From Mobula birostris (lineage: Eukaryota), in assembly GCF_030028105.1 (NCBI RefSeq), contig NC_092391.1, forward strand, positions 44,799,223-44,863,222: a stretch of DNA of 64,000 nucleotides, written 5' to 3'. The notes beneath the pieces are model-generated. The model was not told where the DNA came from. It worked only from the letters and a program-made list of their open reading frames with translations, and searched no databases. The translations under genes and the position numbers were made by a program. Below, one piece after another: positions 1-64,000 of the stretch (its first letter is position 1; each line of letters begins with the position of its first letter).

Positions 1-1462
1 AAGGCATTAGTAATGATAAGTCCCAGAATCACTAGTTTCTGTAATGGTTCCAGAGGACCGAAAATTGTAAATGTCACTCCACTCTATAGAAGGCAGGGAG
101 GCAAAAGGCAGGAAATTATAAGCCAGTTAACCTGACTTCAGTGGTTGGTAAGATGTTGGAATCCCGTATTAAGCATGATGTTTCGGGGTACTTGTTGACA
201 CATGTTAAATAGGCCAAAGTCAGCATGATTTCTTTAAGGGTAAATCTTCCCTGACAAATCTTTTGGAATTCTTTGAGCAAATAACAGGCAGGATAGACAA
301 AGGAGAATCAATAGAAGTCATTTACTTGGATTTTTAAGAAGGGCTCTGACAAGGTACAACACATGAGGCTGCTAAACCACAGCCCACAGTATACAGGAAA
401 GATACTAACGAGGACGGCAGACTGGCAGAAGGCAAAGAATGGGAATAAGGAGTCTTCTCTGGTTGGCTACCAATGACAAGTGGTGTTCTACAGGGCTCGC
501 TGTTTGGATTGCTTCTTTTCATGTCATATGTCAACGAACTGGATGACAGAATTGATGGCTTTGTGGCCAGATCTGATGACGATACAAACCCAGGTGGAGG
601 GGCACGTAATGTTGAAGCAGGAAACCTGCTGAAGACCTAGACAGATTAGGAGAATCGGCGAAGAACGGGCAGATAGAATACGGTTTCGGGAAGTGTTTGA
701 TCATGCACTTTGGTAGGAAGAATAAAGGTGTAGACTATTTTCTAAATGGGGAGCAAATTTAGAAATTAGAGGTGCCAAGGGACTTGAGAGTCCTTGTGCA
801 GAATTCCCCAAAGGTTGACTTGATGCTGAGGAAGGCACATGCAATGTTAGCATTTATTTCGAGCGGACTAGAATATAAAAGCAAGCATGTAATGCTGAGG
901 CTTTATAATGTACTGCTCAGGCTGCACTTGGAGTGTTGCAAATAGTTTTGGCGTCTGTTATCTGAAAGGTTGTGCTGGTATTGGAGAGGGGCCAGAGGAG
1001 GTTCACAAGAATAATCCTGGGAATGCAAGAGTTAACGTATGAGGAGCATTTGTTGGCTCTAGGCCTGTACTCGCTGGAGTTTAGAATAATAATGGGGGAT
1101 TTTATGAAAGCTATTGAATACTGAAAGGCTTACATAGAGTGGACACAGGGAAGATGCTTCCTGATGTGGGGGGAGTCTAGGACCAGGGCACAGGCACATA
1201 ATAGAGGGAATATCCCTTTGAGGTGAGGAGATGAGGAGGAATTTCTTTAGCCAGAGGGTGATGAATCTGAGGAATTCATTGTCATAGAAGGCTGTGGAGG
1301 CCAAGTCATTAGGTATTTTTAAAGCAGAAGTTGATTAGTCAGGGTGTCAGAAGAATGGGGTGGAGAGGGATAATAAATCAGCCATGATGCAATGCCATGG
1401 CAGAGAAGATTTTCCGTCAATGGGCTGAATAGCCTAATTTTATTGCTATGCTTTATGGTCTA
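1..1462 (+). mobile_element. Degenerate CR1-type LINE: ORF2 reverse transcriptase region to 3' end, running off the window start
   Basis: Frameshifted CR1 RT-like stretches (ANVTPL.., NYKPVNLTSVVGK, SGVLQGSL, SDDDT) and a CR1 3' tail (aatgggctgaatagcctaat...tatggtct). Boundaries approximate. Confidence 0.85.
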
Positions 1463-2902
1463 AGTCTATCAACCACACATCCACACTCACCCCATTTTTA
1501 TTCTGCCCACTCCCCTCACCTCCACATTCAGGGGTAGTTTGGTGGTGAATTCACCTGCCAACTCTCACACTTTTGGATGTAGAAGAAAACCACAGCTCTT
1601 GGAGCAAATCCGTGTGTTTACAGGGAAAACATGCAAACTCCACTCTTGCAGCACCCTGTGTGCTGGAGTTGGGGTTGTGAGGCACCAGCTCTATGGGCTG
1701 TGCTACTGTACCACTTCACCATCTGTCATACCAATCAATACTGACCAGAAAACATAGCAACTAAGTATTTCTGGAAGACAATGTCATTAGGCACTGTTCT
1801 ATGTCCAGTGCACTGGTTCCTTACCATTTAAATGAACACAATGCACTCATAGGTACATCTCGAGTGCAACAGTGGAAAACCAGATCGATGATGCAGGTTG
1901 GCCACACAAGTGAAGCAAGAATCAGCACTAGCTCTCAATCCTCCAATCATGAAATCATGGTTAACTCTGTATCAAGTCCACATTCCCCTTTCTCCATAAT
2001 TCCCTTAATGTTATATTTAAAAAAAAACACACAACCAATTATAGCCATGACTTTACTCAATGGTGCCCATGGCCTTTGGTGTACAGAGCTCCCACCTCCT
2101 GGGTAAATTTCTCACTGTAGCTCTGAATGCTCAGCCAATTCTGAAATTTAGAATCAAAATCAGGTTAATTATCACGAATGTGTCATGAAATTGTGGTAAT
2201 GATGGATGCCAGCTTTTTGAGCTGGTTGAGTTTACAACCCTCTGCAGCTTTTTCCGATCCTGTGCATACCAAATGGTGATGTAACTGGTTAGATTGCTCT
2301 CCACAGCACATCTAACTATAGGATTTTAGATTTATCAGCCAAAAGAGTGACCATAGCAATCCTCTCAGCATCGCGTCTCAATAAAACTACCTTTCATTTT
2401 GCTGAGCTCCACTGAATAAAGGCCCATCGGCCTCAGTCTCTCCTCACACGACACCTGCATCTCAGGAATCACAGAAGGCACCCCGGCTGAGGCTGGTGGG
2501 GCTTTTGTCCAGCCAGGCTCCCTCTGCAAACCTACACAGGAAGTGTGTTTTGTTTCTGTGGCTCAGTGGTGAGCACAACAGGCTCCAGACAATGCAAATT
2601 CTGGATCCCACTCTGGTTTTTAAGGATGCTGAACCCTATAAAGTATTCCAATATTTTACTAACAATAGATATCAAGTTAACTAAGTTTATTGCAGCATTT
2701 CTCCCATATCTTAAATGACATTTGCTGCCTATGAGAGTATATAGGCAAGATAAAGTCATGTAACAATGAAAACCAGAGTGTGGAACACTGCTGACGGAAA
2801 AGCTAGGCCTCACATGTTAATGCAGAAAAGACAAGTAAATATGCAAACAGTGGGAATTCAGTTTCTCTGGGACAACCCTCAAATAGGTAAATGTTTTCAT
2901 AA

Positions 2903-3036
2903 CAGAAAAGAGTAAGTCAGCGTTTCGGGCTGAAACCCTTCCTCTACTCTTTTCCATAGATGCTGCCTGGCCTGCTGAGTTCCTCCAGCATTTTGGGTGT
3001 ATTGCTTGGATTTCCAGCATCTGCAGATTTTCTCGC
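2903..3036 (+). mobile_element. Short Penelope-like element end with partial inversion and 16-bp TSD
   Basis: gatgctgcctggcctgctgagttcctccagca...tttccagcatctgcag is shared with the Penelope copy ending near 30657. Flanked by GTAAATGTTTTCATAA at 2887-2902 and 3037-3052. Confidence 0.75.
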
Positions 3037-6000
3037 GTAAATGTTTTCATAAACACTTTCTGCAGCTGCTGAAAGCACATGTTTACAGTGCATGGGAGAG
3101 TGATGCTGTTGACAATGTGATCAGCTTTGAGAAAACACCTCATCTCTAAAGAGCTAAGCAAATGAAAATGTTTTTAAACTTGATATTTAACAAATTTTAG
3201 ATGGTTTGAGTTGAGGTGAACAACACAATGGTACCTGTGGGAGGGACTGATGCAAATTGGGACACTTTCCTGTGGTCCAAAGGGGCTTGTTCACAGATAC
3301 GATCAATATTATTGGTGCCTGCGTGATCTTCTCAGCACTGGAGATGCTTATCGATTTAACTTTGTGAGGCCAAAATAAAGCTATTGGCTCATATTCAAGG
3401 TACATTTATTATCAAAGTACACATGCAATATACAGCTCTGAGGTTTGTCTTCTGCAGACAGGCATGAAACAAAGAAAACCATGGAAAAGAAAAACATCAT
3501 CCCCACCCCCTACACACAAAATTATACTGGTGTCAGGTTGAATCATTGATTTTCCAAAGATCTTTTAACACCCCCCACCCAACCTGTTAGAAATCTTACG
3601 TACTCCCTCCAATTTTCAATCTCTGTTCCAGAATTGTGGGAACTTTGGAAGGTCAACACCTGTCTCTGGTGCTACTTCAATTAAACTGCTGACTTAGGTT
3701 GTTGGCTAACCATTAACTTCACTGAGAGTTTTGTAACGTACACAGACACAAAATACCCGTTCACATCACAGGCACTACCTCGCTTTCCACTCTAATTCCT
3801 CCCATCTGTAAATTACACACATTTCTTTTTGACACTCCTTCCAGTTGACACACATGAAGTACACGGCTTGACAATTTATCCATACATTGTCACCTCTAAT
3901 TTGGTCACTGGTTGCTGGTTCCTAAACCCCTAGATAACTACACTTCTTGTTGATATAAATGTCAGTCTGATACACTCACAGGGATACTTCATCAGAGGGT
4001 AAAAGTGCCTCAATGACCCCCTTTACTGCAACACAAGAGTTAGGCTACAAGACCTCACATACAAGTCTATAATTACACAACAGCCCCAACAGTTATATTC
4101 AATAAAACTGGGATATAATACTAATAGGCACAGTGTACCTACCAATCTTCAACACTGGGGTAGAGTTCTGGGGTAAGTCGTCAGACACTGTAATAATCTA
4201 GTATAGCGTTGACACTATGCAAATCAATTACTGGATTTGCGGCACAGATTACCTTTAACACCAGGATGAAGAGCAAGTAGGGACAAGTGTAAAGCTGGAA
4301 TTCACATCTGTAACTATTAAACACATAGGTATAGGTCTGTCAATTTATAATGTTGGTGAGAAAAACACAGACACTGGAGAATCTAGATACTCCAGGTGGG
4401 ACAAGATGTATTATGATACAGTGCTTAGGGGCACTAAAAAGGTATACAATTAAGACGCTATTTCATGCAACAAGACAAGTGGATGCAGTTGCCACTATGA
4501 CACTGGAGTAAAGGACTCAAGGGGCATCAAGTGGAAAAATCTTTCCCACGGTTGGACTCGTTCTCCATTAGACTCCAGATGCTTGTGGTTGTTCAAGGTC
4601 AATCATCCCAGGACAATGTTCCAATTCTTCAGCTGCTTCATTAATGACAATCCTTCCATCAGAAGTGGAATGATCACTGACCATTGCCAAACTCAACCGC
4701 ATTTGCAATTTGCAGAAAATGAATCAGTCCGCATCTGGAATGCACCCAGCCTATACAAACATTCAGGCTTAGGCTGACAAGGGGCAAGTAATGTGCAACA
4801 AGAGTATTCAAGTTGGTAAACTAATTAATTGCCATTGTAAACTGCAGCTGGTGTAGATGAATGGTAGAATCTGGGGAGTTAATGAGAAGGTGTTGGGGGG
4901 AGGAAATAAAATAGATTAGAACTTAAATGAATAGTTCTGATCTGTATTTACTGTGAAAGCTAGTCAGTTCAGGCGAGGGTAGCGGATCCTGGAGCATGTC
5001 AACATTACAAAGGAGAAGGTGTTAGAGGCTCCAAAACACCAAGTTGGATAAATCACTGCAGCCTGATCAGATAAAATTTATGAGATTTTTCAGAAGCTAA
5101 GCACAAATATTCAGGTTGTTTTGTTTCTGTTGTCTGCTACAATTGCCAAGTGGTGTTTTGGGGGTGACTAAAAAATTTGTGTGTGATTCAATTTGTTAAA
5201 GAGAACTCACTATTGAGGGTATCAATTAGTTGTACATCAATGCAGAAAGAGAGGAATGGAAGTTGGACACAGTATGACTTGTATGAAACTAATAACTTCT
5301 TTCTTAACACAAGGAGCAAGGTCAAATAACTGACTGAATAATGTATGTAAGGGACTTCACTGTCTGTGGTGCATGGAGATAAGAATGTGATGTGACCATG
5401 AGAGGTTTTCTGTTCAGGAACTAGAAGCAAGTCAATCACTACTAACTGACTGGCTCATGGAACCGATATGCAACAGCTGTCTCTAGGACTTGCTGACAAA
5501 TCAGGACAACTACATTTACAGAATTAGCTGTGCTGGTCACTTTTGAAGTATGGGTGTTGCAATTAACTTTGTAACTGAGACATATAGAGGTGGGCCAATG
5601 GACAAGTTTCTATCTTGTACAACGGTATGGCATCCAGTGGTCTGGAAAATCTGCTCCCCTGGATTAAAAAAGATTCTGTACACTGCAATTACTGACATAG
5701 GCCAGTTCAACTACACCTTTCTATCCACAACTCATCAGCAAGACAGTCAAGGGTAGCAGGTGCATGGGACAATGGCTGCTGGCTCAATTCCAGTGCAGGC
5801 ATCACCCAGACTTTGAAATATATTGCCAGTCCTTCGTCATCACTGAGTCCAAACCCTGGAACTTCTGCCCCAGGGACACTGTGGGCGTATCTATGCATCT
5901 GATCAGACTCAAGGACAGCAGAATTCACTACAGGTAATAAGTTGCAGACTTGCTGGTGTCATCCACAAATATAAAAACACATAAATCTGCTCTTGTCTAA

Positions 6001-6275
6001 CACTGGGGAGTTGTTGTACACACAAAAACAGGCAGCCACTCGACCATTTTAGTAAACCAAAAATATGTGGATACAATGCAGTAGTCACACATCTCCAAGG
6101 CTGTCTCAGCAGGCAAGTCTGCAGGTAGCAATGAGAACTGGAGAGAGAATCAGCTACAATCTTATTGAATAGGGGAGCACATCTGAAAGAATGTCTTCCC
6201 TAGTCCTGCATTCTGCTTCCATTTCTCTTTTATAAAGACCTAAGTTCACGATCACAGTCTCATGCACATCTCTAC

Positions 6276-6355
6276 CAGGGACTCCCAACCTGTTTTATGC
6301 CATGTATCGATACCATTAAGCAAAGGGTCCCTGGACCCCAGGTTGGACATCCTTG
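6276..6355. mobile_element. Approximately 80-bp MITE with hAT/Charlie-like termini
   Basis: CAGGGACTCCCAACCT...AGGTTGGACATCCTTG imperfect terminal inverted repeats. Confidence 0.5.
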
Positions 6356-7379
6356 CAAGGAAACGTGTCACAAAGGGATATGGCATGTGCATTGAGTTAC
6401 AAAGTTGATAGTCCATCGTGGAAAGTTTTAATTTGTATTTAACCTGCACGTTTCGTTCTAGGAATGTCTCAGAGTTTGATTAACACTATATCTAACCTAT
6501 ACTGTAACTGCCTGGATGGTTTGTTTTTTTGATATCAATTGTGGCTCACTAATATCACCTGACAATTGAATTGTCTTCACTCACATCTGCACCTACTGAG
6601 CCTGGTGCTGCAACAAATGCGTAGAAATCAAATAAATCTGATTGGTTCCATGGTACTTGGGTCATAAAGTGCACAAGACAGCTGTCCAGTCTAGTTCCCA
6701 GACTGAACAATCGGTGGTTTTGCATCTGGATAACAATCTGATCTACATTTTGTCCTGATTCCTGGTGCTATGTTGCAATAAGTACAACAATAAACCAACA
6801 ATCGCAGCCACATTCCAGAAAGATGAGCAACAGACACCATCAAATTAATTTGCAAACACACACAGCAGGTTATTTCCCCAAGCATCTGAAAGATACTGGC
6901 TCAAACTGACAACAGTGCAATGCACTGGGGGAAAGTACTGGTTTCGTTTTCAGCTGTGTGGGGAGGTAGGGATAGGGTGGTGGAAGAGAAAATGCGGCTA
7001 TAGTTGTCCGTAGTGTCCTGGACAAGATGGGCAGAACTGGGGGGGGGGGGAATAAATCCCTTGGTCGCTGCGCATTTGGGGAAAGGGTGTCGCCGTAGCT
7101 CCTTTCCTGTGCACTCTTAATACTATGAAGGTGAGGATCGTTGGTGGCGATGGGATGAAGGATGTAGGGATGGCGAGAGGAAGGGATAGGATAGGGGTCA
7201 GAGACGGGGCAGCGCGACAAGACGGGAAGTTAGGATGCGGGGACGATCAGCAGTAGGCCAGGACGGAGGTGGGGTACAGTGGGACAGGACAGAGGCGGGG
7301 ATTGAAGAGGATGGAGTCCGGTGTGGTGGTGGGGGTAACGGGACAGGACAAATGGGGAGAGGAGAGTTTGAGGGACACG

Positions 7380-8050
7380 TCAGCACGGGAGGTGGTGGGG
7401 AGAAACGACACGATCTGCGCTCGCAGCGACATCGGGCCCACCTGTGGCGTGGCCGGCAGGGAGGGACAGCGCCCACATCACAGGGACGGGACCCCAGCTG
7501 CAGCCCCCGGCTCCCGCCGCCCACTACCTGCTTGGACTTGGCCTGCGCTGCACTCGGACCCTTCTTGCGCAGAACCGTCACCGTGTCCCAGTCACTCTCC
7601 GCCATCTTCCGCCGCCTGACTGCGCAGCCGCGCCACCGCCCGCCTTGACGAAACTTTATTGAAAACAACCGGGGGCTGACAACTTTATTGAAACAAAGCC
7701 CGGGCGACCAATCAGAGGGGGCGCTGGACAGAAAGTGCTGGAAGCCCTTCGGCAGCCGGACGCGCGTTCACTTGGGTCCGCAGGCGGCGCGTTCGGTCGG
7801 TCGGTCGGTCGCTGAGAGCCGCTGCCGATGGCTCCCAGCCGGTTACAACCCCCTTGTGACGGTCACAGTGCACGGAATCAGACCCTTCAGCTCCCCACCG
7901 AACCCGTGGACCAGCCTGGCCTCGGGGGAAGACGTTCCTGAGGCGCTCGGGATCCATCCCCACAGCGGCAGGGAGCAGGACCCTTCTCCTGCCCCCACCT
8001 GGCAGAGGGCGAGGGCGAGGGCGCTGCCCCGGAATCGTGAAGGGAGTTCG
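7380..8050. promoter_or_regulatory. EDF1 CpG-island promoter with CCAAT box (7709-7713) and a YY1-like AAGATGGCG motif over the ATG
   Basis: High CpG density, gaCCAATcagag, and cgccatctt spanning the start codon. Confidence 0.7.
7528..7605 (-). CDS. EDF1: Endothelial differentiation-related factor 1 (MBF1), first coding exon; remaining exons not found in the window
   Basis: [26 protein letters not shown] matches the vertebrate EDF1 N-terminus. 78-nt phase-0 exon followed by a GTAGTG donor, with AAGATGG Kozak context in a CpG island. Confidence 0.95.
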
Positions 8051-9349
8051 ATGTTTGAATGATCAGGGAACTGGGGGTAAACTAGTCATCATCATGTTGG
8101 ATGACGTGAGGGTCCGAGTGAATACCTGCCCGTTTCCTTGTATTAAATTCATTTTCGATCCCCGAAGTAGTCGGCAGATCCATCCCCCGGACCCCCAAAA
8201 CTCTTGCATGTATGGGCTTTACATTAAAGTCAGGGTGGAGAGGACCTGTTTTTAATCTGCGTACTAACTTTTCGTGAATCACTCACAGGGGGCATCCAGA
8301 TCCTTCTGCATGTCAGAACGCCACACTCCTTTTTATATTTCCCACCACAATGATCAACTTCACATTTCCCACAATTATACTACATGTCAGGTCTTTGTCC
8401 AGTTATTTATTCCCTGTGTACCCTCCTAATGTTCTCTTCACAAATTCCATTCCTAGCTTTTGAGACCCAAGTCATTTTGACACATAGTAAATTTTTTGAA
8501 TACCCGACACTAATCTCTGGCACTCCACAGGTTAACTATTTGCCAACCAGAAACACACCCTAAAATAACAGTGTCAGGTCACAACTTTAAGAGAGCCAGT
8601 GTTAACTTTTCAGTTTGAAGACCCGTAATAACTGGGAAGGAGGGAAAAGAAGTTTGTTAAGCCGTGTCGAGGGTGGGGTGCACATCTCTGCCAGGGATAA
8701 AGTGGGGGTGAGCTTAGGGATAGGTTGTAACCAAGGTTGCTAGTCAATGAGTGAATGGGAGCAGTTAGAAAATAGGAATCACAAAGTCCGGAGCAGGAGG
8801 ACATATCTGACTGGTTGGGTTGGGCACATTCTGCACTCACAGGGGAGAAGATGGTAAAAACAAGCTGATCCGATATCACAGATAGATAACTGATTAAGAC
8901 TTTTAAATTGTTACCTGAAGTTGTTGAATTCAATAGATTGCTACATGCCTAGATTAATGATGGACGTGTTGGGCCTCGTCACAACGGTACAGGAGGTTTC
9001 AGATCAATGGGTCAGAATGAGATGGTGAATTAAAGCAGCAGGCAATAAGAAATTCAGGGTTGCCCGTGCAAATTAAATGCAAGTGTTCCACAAAGCAGTT
9101 TCTCCAATGTAGTGGAGACCACACTGTGAATATCAAATACAGTGCACTAAATTGGAAGGTGTAACACTCTCACCTGCAAATACACAGAAAGTGCCTGGTG
9201 GTGGAATCTCGCTGGCAGAAATTGCACAGCTAGTGAGAGCACAGGAAATAGAGATGAATTCAAGGATTCTGTTAACAATGATAGAGAGGAAGCCAAGTTC
9301 TGGAAGACATTTCAGAGACACCTGCATGGGAAGTGTCATAATTGGAACA

Positions 9350-9597
9350 AATATTTATTATTTATTGAGATACAGTGTGGACTAGGCCCTTTAAGCCCCT
9401 GATTTAATCCTAGCCTAATTATAGGACAATTTACAATGACCGATTAACCTACCAACTGGTACATCTCTGGATTGTGGGACGAAACCGATGCAGTCACAGG
9501 GAGAACGTACAAGGTCCTCACAGGCAGTGGTGGGTATTGAACCGGGGTCACCTGTACTGTAAAGCGTTGTTCTAACCACCAGGTTACGGTGCCACCC
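9350..9597 (-). mobile_element. tRNA-derived SINE (HE1/V-SINE-like)
   Basis: Reverse complement begins gggtggcaccgt...tggttag (A box)...ggttcaatacc (B box). Related copies at about 1500-1715, 17776-17971, 35050-35270, 53085-53340 and 62690-63010. Confidence 0.8.
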
Positions 9598-10459
9598 ATG
9601 TAAATGAAGGAACTGGAGAATGGAGGGCAGTCCTTACAACAGGCGAGGTGAGATGAAATGCTGCAGCAAGCAAAGCCAATTATCCCATCAGGCTTTGAGA
9701 GGATACCTTGCTATCTAGGAGGAGCTGTGGGAAGACAGTGAAGGAAGTTCATGTATTTGACATTGGGTCAGTCTCAATCCAGAACATAACTGAGACTGCC
9801 TAACGGTCCTGTGTACTGCAGTATCTCATTGTAAGCATCCCTCTGTGAGCACAGGACAAGCAGATGAGGCTGTTTGGAGCCTGACATCTGATATTTGACC
9901 AAGATTACAAGTCCAAAATAAACCTCAGTAATTTAGGATGCAAATGGTTAAAATGCGAGATGGCACTGCCTGAATATGAGTGAAGAATTCCAATTTTAGA
10001 CAGTGCCCTTTTACCTTTCTCCCACCCCCCGTTTCTACTTCTGATCCACCAATCCATTTTGTCCCCTTCCCCACTCTCTCCCTAGCCCCTTTTCACACAT
10101 CTTAATACCTTTCTGACTCCATCCACCCACTTCCAATATAGGTTCTACCTCCTCCCTCCTTAACCTGGATTCAACTGTCATTCACCCCAATAGCTCTCAA
10201 TCTCACCTCATCCAAATCCAGCACTGGTTGTATTCTTGCTTATCTCTCTCCAGCAGCTGTATATTATCTTCACGTTCTCCTCCCCTCACCCTGCTCTATT
10301 TGTTTTCTTCCTCCTCTCCATCTTCTGTCTGCTACAAACATTCACTTGCCAGTCTTCCAACTCCACTGCTGTTCAACTTCCTTACCGGGCACTACCCGCC
10401 CATGATCTTACACCTGCCTCAGAATCCTATCTCGCCAATCACCATCTCACCTTTCTATT

Positions 10460-11010
10460 CTCTGTCAGGGTGCAAAGTTTCAATATGGACAATTTCTTTC
10501 CTCACACAGATGCTGCTTCATCTATTAAGTTCTTCCAGCAAATCAATCATTGCTGCAGATTCCTGCACCTCCCATTCCACATCCCCACCCTGTTTCTATC
10601 CCTTACCCCACCTACTCCAACTGCCCATCACCCACATACTCCTCCCACTGTTCTCATTTGTCCACCACACCCTCTTATTTGGTCCCATGCTCCACTTTCC
10701 TGTCAGATTCCATCATCTGCAGACCTCTCATCTCCACAACACCTCACAGCCTCCATCACTCTCTCCTCTCCATCTGCCAGTCACCACTCCTCATCCAGAT
10801 CCACTTTTTGCTTACCAGCTCTTACCCCACTTTTCTCCTTTCCCATTTTATACTAAGCTATCTCCCCTCTATCTTTCAGTCCAGATGAAGGGTCTCGACC
10901 CAAAACATTGACTGTTCATTTCCCCCCATAGATGTTGCCTTGACCCACTGACGACTTCCAGCAGTTTGTTTCTTTTTGCGCCATGTTCCAGCATCAGAAG
11001 TCTCATGTCC
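10460..11010 (+). mobile_element. Penelope-like element 3'/pLTR fragments with pyrimidine-rich tract
   Basis: cagtccagatgaagggtctcgacccaaaacattgactg...gatgttgcc...ttccagcatc, the same motif as at 23600 and 30520. Confidence 0.65.
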
Positions 11011-11967
11011 AGGACCGAAACAAAGACTGTTCCACGCATCTCACAAAGCTTGACCTATGCACAGCCACTCTTCATTTCTTGATACCTAACCAATTGTTTG
11101 CTCACGCCAAAATGTTACATCATGCTCAAGCAACTTTCATCTTCCACTATAATCTGTGACATGGCACCTCACATTTCCATCAACTCCAACTGGCTTGCAC
11201 CACTTACCCATCCAAAGGGCAACTTACAGAAGCCAAGTCATCTACCAATATAATAGAAGAACAGAAAATGCTGGAAATATTCAGTAGGCCAGGCCTCACT
11301 GCAGAAGTGACACCGTTTATGTTTTAGTTCAAAGACCCTTTTTCAGAGCTGGGAAAGGGACAACAGAAATTTAAAGTCGCAGAGAGGGTGGAGGAGAGGG
11401 GATGTCTATGACAGAGTGAATAAACTTTAAACAAGGTTATCTGGTCAATGAAAACAGAGTGAGAATGCAGACAAAAGAGCATTTACAACATCTGCAGTTC
11501 TGTTTTGATTTACAAGTCACTATGTCTTATGGATATGGCAGTGTAGGTCAGTTACAGTAATGGAAAGAAGTGCTCTAAATGTAATGAGTGAGGCACTGAG
11601 CTTGTGCCTTCAAATACAACTAAAATATCAGAAGTGGTTTCTGTTGTAACACTGATTCTTGCCACAGAAGAATATTGAGCAACGCTGGTCTGTTGCATGC
11701 TGGTTTCAGTGTTGAACTACGATTTTAGTATGGCTGGCACTGTTTGGATGTAAATTTGTGTCTCTGGATTGTTAATTCTAATTTTAGCATTGCTAATTTA
11801 GGCTTCACACGACATACCACCTTCATTTTGTCCTGTAGGTAATGCTAAGGTTTGAAAGTAAATTCACAGCCTTGCACAAACTTGGAACTGAGAATCAGGT
11901 TGTCAGGTCCAGTGAAGAGTTAGATAAATGAAGGGAAATGAGACTACTGACAGGGCCAGAAAAGCAC

Positions 11968-11973
11968 TTTATT
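11968..11973 (-). terminator. Candidate polyadenylation signal (AATAAA) for UAP1L1
   Basis: First AATAAA I found on the minus strand after the stop codon, about 1.15 kb downstream, followed by U/GU-rich sequence. Inference only. Confidence 0.45.
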
Positions 11974-13124
11974 GTTAGTAATGAAGATATCTGATTTAAA
12001 GCTCATCAATCACACTGCTGGCATTGAACTCGCACAACAAAAGGCTGGGTCATCCCATCCACGATCGCTCACAAGTAGGTTGCAGAAGAGAAAGCATTCT
12101 GATTATCAGAATAACTAGGCAGACAGCTGGAAGAACAGGAGCAGGACTTGAAAACAATATTTAAAGGGAAGTTGCAGCATTGGGTGTGACACCAAACCGT
12201 GTCCGGGAGTACATTCAGTGCCTGGGGCCTTGTCTCGATATGGTAAAAGTTCAGTTATCCAGAACTTCTCTAACCAAAGCTCCCTGGTAACTGGCATTTT
12301 AGAGGGGGCATCCAGGCTGACACTATGGCACTGAGAAGAGAGTGCCCAAGCATCCCTGGAGCTGGACATCACTTCTGTCCATTTTCTTGCCTGCTAGCTA
12401 ATATTGATTGTCAAATCACCAAAACTGTGTCGGCAACTGAATTTCAGTTCCCTTACATAACCCTTTGGTATTGATCACGTGAGAACACATTTAACTCTTG
12501 ATTAATCATGATATTTGACAAACTAGCTCTGTGTTTCGCTCCCCCCCACACCCCCATGGATATGAAATATTTTACTTTTTACGCATAACTTAATAGTGGG
12601 GAGTACCTTGCATTATCTTAACTTTTCCCCATGAGATAAGATTATTCTGGGATTTGAGGGACATCCGAGTCCCGCTGGCTGGTTGGGGCTACCAAGGAAA
12701 GCTAGAGGCAACCCCTGAACCCATGCTGCTAGAGTACTGCAAGGGTAAGTGACCCTTCAACCTAATTTGCTGGTGTTTACTAAGTGTGGAGCAGAAGCGA
12801 CCCCCTGTATGCACGTGCTAGGATTTAATGAGAGCCAATGACCCCAGAACCCAGCAGGGTGCAGTTGCTGAGCACAGACTGCACACAATCCAGGTTGGAA
12901 GATGGCAAGGCAGCAGAGGTCACGTCTATCTGAGGACCTTGGTGTTGTGCAGTTCCAGGGAAGATCCAGCCTCATGGAATAGATAAACCTGCCAGCCAGG
13001 CTTCCAAAGTCAGTAAAAACAGAAAATAGATTCTTTTTTAAAAGTCAGCAGTGTCAAAATGAAGGCACAAGCTCAAGCCCTGTGTGTGAGGTCTGTCTGC
13101 TGGCTGAATGGGTCCTCCCAATTG

Positions 13125-13184
13125 TCAGTCCATTAGAAGCAGCGGGGATTGGAACTCCCGATCCTTCATGCGTTCTTCCAGGCC
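13125..13184 (-). CDS. UAP1L1: UAP1L1 coding exon 9 (terminal): GLEERMKDREFQSPLLLMD*
   Basis: Acceptor ttattttccag|GGC, phase 0. Resembles the UAP1L1 GLE...REFQSPL C-terminus. TGA at 13125-13127. Not in the ORF track. Confidence 0.9.
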   Translation of the reverse strand, partial: GLEERMKDREFQSPLLLMD

Positions 13185-15489
13185 CTGGAAAATAAAGTCA
13201 AACACAGCAGGTCACCACACACTTCTTCAGGAGGACTGACACTCACAGGATCAAACTTGGCCATACAGATTTGCTGGTTAGAGGTGCAGACATGTAACAG
13301 GGAGATAAACCAGTTGTCCCTCACAACACTCCAGAGCAGACTGCACGGGCAGGTACCACCTGGCCCCTGGCAACTTGTCTGCTCGGCAGAACGCAAGTCA
13401 AGTGCACAAACTTATTCCCTCCAGTACTGTGACAAATCCCACGTACGGGCAGCCATTCAGCCTATCATGCTTGAATTGTCAGTGCTTTGAAGAAGCTACC
13501 TTAAGCCCTATCCTTTCTTCAAAGCCCTGAAAGTTCCCCCTTCAAGGATTCATTAAATGCCATTGAATGGTGAGAGAAGATTCTATCATGCTCAATATGG
13601 AAATTCCCTGACACTCAGTTTGTATGATTGAGTGGAACATCAGCTCAAAGCAGTGAGAAAGTTTTCCCGGTCTTGTTGCAGAGAGACATGAGCTGCTTCA
13701 TTCACTGAGGAGTTGTCTTTGTGATGGAAGAGAAAGAAACGTAGCACAGCTGAAGATAGCTGTGTTTATGCCCTGAAGAACTTTGCACTGATGTTCTGAG
13801 GCTGCGATGGACAACCACCAGCCACAAACATCTTCCTTGTAAAGATGGAACAGTCAGCCCACCATGCCTGTGCCGATCAAGCTAACCTAACTAATCTCAT
13901 CTGCCTGCACGTAGTCTGCATCCTTCTATTGTCTGCCTGTTTATGTTTCAGTGCCTCTTATCAGCTTCTACCACCACTCCCGGCAGGACATTCCAGGCAC
14001 ATAGCACTATCTTCAAAATCTTCCCTTACACATCTCTGATGTTCAATCTATGCCCTCTCGTGTTTGACATTTCCACCCTGGGGAAAAGACTCAGCTTTTC
14101 CACACAATCCATTCCTCTCAATTTCATGCACCTTTTGTACCTGTACTGTCACCTTCAGGGATCCTTGTACATGTTTATCAAGATCCCTCTGTTCCCTCGT
14201 GAATCCCTAGGGCCCTGCTATTTATTGCATGTATCCTTCCCTTCTCCATCCTCCCAAGATGCTTCACTTCACACTTATCACGATTAAACTCCACTTGCCA
14301 TCTCTCAGCCCGTTTCACCCACTGATCTCATCTTGTAGCCTATCCTCCTATTGACAATGGCCACCAATTTATGTGGCTCTTAAACATATTTCAAAAATTC
14401 TTCCCCCTCTGTTCCCTTTATTCTAACACCTTCCCAATGGATATTCAGCTAACTGAAACCCTCCCTGTCACTACCTACAAATCACTGAAACGTCCCTGCA
14501 CAATTGTCCCCCAGCTCCCTTTCCCTCCCCGGAGTCCGACAGACTGCCTCAGTGCACGGTGAGATCTTCTGCCCCACAGCCCCAGCCAGTAGATTCTCCC
14601 CTTGGCCCCTCAAGGATCCCTCCCTTCCCTAGTTGTCAGGGGCACCCCACCTTCTCATTTTTATTGGAGATATTAAGCATCTGAATCTGACCATTTTAAA
14701 GCCGTGTTGTGACAACAGAGTGTTCCCACGTGTGTCTGTAGCTCACCAACCTGCTTCACTATTCTTTTACAGCCATTAGGAGTCGGTGTATCCTGCAGTC
14801 CGTGCAGGATTGCTTCTATTGGACATGGATCTCCTCCAACAACTCCCACTCCCCTGTGCACCTTAATCCTCTTTTCCTTTCCCACTGCCGACCCTCTCCA
14901 AACACGAGTGAGCCTTCCCAGTTCACTGTGGAAGAGTTGGACTCCCAAACTTTAATAGCAGCACTGTCCTTAAACTGAGATTCTTTCTCCACACAGTGTG
15001 AGGCACAGCTCCAACGACTGGAACATTTCCCCTAGTGCTTGTTGACATTAGTTTTTACCAGGGCTCCTCAGTGTCACATCTGGTCAAATGCTGTCTTAGT
15101 GTCACACTCACTTCTGGAATTCAGCTGTTCATTCCGTGTATAGACCCAGGGTGTAATGAACCTGGATTTGAATGGTCTTGGCAAACTCAAACTGAGCGTG
15201 GGTAAGTGCTACTTGATTAAGAAAAGAGAATTATGTAGGAATAAGTGATTCAGTCTTTGATCCTGATTTGCAATTCATTAAGATCAAAGCTGATCTTCTG
15301 ATTCAGTACCATTTCCCAACAGTTTCCACATATCCTGAATTATTGATCCCACACGATTCACCCCCCTCACACCACCAATTTTGCACTGTTTTCTGGGTCT
15401 TTCAGTCTCTTGTCACACTGACACTCTTCCCCCACTCCCTCTCTCTCTAGTATTTGTAATTCTCAAATTCACTGGCACCATCTGTGGAT

Positions 15490-16660
15490 TATAGTACAGG
15501 AACTGGCCTTTCGGTCCACAATGCTGTGCCGAACCAATTAAATTAGCAATCCAGTGATAACTAAATTAATCTCTACATGACATCCATATCCTTCTATTTT
15601 CCACAAAAACCTCTTAAATACCCCTAATGTTTCAGCCTCTATCACCACCCCAGACAATGCATTCCAGGCACCCACCATACTCTGCATAAAAAACTTGTTC
15701 CTCACATCTCATAAGACCATAAGACACGGGAGCAGAATCAGGCCATTCAGCCCATTGAGTCTATTCCACCATTCCATCATGGTTGATCCCAGATCCCATT
15801 TAACCCCATACACCTGCCTTCTCACCATATCCTTTGATGCCCTGACCCATCAGGAAATGATCAACTTCTGCCTTAAATGTAGCGATGGACTTGGTCTCCA
15901 CTGCAGTCTGTGGCACAGCATTCCACAGATTCATTACTCTCTGGCTAAAAAAATTCCTTCCTACCTCTGTTCTAAAATCCTGCAATTTTGAGGCCATGCC
16001 CTCTATTTCTGGATACCCCCACCATAGGAAACATTCTCTCCACATCCACCCTATCTAGTCCTTTCAACATTCGGTAGTTTTCAATGAGATTCCCATGCAT
16101 TCTTCTAAATTCCAGGGGAATCTCAATTGAAATCACCCCCTTTCACCTTAAATTCATGCCCTCTGGAATTGAACATTTCAACCCTGGGAGAAAGATATTG
16201 TCTACACTATCTATACTTTTCGTAATCTTATAAACTTCTATCATTATTCCTAGATCCCTCTGTTCTACTGCATTTTTCAATGCCCTACCATTTACCGTGT
16301 ATGTCCTATTTTGATTAGTCCTACCAAAATGTAGCACCTCACATTTATCAGCATTAAACTCCATCTGCCATCTTTCAACCCACTCTTCTCACTGGCATAA
16401 ATCTCTCTGCAAGCTGTAAAAACCTACTTCATTATCCACAACTCCACCTATCTTAGTATCATCTGCATACTTACTAATCCAATTTACCACCCCATCATCC
16501 AGATCATTATTGTATATGACAAACAACATTGGACCCAGTACAGATCCCTGAGGCACACCACTAGTCACCGGCCTCCAATCTGACAAACAGTTATCCACCA
16601 CCACTCTCTGGCGTCTCCCATCCAGCCACTGCTGAATCCATTTTACTACTTCATTTTACT
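15490..16660 (-). mobile_element. Cluster of nested or adjacent CR1 LINE fragments
   Basis: ORFs with VTSGVPQGSVLGP..YADDTKIGG, MEFNADKCEVLHFGR and RNFFSQRVMNLWN; several CR1 3' tails. Confidence 0.85.
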
Positions 16661-16754
16661 ATTTAAATGTAATACAATCAGGCACTTACTTCAAATTAAA
16701 ATTTGGAGGAAGTGCCCAAAGTTACTTAAAATTTTCACCCTTTCTTTTCACAAG

Positions 16755-17010
16755 GGGGCAGCACAGTGGCACAACTAGCAGACCTGTTACTTCACAGTTT
16801 CAGATTCAATCCTTACCTTGGCTGCTCCCAAATATCTGTGGGAGGAAATCCATGTGGTCACAACAAAAACTTCAAGCTCCACAGTGATGTGTGACAACAT
16901 GGCTCAGTTGCTAGTTCTTGCTGTGACCACATGGGTCTCCACCCACAGACATTTTGGCTGGTTGGCTAATTGATCGTTGTAAATTGTCTATCTGTAGCGA
17001 GTAGTAGAAT
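16755..17010 (+). mobile_element. HE1-like SINE carrying an internal inverted duplication
   Basis: ggggcagcacagtggcac...agattcaatcc head and gtaaattgtc tail, with 42-bp inverted arms inside. Confidence 0.6.
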
Positions 17011-17091
17011 TAATTTTTTTTTAAATTGACATACAGCACGGAATAGTCTTCGAGCAGGATGCCCAGCAATCCTTGATTTAACTCCAGCCTA

Positions 17092-17772
17092 CCGGCAGAT
17101 GATGGCGGCGCGACGCCAGTGCACGCGGCCTCTCCAGTGATGAATATCTGTTATCTGTCAAGTAGGGGACAGTGCACAATCCTGATTTGATAGAGACAAA
17201 TGTGAGTGCACAGTGGAACATCTGGAAAACTTCTGAAATGTCTGCTTTGCTACCACTACTACTGGGTGGTAACCGGAATCTTTGGAGCTGAAGGCCTCGA
17301 AATTCCTCGGCTTTGTGTGTTTCAGCGAGGGAGAGGTCAAAGGGGCTCGGCAGAGGATGGTGCTCAGGAGGCTGTATCAGAGAGTCTGCTCGGAAGCTCG
17401 GAGTTTTCGGACGGATGGACTCAGGGTCGGCTGTGGTCCGCTGCTTCCAAGGTATTGGCAAGTTGACGGTGCCTGGAGGTTTATGGCAGGGAGTTTCTCC
17501 CTTTCGCCTCCGCTATCGGGGACTCGGGAGTCGATCGACTCAGGGACTTTGAGACTTTTTTTTTACTGTGCCTATGGACTGTTCTTCATCAAATTATGGT
17601 ATTGCTTTGCACTACTGCAACCATATGTTATAATTATGTGATTTTGTCAGTGTTAGTCTTTGGTCTGTCTTGTTTTCTGTGATATCACGCCGGAGAAACA
17701 TTGTATCATTTCTTAATGCATGTATGCATTTCTAAATGACAATAAAAGAGGACTGAGTGTTCTCATAATCTA
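17092..17772 (+). mobile_element. Young, approximately 680-bp non-coding retroposon inserted into a minus-strand HE1-like SINE
   Basis: The host SINE is split at cagccta|atcccaggacaat. The insert starts near GATGGCGGCG, is CpG-rich, and ends atgacaataaa...ataatctaatc. Confidence 0.65.
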
Positions 17773-19222
17773 ATCCCAGGACAATTTACAATGACCATTT
17801 AACCTACCAACTGGTACGCCTTTGGACTGTGGGAGGAAACCAGAACACCCGGAGGAAACCCACTTGACCACCTGGAGAACGTATAAACTCCTTACAGGCA
17901 GTGGCAGGAATTGAACCCCTGTCACCTGTACTGTGAAGTGCTGTGCTAACCTTTACTCTACTGTGCCACCCGATTTGGGGAGAGGGTGGCTGATGGGAAT
18001 GTAGTAATTTTTAATAATTAGGATTTATGTAGGAATAATGTAAATGGGTGCTTGATGGTCAACACAGCCAGTGAGCCAAAAGGTCCATTTGCATGATGTC
18101 TCTCTCTATGACTATCAAGCTGGGTGGCTTTTAAGACAATCCAGAAAAGACCCCTTCCATATCATTTGTCTTGTCCAATATCTTTACAGCTACACTGCGA
18201 TCTTTTTTCCAATAAAATATTGCCAAAATATTTTTGTATGTGCCTGCTGAACATACAAGTTGAGGATATGCAGAGGTTGAAGTTCTGAAGCATTAGTGGC
18301 CGCTGCTCACACTGCAGGGAGCTCTGAGACTGACAGCCGTGTGACGTGATCGCAGCACAGTCTGCGTGTCAGACAAGCCAAACCTGACAGACAAATTTTT
18401 AGAAGTTTGAGGTAACAAGGAACACACAAGGTGGGATGTACTCTAGATGAATCTTAGTCAGTCTTAGAAAACTCTAGGAGGCAGATTGTACAGAAAAATA
18501 AAAGCCCACAGGAGCCATAGGTCCAAAATTTGCCGAGTGGCCAGCAGCAAAGGATGAATTGATAGGAGTTTTACAGAGCTCAGTGATGCTTTCATGATGT
18601 ACATGAACAACAATGCTCATTGTTACACAGAAACCTGTCTCCACTGGTCCTGTACCCATGTTATACAGACAGACCCATCTCTGTCAGTACTGTACATGTG
18701 TTATACAGACATACAATCCTGTGCTAAAGTCTTTGATGTATATTTAGCTAGGGTGCCCAAGACTTTTGCACTGTACTGCTGCTTCAAAAAACAAATTTCA
18801 TGACATATGTGAGTGATGATAAATCTGATTCTGATATTGGTCTCTGTTGTGGACTGAGAATAATCAATAAACCAATTGTTTGTAATCAAGTGACCTTGCA
18901 TGGTGTATCAGGGCTGGGTGTGTCTGTGCACAAGCCACCCCCTGCCCCTAGCACTCCTTCTCTGCCACTTGTCTCAGTGTCTGCGCAGGTACAGGGTTCT
19001 GAGTTGAATGATCAGCCATGATCGTACTGAATGGCGGTGCAGGCTCGCAGGGCTGAATGGCCTAGGCCTGCACCTATTTTCTATGTTTCTATGCCACCCC
19101 CTGCCCCTGGCACTCCTTCTCTGCCACTTGTCTCACACCCCTCCTGTGGTACTCCACCCTCACCATCCTCGACACCCTACATTCCCACCAGATTTACAAA
19201 CTCGCTGTCTGCTCCACAAATA

Positions 19223-19288
19223 CAGTACTGAGCAAAAGTCTTAGGCACCCTAGCTATACATATATGCCTAAGGCCTTTGCACAGTACT
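19223..19288. mobile_element. Approximately 65-bp palindromic Tc1-like mini-MITE; inverted sister copy at about 18714-18778
   Basis: ta|CAGTACTGAGCAAAAGTCTTAGGCA...TGCCTAAGGCCTTTGCACAGTACT. Confidence 0.6.
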
Positions 19289-19550
19289 TCGACATACCTG
19301 TCCCCACCAATACTGTACCCCAGTTGTTAAACAAAGATTGCCCATTCCACACCAGTACTGTACCCATGTTATAGGCAGTCCTGTCTCCATCAGTACGGTA
19401 CCCACAAAGACTGACCTGCCCCCAGAACTGCAGGTGTGTTATACCGGGAGAGACTCCTGGGACTGGTCAATGATTAAGAAATATTCACAAGCTCAGTGCT
19501 GCCTGCACTTCACAATGCTGCTGATGAAAATTGCAAGTTTCTTAACCTAC

Positions 19551-19617
19551 CTCCCCTTCATAAGAGATAAGTGGTGAGATCTCACACACGACGGGGGGAT
19601 CCTCTGTTTCCTGCAGC
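19551..19617 (-). CDS. UAP1L1: UAP1L1 coding exon 8 (67 nt): (Q)LQETEDPPVVCEISPLISYEGE
   Basis: ttctctgcag|G...GAG|gtaggt, phase 2 to 0. Conserved CEISPLxSYxGE motif. Not in the ORF track. Confidence 0.93.
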
Positions 19618-20372
19618 CTGCAGAGAACACAAGATTTTCAGCAAGAAAGCCCTTCTGGGTTGAGACACGCCTCAGTTTCTCGCTGGCCTCAGATTTCCTC
19701 TCTCATTTGGTTCTGGTGACCCCTGCGCCCATTCAACACCGGAGGAGACTTTTAAAATCAATCTGCTAAAGCCAGATTGGGGGTCACGGGGCTCAGGGAT
19801 GGATCTGAACAAAGCTAGTACTCGATGCTGTGGAACAGGGAACATTCCAGCTCCCTTCCTCTGTCAACCACCTAAATCTCTGACCGTTGCAGGTTGTTGC
19901 TTCTCCCCGATCTGGCTGTGGCTCAGACGTGTTTGCTGCTCAGCTGCTGGGCAGAGGCAGCAACTATAGACTGGCTGCATCCACAAACTGACCTCGGACA
20001 GATTCACCACTGGTCTGGCCCACCTGCCACACGCTCCCACAACACATCCAGCAAGGAGCTGGATTCGCAGCTACCCTCCTGGAGAGTTACGATCGGAGCA
20101 GAACAGGTTCGAACTAGTACCTTTAGTTTTCAGCTTCATTCTAAAATAGAACCATGAACAAGAAGAGAAAATGGTTTTATAATTTCTCATCCCACCCTGG
20201 CCAGATGTTGCTGCCATCTCTGCCCACCCATCCGAGTCTAGCCTAGATTGCTGGGCCCAGATCCCAACTTCTTGCTCAAACCCAGCCGATTCCTTGACCT
20301 AGACCCGGCCTCCTCCCCAAGACAACCTGGAGCTACCGAGCCCAAGAGACAGGAGAAAGTTCAACAACTTAC

Positions 20373-20561
20373 TGGCTGAGAACAGGCACACGGTTGTTCT
20401 TGTCGTCGAGGAAGTGAGCGCCAGCTTGCACGGCCCAGCGATAGTGCTGCCACAGCAGAGCACGCCGGGCAGTAGAGGGCATGTCTTTGCCACCAGTGCT
20501 CTCCGCGTTCTTCAGAGGGGAGAACTCATCCTCCCTCAGCACCTCAAACACAGCAAAATTC
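20373..20561 (-). CDS. UAP1L1: UAP1L1 coding exon 7 (189 nt): [19 protein letters not shown]...VPVLS
   Basis: cctgctcag|G...CA|gtaagt. Contains the conserved [10 protein letters not shown] motif. Confidence 0.95.
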
Positions 20562-20582
20562 CTGAGCAGGAACAGAACCAGA

Positions 20583-21261
20583 NNNNNNNNNNNNNNNNNN
20601 NNNNNNNNNNNNNNNNNNNNNNNNNNNNNNNNNNNNNNNNNNNNNNNNNNNNNNNNNNNNNNNNNNNNNNNNNNNNNNNNNNNNNNNNNNNNNNNNNNNN
20701 NNNNNNNNNNNNNNNNNNNNNNNNNNNNNNNNNNNNNNNNNNNNNNNNNNNNNNNNNNNNNNNNNNNNNNNNNNNNNNNNNNNNNNNNNNNNNNNNNNNN
20801 NNNNNNNNNNNNNNNNNNNNNNNNNNNNNNNNNNNNNNNNNNNNNNNNNNNNNNNNNNNNNNNNNNNNNNNNNNNNNNNNNNNNNNNNNNNNNNNNNNNN
20901 NNNNNNNNNNNNNNNNNNNNNNNNNNNNNNNNNNNNNNNNNNNNNNNNNNNNNNNNNNNNNNNNNNNNNNNNNNNNNNNNNNNNNNNNNNNNNNNNNNNN
21001 NNNNNNNNNNNNNNNNNNNNNNNNNNNNNNNNNNNNNNNNNNNNNNNNNNNNNNNNNNNNNNNNNNNNNNNNNNNNNNNNNNNNNNNNNNNNNNNNNNNN
21101 NNNNNNNNNNNNNNNNNNNNNNNNNNNNNNNNNNNNNNNNNNNNNNNNNNNNNNNNNNNNNNNNNNNNNNNNNNNNNNNNNNNNNNNNNNNNNNNNNNNN
21201 NNNNNNNNNNNNNNNNNNNNNNNNNNNNNNNNNNNNNNNNNNNNNNNNNNNNNNNNNNNNN
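20583..21261. other. Assembly gap (679 N) in UAP1L1 intron 6
   Basis: Run of N beginning 21 nt from the exon 7 acceptor. Exon phases on either side remain compatible. Confidence 1.
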
Positions 21262-21282
21262 AGGGCAGGACTATGCAACTTA

Positions 21283-22191
21283 GTCTACGTCCACACTAGA
21301 CCGGATAAATCCATAACCGAAGCTTTTTCTCTTCGTTTTGACCCTCCATCCACACTGAAATGGCGTTTTCCTCCCCCGAAAATGGAGCTTTTCTAAAACA
21401 CTCTCCAGAGTGTGTAAATTTGAAAACGCTGATTGTGCAGAGCAGTGTGGACGGGGTAAACGGATACTTTTAAAAACGCCGTCATGACGTGCCGGAACAG
21501 ATGGCAGCAGTGCGGCATTTCATTGTTTTCTTGAACACAACCCCCCACACAACCTAATAATCTCAGAACAGACGGCAATGAGACTGAAGCCAGAAGAGTT
21601 AGAAATGTACTCACCAAATACTTTGACCCATAGCTTACCGAATAAATAAGTACACTCACTTTGCCCTGTTTCCTGTCCTTGCTTGTATGAAGGTGGTTTA
21701 CCTATTTATGCAAGTACTTATCTGACAACAGATGTGTAACAGCCTAATGTAACATTGTATGGAAATACAAGATAATGCTGATGCAGACGTTTTATACATT
21801 TAACAAGGTGCTTTATTAATGTAACAGAGTTAGTCAGTTTTTCAATGTTCGTCGTCAGCTGGGTCATACTGTCCGTGAACTTCCTGTCGGTTGCCTCCAT
21901 AGGCTCCAGTATTTGTTTTTTTTTAGTTTTAAGTCCTCCTGTGCGAGAGCCAAGAGCAATTCCTTTCAAGTTTTTCTAGTCTGTAACTAGACAAATGTGT
22001 ACCAAGTATACCGTTTCCTCTTCGCTTGTTTTCTGTAGATGTGTCCTGAGCATGCCCAGTAGGAGAAGATTCGCCCAAATATCTGTTCTAATGTGGGCGG
22101 AGATATTTTTAAGAGTGCCTGGTGTGGACGCCTGTCGTTTTTACGCAAAACCAGCGTTTTCAAAATTATCCAGTCTAGTGTGGACGTAGCC
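21283..22191. mobile_element. Non-autonomous PIF/Harbinger-like DNA transposon (909 bp)
   Basis: 26-bp TIRs G(T/G)CTACGTCCACACTAGAC(C/T)GGATAA, 24/26 identical. 3-bp flanks TTA and CTA. Confidence 0.8.
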
Positions 22192-23024
22192 CTACTGCAG
22201 CTATATAGTGGGGGACATCAGTTTACCCATAGTTTAGTTTAGACACAGAGGGCCAAAGTCTTTCCAGGTTTACTGAATCCAGTATTAATATAGTTGCCTC
22301 TACTGTCGAGAAAGTACATATATTGGGAGAGCCCCACATTCTGGGCACAAGTATGACCCTGAGCCTCCTGTTGCTTATTAATTTTCCATCACAATCTGAA
22401 CTTTCTGTTGCGGCCTGCTGCACAAGTACAAAGAGGCCGGAAGTTTGAGAGCAGCATCTCATCTTCAATCTGGGCACAGTGACAGCCTCCGTACTCAAGA
22501 CTGACTTCTGCAACTTCAGGAACCTCACTGGCTACTTTCACCCTTTTCCGGCCTTGGCTGAGTTTTCTCCTCTCCATTCGTACAGCCTGCATTCCACAAC
22601 ACTTCACTTCCCTTCCCTTTCTTTGTATTACCCTAACTGCCCCGCTAATCACTGCTACTCCAGCCACAGCCCATTACAGACATTCCCTTTGGTTCTCCAT
22701 CCTCTTCATCGCTCCTGTACTTTCTCTGCAACCTAAAGCCAACTTTTTCAAATTTCCAGCACCTGTCAATTTCCCCCCGCCCCCCCCCCCGATTTCCACT
22801 GTCTGTTTATAAATCACAATACCCCCTCCACCTCTGTGGTCTGTTCTTTGATGTTCCTAACCAGTTGCCTGCTCTTTGGGATATTCTATTACCCAGGGAC
22901 CCAACCAGCTACAGCAGGAGGAGGAACTGGATTGCCACAGATCTGACTGTACCGTGAGTACGGCTGCAGAAGGGCAGGACAAAGCAGCTGCTGAGGTTTG
23001 ACCAGATCCTCCCACACAACTTAC

Positions 23025-23165
23025 TTGGAAAACTGGAAAACATCAAAGACAAACTTCTCCATTTTAATGCCATTGGGCTTCTCTGGTTTCACGTAGTTGC
23101 CCTCCTCATCAACATAGGGAATCTTCTTCCTAGCCACGTGAAGCTTCAGTTTTGGTTCGTACTCT
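23025..23165 (-). CDS. UAP1L1: UAP1L1 coding exon 6 (141 nt): [19 protein letters not shown]...[15 protein letters not shown]
   Basis: ccctgcag|A...AA|gtaagt. Conserved KKIPY and [10 protein letters not shown] motifs. Confidence 0.96.
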
Positions 23166-23419
23166 CTGCAGGGAGTAACAGGAGAACATAACGAAGTTAA
23201 TGCAGAATAGGAGGCAGAAAGGAAGGAGGAAATTAAAATCAAACTCAGAAGTCCGTGGATTGACAACCCCCAGGACTCTGGTCCCAAGGATTCTAAGTGA
23301 TTATCATCTTCTAAAAGTTCCTGGATTCTATAAATCCAACAAATTAGAAAACTATAAATGTAACAGTACTTATCAGGCAAAGAGGGACGAAAACAGCGAA
23401 AGCGCTGGAATGTATCCTT

Positions 23420-23745
23420 AAGAAACTGCCCATCACGTCCCCACATCCTCTCCTCCTTCCCTTTCTCCTACAGTCCACTCTCCTCTCCTATCAGATTCCT
23501 TCTTCTCTAGCCCTTTACCATTCCTACCCACCTGGCTTCACCCATCACCTTTCAGCAAGCCCCTCAACCATCTTTTTATTCTGGCGTCATCTTCCTTCCT
23601 TCTCAGACCTGAAGAAGGGTCTTGGCCAAAAGCATCAACTGTTATTTTCATTTCCACAGACTCTGCCTGACCTGCTGAGTTACTCCAGCATTTTGTGTGT
23701 ATTGCTTTGGATTTCCAGGACCTGTAGACATTCTCATGTTCATGA
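23420..23745 (+). mobile_element. Penelope-like 3'/pLTR fragment
   Basis: Near-identical layout to 30380-30657 (cctatcagattccttc...gaagaagggtct...ccagcattttgtgtg). Confidence 0.7.
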
Positions 23746-23859
23746 TAGGACAATAAAGTTAGTATGGCTTCATGAGAGAGAAATCAGGTTGGACAAATTT
23801 CTTTCAGTTGCCCATGAGGTAACTTTTGGTTGTATTTGGATTTCCAAAGGACGTTCATG

Positions 23860-25440
23860 GAGATAGCATAGGAATGGGCCCCTCTGGCCCATCTTATCCA
23901 TGTTGACCATGGTGCCAGTTCACACTAACCCCAGTTGCTTACATTAGGCCCATCTCCCTCTCTACATTCCTATCTGAGCACAGTGGATTCTGGTTAATTG
24001 GGACCAGTACATTTTGGCCCAACTAAGCAGCTGCTCCAATTAGCCAAAGTTTCATGGAAATAGTTAAAAAAGACAAACTACATTTAACTGAGTAAAAGAT
24101 TATGTACTTAAATGAAATTCAGAACAAATTAGAACACTACCAATATTACTCCAGTACTATAGAACTGTATGTTCCTAATAGTTATGGGAGGAACTCATAC
24201 AGTGTACGCTGCCGTGTTCTTTTGATTGACTGTAACTGAACAAAATCAGCGCAGACACCTAGTGCAGATAAGTCCTGATGAAGGGCCAACTGTTTACTCT
24301 TTTCCATCGATGCTGCCTGGCCTGCTGACTTCCTCCAGCATTTTGTGAGTGTTGCTTCAGATAATGGACTGCTTTATTTGCCTTTCTGCATGAAGTAGCG
24401 TCATGTCACTGTTTTTTATTCAGCGTCCGATGGCTGAAATGAATAACAGAACACAAGCACACACACTGACGCTATTTAAAAGCACCTTGCTTTAAGCATG
24501 GCGTAGTGTCTAACGGCTACACAAGTGCACGTGAATAACGCTAACTGTGAATTGTTCCGCAGCAATCTCCTGTCCCACTTCAACAGCATGCTGTCCCAAA
24601 CAAACAAAGGAAATCCAAGCTACTTTCTCCATTAGTTCTTGTTCTTTAAGAGTTAGTCCAGAAAGGTGGCAGCCCCAATTAAGCAATGGCCCAACGAACC
24701 GGAGTCCACTCTACCCGTCAAGATGCATTTTAAACATTGAGATAGAATCTGCCTCCATCATATCCTCTGGCAACCCATCCCGGATATTCACCAGCCTTTG
24801 TGAAAAACCTGCCCGTCAGAACTCCTTTCCATTTCTCCCCCCTCACATTGAACTTAATGATTCCCCTAACATAGGAAAAAGATTTTCTATCCTATCCATG
24901 TCCCTCATTATTTTATGAACCTCTATAACACTACCTTTAAGCCTCTTACATTCCTTTGAGAATGTCCCCAGCTTTTCGAATCCCCCTTATAAACAAATCC
25001 CTTCATTCCAGGCAACATCCTGGTGAATCTCCTCTGCATTCCCTGTTGCTACGACGTCCCTCCTGTAGCACGGACTACAGAGCTGTACACAATAGAGCAC
25101 GTACGGAATAACTAATCTTCTGCAGAACTCCAATATGACATCCAACTCTCATATTCAATGCCTCTGCCTATGAAGGGAAACACATCAAGTGCCTTTTGCA
25201 CCACCCTATCCACTTCAGTTGCCACTTTTAAGGAGCTAAGGTGCACTTCAAGATCCCTCTGTACATCAACATTCCTAATGTCCTGCCAGAACTTGATGTC
25301 CCAAAGTGCAGCACCTCACACTTGTCTGGATTAAATTCCATCTGTCACCTTCTGCCCAACTTCCTGCAGATCTACATCCCTCCATACCCCTTCACAACCC
25401 TCTTTGCTATCTATGACTCCAACAAATTTTGTGTCATTCA
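23860..25440 (-). mobile_element. CR1 LINE 3' portion interrupted by a MITE
   Basis: Minus-strand CR1 tail sequence on both sides of 23981-24711 (ccaggcaacatcctggtgaatctcctctgca; tcacacttgtctggattaaattccatctg). Confidence 0.7.
23981..24711. mobile_element. Tc1/mariner-pogo-type MITE
   Basis: Imperfect TIRs CAGTGGATTCTGGTTAATTGGG / CCCAACGAACCGGAGTCCACTC, with CA/TA flanks (decayed TA TSD). Confidence 0.65.
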
Positions 25441-25584
25441 GACCCCCAACTTATTTCTATATAGTACAAACGACAGCGGTTTCAAAGTTCAAGGTACATT
25501 TATTACCGAAGTATATACAATATACGACATACAACCTTGAGATTTGTCTCCCCACAGGTGGTCACTAAACAAAGACACCCAGTA

Positions 25585-25813
25585 GGGAAGGGAAACGTCG
25601 ACTCAGACCATGAGAGGCCAGCGTCTGGCATTTTCATGCCTTACAAGGCGCAGATTGGAAGTTTGTGTGGGGTGCCACTCCTCGCACAGACACAAGAACA
25701 ATGTTTGGTAAGTGCCTTGCTCAAGGACACAAACACGCTGCCACAGCTGAGGCTCGAACTAGCGACCTTCAGATCACCAGACGAACGCCTTTAACCACTT
25801 GGCCACGTGCCCC
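25585..25813 (-). mobile_element. tRNA-headed CORE-type SINE, inserted in a larger minus-strand retroposon (about 25480-26545)
   Basis: Reverse complement of the 44440-44682 copy, with A/B boxes and a gtgtccttgagcaaggcactta CORE-like block. Confidence 0.75.
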
Positions 25814-26734
25814 ACACAAATAGAATCCATTAAAAACAAAACGACTGTCAAACACCCAATCAGCAGAAAACAACAAAAGCAAGCAAGTAACAGTCAGAAC
25901 CGAAGTTCACGAAAATGAGTCCACAATCACGAAGCCAGTAGTCACTGCAGCCAATTCAGGAGCCTATTAGTTGCAGGCCACAGCCTCAGTTCAAGCAGAG
26001 ACAAATAAACCTTGCAGAGCAGCGAGCCGAACACCGACCCAGTGGTTATATTGCCCAAATCTCAGGTTGTTCCTCACTCTCGGGCCTTCGATAAGCTCTC
26101 GGGCCCAGGCCCCATGACCTCGATTTGGCCTGTACCCGACCTTCCCAATTCGGCTTAAATCGATCAACCTTGGGTCTTTCCTTGCTCTGAGGTCCACGTC
26201 CCGCTGCCTTGACCTTGCATCGCCTCCCCTCAGTTTTGCCTCATCGAATTGCCTCCGAGTCCACCCCAGCAAAGGCCACACGTTGGCTCATTCCCCGCTC
26301 TCGTGCCCCAGCCCCGCCGCCTCAATACACGCCACGCTACAACCGTCCTGCACCTTCAGCTCTTCAGTTCAAACCACAAAAATGCCAGGTCATACAGGTG
26401 GTGCAACAGCTCAGCTCCAAAAGGGAAGTTACACGCTGTTGATTGCAGTGACTGCGTCCAAGAAAAAGTGTGATTAATACAGCAATTTTTGTTCTGTTTG
26501 CTGCCATAAATTATCGCTGTACTTCATGAATGCCATCTTAAACCAATCACTGTGGTACAACATCTGTTACAGAGTTCCAGACAGGAAAACGACCCTCTGC
26601 CTCCTATAAACGAGCTAATTTTTGATCCAGTTTGCTCACATCCATCTGATACTTGAGCCCTAACTTTCTGGTTATAGCTCACCAGGTGAAAGGTCACCAA
26701 CCTGAAATATTACCTCTGCCTGAGCCATTGAATA

Positions 26735-27374
26735 CAGGCAGTCCCCGGGTTACCGACGAGATCCGTTCCTACGTCTGTCTTTAAGTCCAATTTGTAGGTA
26801 AGTTGGAACAGGTACATACAGTTCTTATTTAGCGTTAGTTATTCAAACGTTTCAAGCCTTTTCTTGCTCTAGAGTAAGGCTAATAGGTATATTACGCTGA
26901 TTTTGATCATCTAACCAAATTATTAATAGCCTTTCCATTTCAATAATTAAACCACTGTGTCTTAGTGATAATTGTAGCTTTCATCGGGGCATGGCCTTTC
27001 ACATGCTCCATTATTCTCACTTTATCCTTTAAAATTGTTCTGATCATTGACCGACTGCAGCCCAACGCTTTTCCAATGACCAATGGCATTTCACCTCTTT
27101 CCGATCGAATCAATCGTGATCATTTTCCTTCTCTTTGATGCATCACCAGCAGTCCGTTCTCACTTTATCCTTTAAAATTGTTCTGATCATTGACCGACTG
27201 CAGCCTAACACTTTTCCAATGACCGATGGCGTATCACCTCTTTCCGATCGCTTTATTATTTCCACTTTATTTTCAATTGTGCTCATTTTCCTTTTCTTTG
27301 ATACATCACCAGCAGTCCTTTGGTAAGTACGGAATTGTCCGTAAGTCGGACGTTCTTAACCCGGGGACTTACTG
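26735..27374 (-). mobile_element. Internally deleted Tigger/pogo transposon retaining the transposase N-terminal HTH remnant
   Basis: TA|CAGGCAGTCCCCGGGTTA...TAACCCGGGGACTTACTG|TA. The minus strand reads KKRKMSTIENKVEIIKRSERGDTPSVIGKVLGCSRSMIRTILKDK. Confidence 0.85.
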
Positions 27375-27449
27375 TATTTCCACAATTTTAGTTTGAATAT
27401 TTAGAGGGGGAAACCTCTAGCTAAGAGGATGTTTCTCCTTTGGAAATGA

Positions 27450-28330
27450 AACAGTGCTAGACAGCAGAGTTGTGTTCCTACCATGATGCCAAATTAATTA
27501 ATTTCACCTATCCACACATGTTCTGTATCCCTCTATTCCCTGTTTGTTCATGTGCCTATTTAAATTCCTCAAACTTAGCTATCATATCAAATTCCACCAT
27601 GTTCTTTGGTAACGCATTCCAGGCACATAACATTCTCTGTGTAACAAAACTTGTCCTGTAAGTCTTCTTTGAACTCTTCCTCTCTCTGAGGTCATCTTCA
27701 ACCTCTGACCTCAGCTTTTGACACTCCAGAGCAAACAATTCGACCTCTCCTCGTAAGTAATACTCTCCAATCCCAATGAATCTATGCTGCGCCCTCTCCA
27801 AAGCTTCCACATTCTTCCTGGAACCTGACAACCAGGAGCATACACAAGACTCAAAACTAAATGCTTGCATAGCCACAGCACGACACCCAAACTTTTAACC
27901 TCAGTGCTCTGACTGACGTAGACAAGCATGCCAGATACTTTCCTTCTTCACCACTCTACCCACTCGTGAAGCCATTTTCAGGCATTTCCGGGGTCTCTCT
28001 GTTTATCAGTGGTCTGAATGGTCCTGCTGTATCTTTCGACAATTTTCCTCATTTTTATCCACAACTCTCCTGATTTTCACATTGACTGCAAATTTACTAA
28101 TCAGTCCATCTACATTTTTGCCTGAAACATTTATATATCACTATCATCGAGATTTTAGCAATGCAGAATGCCATTGGTTACAGACCTCCAGCCAGAATAA
28201 CACCCTCTGCCTTCTACAGCCAAGTCCATTTTGAATCCAATTTACACGGCTCCATGAATCCCATGCACCTTAATCTTCTGGATTTGTCACGAGACACTTT
28301 GAATGCTTGACTAAAGGCGATGACTGCCCT
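27450..28330 (-). mobile_element. Old CR1 LINE fragments
   Basis: KNVEALERAQHRF and FVTQRMLCAWNALP resemble the CR1 ORF2 C-terminus. Confidence 0.65.
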
Positions 28331-29229
28331 CCCCTCAAACATCTTATCACCTCAAAAACATCAATATCACATTCGCAATATGTGACCTTATTCTGGAAGA
28401 CAAAATAAATGGTTCTGCTGATACTTCGAAAAAGAACAAGTCTGCAGATACAGTTGATACAAACACAGAGTGGGCAAGTGGATGGGAAAGCAAAGGAAGC
28501 CTAACAACAAACACGAGGAAATGACAAGTACCTGAACCTGGCTTAATACCAACCTTCGGCAAAGGAGACCAGAGAAAGTGCAGCAGAGAAAAAGGAATCA
28601 GCTCACTCACCCAGAGAAGTTACTGAGAAACTGCAGAGGAGAATGAAAAAATACTTAAGAAGAGTTAGGTAAAAGTAAGAAGGTTTTAAAGCAGGACTAA
28701 GTCTGAAGATATTAGAGAAAGTTTCAAACACACATGCATCCACTTGATCTGCTTCACATATTTTAAGCAGGCAATCGTCACGTCTCGGTGTGGGCATGCA
28801 AGGAGTGGACGAGGAAAGAAACAGCGTAGCTTAGAACAGCATTTAGAGTGAGGAGAGATAAATAGGATCCAGCTCATTTATTGTTACAAAAGCACAGCAA
28901 TGAACTTTACACTGTACTTTATATTCCTTGCGTCTCCCGGCAAGATTTTATCTGTTGATGACATTGACTTAATGCAATACAGAGACAAAGTTTATCATGT
29001 TCACAGACCAATAAACTGGCATTCCTGATGAACGAGGACAAAGGTTAGATTCACAGTCTTAGTTTGGTTGCAGCACAAAGGAAATCACTCAGGCAATGAG
29101 CTTGTAAAATCTTCATGCAAGATCAATCCAGTATACTCTTTCACCCTCTCCTCTTAACCCTGCAAATTCTCATACCAGCCAGCTTCTTTCTGAAAGCTAC
29201 AACTATTCCCCAGGAATGATCTAGATCAC

Positions 29230-30657
29230 AGCTGTGCCTGCTCGTCATTGGCTATGTCGAAAAGTCTATGTTCAAAGCCCTCCCTGGTTGTCCTCCCCAA
29301 CCTTTCCTCCGCTACATTGACAGCTGCATTGGTGTTGCTTCATGCACCCATGCTGAGCTCGTCAATTTTATCAACTTTGCCTCTAACTTCCACCCTGCCC
29401 TTAAATTCACTTGGTCCATCTCTGACACCTCCCTCTCCCTTCTCAATCTCTCTAACTCCATCTCTGGAGACAAACTGTCCACTGACATCTTTTAAAACCT
29501 ACTAATTCCAACAGTCATCTCGAGTATACCTCTTCCCACCCTATCTCCTATAAAATTGCTATTCTCCTTTCTCAGTTTCTTTGCCTCTGCATCTGTTCCC
29601 AGGATGTGGCTTTCCATTCCAGGGTAACAGAGGTATCCTCCTTCTTCAAAGAATTGGGTTTTCCTCCCTCTACTATTGATGCAGTCCTCACCTGCATCTC
29701 CTCTATTTCATGAACATCCACGCTCACCCCATCTTCCTGCTGCCTTAATAGTGACAGATCCCATCAGCCTCCACATCCAACACATTGTCCTACGCAACTT
29801 CCGCCATCTCCAATGGGATCCTACCACTCAACTTATCTTTACCTCCCCCTCCCCCCTCCGCTTTCCACAGGGATCACCCCCATCTCGGATTCCCTCGTCC
29901 ATTTGTCCCTCCCCACTAATCTCCCTCCAGGCATTCATACCTACCAGTGGCCTAGGTCCTACACCTCCTCCCTCACCTCCATTCAGGGCCCCAGACTGTC
30001 CTTCCAGGTGAGCCAACACTTCACCTGTGAATCTGCTGGGGTCACCTGTTGTGTCCGGTGCTCCTGATGTGGCCTCCTCTACACTGGTGAGATCCATCAG
30101 AAACTGGGAGACCGCTTCACCAAGCACTGCCGCACCATCCATCGCAAGTGGGACTTCCTGGTAGCCAAACATTTTAATCACAATTCCCATTCAGACATGT
30201 CGGTCTATGGTCTACTCACGTGCCACGATGAGACCAACCTCAGGGTGGAGGAGCGACACTTTATATTCCGTCCGAGTACCCTCCAACCTGATGTCCTGAA
30301 TATCAACATCTCCTTCCAGTAGAACATTCCCCACTGACCTTTAACCTCCTCTCACGTGCCTGCTATTTCCCCCTGAGTCCCCTCCTTCTCTCCTATCAGA
30401 TTCCTTCCTCTCCAGCCCTTCACCTTTCCCACCCACCTGGCCCCACCTGTCACCTTCCAGCTAGCCTCCTTCCCCTCCCCCCCATCTTTTTATTCTGGCA
30501 TCCTCCCCCTTCCTTTTCAGTCCGGAAGAAGGGTCTCAGCCCTATAACATAGACCGCTTATTCATCTCCACAGATGCTGCCTGGCCTGCTGAGTTGCTCC
30601 ACCATTTTGTGTGCGTTGCTCTGGATTTCCAGCATCTGCAGAATCTCTTGTGTTTAT
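29230..30657 (+). mobile_element. 5'-truncated Penelope-like retroelement (RT C-terminal half, GIY-YIG endonuclease, pLTR)
   Basis: FLRYIDSCIG (decayed RYIDD motif), HPALKFTW, and FTCESAGVTCCVRCS..CGLLYTGE (GIY-YIG-like), then a terminal repeat with a hammerhead-like motif. Confidence 0.85.
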
Positions 30658-31274
30658 GACCTAGATCATTAATCACTTGCTGTGGAGGAAAGAAACCTTT
30701 ACTCATGTCACTTAATCGGAGGAAGTACAAGACTGTGGAGGGATCAGAGAGAATTCAGAGTAGAAAGATGAACCAGAGCCACAGGAGGAAATCTATTCAT
30801 TGTTTAGAGACAGAGTGCTGATGATCGGGAAGCCTTCACCTGTCAGCTGAGAGGGTTTTTGAAAGGGAAGATAGAGCTATACCCTAGAGAAACACAGGGT
30901 TAATTTGGTCCACTTTCCAAACAGCCAGATTTGATTAACAGAATTAAATCTTCCTGTGCTGTGCTGATTCAGCACCTTGATTGGATGTTAGACAAAAGGT
31001 CTGACAACAGGTGATAACTGGGCCAAGAAGGACAGTGGTGGGCGTGTAGGGAACAGCAGGGATGGGGAAGGGGTTGGAGGGCAGAGGGCAATGGGAATGG
31101 GGGTCGGCTGGGGAAGCAAAAGTAACCCAAGGCGAGACGCTGGCTCAGGCGAGGCAGCAACAACCCAGTGAAGGAGGAGAGGGGGAGCAGGTGGAATGAT
31201 CTCCTTGCCCATAAGGAAGCAGTGGCTGCTCCTTGCACAGAGACAGCTGCAGATATCAGGTAACCAGGGCTTAC

Positions 31275-31468
31275 TCCGTCACGGACTTGAGGAACTCCAC
31301 AGTGAAGAAGTGGTTGCAGATGTTGCCAGCATTGAAGGTGAGTTGGCTGTCAGCGTTCCTCCTCTCCACCGTCTCCTGGCTCACCTCACTGTACTCCACA
31401 ACCTGGTAGGTGCCGTTCACTCGACACACCACCCCCACTGGCTCAGTGGGGTACGCCTTACCAACCAC
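31275..31468 (-). CDS. UAP1L1: UAP1L1 coding exon 5 (194 nt): [15 protein letters not shown]...VVEYSE...[12 protein letters not shown]
   Basis: ccccag|GTG...GA|gtaagc. KAYP is UAP1L1-like rather than the UAP1-like KTNP. Confidence 0.96.
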
Positions 31469-32114
31469 CTGGGGATAAACACAGCCACAGCGTGAGGCGC
31501 ACGGAGGGACAACCCAACCACCCTTCCCTCTTCCCCAAACAGACAGCTGACCACAAACGCAGTCCATCTTTTAAGTTCTGAGCCCATCGACATTCACCCA
31601 TGCCTGCAGCAGCTTCAGCACCTGAGGGAAGCCTTTGCCTGATAATATGTCAGGGAAGCACAGCACAAAGCCACCCTAACTATGGGTACCCAGATGGAGG
31701 AGCCTGCAGCTGTCCCACCCACAACACAGCATTGGTGGGGAGGGTGCATGGATGTCCAGACCACGCTGGTGGAGGCTGGATTCGGAGACTGCCTTGTGAA
31801 AAGTTCGGTCAGCGCAGTCACTGGTTGGGGAGGGAGGTGAGGAGTTGGGTTGGGTGAGGGGAACGATATACACTGGTGGTGAGCAACAGGAGGCTTTTAC
31901 AATGGGGTGTGGGCTGGTGACTGGAGGGGTGCTCAGTAGGTCATTATAGGTGGGACTAGGCTGTGAGAGGAGTGCTGGAACTGGAGAGAGATGGGCCGTT
32001 TTTGCGGCTGGCAGTGAGCTTGCTGCTCACCCTTGCCCCACTCCCTGCCTCGGCAGGGTGACAAACCTCAGCCCGACTCTCTCAGGAGCGGGGAGCTCGG
32101 GCTGGTGAACTCAC

Positions 32115-32287
32115 CTTTGCCCCGCAGTCTGCGTCCCGCTCGACACAGAAACCGATGAAGGTTGGGTCTGCCATCTTCACCAAGATGTTGTCCACACAGT
32201 ACACGTGGACGAATCGAACCCCTCGCTGGTCCATGTCCTTCAGGATCTTGTAGTCCGTCAGAGCCCGGTACAGGCCACCGTTTCCGT
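32115..32287 (-). CDS. UAP1L1: UAP1L1 coding exon 4 (173 nt): [10 protein letters not shown]...[21 protein letters not shown]...GAK
   Basis: actatag|AC...AAG|gtgagt. DGNGG and VDN motifs. Confidence 0.97.
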
Positions 32288-33014
32288 CTATAGTACAGCA
32301 AGCACAGGTTCCGGTCAGCGAGGACACCCAGAAACATCCTCAGCCCCAGTTCCTGGCCTCACACTGCCCTCTCATGTCCCTCAGCAACTTGCTGCTCCTC
32401 CCCGTCTCTCCCAGTATCCGATAACTCTCTCCTCAGGTCTTCATTCCTCCTGCCAAGCGGCTGATTTAAAGTGAAAGTGAGACCTCAGTAACAACGCCAC
32501 ACCACAGCGACCAACACACCCATTCCTCACCCCCACACTGTGGGCTGAACCAGTGTCAAGATCATTTCACAAAGTGATGTCCAGCAACCTCATTTGTGGG
32601 AGGGTGTCTGTAGACACTGAGGGGCTCAATGTCTTGCTTCTCTGCCTATCAAACGACTGCTTCCACTTATCCAGCCAGTGCCATGGACACCTACCACCAA
32701 GCACTCAGTACCCTCCAGGGCTGGAGACAAAGGCACAGAAGGTAGGGGCTGAATTTTATTCAACATCGAACCCATGCCACACATGGCCTTGGTGGGCACA
32801 TGCTGACTAAAAAAAAAAATCTTCTGGATGCGGTCAAAGAATTCTGCTTGTTTTGGTGTGACTACCCCAGTTGGACCGCCTGCCACGCTACCTTTTACCT
32901 CAGAAATAAGCCACTTGGAGTCAAACTCCAGTAGTTCAGCAGCCACGGGACGTTGCTGGTGATTTTCCAGACTTTCAATTGTTCCTGAGGGCCTCTGTCA
33001 GTCAGAGCAGACCA

Positions 33015-33507
33015 TGGCTAATACATCCCAGCTGTCCAGGTACGCCAGCCTGGGCAGTACCATATGGAGAGCAAGCCGTTGCCCATGTAGCAAGCTCCCC
33101 CCCTCAACGTATCTGATGAACCCAAAGATACAGCAGAGACGGATAGAGTTTGGTACTGGCAGCGTTGCAGGAGTTGCCGGTCAGCGCTGAACTCAATGTA
33201 GGACTGTCTTAGGGACCCCAGCTCCGGATTTTTTCCTCGGGGTTTACTCCCGAAGCCTTTTCCATGAGTGGGTACAGCTGCAAGGCAGCTGAGGTTTGAA
33301 ATCAGAGTTCTCCTTCTCCTCAATGAGCTGCCAACCACGGCTGAGGAGCCCTATCTGCCCAAAGAGACTGGTTTTAAGGCATCAGTGGCCCGCCTTTGCT
33401 CCTTCTCCTGTCAGTAGAAATGGTTCCACTGGGCTTAGCAGCTAAGCCACACGTGAAGGCCAGGAGCTGGACTTGGTTGTCAGAGGCTATTTGAGGTGCA
33501 CACCATT
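33015..33507 (-). mobile_element. Non-coding retroposon resembling an RTE-clade 5' UTR derivative
   Basis: Structured, repeat-like block (gcagctcattgaggagaaggagaactctgatttcaaacc) with a partial HDV-like pseudoknot. The family assignment is from memory and unverified. Confidence 0.5.
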
Positions 33508-34050
33508 GTTCCTAATGTTGATATATATTAACACACATTTTAGATGCCCCACAGTAGGGTAATAAAGAGAAGCCCAGTGAGATTAAAGGGAATGCGATTG
33601 AGAGAACCAGATGAGCCACCTGTCAAACACCAGCTTTCCATACAGTGGAAAAGTATGTTGTCAATTTTATGGCAGTTGCTCTTCCATCTCCTAATACATG
33701 TTGGAAGGCCGTGCAAACTCCCAGCAAAATCTTGAGCCTCTAGTCAACCTACATGGCCTAACTTATTGATCCTGCCAGAGCATTATCCCTCATCGTATTT
33801 ACCCCACAGTCCCACCGGACGCAGGCATTCCTGGCCAGACTTCAGCCAGGTCTCACCTATCATTTCATTGTCACAGTCCTGCGTATGGCAGAGGCTCTCG
33901 GCAGCAGGAAGTGACCTTGGGCACAGGAGCCCTCGGGAAATCAGAACCCAGCTTCAGTCTGCCGATGACCGTGGTAGGTGCATTGGACGAACAATCACAC
34001 TCAAGAGTAAAACAGTACTCTAAACCAGCTCCAGCCCGGAGTGCACCAAC

Positions 34051-34226
34051 CTGGAGCCATGGCAATCCGACCCTTCCCTTCCAAGATGATCTTCCCGTCA
34101 AATCCAACAGCCGGCAGCATCCTCTGCTCAAACATGACCACGTCGGACTGAGGCAGGCTGAAGTACTGGTGCTGAGCAAAGAAATTCCTTGTGGGTTCCA
34201 GCGTGAACTCGCTGGTCATGATGTAC
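34051..34226 (-). CDS. UAP1L1: UAP1L1 coding exon 3 (176 nt): [12 protein letters not shown]...FEQRMLPAV...AMAP
   Basis: ttccgaag|G...G|gttggt. WYIMTS and FEQ motifs; phases match the flanking exons. Confidence 0.96.
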
Positions 34227-34606
34227 CTTCGGAACAAAAACAGTTATGCCATCAACAGCTCTTATCTGTAAAGCAACGCACAAAGCACGAGTAAACACTA
34301 TAAACCGCAGTGGAAAATCAGAGATAATAACAAGTTCCACAGATATCTCTAGCCCTATCATACACATGCCCACCACATATCCACATACACATATCCACAC
34401 TCTCAGCATGCCACGGCTGGAATCCACACACACAAACCATACTGTAACCGGTATCCAGTCACACACTCATGCCAACCTTGCGGTAACTGATGTCCAGACG
34501 TACAAAGACAACGCTGCATCATATTATCGGGGGGCGTGGTGCCCTCTTGTCCAGACAGCCTGGAGTAATCAACCTCTTGGAGACCGAGCGGAGAACAGGG
34601 TCTCAC

Positions 34607-34811
34607 CAAGGTAGCGTGCACTTTCCGCCCAGCCTCTTCTCGGCCAGCTGCTTGACTTTGCGAATTCGTTCGGCCTGGACTTGGTAAAGAGTCTTCCCGC
34701 TCGGCAGCCCGACGTCATACATGCCCTTTGGATACGGGACATCTAACCGGGTACCTTGCCCACCAGCCAACAGCAGCACAGCCACGTGGCCTTTGGCGAT
34801 CTCCTGAAAAC
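34607..34811 (-). CDS. UAP1L1: UAP1L1 coding exon 2 (205 nt): [40 protein letters not shown]...LPW
   Basis: gctctag|GT...TG|gtgaga. Carries the LxxGxGTxxxxxxPK pyrophosphorylase signature. Confidence 0.97.
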
Positions 34812-36789
34812 CTAGAGCACAAGGTCAAAGTATGAAGTGGCAGATAAAAACAAAATCACAGAGGCAACCCCTCTTCTCCCAGCTTCCTAACGCTCCTGGC
34901 TCTGTTGGCTGTACATATCTAAACCTGCCAGCGGGTTATACGCAGAAGAGACTCTTACAGCATCAGATCTCTGTTGTACAGACTCTGTGGCCCACTGGAG
35001 ACCCATTTACTGTAATCCAATCCTATTTCACTCTCCTCACAATTCCTTCAAACTCCACCACTCCTCTCCCCCACTACGAGATTCTAACACTCGCGCAGAA
35101 ACCAGGGAAGAGATTACAGCAGCCAATAAACCACCCATCCCTGGGATGTAAAAGGAAACTACAGCACTTCGAGGAAACCCAGACAGTCAGAACAAACTCC
35201 ACACGGAGAGGACTGGGGGGTCAGGAGTGAACCTGTGTTGCTGGCACTACAAACCAGCATCACAACCAGCTTCTGTCACCTGTCACTTAAATTCCCAATC
35301 CCATTCCAACCTACCAGTCTGTGGCCCTCTGTATTGCAAAACTGAGGTGCCCCGCAGCTTAAGGAACATCTGCTGGGCAGGTTGCAACCTCCTGAACTCC
35401 GTAACTTGATTTCTCAGTCTGTGGCTGTTGACTACCTGTAGTATTAGTCCAGCCTAACCTGTGAGCCTCATCTCCCTTTCCTGCATTTCACAACTCCCGC
35501 AGTCTCCAACCAGATAACCAGGCTCACAGCTTATCCCCATCGCAACGCTCCACCAAGTTTTTTTTTTAACAGCTAAGCAGACCAACTGTTGTGAGCAGGA
35601 AATTTTTACACGGCCTGAAAACTGCACGGCACTTTAATACTAACATTGTATTAAAGAAAGTTCAAGCAGCACGGCAACAAAGGCTACGTGCACGGGAGCA
35701 TTTCAGTCACTGCGCGGCCGCACACCCACACAGCTCAGAGGGGACAGTGCCCCCCGTGGTCACTTCGGTTTTGTCCGAATGCTCCTGGCTCTGCTGGCTG
35801 GACATAACTGAACTTCCCAGCGTGTTATACTCAGAAGAGGCAGGGAAAGTCAACAGGAAACGACACCATTCCAGCTTGTTACACAGAATGTCAGAGACAT
35901 TCCCTCTCCCCCGACACCCCCTGAAGCTTTCCTCACTTCGTCCTGAGACGTTCACTTTGTTGCTCTTCTCACAAATGTGACCTGAGCACATTTTGTTCAT
36001 ATTTTAGATCTGCAGTATATTTTGGATTTTCAGCTCGACCAGCTGTGTTCCCGCCCCCATCCCACCCCACACACACACACTCACACTTATGTATGGAAGT
36101 ATTAAGGTAGCAGCACATGAAAAGGAAGTGGGCCCCTCAGGATTAAATAAAGGCATGTTTCAACACAAATTTACAAAGTTTTTAAGCAATCTGATTTTAT
36201 TAGTAAATGGGGATCTATTATCAGACCAGAGAAGGTGGAAGAGGACATTCCTAAATAACAAAATCTTTCAGTCCATCCGCTCTCTCACTGAGTGATTGAT
36301 TCCATTACAGCCCCTCAGTGAATGAAACAGCCTGTACCTGTACAAGACAACACTGAGGCACGGGCTGGCATTTTTTGGCTAACACAGTGCACAAGATGCA
36401 GGGTCACCAGCAAGAAAGCTGATTCTCACCACCTGTACGTGATTCTCAGCGGCCCGTGCTGGAGAACGTCATGCTGAACGCTGATTAGGCACATGGATCG
36501 TGGTTTGGTGTTGGCTTAGGCATCCTGCCACGTCAGGCAGACAGAGGTTCTGTGTAACGTGCTGGAATGGTGTAGCTTCCTGTTGACTTTCCCAGTCACG
36601 AGAGAATCACAGGATGAACAACTGCGGCCCACGGGCGAGTGGAGCAAATCACATCGCAGGACAGGCCAGAGTAACACTCAGATCCAGCCAACAGCCCAAC
36701 CCTTGTCACGCTGCCTCTGCCCACCCGGAGCTCGGATCCATCAGCCCCTCGTATCCACCATCAATGCCCCAACATCTATCACTACACCT

Positions 36790-38535
36790 GACCCCATCCC
36801 CCTCCCAACCCCCCCAGACCACCTCCTTCCCCCCATCCCCCCCCAAACCCCCAGACCACCTCCTTCCCCCCATCCCTCTCAGACTACCTCCTTCCCCCCA
36901 ACCCTCTCGGACCATCTCCTTCCCTATACCCCTCCCAACCCCCACAGACCACCTCCTTCTCCCCCATACCCTCCCAACCCCCAGGACCACTTCCTACCCC
37001 CATCCCCCTACCAAACCACTTCCTTCCCCTCCACCCCCCTCCCACCCCCAGACCACCTCCTTCCCCCTTCCCCCATCCCCCTCGGACCACCTCTTCCCCC
37101 TCCCAACCCCCCGACCACCTCCTGCCCCCCATCACCCTTGGACCACCCCCTTCCCCCATCCCCCTCCCAACCCCTCAGGACCACCTCCTTCCCCCCATGC
37201 CCCTTGGACCACCCCCTTCCCTCAACCCTCTCCCATCCCCCCAGACGACCTCCTTCCCCCATCCCTCTCAGACCACCTCCTTCCCCATCCCCCTCCCAAC
37301 CCCCCAGACCACCTCATTCCCCCATCCCCCTCTCAACCCCCCAGACCACCTCCTTCCCATCTCCCTCCCAACCCCCCAAACCACCTCATTCCCCCATCCC
37401 CCTCCCAACCCCCCAGACCACCTCATTCCCCCATCCCCCCCAACCCCCCAGACCACCTCCTTCCCCCTTCCCCCTCGGACCACCTCTTTCCCCCTCCCAA
37501 CCTTCCAGACCACCTCTTCCCCCTCCCAACCCCCCGACCACCTCCTGCCCCCCATCACCCTTGGACCACCCCCTTCCCCCATCCCCCTCCCAACCCCTCA
37601 GGACCACCTCCTTCCCCCCATGCCCCTTGGACCACCCCCTTCCCCCAACCCTCTCCCATCCCCCCAGACGACCTCCTTCCCCCATCCCTCTCAGACCACC
37701 TCCTTCCCCATCCCCCTCCCAACCCCCCAGACCACCTCATTCCCCCATCTCCCTCTCAACCCCCCAGACCACCTCATTCCCCCATCCCCCCCAACCCCCC
37801 AAACCACCTCCTTCCCATCCCCCTCCCAACCCCCCAAACCACCTCATTCCCCCATCTCCCTCCCAACCCCCCAGACCACCTCATTCCCCCATCCCCCCCA
37901 ACCCCCCAAACCACCTCCTTCCCCATCCCCCTCCCAACCCCCCAGACCACCTCCTTCCCCATTTCCCTCCCAAACCACCTCCTTCCCCTCCATCCTCCCA
38001 CCCCAGACCACCTCCCCCCCGATCCCCCTCCCAAACCACCTCCTTCCCCATCCAACCCCCCAGACCACCACCTTCCCCCAATCCCTCCACACCACCCCCT
38101 TCCCCCATCCCCCTCAGACGACCTCTTTCCCCCTCCCAACCTTCCAGACCACCTCCTTCTCCCCCCATACCCCTCAGACCAGCTCCTTCCCCCATACCGC
38201 TCCCAACCCTCTCAGACCACCTCCTCCCCTCAACCTCCCAAACCACCACCTTCCCCCAACCCCCTCAGACCACCTCTTCCCCCCAACCTCCCAAACCACC
38301 ACCTTTCCTCCATCCCCCTCGGACCACCTCCTTCCCCCTCCCAACCCTCCAGACCACCTCCTTCCCCCCCAACTTCCCAAACCACCTCCTTCCCTTCCAT
38401 CCCCCTCCCACCCCCAGACCACCTTTCCCCACCCCTCCCCCATCCCATTTCACCTCCTTCTTCCCCATCCCCTCCACCATCCCAGACCCCCTTCCCCATC
38501 CCCATCCACCATCCCAGACCCCCTTCCCCATCCCC
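36790..38535. repeat. C-rich minisatellite A (about 35-37-bp units, ccccatccccctcccaaccccccagaccacctcctt) with an approximately 423-bp higher-order duplication
   Basis: Visible tandem units; the marker atcacccttggacc recurs at 37131 and 37554. Confidence 0.9.
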
Positions 38536-38539
38536 ATCC

Positions 38540-39212
38540 ACTCCCTCCCCTCGGATCTCCTTGCCCCCATCCCCTCCCTCCCCTCCGATCTCCTTGCCCC
38601 ATCCCCTCCCACCCCTCAGATCTCCTTGCCCCCATCCCCTCCCTCCCCTCCGATCTCCTTGCCCCATCCCCTCCCTCCCCTCGGATCTCCTTGCTCCCAT
38701 CTCCTCCCTCCCCTCGGATCTCCTTGCTCCCATCCCCTCCCACCCCTCCGATCTCCTTGCCCCATCCTCTCTCTCCCCTCGGATCTCCTTGCTCCCATCC
38801 CCTCCCTCCCCTCGGATCTCCTTGCCCCATCCCCTCCCACCCCTCGGATCTCCTTGCCCCATCCCCTCCCACCCCTCGGATCTCCTTGCCCCATCCCCTC
38901 CCACCCCTCGGATCTCCTTGCTCCCATCCCCTCCCTCCCCTCCGATCTCCTTGCTCCCATCCCCTCCCTCCCCTCGGATCTCCTTGCCCCATCCCCTCCC
39001 ACCCCTCGGATCTCCTTGCTCCCATCCCCTCCCTCCCCTCCGATCTCCTTGCTCCCATCCCCTCCCTCCCCTCGGATCTCCTTGCCCCATCCCCTCCCAC
39101 CCCTCGGATCTCCTTGCCCCATCCTCTCCCTCCCCTCGGATCTCCTTGCTCCCATCCCCTCCCTCCCCTCGGATCTCCTTGCCCCATCCCCTCCCTCCCC
39201 TCCGATCTCCTT
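38540..39212. repeat. C-rich minisatellite B (32-33-bp unit cccatcccctccctcccctcggatctccttgct, about 20 copies)
   Basis: GATCTCCTT recurs every 32-33 bp. Confidence 0.92.
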
Positions 39213-39327
39213 TCCTCCGCACGCTCTCCCAGAAGCCGAGACTCCCACTCCCCAGCACCCTCTCGAACACCCCCAGACGCATCATCCCAGCAGCTCCTTG
39301 CTGCCCCTCATCGGACCCACTCTTTAC

Positions 39328-39601
39328 CGCGATCCCGCCACCTCCGCAGGGTCTCGGCGTCCGTCCGGCACACGCCGCCCACCACGTCCTCGGGCAGCGG
39401 CTCCATCAGACCGGGCAGTGGCGCTTGACCGGCGGGCCGGGGCCGGACGGCCGCCTCGCAGTGAGCCCGCAGCTCGGCCGGTTCCTGCTGTTCCAGCGAA
39501 ACCACCAGCGCCCTGCGCTCGGCATCCGACAGCTGCGGCCAGAACCTCAAGACCTCCGGCTGCCCGGCCTCGGCCAGCAGCCGCTGTGCCACCTCAAACA
39601 T
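39328..39601 (-). CDS. UAP1L1: UAP1L1 coding exon 1 (274 nt): MFEVAQRLLAEAGQPEVLRFW...LRRWRDR(G)
   Basis: ATG at 39601, with AGQxxxLRFW and MEPLPE motifs and a G|gtaaag phase-1 donor. The nine exons sum to 1479 nt in one open frame. Head-to-head with SAPCD2 as in mammals. Confidence 0.93.
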
Positions 39602-39673
39602 CACAGCTCCGGGGAGAGAGTCGCGGCAAGACAGAACAGCCCGCTGTCAGCCGACCCGCTGGCCTTGGCGGGC

Positions 39674-39800
39674 AGGGGGCGGGGCTGGAGGACAGGGGGC
39701 GGGGCTGGAGGACAGGGGGCGGGGCTTGAGGGCATGGGCGGGGCTTGAGGACATGGGCGGGGCTTGAGGACAGGGGCGGGGCCTGAAGTGGGCGGGGCGA
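39674..39800. promoter_or_regulatory. UAP1L1 promoter: tandem array of seven GC boxes (GGGCGGGGC)
   Basis: Boxes at about 39677, 39697, 39717, 39736, 39755, 39774 and 39790, 75-200 bp upstream of the ATG. Confidence 0.8.
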
Positions 39801-40026
39801 GAGACACAAAACGATTCGAATAAATCTGGAGTGGGGGAATATCTTGGGGGATGGATTGATCGGGAAGGTTGTAGGATTCAAGGAATATGGTGATGGTGTT
39901 CAGGTTTGTGGTCTGCTGGGATGGTGGAACAGGCCCAAGGTACTGAATGTCCTGTCTTGTTCTTTTTTTCTCATATCCTGATGAAATAGCTTAAACTCCT
40001 TAAATCTAATTTACATTTATATAAAC

Positions 40027-40219
40027 GGGGTGTATGGGGTGTCAGGGAGGGGTAGCACCTCTGGTGGGGAACATGTCGCATCCTTTTCAAGGCGGCTTGT
40101 CCACTTTTGGTCCCCACCTGGCACTCAGCTCTCACCTGTGGCTCCCCATAGCTGTTTGCATGCGACAGCGGCCAGACCCCGGGCAACGGCTTTGACAAGC
40201 CGGCTAAACCAGGTGAGGG
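40027..40219 (+). ncRNA. Putative HDV-like self-cleaving ribozyme at the element 5' end
   Basis: Hand-folded: P1 40027-33/40174-80, P2 40131-38/40210-17, P3 GGC/GCC, P1.1 CC/GG, GGGCAAC junction, P4 CGGCTT/AAGCCG, J4/2 GGCTAA with C40204. Confidence 0.72.
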
Positions 40220-40534
40220 TGGCCGACGGGTCTCAAACCCTCGATGAGATAGGGAGTTGACTATCCCAGCATGTGACGACAGACTCCGGCGGATTGAGCG
40301 GACGAGGCCAATGGAAGGTCCAACGGTCAAGAAGGCGGTCTCTGCAAGCGTCGTGGAACGTGTAGAGCAGGACAAAACACAGTAGACGTCCCAGTCATCC
40401 ACTGCGCCTAGTCCCATCTCCAGCCGTCTCGACTCTGTCTTGCCACTGGATCCAGATGGGAATTGGGAAGAGAGAGTGAGGCTGACGCTGCGCAACTCTC
40501 CCTCACTTAAATCCTAATCACGACGGACGAACAC
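40027..40534 (+). mobile_element. Full-length 508-bp non-autonomous retroposon with perfect 14-bp TSD
   Basis: ACATTTATATAAAC at 40013-40026 and 40535-40548. CpG-rich, with no recognisable coding capacity or pol III boxes. Confidence 0.85.
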
Positions 40535-41486
40535 ACATTTATATAAACCCTTTCATTACTTCGTGAATCACAAAATGCATTCCTTTGTGTGTGAACTCCC
40601 ACAGAGATGGAACTGGACATGTTGGCATGGATTTATTAGAGAACTCTCCGCTCTCCTTCAAAGCCGTGCCAGGACGGTAGCAGCCCAGGTGAAGGGTCTT
40701 GGCCTCTCCGAATAGATTTTGATTCCCTTTACTGATGCTGCCCCAACCCCACTGGCTACTCCAGCGGCTTGGTTTTGTTTTGCTCCGGGGACCGCCATCT
40801 GCAATGTGGGTCTCCGGGGATTCCTTCCATTCCCGATAGGACAGACTGGACTCTGCTTTCAGCTTCCTCCTGAGGGTCTGATCTGTATTTGAAGCCCTTC
40901 TCGGTTCAGTCCAGCCTACGCCTGACCGAGGACAAGAATGCTAAGCCTCTGCTGGACCAATAATAACCAACCTGTGATGTCAATAACCAACGTCGGTAAG
41001 CACCCGCCACGAATCACAGAGCAGACAGTTAAGGCTGGAATTGAGTCGGTGACCGAACCCGGTGCTTTCTTCAGCCGGATAGGATTGAGGGTGGAGGAAA
41101 GGTGCAGGATATCCGTGCCGTACTCATTCCCCGAGAGTCAGTTGAGGCTGCTGGCGGGCGGCCTGGCGGAACGAGGTCAGCCCCAGATCGCCCACTCCCA
41201 GGCGCCGCAGCTCGCTGCTCTGAAAGCACAGCTTGTCTGGAAGGAAAACTGGGGGCGCCTGTTCTGCAAAAGCAAAGGCAGGCTCGTTCCAGCACATCCC
41301 CGCATTACCGATCCAGGATCTGAAATTGGAAAGAACCCATCTTTGTAATTTCCCCCGACAACACTTGCTTTTGTCGTGTAAGCACTTGCGGAATGTTTTG
41401 TATAGATTCCTTAAAAACAGGTTATTTGATGCCAACCTTGCGTAACGCCAATGTATCCTAGTTTGGACTAGCTGGGGGGAAAACTG

Positions 41487-41645
41487 CAAACAGGAGAAAA
41501 TCTACAGGTGCTGGAAATCCGAGCAACACACACAAAATGCTGGGGGAACTCAGCGGGCTAGGCAGCATCCACGGAAAAGAGTTCAGTCGATGTTTCGGGC
41601 TGAGACCCTTCGGCAGGAAAGAAACTGCAGATGCTGGAAATCTGA
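41487..41645 (-). mobile_element. Penelope-like pLTR fragment with hammerhead-like motif
   Basis: Reverse complement cctgccgaagggtctcagcccgaaacatcgactg...gatgctgcctag...ccagcattttgtgtg. Confidence 0.75.
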
Positions 41646-42400
41646 AGTAAAAAAAGAAACTTCTGAAAAGAACTTAAGTTTTTTTGTCATTTAACTTGAC
41701 CTCAGCAGGTCAAGCAACATCTGTACAGAGAAGAAAAAACAGGCAAACAGAAAAGCAGAAGGGTCACGGGCTCAGACCTAGACTGTTACTCTCTCCACAG
41801 GTGCTGCCTGACTGACCTGCTAAGATTTTCCAGCATTTTCTGCTTTTCCTGCTCGCTGTTAGGCTGGGTGAGGGGTTTGATTCTGGTTATATCAATATCA
41901 GAAAGCTTGACAAATAAACTCCTCTCGGGCTTTCAGCCAGGTACAGGTATCAATTATAACTGACGTTCCGATGACAAACTCTGCCACCTTCATCAAGTTC
42001 ATTCATGGTATTCGCTGGGAAAGCACTAGATCGTTTTTCGTCAGAAAGCTTCCTAACAGCCTGCTTGATTTGGTGTTTTTGTATGGACAAGATTGTTTCA
42101 AATATCAGCAAACCAAAGAGACTCTGGCTCTGAAGAGATTTCACAAAGGGGGCCCATGCTCCTGGCTACGTCAATGGCCTTGGGGTTCAGAGCTTCACGT
42201 TCCTAGGAGTGATCATCACCAATAGTCGGTCCTGGTCCAACCATGTAGATGCCAAGACCAAGAAAGCTCACCAGTGCCTCTGCTTCCTCAGGAGGCTAAA
42301 GAAATTTGGCAAGTCTTCGTCAACCCTGAACAATTTTCATTGTTGCACCATAGAAATCTGGATGCATCTTTGCTTCAAGTCCAAGTTTATTGTCATCTGA

Positions 42401-43768
42401 CTGTGGAAGACGTCCTGCTTCAGCCCTGTGCCGAAGACGCCGCACCCCAGTGGCCTCAATGACTACAGACCGGTGGCATTGACCTCCCACATCATGAAGA
42501 CCCTGGAGAGACTTGTTCTGGAGCTGCTCTGGCCTATGGTCAGACCACACTTAGATCCCCTCCAGTTCGCCTACCAGCCCCAACTAGGAGTTGAGGATGC
42601 CATCGTCTACCTGCTGAACCATGTCTATTCCCACCTGGACAAGCCAGCGAGCACTGTGAGGGTCATGTTTTTTGACTTCTCCAGTGCGTTCAACACCATC
42701 TGCCCTGCTCTGCTGGGGGAGAAGCTGACAGCGATGCAGGTGGATGCTTCCCTGGTGTCATGGATTCTTGATTACCTGACTGACAGACCACAGTACGTGT
42801 GCTTGCAACACTGTGTGTCCGACAGAGTGATCAGCAGCACCGGGGCTCCACAGAGGACTGTCTTGTCTCCCTTTCTCTTCATCATTTACACCTTGGACTT
42901 CAACTACTGCACAGAGTCTTGTCATCTTCAGAAGTTTTCGGATGACTCTGCCATAGTTGGATGCATCAGCAAGGGAGATGAGGTTGAGTATAGGGCTACG
43001 GTAGGAAACTTTGTCACATGGTGTGAGCAGAATTATCTGCTGCTTAATGTGAAAAAGACCAAGGAGCTGATGGTAGACCTGAGGAGAGCTAAGGTACTGG
43101 TGACCCCTGTTTCCATCCAGGGGGTCAGTGTGGACATGGTGGAGGATTATGAATTGACAATAAACTGGACTGGTCAAAGAACACTGAGGCTGTCTACAAG
43201 AAGGATCAGAGCCGTCTCTATTTCCTGAGGAGACTGAGGTCCTTTAACATCTGCTGGACGATGCTGAGGATGTTCTACGAGTCTGTGGTGGCCAGTGCTA
43301 TCATGTTTGCTGTTGTATGCTGGGTAGCAGACACCAACAGAATCAACAAACTCATTCGTAAGGCCAGTGATGTTGTGGGGATGGAACTGGACTCTTTGAC
43401 GGTGGTGTCTGAAAAGAGGATGCTGTCTAAGTTGCATGCCATCTTGGTCAATGTCTCCCATCCACTACATAATGTACTGGGTGGGCACAGGAGTACATTC
43501 AGCCAGAGACTCATTCCACCGAGATGCAACACAGAGCATCATAGGAAGTCATTCCTGCCTGTGGCTATCAAACTTTACAACTCCTCCCTTGGAGGGTCAG
43601 ACACCCTGAGCCGATAGGCTGGTCCTGGACTTATTTCATAATTTACTGGCATAATTTACATATTACTATTTAACTATTTATGGTTCTATTACTATTTATT
43701 ACTTATGGTGCAACTGTAATGAAAACCAATTTCCCCCAGGATCAATAAAGTATGACTATGACTATGAC
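42401..43768 (+). mobile_element. 5'-truncated Rex1/Babar-type non-LTR retrotransposon
   Basis: ORF with NDYRPVALTS, FDFSSAFNTI, GAPQ..VLSP and KFSDDSA. 3' end gatcaataaag(tatgac)3. Confidence 0.92.
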
Positions 43769-44439
43769 ATATATGTAACCAGATGAAACAATGTTCCTCC
43801 CGCACAACATACAAACCAAAACATTCATGTAGTAGTCCACAGTACAGGTAAACAGTAAACAGCTCGCCGTCCTAGTAACGAGCCCTCAGTGGTGACAGGG
43901 TACTCATTAGTCTCACAGCCTGAGGGAAAAAGCTGTTATCCAGTTTAGCAGTACTAGTCCTAATGCTTCGGTACCTCCTTCCTGATGGTAATGGGTTTCC
44001 AGAAATTGTGAGGCAGTATTCTGTCTGCAACACTGCTGGTAAGTGTCACAAATGGGGAGGGGAGGGAAATCCCGGTGATCCTCTCGGCTGCGGGGTCTTG
44101 CAGCTTCCGAGCCTGATGGTGCTGCGGCCAGTCAGCACACTCTCAATGGCGTGACAACGGCTCTGCCAGTGACTGCAGAGAGTTGTGGACACAGCTCAGC
44201 TCATCATGGAAACCAGACTCCCTTCAATGAACTCGGTCTACGCATCTTGCTGCCTTAGTAATGCAGCCAGTATAATCAAAGATACTCCCCACCTACCCCA
44301 GAACATTCTCTATTCTAACTTCCACCCACCCCCCCCATCAAGCAGAAGATACAAAAGCCTGAAGTCATATCTGAAGCAGTTTCTATCCCGCTGTTATTAG
44401 ACAGTTGAACTGTCACCTAGTACAATAAAATGGACTCTT

Positions 44440-44682
44440 GGGTGCGTGGCCAAGTGGTTAAGGCATTTGTCTAGTGATCTGAAGGTCGCTAGTTCGAGCC
44501 TCAGCTGTGGCAACGTGTTTGTGTCCTTGAGCAAGGCACTTAATCACACATTGCTCTAGTGTCTGTGTGAGGAGTGGCACCCACACAGACTTCCAATCTG
44601 CGCCTTGTAAGGCATGAAAATGCTCGATGCAGGCCTCTCATGGTCTGAATCGACGTTCCCCTTCCCGCTCTCCCGCCCCTCC
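44440..44682 (+). mobile_element. tRNA-headed CORE-type SINE with 7-bp TSD
   Basis: tggccaagtgg (A box), agttcgagcc (B box) and a CORE-like block. GACTCTT at 44433-44439 and 44683-44689. Confidence 0.82.
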
Positions 44683-46015
44683 GACTCTTAGTCTACTTCG
44701 TTCTGGTCTTGTCACCTTCACTGCACTCCCTCTGTGACTGTCAAACTTCATTTTGCATTCTGTTATTGCTTTCCCTCCAAATACTGATGGAATAGAAGTG
44801 ACGCTGCAGACTGTGGCATCGAACCAGCGAGCTGTTTGCTGATCTTGCCCCTTGCTGTGAAAGGGGCAACTCTTGTTAGTGTCAAAGTGCTGGGTTATAG
44901 ACTGCAGTTTTCAATGGACGCAGATCGTAGTCTCTTTGGGGGCTTTGCTATTGCTTGCTTGGTGGGTGGTGGGAGGGGCTGATGCTTCCTGCTGGAGCAA
45001 GTGGGTGGGGGGGGGAGGGAGAGGGTTGATGCTTTGCCACTGCTTGTGTATGGGAGGGGGAGGAGGGGCTTTGGGATCCTGTCATTCATTCTTTGGGGTT
45101 TTTGTTCTGTTTTGTGGATGTCTGCAAAGAGTAAGAATTTCAGGTTGTGTACTGGATACATTCTCTGGTATTAAATGGCTCTATTGAACCATTGATACAA
45201 TGATCTGTATGGCTGGTATACAAAATAGAAGTTTTTCACTGTAACTTGGTACATTAACAGTCATAAATTAATTTCTCAATTTTATATTTCACTGCCAGCC
45301 AGTGAGGTCTTTGTGTTTATTGGTGAATTCTGGTAACAGAGCATCCTGTCAGATGGCTTTGACAGAGATGTCTGACCTTTATTGATTTGCCACAAGCCAA
45401 AGTAATTAGAGAGTTTACACCCTAGTGGGCCCGTGCTAGGTCCAAAGGAATTACCCAACCCAGAGGTTCGGGGGTCCCAGAACAGGATGTCCAACTTTGA
45501 CAGAGACGAAAGAGAGCTGGAGAACTCAGTGAATCACACAATGAATGAAGGGAAATGGACAGTTGATGTTTTGTGTTGAGATCCCTTCATCACGGCGGGG
45601 GTGGGGGGGAGGATAGCCAGTATAAAAAGGTGGGGGGAAAACCAGAAAAAAATGTGATGTAGGGTTGTGCACTTGGCCAGCTGAGGAGTCACAGCCTCTG
45701 AATAAGAGATGGTCATTTAGTGCTGAGTTGATGAGTAATTTCTTCACCTGGACAGCAGTGCATCTTTGAAATTCTTTGTCCAGAATACTGTGGAGGCTCG
45801 GGCTACGTTCAACACTGACACGGAGAGCATGTGGATATTAGAAAACAAAACGAGGGAGTGGACAGGAAAATGATACTGTGGTGGCACATCAAAGTTCAAA
45901 GTAAATTTATTATCAAAGTACATATATGTCACCACATACTACCCTGAGTTTCATTTGCCTGTGGACATTCAGAATAAATACAAGAACACAACAAATATCA
46001 ATCAATTTTGGAAAT

Positions 46016-46438
46016 ACATGGGTCTTTATTCTTTGGAGTGTAGAAGGTTGAGGGGGGACTGGATAGAGGTATTTAAAATTATGAGGGGGATAGATAGAGT
46101 TGACATGGATAGGCTTTTTCCATTGAGAGTGGGGGAGATTCAAACAAGAGGACACAAGTTGAGAGTTAAAGGGCAAAAGTTTAGCGGTAACTTGAGGGGG
46201 AACTTCTTTACTCAGAGAGTGGTAGCTGTGTGGAACGAGCTTCCAGTAGAAGTGGTTGAGGCAGGTTCGATGTTGTCATTTAAAGTTAAATTGGACAGCT
46301 ATATGGACAGGAAAGGAATGGAGGGTTATGGGCTGAGTGCAGGTCGGTGGGACTAGCTGAGAGTAAGAGTTCGGCACGGACTAGAAGGGCCGAGATGGCC
46401 TGTTTCCGTGCAGTAATTGTTATATAGTTATATGGTTA
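46016..46438 (+). mobile_element. Young CR1 LINE 3' end
   Basis: GLYSLECRRLRGDWIEVFKIM...FFTQRVVAVWNELP, with a gttatat-repeat tail. Confidence 0.9.
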
Positions 46439-46779
46439 AAAAAAAGAAAAAATACTTTTTATTTATATAGTCATTTATTTATTGAGAACATGAGTTGTAG
46501 AGGCCTTGGAAGTGAGTCCATGGGTTGTGGAATCAGTTCAGTGCTGTGTTGAGTAAAGTTATCCCCTCTGGTCCAAGATCTTGATCATCATCATGGCTCT
46601 GTCCGTCTAAGTAGACAATGGATGCGCCCGTTCCGGGGCGCAGACCTGGGCGATAAATCTGGAGATCATGGGCTGCCCAGACATCAAAATCCCCCTCTTG
46701 GCCTCGCAGATGTGGTCCAAAGGAATGCGAAGAGCTTGATAGTTGAGGGGTAATAACTGTGTGGTGTGTGTGAGATCAG

Positions 46780-47203
46780 TTATGATCTTGATTGGATTGG
46801 TCGAATGACTGGCTCTGGCTCCTGCTCCTGCTTCCATATTGTTGTGATATCTCCCTATTCTCATTCTCTGTCCTGTCTCTTTCTCCATCCTCCCAGTGAA
46901 GGGATTCGAACTCGGCCACTCAGGTTGCAGGATTTCCCCCGCAGCCAATCAGAGGGGAAGTGCACAAGGCGGGAAAAGTTTTTTGTGACAAAGTGGAATC
47001 TCACCGGAAATTGTAGGTAACAATTGGACCAGAGCAGCAGCAGGCTAACCGGGACCGGCGGAGGCGGATCCGGACTCGGATAACAGCTGGAGACCGGTCG
47101 GACAGAGACTGACCCGGGCCAGAGTTGAGACAGGGACATCGGGTGGAGACAGATCGGGGAAGGGGCGGGGATTTTCCCGGGACGGGGAGCCGGCAGCAGA
47201 CTC
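46780..47203 (+). promoter_or_regulatory. SAPCD2 CpG-island promoter and 5' region with CCAAT boxes and an E2F-like site
   Basis: ATTGG twice at 46791-46800, CCAAT at 46945-46949, GCGGGAAA at 46969-46976, GC box near 47162. Confidence 0.65.
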
Positions 47204-47504
47204 ATGGATCTGCCCCTCTCGGGTGCCGAGCCACAGGAGTTTCCCCGCGGATTCCTGCACAGTCTGCGGACACTCTTTGACATCATGGACGACGAGCGGC
47301 GGGGATCGGTGCACGTCCTGGAGATCGAGTCCCGCTGGCGGCGGGGCGGGGCCGGCCAGGCTCTGCCCCCGGGTGTGCTCCAGTGCCTGCGGAGGGCGGC
47401 GCCGGCCTCCGGCTACCTGACCTTCGAGAGGTTGGTGGCCGGCCTCCGCTCGGCGCTGCTCAGTCCCGGGCCCGGCGGCGGACACGAGTCCGGCCACAGC
47501 AGCG
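47204..47504 (+). CDS. SAPCD2: Suppressor APC domain-containing protein 2, coding exon 1
   Basis: PRGFLHSLRTLFDIMDDERRGSVHVLEIESRW...PASGYLTFERLVAGLR is the Suppressor_APC domain. G|gtgaga phase-1 donor. Confidence 0.93.
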
Positions 47505-47789
47505 GTGAGAAGGGGGTGCAGCGGGGAGGGCGGGCGGCGAGGCAGGGTGTATGGGGCACCTCTCCCCACCCCACCTAGGGGTGGGGCGATTGTCAGCATC
47601 TGTGCGGGGGCATCCTCCAGCCGCACGGCGTCCCATTCAGAGCAACCTCTGGCAATGCCCACGGAGCCTATAACGTATGTGGCATTCCCAATTCCTAGTG
47701 TGACATGGGGGGGGGGGGTCACCCCATTATCGCACAACATCTGCATGAGTTCCTCTGGCAGTGTGCAAGGACTTGCCTCTTTGTGCATG

Positions 47790-49880
47790 CAAGTAGATAA
47801 TAAGGTGCAAGATCATAATGAGGTAGACGAGGCCAAAAACCCATCTTATCATACTAGGGGACTGTTTAATAGTCTTATAATAACAGTGGGGTAGATGATG
47901 TCTTTGAGCCTGGTGGTATGTGTTTTCAGGTTCTGCTTTCCCGATGCAGGAGGAGAGAAGGGAGGGGTGGCCAGGGTAGGTGGGGCTTTTGATTATGCTT
48001 GGTGATTTACCAAGGCTGCGAGAAGTTTGGATGGAGTCTATCGAGGGGATGTGCTGAGCTGTGTCCACAATCCTACAATTTCCTGTGGGCAGAGCAGATG
48101 CCATACCAAGCTGTGTTGCATCCAGATGAGATGGTTTATGTTGCATTGACAACAGTCGGTCAGAGTCAAAGGTGACTCAATAAATTTCTTTAGCCTCCTG
48201 AGAAACTAGAGGTGTTGGTGAGCTTCCTCAGCTGTGACCTCAGTGTGGTTGGACCAGGACCTATTGGTGATGTTCACACCTAGGAGCTTGAAGCCCTCAA
48301 CCTCAGCACCATTGATGTAGACAGGAGCATGTGCACCAACCGCTTCTTGAAGTCAATGACCAACTCTTGCTGACATTAAGGGAAAGGTTGTTGTTATGAC
48401 ACCATGTTACTAAGCTCTCTGTCGCCTTCCTGTACTCTGGCTTATCTTTACTATGATGATATTATCTGCAAACATGGAGCTGGGGTTAGAATAGAATCTG
48501 GCCACGCGGTCATGAGTGTAGAGGGAGTAGAGTAGAAGGGGGAGGACACAACCTTGTGTGGTTGAGAATGATCCAGTGTTGAGAATGATCGTGGCAGAGG
48601 TGTTGCAGCCTATATAACACTTTGGTAATGCTGGGCATTACAACGTCTGGGCGACAGCTCCAACCACCTTCCTTATTACCATGAAACATCCGTGGGTTAA
48701 TGCTAGAGCATGCTGGGAATAATCAGCAGGTCAGGCAGCATCTGCAGAGAGAGAAACAGAATGGCGACCCTCAGTGCTGCAGAAGAAGCCAGCTTAGAAT
48801 CAGAATCAGGTTTAATATCACTGGCATATTTTGTACATTGCGATACACAATAAAAGTAAAAAAAACTATAAATTTGGATAAGAAATATATTTATATAAGT
48901 TTAACTAATTAGTTTAAAAAGAGAGCAAAAAAAATAGTGAGGTAGTGTACATGGGTTCATTGTCCATTCAGAAATCCGATGGTGAGGGGAGGAGCTGTTG
49001 CTAAAATGTTGAATGTGTGTCTTCAGGCTCACGTACCTCCTCTCTCATGGTACCAATGAGAAGAGGGCATGTCCTGGGTGATGAAGGTCCCCAGTGACTG
49101 ATGCCATCTTTCAGAGGCATTGTCGTTTGAAGGTGTCCTCGATGCTGGGGAGGCTGGTGCCCACGATGGAGCCGGCTGAGTTTGTGACTTTCTGCAGCTC
49201 TCTCTGACCCTGCGCAGTGGCCCCTCCGTACCAGACGGTGATGCGGCCAGTTAGAATGCTCTCCACAGTACATCTGCAGAAATTTATGAGAGTCTTTGGT
49301 GACGTACCACGTCCCCTCAAACTCTTAACGAGTATAGTCATTGTCGTGCTTTGTCTTGTGATTGCATAATTATATTGAGCCCAGGATAGATCTTTTCAGA
49401 TGTTGATACTATGAAAACTGCTCACCCTTTCCTCTGCTGATCCCTCAATGATGTCTGGAGTGTGTTCCCTCAGCTTCCCCCTCCCTGAAGTCCACAATCA
49501 ACTCCTTGGTCCTACTGATGTTGAATGTTGTTTCAACACCACTCAACCAGCTGATCTGCCTCACTCCTGTATGCCTCCTGGTCACACATTCTGCCAACAG
49601 TGGTTGAGTCATCAGCAAATTTATGGATCTGCTGTTTGAGCTGTGCCCAGCCACGCAGTCCGGTGGGGGGGGAGGTGGGGAAGAGAGAGTAGAGCAGCAG
49701 GCGAGGCACGTGTCCTTGAAGTGCGCCACTGTTTGATGGTCAGTGAGGGGATGTTATTTCTGATCTGCGCGGACTGTGGTCTCCCGTTGAGTAGGTCGAG
49801 GATCCAGATGTGGAGGGAGGTACAGAGGCTCAGGTTTTGGAGCTTGTTGATGGGTAGTGAGGGTGTGATGCTGTAATCAA
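47790..49880 (-). mobile_element. Several degenerate Rex1/Babar fragments in SAPCD2 intron 1
   Basis: CTVESILTGRITVWYG, SRTKELIVDFR and LLFIDYS remnants; agaatcagaatcaggtttaat tail at about 48795. Confidence 0.8.
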
Positions 49881-50247
49881 TAAACAGCAGCTGGATGTAG
49901 GTAGTGTTTAGTTTTGAATTGTGTGGGAATGGGGTGAGGGGGTGCGGGAAGGCATTGTATAGGGCCACAGGGGTATTTCTGACAGCGTAAGGCCAGGGTT
50001 GCAGTGGGGATAAATTGCAGAGATTATTTTTTGCATAGCTTTGCCTGCATTTTAGCACTAATTGTTGTTTCTTCTATGGTTTCTTTCTCTTCTTCGACCC
50101 CGCAGTGTTGCTGTGGCCTGTGTTAGTTAATGAGAGTCTAGGGTTGGTCCCACCCCGTGACCATTGCCCCGTGCCCCAGGGTGTGAAGGGGTGGGGTGGT
50201 GGGTCAGTGACCTCGCCCTGTCTGTGAGCTGTGGGAATGTTTTGCAG

Positions 50248-50550
50248 AGTGGAAGAGGAACGTCGGAAGGGGCAGCGCGGAGCAGCTTTGCCCCAGGTCG
50301 GCTGGGCAGGTCCCGATGATCGCCAGACCTGGGTCTGATCACTGCGACGGTCACGGGGAGAAGCAGAAAACCCCCCTGGGGGTGAGGTCCATGAACGTTC
50401 CCGAGGGCTGCGTGGGCCAGGAGCTGGGGCGACACTGGGCCCCAGTGGGCGAGAAGGAGCAGCGGGCAGAGCAGAGGGAGGCGAGGTCGGCGCTGTGGCG
50501 GGACGCCTCTGAGCAGAGAGCGCTGGAGGAGCAGAGGCGCCTGAAGGCAG
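50248..50550 (+). CDS. SAPCD2: SAPCD2 probable coding exon 2 (303 nt, phase 1-1)
   Basis: ttttgcag|AG...GCAG|gtgaga. Open in the frame joining exon 1 to exon 3, but the sequence is poorly conserved. Confidence 0.75.
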
Positions 50551-51397
50551 GTGAGACGGGGGTGGGCCTGTTTATGGCAATATTAGGGAATCAGTACAAC
50601 AGCTTGCCCCAGGCCATCTGTACCATCCAACCCTCCTCTCTCCCCCGCCCCCCCGTTCTCCCCCTTCCCCTGTTTCTGTTGTCTTCTCCCCTGCTCCGGG
50701 ATTGAACATTCCTGCTGACTTGTGCAAATTTCAATCAAGAACTGGCACAACTTCCTGGCTGCTTTACTTTCTGCAGTCTTCCCTGCAGCTCAGCTGTCTC
50801 TTGCAGAAGCTGCTTAGCAGGTGTTTGCTGGAACATGTTGTGGGCGGGGAGGAGGGGAGGAGGGACCGAGGGAGGTGAGCACGGGTTGGGGATGGTGGCA
50901 GCTGGAGTGTCGGTACTTCTGTAAATGACAAGCATCGACAAGAACTGTCGCCACAAACCCACGGATCATATCTCCCCACCCACCCCTCCCTGTGGATCTA
51001 GTCTCCAACGGGACTCCCCTGTACCCATGTCTCCGTTGAAGTTTGCTTGTGACGGGACGTTCTCTGAACCCCTTGTCCCCTCCTCTCCCTGAATGGGGAT
51101 CTGTTTGGAGTTCACAGCAGGAGGGGATCTACCCTTCCTCCACATCCCCCGTCCCTTCCAACCCTCCGACACTCGGGGTGTGAGGGGAGACACTGGACGA
51201 TAGAAGCAAGAGAAAGCCCCACCGACCAGTTAGTTCCGTCTGCTACGTCGAGGGCCTGTGTGGCTCAGACGTCAGCCCCCTGGCGTGTTCAGTGAGGTGG
51301 GAGCGCTGTCCGACACCGTAATCCCTAACCCCAGATTGTATAGCTCGCGGCTACTGCTACCCAGGTTGAACCTCGTTGTCGCTCTTCCCTCCTGCAG

Positions 51398-51525
51398 ACA
51401 GGAAGCACATGAACCGCTACCAGAGCGAGGCTGCCTGCAGTGGAATAGCTTATAGTCGGCGTCTGGGGCGTGAGCGCGGCGAGACACGGCGTCACACCAT
51501 CACCAGTGGAACAGACTATGGTGCA
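51398..51525 (+). CDS. SAPCD2: SAPCD2 coding exon 3: ...RGETRRHTITSGTDYGA
   Basis: cctgcag|AC...GCA|gtgagt. Conserved RRHTI.SG.D motif. Confidence 0.92.
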
Positions 51526-51532
51526 GTGAGTT

Positions 51533-52485
51533 ACAATATTAATGATCTAGCGGACAGAATTGATGGCTGTGTGGCCAGGTTAAACCTGATTCTGAGGTTC
51601 GCGGACGATACAAGGATGGGTGGAGGAGCAGAAAGTGTTGAGGAGGCAGGGAATCTACAGAACTCAGACAGATTAGGAGAACGGGCAAAGAAGTGGCAGG
51701 TGGAATTCAGTGTAGGGAAGTGTATGGTCATGCACTTGGGTAGAAGGAATAGAGGCACAGACTATTTCATAAGCAGGGATGAAATCAGAAAATAAAGGTA
51801 CTTGCGAGTCCTCCTGCAGGATTCCCCAACAGTTAACTTGCAGGTTTAAAGTAAACAATAAAGTAAAGTTTTGTCAGTAGTCAGGAAGACAAATGTAATA
51901 TTCATTTGGAGAGGACTACAATATAAAAACATGGGGTGTGATACTGAGGTTTTATACGGCACGAGTCAGACAACGTTTTGAGTAACTGAGTAGAGTTGGG
52001 CCCCATATCCAAGAAAGAATGTGCTGGCTTTGGAATGGGACCAGAGAAGGTTTACAGGAATGGTCCTGGGAGTGAAAGGGTTAACGTACGTGGAGCTTTT
52101 TGTTCTGGGCTCCTACCCACTGGAGCTTAGAAAAGTGAGGGGATTTCATTGAAACCTACTGAATATTGGAAGGCCTAGATAGAGTGGACGTGGAGTCCAG
52201 GACCAGAGGGCACAGTCTCAGAAAAGAGGAACGTCCCCTTCAGAATACTGACAGGGAATTTCTTTAGAGGGCACTGAATCTGTGGAATTCATCGCCAGAG
52301 ACAGCTGTGGAGGCCAAGTCATTGAGTATATTTGAAGAGATTGATAGGTTCTTGATTAGTAATGGTGTCAAAGGTTGTGGGGAGAAGGCAGGAGAATGGG
52401 GTTGAGAGGGATAATAAGTCAGCCATGATGGAATGGCAGAGTAGAGTCAATGGGTTGAATGGCCTAATTCTGCTCCTATGTCTTG
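51533..52485 (+). mobile_element. CR1 LINE fragment starting within a few nt of the SAPCD2 exon 3 donor
   Basis: INDL...RFADDTRMGG...KKWQVEFSVGKCMVMHLG. Same family as 1-1462, ending aatggcctaattctgctcctatgtctt. Confidence 0.88.
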
Positions 52486-54939
52486 TAGAGTTGTTATGTT
52501 GGGGTGGGATGGGGCACGCACTGACGAGGGGTGTTGGTGAGCACTCGAGTGAGAGGGCAGTAGCGAGGAGGAGGGGTTCAATGGTCTGTGGGTGTGGGAA
52601 GGGGCTGTCATACAGTGGGCGTGTTGGGGGGGGGAAGAAACATCTTAAGGTTTGCTCAGGCCTTCCTGAGTTTATTTGTCACGAGCCAATGTACAGTGAA
52701 AATGTTTGTGCTTGCTGTCCATACAGATCATCAGTGCAATGAGAACAGTAACAGAACGCGCGTAAAGGGTTACAGAGAGAGCCGTCCAGGTAGACAGTAA
52801 GGTGCAGACGTAGGATTGTGAGGTGCTACGATTCGCTGACAGGTTCGCGGCTCTGTCCCTGTACCCTCTGTCACCTCGAACCATCTGTGATCAGGGATCC
52901 TAGCTGGGCTCAGGCGCTCTTTGCCATTGTGTGGTCTCGAGCGGATTTTCAGCAGAGCGGAGCAGAGTGGTATTTGGGAAGTGGGAGCAGTGGAGATAAA
53001 TCATTAGACTTCTCACCCGGTGGCCGAGACGGACAGACTGGTGTCCCATGTAGCAGCTGTGGAAGCTAAACTTGGAACTGATTTATCTATTGACACACAG
53101 CGAGGAATAGGCCCTTGCAGCTCTTCAGGCTGTGCTGCCTAGCAACCCCGGATTTAATCCTGGCCTAAATATGGGACAATTTACAATGACTGGTTAACCT
53201 ACCAACCGGTACGTCTTTGGATTGTGGGAGGAAACAGGAGCACCCGGAGGAAACCCACGCAGAGACGGGTAGTGGTGAGAATTGAACCCAGGTCGCTGGG
53301 ACTGTAAAGCGTTGTGCTAACCGCTACACCACCGTGCCCCCCTCCACTCCAGTTGTTGGTTTGGTGACTAAGCCTCGAACACAGTGGTTCATTGGGGTGG
53401 GGGGAAGAAATCTAGCTGGGCAGTTTATTCCAGGAGGAAGTCCTGCCTCTCACGATGACTAAACGTGGTCAGAGGGTGTGACAGCAGGTGAGACAGGTAC
53501 AGAGGAACGGATGATACAGTTAGTGGAGAGAGAGACTGGTAGGCATTGTTCTCCTGAGGCCCAAGGTTGAATTACCTGCCCAGTGCCGGGGTTAAAGGCA
53601 TCCCTTTGGGGCAGGAGAGGGGGTCAGAGTGGGGAAAGAAGATCTGATTGTTGGAGTAAAGGAGGTTCTGCTGAGGATAATGAGCTGGTCTCAAATTAAT
53701 AAAGCAGGACCCCAAAGGTAGTTGGTTCTAGATTGCTCCTCGAGCCACTTGCGGATTGACAGAGGGTGAACGAGATCAGCTGAATGCTTGGCCCATGATT
53801 AGGTGTGGGAAGAGTAGCTTTTATTTCACAGGGCTCTGGCAGAAATGCCAGGGCAGGAGGGATCCGAAAAATCAGGCTGAGACGAGGGCCCTAGTGTTTT
53901 GAATGACTAGGACTATAGACATGACTTTATATGCAGAGGGAGGAGGTGGGGTCGTTCGGCTCGGGGGAAGACAGGAAAGCTGAACAAAGAGGAGGGGTGA
54001 CAGTGCAGGCTGGTGGAAAGTTTAATGGTTATCAGGATGGAATGGAGGTAAGGAGGCAGGTCAGGGAAAAGTGAAGGAAAGGACAAAGCAAAAAGGTTGA
54101 GTGGGCATGGAAACCCAGATGAGTTGCTGGCAGAACTGGAATAAATGGGTATGTCTGACGACTGGAATGGTAACGTGGTTGGCATGATCATAGCTGGGAA
54201 CAGAATAGCCCAGGATGTTTGGTATTCGGAAAGGAGAGGCTCTGCTAATGGAGGATGAGACCAACGCTGTGGCGCAATTTGATCTGGGCAGCTGGTGGAG
54301 GAGGTGAGAAAGAACTTGGGCGAGTGGTCATTAAGACCCTAACAATGGCTTCACTGAAAGATTGGGAAATAATGCAAGAAAGGTTCTGCAATAATCACAG
54401 AAAACTGTAGTCTTTGTTTTAATTCAAATTGGTAAGTATGTCCACAGAGTACCTTCGAACAGTATGTTGTGGCAGAAACCAGGCAAGTCTATTTTAGCTC
54501 AGGTTATGTGCGATAAGGCAGAATTAACTAACGATCTTAAAGTAATGTATTTTCTGGGGAAGTGTGAACTTAAAGTGATAACCTTCAAAACAAAGATGAA
54601 AATTGTGAGAATGAGCTGGCGAGAAGTGTTTTTTTTTAAGAAAGAGGATTAGTTTCTGAGGTAAACTTGCTGATGTTCATGTCCAAGTCTGATCTCGGTT
54701 CAGTCTGTGCTGGCTGCCATGCACACGGTCAGAATAAACCCACTATATTCTCCCCACGTTCCCATCACCGGCCCCCAGAACGCGCCCCTCACCTACACAG
54801 GGCCAATTTCTATTGATGGACAAACCTAGCAGCCTGCACACCTTTGCAACATGGGAGGAGGCTGGAGTACCCAGAGGAGAACCGCACCATGGGTGTGATA
54901 GCTCCGCTCTCTCAATGTTGCCGCACGAGTTTATAGGGT

Positions 54940-55365
54940 GATTTAAGAGGGCATACGGCGGGTTGCATTCGAGAACCGTGAGGTAATGTTGCAGCTCTAT
55001 AAAACTGCGGTTGGACCACGCTTGGAGTATTGTTCCCGGTTCTGGTCGCCTCATTATAGGAAGGATGTGGGAGCTTCAGAAGGGGTGCAGAGCAGATTTA
55101 CCAGGATGCTGTCTGGATTAGAGAGCGTGTCTTATGAGGAAAAGTGAGTGAGCTGGGGCTTTTCTCTATGGAATGAAGCAGGATGTAACTCGATAGAGGT
55201 GTATGAGAGGCAAAGACAGGGTGGAAACAGAGGCTTTTTACTGGGGCAGAAGTTACCAACATGAGGGGGCATAATTTTAATGTGATTGGAGGAACGTATC
55301 GGGGGGATGTCAGAGACAGGCTTTCTACACAGAGAGTGATGGGTGTGTGGAACATGCTGCCAGGG
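54940..55365 (+). mobile_element. CR1 LINE 3' fragment
   Basis: ctggtcgcctcattataggaaggatgtgg...TQRVMGVWNMLP. Confidence 0.75.
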
Positions 55366-56029
55366 GAGCAGACGGTAGATTTGAACCTGGGTCACTGGAG
55401 CAATGTCTGCAGTGACTGCACCTCAGTACCACTCCGGGACCTCGGGTGAAGGGAGTCTGATGAAGATAACAGGTTGGGGAAGACACAGTGAATGGGATAT
55501 CTGTAGGTGAAGCACGGTAAAAGATGGCAGATGGAGGACGATGGGGGAAATGTGATGGGGAGAACAGAGCGGCAGCAGGTAGATTGATAGCGAGAGGAGA
55601 TTGCGGACCGCTGCAGTACAGATCTTCACGTCTGAAGCACAGAACTGATCATGCAGTTATGTGATTAACTAGGCAGGCAATATCAATTTCAGGCAGTATT
55701 GCCAAAGGCTGGAATGTAACAGCAGGGAAGTTGGGCTACAGGATGTTCCTGAGAGCAGACATGCAGTATTGCGATTTGGTTCCTATGACCAAGCAGGTAG
55801 TATTGTGATGAGCTTTGCCCTCCATCTTCACCTGCGATGGAGCGGCTCTGAGGGGTTTAGTTAGATGGTTCCTGGGTTGAAAGGATCCTCTTGTGGGGAG
55901 AGTTTGAATAGGCTGGGCCCAGATCAGTGGCGTTTAGAAGGGGCAGGAGACGTTGTTTCATTTAAGATGGCAATTGCGAGAAACTTTGAGTGTTGGGGAT
56001 CACTGGAATCTCTAACTGGGAGAGCTCGG

Positions 56030-56546
56030 ACACAGTCAGTAGCCACTCTAGCTACTTTCTTTACGTAATAAATTGGACACTTGAGTGTATGTCCATAGTC
56101 TACTGTAGCCCATCCACTTCAAAATTTGACATGTGCGATCAGAAATCCTTTCCTGCACACCACCGTTGTAACTTGTGATTGTCTGAGTTACTGTCACCTT
56201 CCTGTCAGCTTGAATCAGTCTAGCCATTCTCTTCTGACCGCTTTCATTAACAATATGTTTTCGCCCACAGAACAGGGTGTTTTTTTGTTTTTCACACCAT
56301 TCTCTGTAAACTCTAGAGGCTGCTGTGTGTGAAACTCACAGGAGATCAGTATTTTCTGAAATACTCAAACCACCCGGTCTGGCACCAGCAATCATTCCAT
56401 GGTCAGTCACTTGGATCACTTCTTCCCCCTGCTGATGTTTGGTTTGAATAACAACTGAACCTCTTGACTATGTCTGCATGCTTTTATGCATTAAGTTGCT
56501 GCTATATAATTGGCTGATGAGATATTTGCATTAATGAGCAGGTGTA
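56030..56546. mobile_element. Degenerate Tc1-derived element
   Basis: cagtcagtagccact...taataaattggacacttgagtg TIR-like remnant, plus internal ttctgaaatactcaaaccacccggtctggcacc typical of fish Tc1 relics (from memory). Confidence 0.5.
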
Positions 56547-56789
56547 TATTCGAAGTCCAGATACTAGGTCAGGAGGAAGGTCAGTGGGGCATAGGCAACA
56601 CCATACCAGATATGACCTGATGTTACTAAGTGGAGCTGAGCCAAGGAGATGCATGTCCAGCTCCTGCTCCTGTTTCTTGGACATGTTTCTTTTGCAGTTG
56701 TGTAGCTTGTGGTGTGATTCTGGGTACCGTCTCTGTTCTGTACTCGGGCTGGTCAGTGACGGGTTTGTTGTGGGTTTCCCAGTCTGAAC

Positions 56790-57346
56790 TGTCATTGGCA
56801 GGTTTCTGATAGAGTCTCTGTTCTGTGTTGTAATTGGCTTGTCCGTGACAGGGGTTCTGGTCTCTGCTATGATTGTCTGTTGATCGGGGCCCTGGTCTAT
56901 GTAATAATTGGCTGGTCTGTGACGGCCCTGGTCTGTGTTGTAATTGGTTTGTCTAAGACAAGGGCCCTGGTCTGTGTAATAATTGGCTGGTTTGTATCAG
57001 GGGCCCTGGTCTGTGTTGTAATTGGCCAGTATGTGACGGGGGCCCTGGTCTGTGTTGTAATTGGCCAGTATGTCACAGGGGCCCTGATCTGTGTTGTAAT
57101 TGGCCAGTATGTGACGGGGACCCTGGTCTGTGTTGTAATTGGTCAGTATGTGACAGGGGCCCTGGTCTGTGTTGTAATTGGCTAGTATGTGACAGAGGCC
57201 CTGGTCTGTGTTGTAATTGGCTAGTATGTGACAGGGGCCCTGGTCTGTGCTGTAATTGGCTAGTATGTGACAGGGGCCCTGGTCTGTGCTGTAATTGGCT
57301 TGTCAGTGACAGGGGCCCTGGTCTGTGCTGTAATTGGCCGATCTGT
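56790..57346. repeat. 39-bp minisatellite, left half (ggggccctggtctgtgttgtaattggccagtatgtgaca)
   Basis: Period 39 (gccctggtc at 57003, 57042...), which explains the 13-aa repeat ORFs. Confidence 0.92.
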
Positions 57347-57348
57347 TG

Positions 57349-59430
57349 ATACTTTATACTTTATTGTCGCCAAACAGTTGGTACTAGAATGTACAGTCAT
57401 CACAGCAATATTTGATCCTGCGCTTTCCTCTCCCTGGATTACAAATATTAATTATTAAAAATAGTAAAAATTAGTAAATACTAAAAATTTAAATTATAAA
57501 TCATAAATAGAAAATAGAAAAATGGAAAGTAAGGTAGTGCAAAAAAACCGACAGGCAGGTCTGGATATTTGGAGGGTACGGCCCAGATCCGGGTCAGGAT
57601 CCGTTCAGCAGTCTTATCACAGTTGGAAAGAAGGTGTTCCCAAATCTGGCCGTATGAGTCTTCAAGCTCCTGAGCCTTCACCCGGAGGGAAGAGGGATGA
57701 AAAGTGTGTTGGCTGGGTGGGTCATGTCCTTGATTATCCTGGCAGCACTGCTCCGACAGCGTGCGGTGTAAAGTGAGTCCACGGACGGAAGATTGGTTTG
57801 TGTGATGTGCTGTGCCGTGTTCACGATCTTCTGCAGCTTCTTCCGGTCTTGGACAGGACAACTTCCATACCAGGTTGTGATGCACCCTAGAAGAATGCTT
57901 TCTACGGTGCATCTATAAAAATTAGTGAGGGTTTTAGGGGACAGACCAAAGTTCTTTAGTTTTCTCAGGAAGTAAAGGTGCTGGTGGGCCTTCTTGGCAG
58001 TGAACTCTGCTTGGTTGGACCAAGTTAGGTCATTTGTGATTTTGACCCCGAGGAACTTAAAGCTTTTGACCTGTTCCACTTGCGCACCACCGATGTAAAT
58101 TGGGTCGTGCGGTCCGCTACTCCTTCTGAAGTTAACAACTACACAATCATGGGTGTACAGTGAGTACAGCAGGGGGCTGAATATACAGTCTAGTGGGGCA
58201 CCGGTGCTCAGAGTGATTGTAGAGAAGAGCTTGTCCCCTATTTTTACAGCCTGGGTCCTGTCTGTGAGGAAGTTGAAGATCCAGCTGCAGATCTGAGTGC
58301 TGAGGCCCAGGTTCCGGAGCTTAGGAATCAGTTTATTTGGAACGATGGTATTAAAGGCAGAGCTGTGGTCAATGAAAAGGAGCCTTATGTATGCGTCTTT
58401 ATTCTCCAGATGTTCTAAGGAGGAATGTAGGGCCAGAGAGATGGCATCTGCCATTGACCTGTTGCTCCGGTAGTTGAATTGCAAAGCGTCGAGGTTGACC
58501 GGTAGGCTGTGGTTGATGTGTGCCATAACCAATCCCTCGAAGCACTTCATAGCAATTGATGTCAGAGCCACAGGTCGATAGTCATTCTGGCATGCCACCT
58601 TGCTCTTCTTCGGCACTGGGATTATCGTTGCCTTCTTAAAACACGAGGGGATCTTAGACTGAAGCAAGGAGCAGTTGAAGATGTCAGCAGACACTCCAGC
58701 TAGCTTGCTTGCACAGGCCCGGAGAACCCGTCCTGGGATGCCATCTGGGCCCGTCACCTTCCTTGGATTTATCTTCAGGAAGGCCCTTCTAACGTCCTCC
58801 TCGGTGACGATGAATCTCGATGGCACCAGGTCCGGTTCATCTGGAGGGAGCGGGACACTCCTCTTCGGTTCGAATCTTGCGTAGAATACGTTTAGTTCAT
58901 CAGGAAGAGAAGCACCGCAGTTATTGATATTCCCAGCCTTTTCTTTGCACCCAGTGATCTCATTTAGACCCTGCCATAGCCTACTGGCATCCCTCTGGTT
59001 AGCCTGGGCTTCTAACTTGGCTCGATATTGCCTCTTGGTGCCCTTAATGGCTTTCCAGAGTTCACGTCTGGAATCTGTGTAGCGACTGGTATCCCCGGAC
59101 CTAAAAGCCACAGCTCTAGCCTTCAAAAGGGACTTGACCTCATAATTCATCCAAGGTTTCTGGTTAGGGAATACCCGGATCGTCTAGCGAGACACACAGT
59201 CCTCCATGCATTTCCAAATAAAGTCCGTGACAGCTGAGGCATACTCATCGAGGTTAGCTGCTGAGTGCTTGAATACTAACCGGTCCACCGATTCAAAGCA
59301 GTCACGGACAACCTCATCCGTTTCCTCCGTCCAACGCGACACTACTTTTGACACCGTGACCTCCCGCTTCAGTTTCCGTTTGTAAGCTGGGAGGAGGAGT
59401 ACGGCCTGATGGTCCGATGGTGTCGGATCT
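57349..59430 (-). mobile_element. 5'-truncated Rex1/Babar retrotransposon inserted into the 39-bp array
   Basis: 490-aa ORF at 57678-59150 with GPDGIPGR, NDYRPVALTS and FIDHSSAFNTI. 3' tail caataaagtataaagtat. Confidence 0.93.
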
Positions 59431-59434
59431 GATC

Positions 59435-59822
59435 CTGATAGGTGTCCTGGCCTGCACTGTAATTGGCTGGACCACGACAGCGATCCTGGTCTGTGTTGTG
59501 ATTGGCTTGTTTGTTACAGGGGTCCTCTTTTGTGCTGTAATTGGTTTGCCTGTGGCAGGGGACCTGGTCTGTGCTGTAACTGGCTTGTCTGTGACTAGGG
59601 TCTTGCTCTGTGTTGTAATTGGCTTGTCTGCAAAAGGGGTCCTGATCTGTGCTGTAATTGGCCAGTCTGTGACAAGGGTCCTGGTCTGTGCTGTAATTGG
59701 TCAGCCTGTAGGTAGGTGTCCTGGTCTGTGCTGTAATTGGCTGGTTTGTGGCAGGGATTCTCATCTGTGTTTTAATTGGCTGGTCTGTGGCCGGGCTCCT
59801 GCTCTGTGCTGTAATTGGCCTC
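59435..59822. repeat. 39-bp minisatellite, right half
   Basis: Same unit (cctggtctgtgctgtaattggc), more diverged. Ends about 105 bp before the exon 4 acceptor. Confidence 0.9.
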
Positions 59823-59927
59823 TCGTATCAGTTTAGTTCCTGACCTATACTTTAATCAATCTGTCCCGGGCCTTTTGGCCCATCGCCTGATGACTGGTGT
59901 CTGTCAACCCTGTCTTTGTGTTTGCAG

Positions 59928-60074
59928 CTGAAGTGGATGAAGGAGCTGGAGCAGGAGAAAGACGCGCTGCTGCAGGGTCTGGAGATGATTGATTGCGCCC
60001 GTGACTGGTACCTCCATCACATCCAGGCCATCCAGGACCATCAGAGGAACATTAGCCAGTTGTCTGCTGGCAGT
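59928..60074 (+). CDS. SAPCD2: SAPCD2 coding exon 4: LKWMKELEQEKDALLQGLEM...RDWY...
   Basis: tttgcag|CTG...AGT|gtgagt, 147 nt. Conserved coiled-coil motif. Confidence 0.95.
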
Positions 60075-60289
60075 GTGAGTGCGAGGGGCTTCTGGCCTCT
60101 GCCTCTCTACTATTTACCCTAAAGAAACACAAACTGGTTCGAGCGATTTCCTGACACGTTGCAGAGTGGGACCTGTTTTAGTTCTTAACACCGCTGTACA
60201 AAAGTAAATGAGCAAAGAAGTTAACAAGTTTATCTGAGGCACGGATAGCATGGATAGGAGCCTTTCTCCAGTCAATTTTTAATATTATT

Positions 60290-61190
60290 TATTCATTTAT
60301 GAGATGTGGGCATTGCCAGCTGAGCCAGCATTTATTGCCCATCCCTAGTTGCCCTTGAGAAGGTGGTGCTGAGCTGCCTTCTTGAACCACTGCAGTCCCC
60401 GAGGTGTGGGTATACCCACAGTGCTGTTAGGGAGGGAATTCCATGAGTATGACCCAGCGACAATGAGGGATCGGCGATATGTTTCCAAGTCAGGATGCTG
60501 AGTGACTTGGAGAGGGATTTCCAGGTGATGGTGTTCCCAGGTATCTGCTATTCTCTTCCTTATAGATGGCAGTGGTCGGGGGGCTGGAAGGTGCTGCCTT
60601 AGGAACTTTTGGTGTGTTGTTGCAGTGCATCTTGTCGATAGTACATACTGCTGCAACTGTTCATTGATGGTGGAGGGATTGGATAGTTGTGGAAGGGGTA
60701 CCAATCACGTGGGCTGCCTTGTACTGGATGGTGTTAAGCTTCTTGAGTGTTGATGGAGCTTCACTCATCCAGGTGAGTGGCGAGTATTCCATTACACTCC
60801 TGACCCGAGCCTTGTAGATGGTGGACAGGCTTTGGGGAGTCAGGTGATTTACACAGGACTCCTAGCCTTTGACCTGCTCTGGTAGCCACAGTGTTTAGAC
60901 CAGTTCAGTTGCTGTCGATGGTAACCCCCAGGATGTTGAAGATAGGGGATTCAGTGATGGTGATGTGACTGAATGTCAAGGGATGATGGTTAGAGCCTCT
61001 CTTGTTGGAGATGGTCATTGCCTGGCACTTGTGTGGCTCAGAAATTACTTGCCACTTGTCAGCCTCAGCCTGGATATTGTCCAGGTCCTGCTGCATTTGG
61101 GTATGAGCTGCTTCAGTATCTGAGGAGTCACGAATGGTGCAGAACATTGTGCCGTCACCTGCAAACATCCCCACTTCTGACCTTATGACA
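60290..61190 (-). mobile_element. CR1-group LINE 3' portion
   Basis: MFAGDGTMF...QQDLDNIQAEADKWQV...KCQAMTIS...SWNSLP. Confidence 0.8.
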
Positions 61191-61931
61191 AAAATACTAC
61201 AGGGCACGTGTTTACGGTGAGAGGGAGAATGTTTAAGGGATACGTGCGGGTTGAGCTCTGTTTTACAAGGACAGTGCCGGGTGGCTGGGATGAGCTGCCA
61301 GAGGAGGTGGTCGAAACAGATGTGACAGTGGCATTTAGGCAGGCATGTGAATAGGTGGGGAATGGAGGGATATGGGTCATGTCGAGGCTGTAGGGATTTA
61401 GTTTAATTTGGCATTGTGTTTGGCACAGACCTGGGCTGAGATTTTGCTGCTGTGCTGTACATTTTTATCTGCCGTCAGTTCACACTTCACAGCCAGAATG
61501 TGCAAACCTCCACTGGGGGTTTTTGCTCATCGACAGTGTTTCTCTTCTCTGAGAGTTTGAAAGCTTTCTCACAGGATCGGAGAACGGCTGATAACGAACT
61601 GTAAGAGGGGAGGGGGGGGCCTTCAGCAGAAGGCAACTGGGACAAAGTGGCTGGACGCTGCGGCGTGGGAGGGGAGCACTTCTACTGACCCTGTGAAGGC
61701 GTCTCCTGCCTGGGAGTGTCTTTTGGGACGGCCGGAGGGGGACACTGCACAGGGGGTGCTCCAGGTCCCTGCTACACAGAAGTGTGCTGTCCCCCCACAT
61801 GCCGGGAGTATGCATGGGGTGCTGGGTTTGAGTGGGGGGGGGGGAACGGTGACGTTGCAGCTGAGCAGGGTGAGTTGTGGGAGGGGCTGGTGGACTTGTG
61901 GGTTCTGACAGCGGTTTCTCCCTACCCACAG

Positions 61932-62033
61932 GCTGAAGCCGCCCGGCGGACCTCGGGGAGGCTGGACCAGCTGCTGCCCAAGCTCCAACTCGTCAGCCGC
62001 TGCCTCGCCGACCTCACCTCCTGTTCGGCCAAG
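61932..62033 (+). CDS. SAPCD2: SAPCD2 coding exon 5: AEAARRTSGRLDQLLPKLQLVSRCLADLTSCSAK
   Basis: cccacag|GCT...AAG|gtctgg, phase 0-0. LLPK.Q.V.RCL motif. Confidence 0.9.
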
Positions 62034-63393
62034 GTCTGGTTCCAGCAAATTACCCCACCTCCTCCCCCCACCCCACCCCCATCCTGTCTCTGGTCCGGGT
62101 CGACCCTCTGGGGTCCCCGTCACATTGTCCTCCCCTTTCACACCCTGTTCCCGTTCCCCGGCTGACATCCACACCAAGCCAAGCCCATTGCCTCTTGCTG
62201 AACTGACTGGGCCGTGGGCCCTCCCCCATTGTTTAATGTGTGGGGACGGAGAGGGGCAGCTGCTCACCCTAGTGGTCACTGAGCTTGCCTGTGCCCACAG
62301 GTGTTGTGTTACCCTGGTGCTTTGAGTCCCTCTGTTTCTGAACTCTGATCCCACGTGTGCACCCATGTCTCGCTGAGTGGGGGGGAGATTTGGTCAGAGG
62401 GTCTGGAACCTAACCCGGCCCCTTCCCGGACAACGGACACTCTCACCCTGACCCTGTGCTCTTGGGGAGGGGTGCACCATCTGGGGTTCTACAGTGTCCC
62501 AGCCAATGGCCACTGCCATCAAAACTCACACCATTTCGGTGGGACGTAGCATCTATGAACAAGGGTAAACAGCTGACGTTTTGAGCCGAGGCTGATTTCC
62601 AGCGTCAGCAGATTTTCTCTTGTTTGCGGTCAGGCCATTTCAGTGGGATGCGTTAGCCCATAAAATCACACTGCACTGAAACAGGCCATTCTGCCCATCT
62701 GAGTCTGTGCTGGCCACCAACCACCCATTTACACTATTCGTAAATTAATCCTAATTTAAAATAAATTCTTCCCCATGTTCCCAACAAGCTGTGGGGAAAC
62801 TCACCATGACCGATTAACCAACCAATCTGCAGGTCTTGGTGATGTGGAAACTGGAACATCTGGAGGCAGCCCGGATGTTTAGCCTCCCCCCGAGAGCAGA
62901 CAGGGATGGGGTCCGAGCAGGAGTGTGCGAACTCCACACAGACAGTGGGATTGAACCCAGGTCTCTGGTGCTGTGTGAGGCAGCGACTGATCCCGCTGCC
63001 CCATGGTCCTCCTGCTGTTGCCCTCCCGCTGAATGTTGTGGCCACGTTTAATCGCACAGTGCTCTCTACTGCCCTGGGGCTGAGAAAGACCCTGGGAAGA
63101 TGTGTCCCTGTGGAGAGAGGCTGCAGTGGTGCCCGGTCTGTCAGTGGGGTCTGTGGGACAAGCTGCAAGGGGAACTGTATTTCTCCCATTTTGCTTTGCC
63201 CTGTATCTAACCCTGACCTTCCTGGACCCAGTGGATGACCAGCTGATCCCTGCGTCCCTGCATTAATTCGGACCGAGGAGCGCCTGGCACTTGGATGTGG
63301 GGACGTCCGCTTCCTTCTAAAGGCTGGGTGTGGACTGTTTGTCTCTGTCGTGCGAGAGTGTTTTCAGACACTGCTCTGCTCTCCTGCCCACAG

Positions 63394-63519
63394 CCACTGG
63401 CGAGGTCATCCAATGCGGCAGATGGCCCAGACCGATCCATCCCAGCCAGCGTTCCGGGACTCGGGAACAACGCGCAGGTGGTCAGCATGCTGAAGGAGCA
63501 GAACCGGCTGCTCACCAAG
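63394..63519 (+). CDS. SAPCD2: SAPCD2 coding exon 6: ...QVVSMLKEQNRLLTK; terminal exon lies beyond the window
   Basis: cccacag|CCA...AAG|gtggga. MLKEQNRLLT motif. Confidence 0.9.
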
Positions 63520-64000
63520 GTGGGAGACGGGGTTGGGGGGGGGCTGCGGAAGGGGGTGCGATCCGCAGCACGTTCACGCGGTCGAGTCTGCTGCCTGTTC
63601 CCTGCTGGGCGTGTCCGGACTCCATTCCCCCCCCTCCCCGTGGTCTCCGGGGTATCCGTCCCAGCAGGGGATCATTCACGTTCACCACAGCTGCTTGGAC
63701 TGATCCAGCCCTCCCGGCCTCGGTTCCCCGGTGACAGAGCTGTGGCAGGTTCGGATGCTGTGATGAATTCAGTTCTTGTTCACCCCCAGCCTGGGTGAGC
63801 GTAGTCACCGCCTGCACGACCACCTCCTTGGAGGACAGCTGCCCACCCCCCCCCCCCAACTGCCCAAATAGTCTGGCGAACCTTTACGCACTTCCCCTGG
63901 TTGGCGTATCTCCTTGGCTGGGGATTCCAGTTGTGGTCTGACCTTCCTCCGCTCCGAACTCACAGCTGGGGTCATTGAGGAGCCTTCCGTTGCCCGGGGG

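Follow-up and report, generated by a model that had tools for sequence, protein, structure and literature searches.

A bipartite RTE-derived retroposon family whose head is predicted to fold as an HDV-like ribozyme with a hairpin in L3

The stretch of DNA analyzed here (64 kb; hereafter, the window) carries at 40013..40548 an insertion that raises two questions: where does such an element come from, and is its first base also the first base of a self-cleaving RNA? The original prediction described a promoter-adjacent, SINE-like, non-coding retroposon of 508 bp between perfect 14-bp TSDs. The TSD proved to be real. The direct repeat, placed by motif and assigned to no strand (left copy 40013..40026, right copy 40535..40548), occurs only twice in the 64-kb window, and in the related organism F a contig (run X18, record 9) passes directly from 40026 to about 40554, carrying a single TSD copy and no element. 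Thus, the boundaries in the window are those of an insertion, and the empty site confirms them independently. Family comparison revealed that 40027..40534 (plus strand) is one copy of a bipartite non-autonomous RTE element, here named family 1. The length of 508 bp is correct for this copy but not for the family, whose full copies measure about 560 nt, with two hairpins and a (CAA)n-type tail at the 3' end.

In the 4.0-Gb genome of the host, 3,247 candidates for family 1 were found and 40 of them were scored; the 39 scored besides the window copy show 95-96% identity over about 496 nt. Searching the genome with a core pattern of 32 specified bases gave at least 2,021 exact matches, whereas the reversed control gave 0. 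The count covers sister families as well and is a lower bound. The copy number of family 1 is in the thousands. Divergence from the family-1 majority has a median of 2.5% among the other copies, a rough figure taken from best hits, and is 3.9% for the window copy.

To map the starts, we picked 29 copies by their last 78 nt alone, which avoids bias at the 5' end. Of these, 22 start no more than 6 nt from G40027 (G1), the other seven begin further in, and none starts at +8 to +12, where the P1 strand repeats. Contigs of two related organisms (159 in one, 47 in the other) leave the family sequence for unrelated flank at 40027, and contigs matched to an intact copy have their listed 5' loose ends at -2 to +2. 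The expectation that the family's 5' ends coincide with P1 G1 is therefore borne out by both the 3'-picked copies and the contig junctions. Cleavage at the second GGGGTGT (40036) was considered and rejected: none of 52 copies starts at +8 to +12, and in the nested layer the P1 register at 40027 is favoured over the repeat by about 11 kcal/mol.

TSDs of 8-16 bp were present in 35 of the 45 copies examined; 26 of them abut G1 and nine have 1-14 extra bases. Junctions are similarly variable in R2 elements with self-cleavage at the 5' end (PMC3774820). The base preceding G1 is T in 34 of 47 copies, possibly through preferred targets or an untemplated A added to the cDNA, and G in three. A cap copied into cDNA appears as G, and the rarity of G at this position argues against cap-copied 5' ends. 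It should be mentioned that some copies (L012, L020, L007, L183) repeat a few of the element's first bases immediately 5' of G1, and that twin-priming-like 5' inversions occur in the short family and the RTE LINEs alike (L055, L122, L134, L135, L230, L256).

A classical SINE, with Pol III transcription and a small-RNA head, was also considered and rejected. No tRNA gene was found in six family loci; the element lacks a Pol III B box and has a single loose A-box-like match and a T4 run at +59; and no small-RNA head in Rfam matched the window copy or the intact copy L002 at E up to 10. The longest common frames in the family have 92-110 codons. The term non-coding holds in that there is no RT or endonuclease frame, but many copies contain a 110-codon ATG frame from +8. 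It is frameshifted in the window copy, and we rejected it as a gene because it is absent from sister LINE heads.

An autonomous LINE sharing both ends of the element, as had been anticipated, was found in the same genome. Three loci (L264-L266) were found with a pattern that combines the family 5' part with a motif lying deeper in RTE 5' UTRs; they are 92.6-95.3% identical to family positions 2-517 (L264 from position 46) and run on into an endonuclease-RT frame. The far end of L264 is 93% identical to positions 519-562, and the same 3' end was found in the parent 3' copies. All three parent copies are frameshifted. Since both LINE ends match the family, the element is an internally deleted RTE: the first ~517 nt and the last ~45 nt of the LINE joined together. 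In the window copy, the rest of the RTE 5' UTR segment occupies 40220..40522 (plus strand; 91-94% identity to the parent copies). The designation SINE-like thus survives in part: the family is short and starts at P1 G1, but it derives from an RTE by internal deletion and is not a new kind of SINE. Full copies have the hallmarks of bipartite non-autonomous RTE elements, namely a 5' part, a 3' part with tail, TSDs and no RT or endonuclease frame. For the parent 3' end there were 413 candidates, and 23 copies have a median divergence of 4.8% from their own majority; against 2.5% for the short family this makes the parent apparently somewhat older, both figures being rough and drawn from best hits. 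Where the LINE 5' and 3' parts meet, the sequence makes up a perfect hairpin of 11 bp (L002:1997-2035 and further copies of family 1), which mimics a weaker one at the corresponding position of the parent 3' end.

The frame hits, together with matches of the 5' UTR and the 3' end to named Repbase RTEs (supplement of PMC5786205), place the partner LINE in the RTE clade. Endonuclease and RT lie in one frame in the cousin L123, to which the parent is 50-77% identical, in pieces. Segment 40220..40522 matches the 5' UTRs of Repbase RTE-11_PSi and RTE-2_CPB printed in the supplement of PMC5786205; family positions 356-505 are about 93% identical to positions 370-519 of RTE-11_PSi, counted by eye (10 mismatches and one gap in 150, offset 14 nt). 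This head may also be present in the turtle element RTE-11_PSi, and a horizontal transfer is conceivable (window 40382-40522).

Besides the parent, the genome contains a second RTE with a related head. Of its 30 loci, 22 show a 73-80% match to positions ~1-380, and in 29 RTE frame hits lie downstream in the same orientation. A third, younger, CAA-tailed RTE has a 955-codon endonuclease-RT frame (L123) and is similar to family 1 over positions 232-505 (74-77%) and in the 3' end (~81%). This young RTE (L122-L138) was rejected as the parent, because the 74-77% similarity is restricted to 232-505 and no head is present in the 9 of 17 regions reaching its 5' UTR. Its lack of a head means that this RTE lineage can move without one. 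The protein supplier of family 1 could be either the parent RTE or the younger cousin. Four other RTE-like families from a PF20049 search have different tails, and none is the partner. At the 5' ends of the youngest RTE (L123, L125, L126, L127, L130, L135) the ribozyme head is replaced by GC-rich, CpG-island-like sequence of variable length. We also noted about twenty near-equal PF20049 matches in paired orientations at G000:C38:14.8-17.3 Mb, which suggests a large segmental or tandem repeat with an RTE fragment. Two further short families (2 and 3) share the head at 68-81%. In many family-3 copies (L204, L213) the 5' part of a ribozyme-headed RTE gives way, ~390-530 nt after the head, to another 3' part and tail; this tail swap resembles the R2/R1 hybrid SIDEs.

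The fold of the head was tested with a hand-drawn structure on 29 heads chosen for intact motifs from 62: 10 of family 1 (including the window copy), seven of family 2, eight of family 3 and four of the second LINE. Of 1,665 cells drawn as paired, 96% can pair, compared with 38-51% in slid-partner controls; the 0 of 500 shuffles is not a probability, the structure having been drawn on the same sequences, and the sequences represent three lineages only. Every motif of the original prediction was found where it had been placed, namely P1 (40027-33/40174-80), P2 (40131-38/40210-17), P3 (40140-42/40171-73), P4 (40187-92/40197-202), the L3 hairpin (40151-55/40165-69) and C40204.

On the plus strand, the predicted ribozyme opens with the 5' strand of P1 (40027..40033), and the clustered 5' ends of the copies point to cleavage 5' of G40027. 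The J1/2 insert that follows (40034..40128) has 96.9% of its cells paired. Its closing helix (40037-46/40117-26) would hold the second GGGGTGT away from P1; family-level changes in this helix occur on one side only, and the inner helices differ between the hand drawing and RNAalifold. In the 29-head alignment, the P2 strands lie at 40129..40139 and 40208..40219, with 10 of 11 pairs invariant. P2 probably extends by a U40139-A40208 pair with C40209 bulged, which would leave J4/2 with the canonical five bases 40203-40207. The 5' strand of P3 (40140..40142; alignment and family majorities) leads into eight HDV-type L3 bases (40143..40150), with the U20 equivalent at 40143, the P1.1 CC at 40144-45 and the G25 equivalent at 40148. 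After the inserted hairpin come the 3' strands of P3 and P1 (40171..40180, from family comparison), the P1.1 GG with J1.1/4 (40181..40186, from the alignment), the P4 hairpin (40187..40202) and J4/2 (40203..40207), which contains the predicted catalytic C40204 and the A78 equivalent at 40207. A40186, invariant in the alignment, is placed like A43 of HDV, opposite G40203 (G74); in genomic HDV these two bases pair (bioRxiv 2022.09.22.508989).

Conservation is strongest in the core, where the three family majorities agree in 48 of 49 columns (J1/2, 75/98; J1/4 and P4, 9/20); comparison of these sequences thus supports an HDV-type core conserved across the three families. Among 70 family-1 copies the HDV-equivalent residues were kept as U20 in 70, G25 in 61, C75 in 68 and A78 in 69, and the predicted catalytic C and the A78 equivalent are the same in all three majorities. 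The consensus was expected to repair two defects of the window copy, and it does: full-length copies have C at 40175 in 68/70 and G at 40148 in 61/70. All core pairs and residues are kept in 19 of the 70, or in 25 if position 1 is ignored. Covariation is limited to P4, in which four of six pairs change on both sides, three of them family-wide, and J1/2; P1, P2 and P3 are nearly invariant and therefore provide none. P1.1 is the weakest helix (81% paired): its second pair, which lies in a CpG, is broken in 11 of the 29 aligned copies, and at this position in family 2 the A form (9) is at least as frequent as the G form (7), and the mirror C-to-T form does not occur. RNAalifold is unable to form pseudoknots; in its preferred fold, an extended P3 uses up bases of P1 and P2, and the U20 equivalent is paired with G40170, a possible misfold. 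No Rfam HDV-type family matched the window copy or L002 at E up to 10, with weak below-threshold hits only. Thus, of the features of HDV-like ribozymes, the nested double pseudoknot and a 5' end at the first base of P1 are present, and the catalytic C75, A78 and U20-G25 equivalents are present in the family but not all in the window copy, which has A at the place of G25; an L3 of 7-8 nt is absent.

The inserted hairpin, with one unpaired G, occupies 40151..40170 (plus strand) and has a stem of 5-6 bp and a loop of 7-9 nt. With it, L3 reaches 28 nt (eight HDV-type bases, the 19-nt hairpin and one G), as compared with 7-8 nt in HDV and CPEB3 (bioRxiv 2022.09.22.508989). The hairpin is present in all three families and both LINE heads; its stem is constant and 97% paired, and its loop varies between families in sequence and length. 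Among the 29 heads no family-level compensatory change was found in it, and one double change occurs in a single sequence. Its presence in both headed LINEs means that it predates the short family, and by this comparison it is an inheritance from the RTE LINE, not a SINE-specific feature. The suggestion that the hairpin is atypical stands, given the length of L3 and the lack of an Rfam match. The literature searched describes no insert in L3; the figures and supplements of Ruminski 2011 and Webb 2009/2011 may show one. HDV-like ribozymes of RTE LINEs were reportedly the subject of the work of Ruminski et al. in 2011. The hairpin follows the U27-equivalent position, which we take to be looped out in the HDV crystal structure. 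In family 1 the loop contains a six-base palindrome (40157-40162) that could allow loop-loop pairing and is not kept in family 3. In our view there is an even chance that an active HDV-type ribozyme here tolerates a whole helix in L3 by the active site, and that this variant, invisible to current models, heads several vertebrate RTE LINEs and thousands of miniatures; turtle RTEs with a ~93% identical 5' UTR may have it too.

We observed a bipartite origin, a precise 5' start, TSDs, a (CAA)n-type tail, core conservation between families and covariation in P4. The reading that we consider probable is that family 1 is an internally deleted RTE whose head folds as an HDV-type ribozyme with an L3 hairpin, likely cuts itself out of host read-through RNA and is then copied back into DNA by RTE protein. 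The source RNA would be a host read-through transcript, within which the head would fold and cut 5' of G1. The protein of the parent RTE or of the younger cousin, with its 81%-similar 3' end, would bind the 3' stem-loop and insert a copy by target-primed reverse transcription. The L3 hairpin would point away from the active site and be tolerated. RTE ribozymes and bipartite RTEs are both already in print (PMC5786205).

The precise 5' ends would equally fit a head that is an internal Pol II promoter starting at +1, the HDV-like fold being a relic or a second function as in trypanosome Pr77. Pr77 is described as a dual promoter-ribozyme (PMC3383444), and a long conserved 5' UTR body is common even to the headless RTE (74-77%). 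We nevertheless regard such a promoter as unlikely, since conservation is concentrated on the HDV catalytic positions, P4 covaries and an extra G before G1 is rare (3/47). It is more doubtful still that the fold is HDV-derived with the L3 hairpin acting as an off-switch or killer, so that an extended P3 forms and cleavage needs protein or refolding or does not occur. RNAalifold and single-sequence folds do extend P3 at the expense of P1 and P2, and known L3 loops have 7-8 nt; however, the pseudoknot is beyond what these programs can score, three families and two LINEs, which differ by 20-28%, have all kept the hairpin along with every catalytic position, and the 5' ends stay at G1.

The window copy itself is probably dead, judging by its sequence. 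It differs from the family majority at 19 sites and is more diverged than 59 of the 70 other copies. A40148 replaces the G25 equivalent (G in 61/70 copies), and G40175 is a private P1 mismatch (C in 68/70). The same G-to-A change in L3 left no detectable cleavage in the Nasonia R2 ribozyme, whereas in HDV it does not fully abolish cleavage (PMC3774820). Of the RTE 3' end, a 12-nt remnant is left (40523..40534, plus strand) after a 52-nt deletion between ACG microhomologies, which accounts for the length of 508 nt. The deletion removed both 3' hairpins, and so this copy is unlikely to seed new ones. Among inserted copies, non-CpG decay is 1.6% in the core and 1.5% elsewhere; no selection was seen in this comparison of core and rest, and core conservation therefore reflects the source elements, not use by the host.

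The promoter is context for this copy only. The first coding stretch of a UAP1/UAP1L1-type gene (39344..39601, minus strand), divergent from the element, matches PDB UDP-GlcNAc pyrophosphorylases at E 1e-6, the best match being a UAP1/UAP1L1 chimeric chain; a gene of this type suggests a vertebrate host. About 230 nt upstream of the element there is a GC-box array (39676..39799, no strand assigned), and the upstream DNA is a CpG-rich promoter (63% GC, 8 GC boxes in 900 nt). The contigs of two guessed-RNA runs (X1, X4) cover the host gene 5' region to 39682/39691 and nothing over 39695-40009, which we did not count as evidence. The upstream DNA of the 70 other copies has a mean GC content of 42% (maximum 51%), with at least two GC boxes in one of the 70. 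The proposed link between the element and the UAP1L1-type promoter is therefore not supported: adjacency is peculiar to the window copy, unlike any of the 70 others, was rejected as a family trait, and is likely incidental. This placement, divergent and so close to the array as in 0/70 other copies, is what could suggest that the window copy was co-opted to cut or end divergent transcripts from the promoter. We find this extremely improbable in view of the G25-to-A change, which abolished cleavage by the Nasonia R2 ribozyme (PMC3774820), the P1 mismatch, the high divergence of the copy (above 59/70), the absence of the element at the orthologous site of a relative, and the neutral decay after insertion (1.6% against 1.5%, non-CpG).

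Release by a ribozyme with a borrowed LINE protein is, as a whole, already known from R2 SIDEs and NARTc. The closest structural parallels of family 1 are the bipartite RTE elements RTESINE1/2, WALLSI3, MAR4_MD, RTE-N2_Lch and Bov-A (Kojima 2018, PMC5786205), which likewise combine an RTE 5' UTR with a short 3' end, lack a small-RNA head and have a microsatellite tail. In the available part of that paper RTE ribozymes are cited in general only and no fold was seen for the bipartite elements, whereas here the head is mapped and the parent lies in the same genome; the P2 motifs of family 1 were not found in its supplement as available. Drosophila R2 SIDEs (Eickbush and Eickbush 2012, PMC3414825) are also internally deleted (~530 nt), with an HDV-like ribozyme at the first base. 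They show SIDE/LINE compensatory changes and variable 5' junctions, and their self-cleavage has been demonstrated, whereas it is predicted here. R2 SIDEs are rDNA-site-specific and of low copy number (PMC3414825), unlike family 1, which is dispersed, RTE-derived, present in thousands of copies and equipped with the L3 hairpin. NARTc/SIDER of trypanosomatids (PMC4035085, PMC3185411) are similarly dispersed non-autonomous retroposons with a 5' HDV-like ribozyme, but belong to the L1Tc/ingi clade and have a 77-nt head that is also a promoter, with no L3 insert in the part of PMC4035085 available. The order of P1, P1.1, P2, P3 and P4 is common to the RTE HDV-like ribozymes (via PMC5786205, PMC6765202), genomic HDV and CPEB3 (bioRxiv 2022.09.22.508989). 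Also in common are the U20, G25, C75 and A78 equivalents and the J1.1/4 A opposite the G before the catalytic C; the differences lie in L3 (7-8 nt, against 28 nt with a 19-nt hairpin in family 1) and in G1-U in place of G1-C.

If the head cleaves, HDV-like ribozymes would have in L3 a third site, besides J1/2 and P4, that accepts a peripheral helix, and any search with L3 set to 7-8 nt would count too few of these ribozymes in animal genomes. Host nascent transcripts could also be cut by thousands of scattered copies whose core is intact. Two RTEs in this genome have the ribozyme head, as do three short families, and one younger RTE lacks it; this is a natural comparison for the point raised by Kojima 2018 (PMC5786205), why RTE-type LINEs give rise to bipartite miniatures that keep the extreme 5' end.

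Two further features of the window were noted. A long C-rich tandem repeat lies at 36520-39240, in the first-intron region of the UAP1/UAP1L1-type gene. At 42401-43228 (plus strand) and 57678-59183 (minus strand) there are decayed RT frames of another LINE group, unrelated to the element; both match PF00078 and the second also PF09004.
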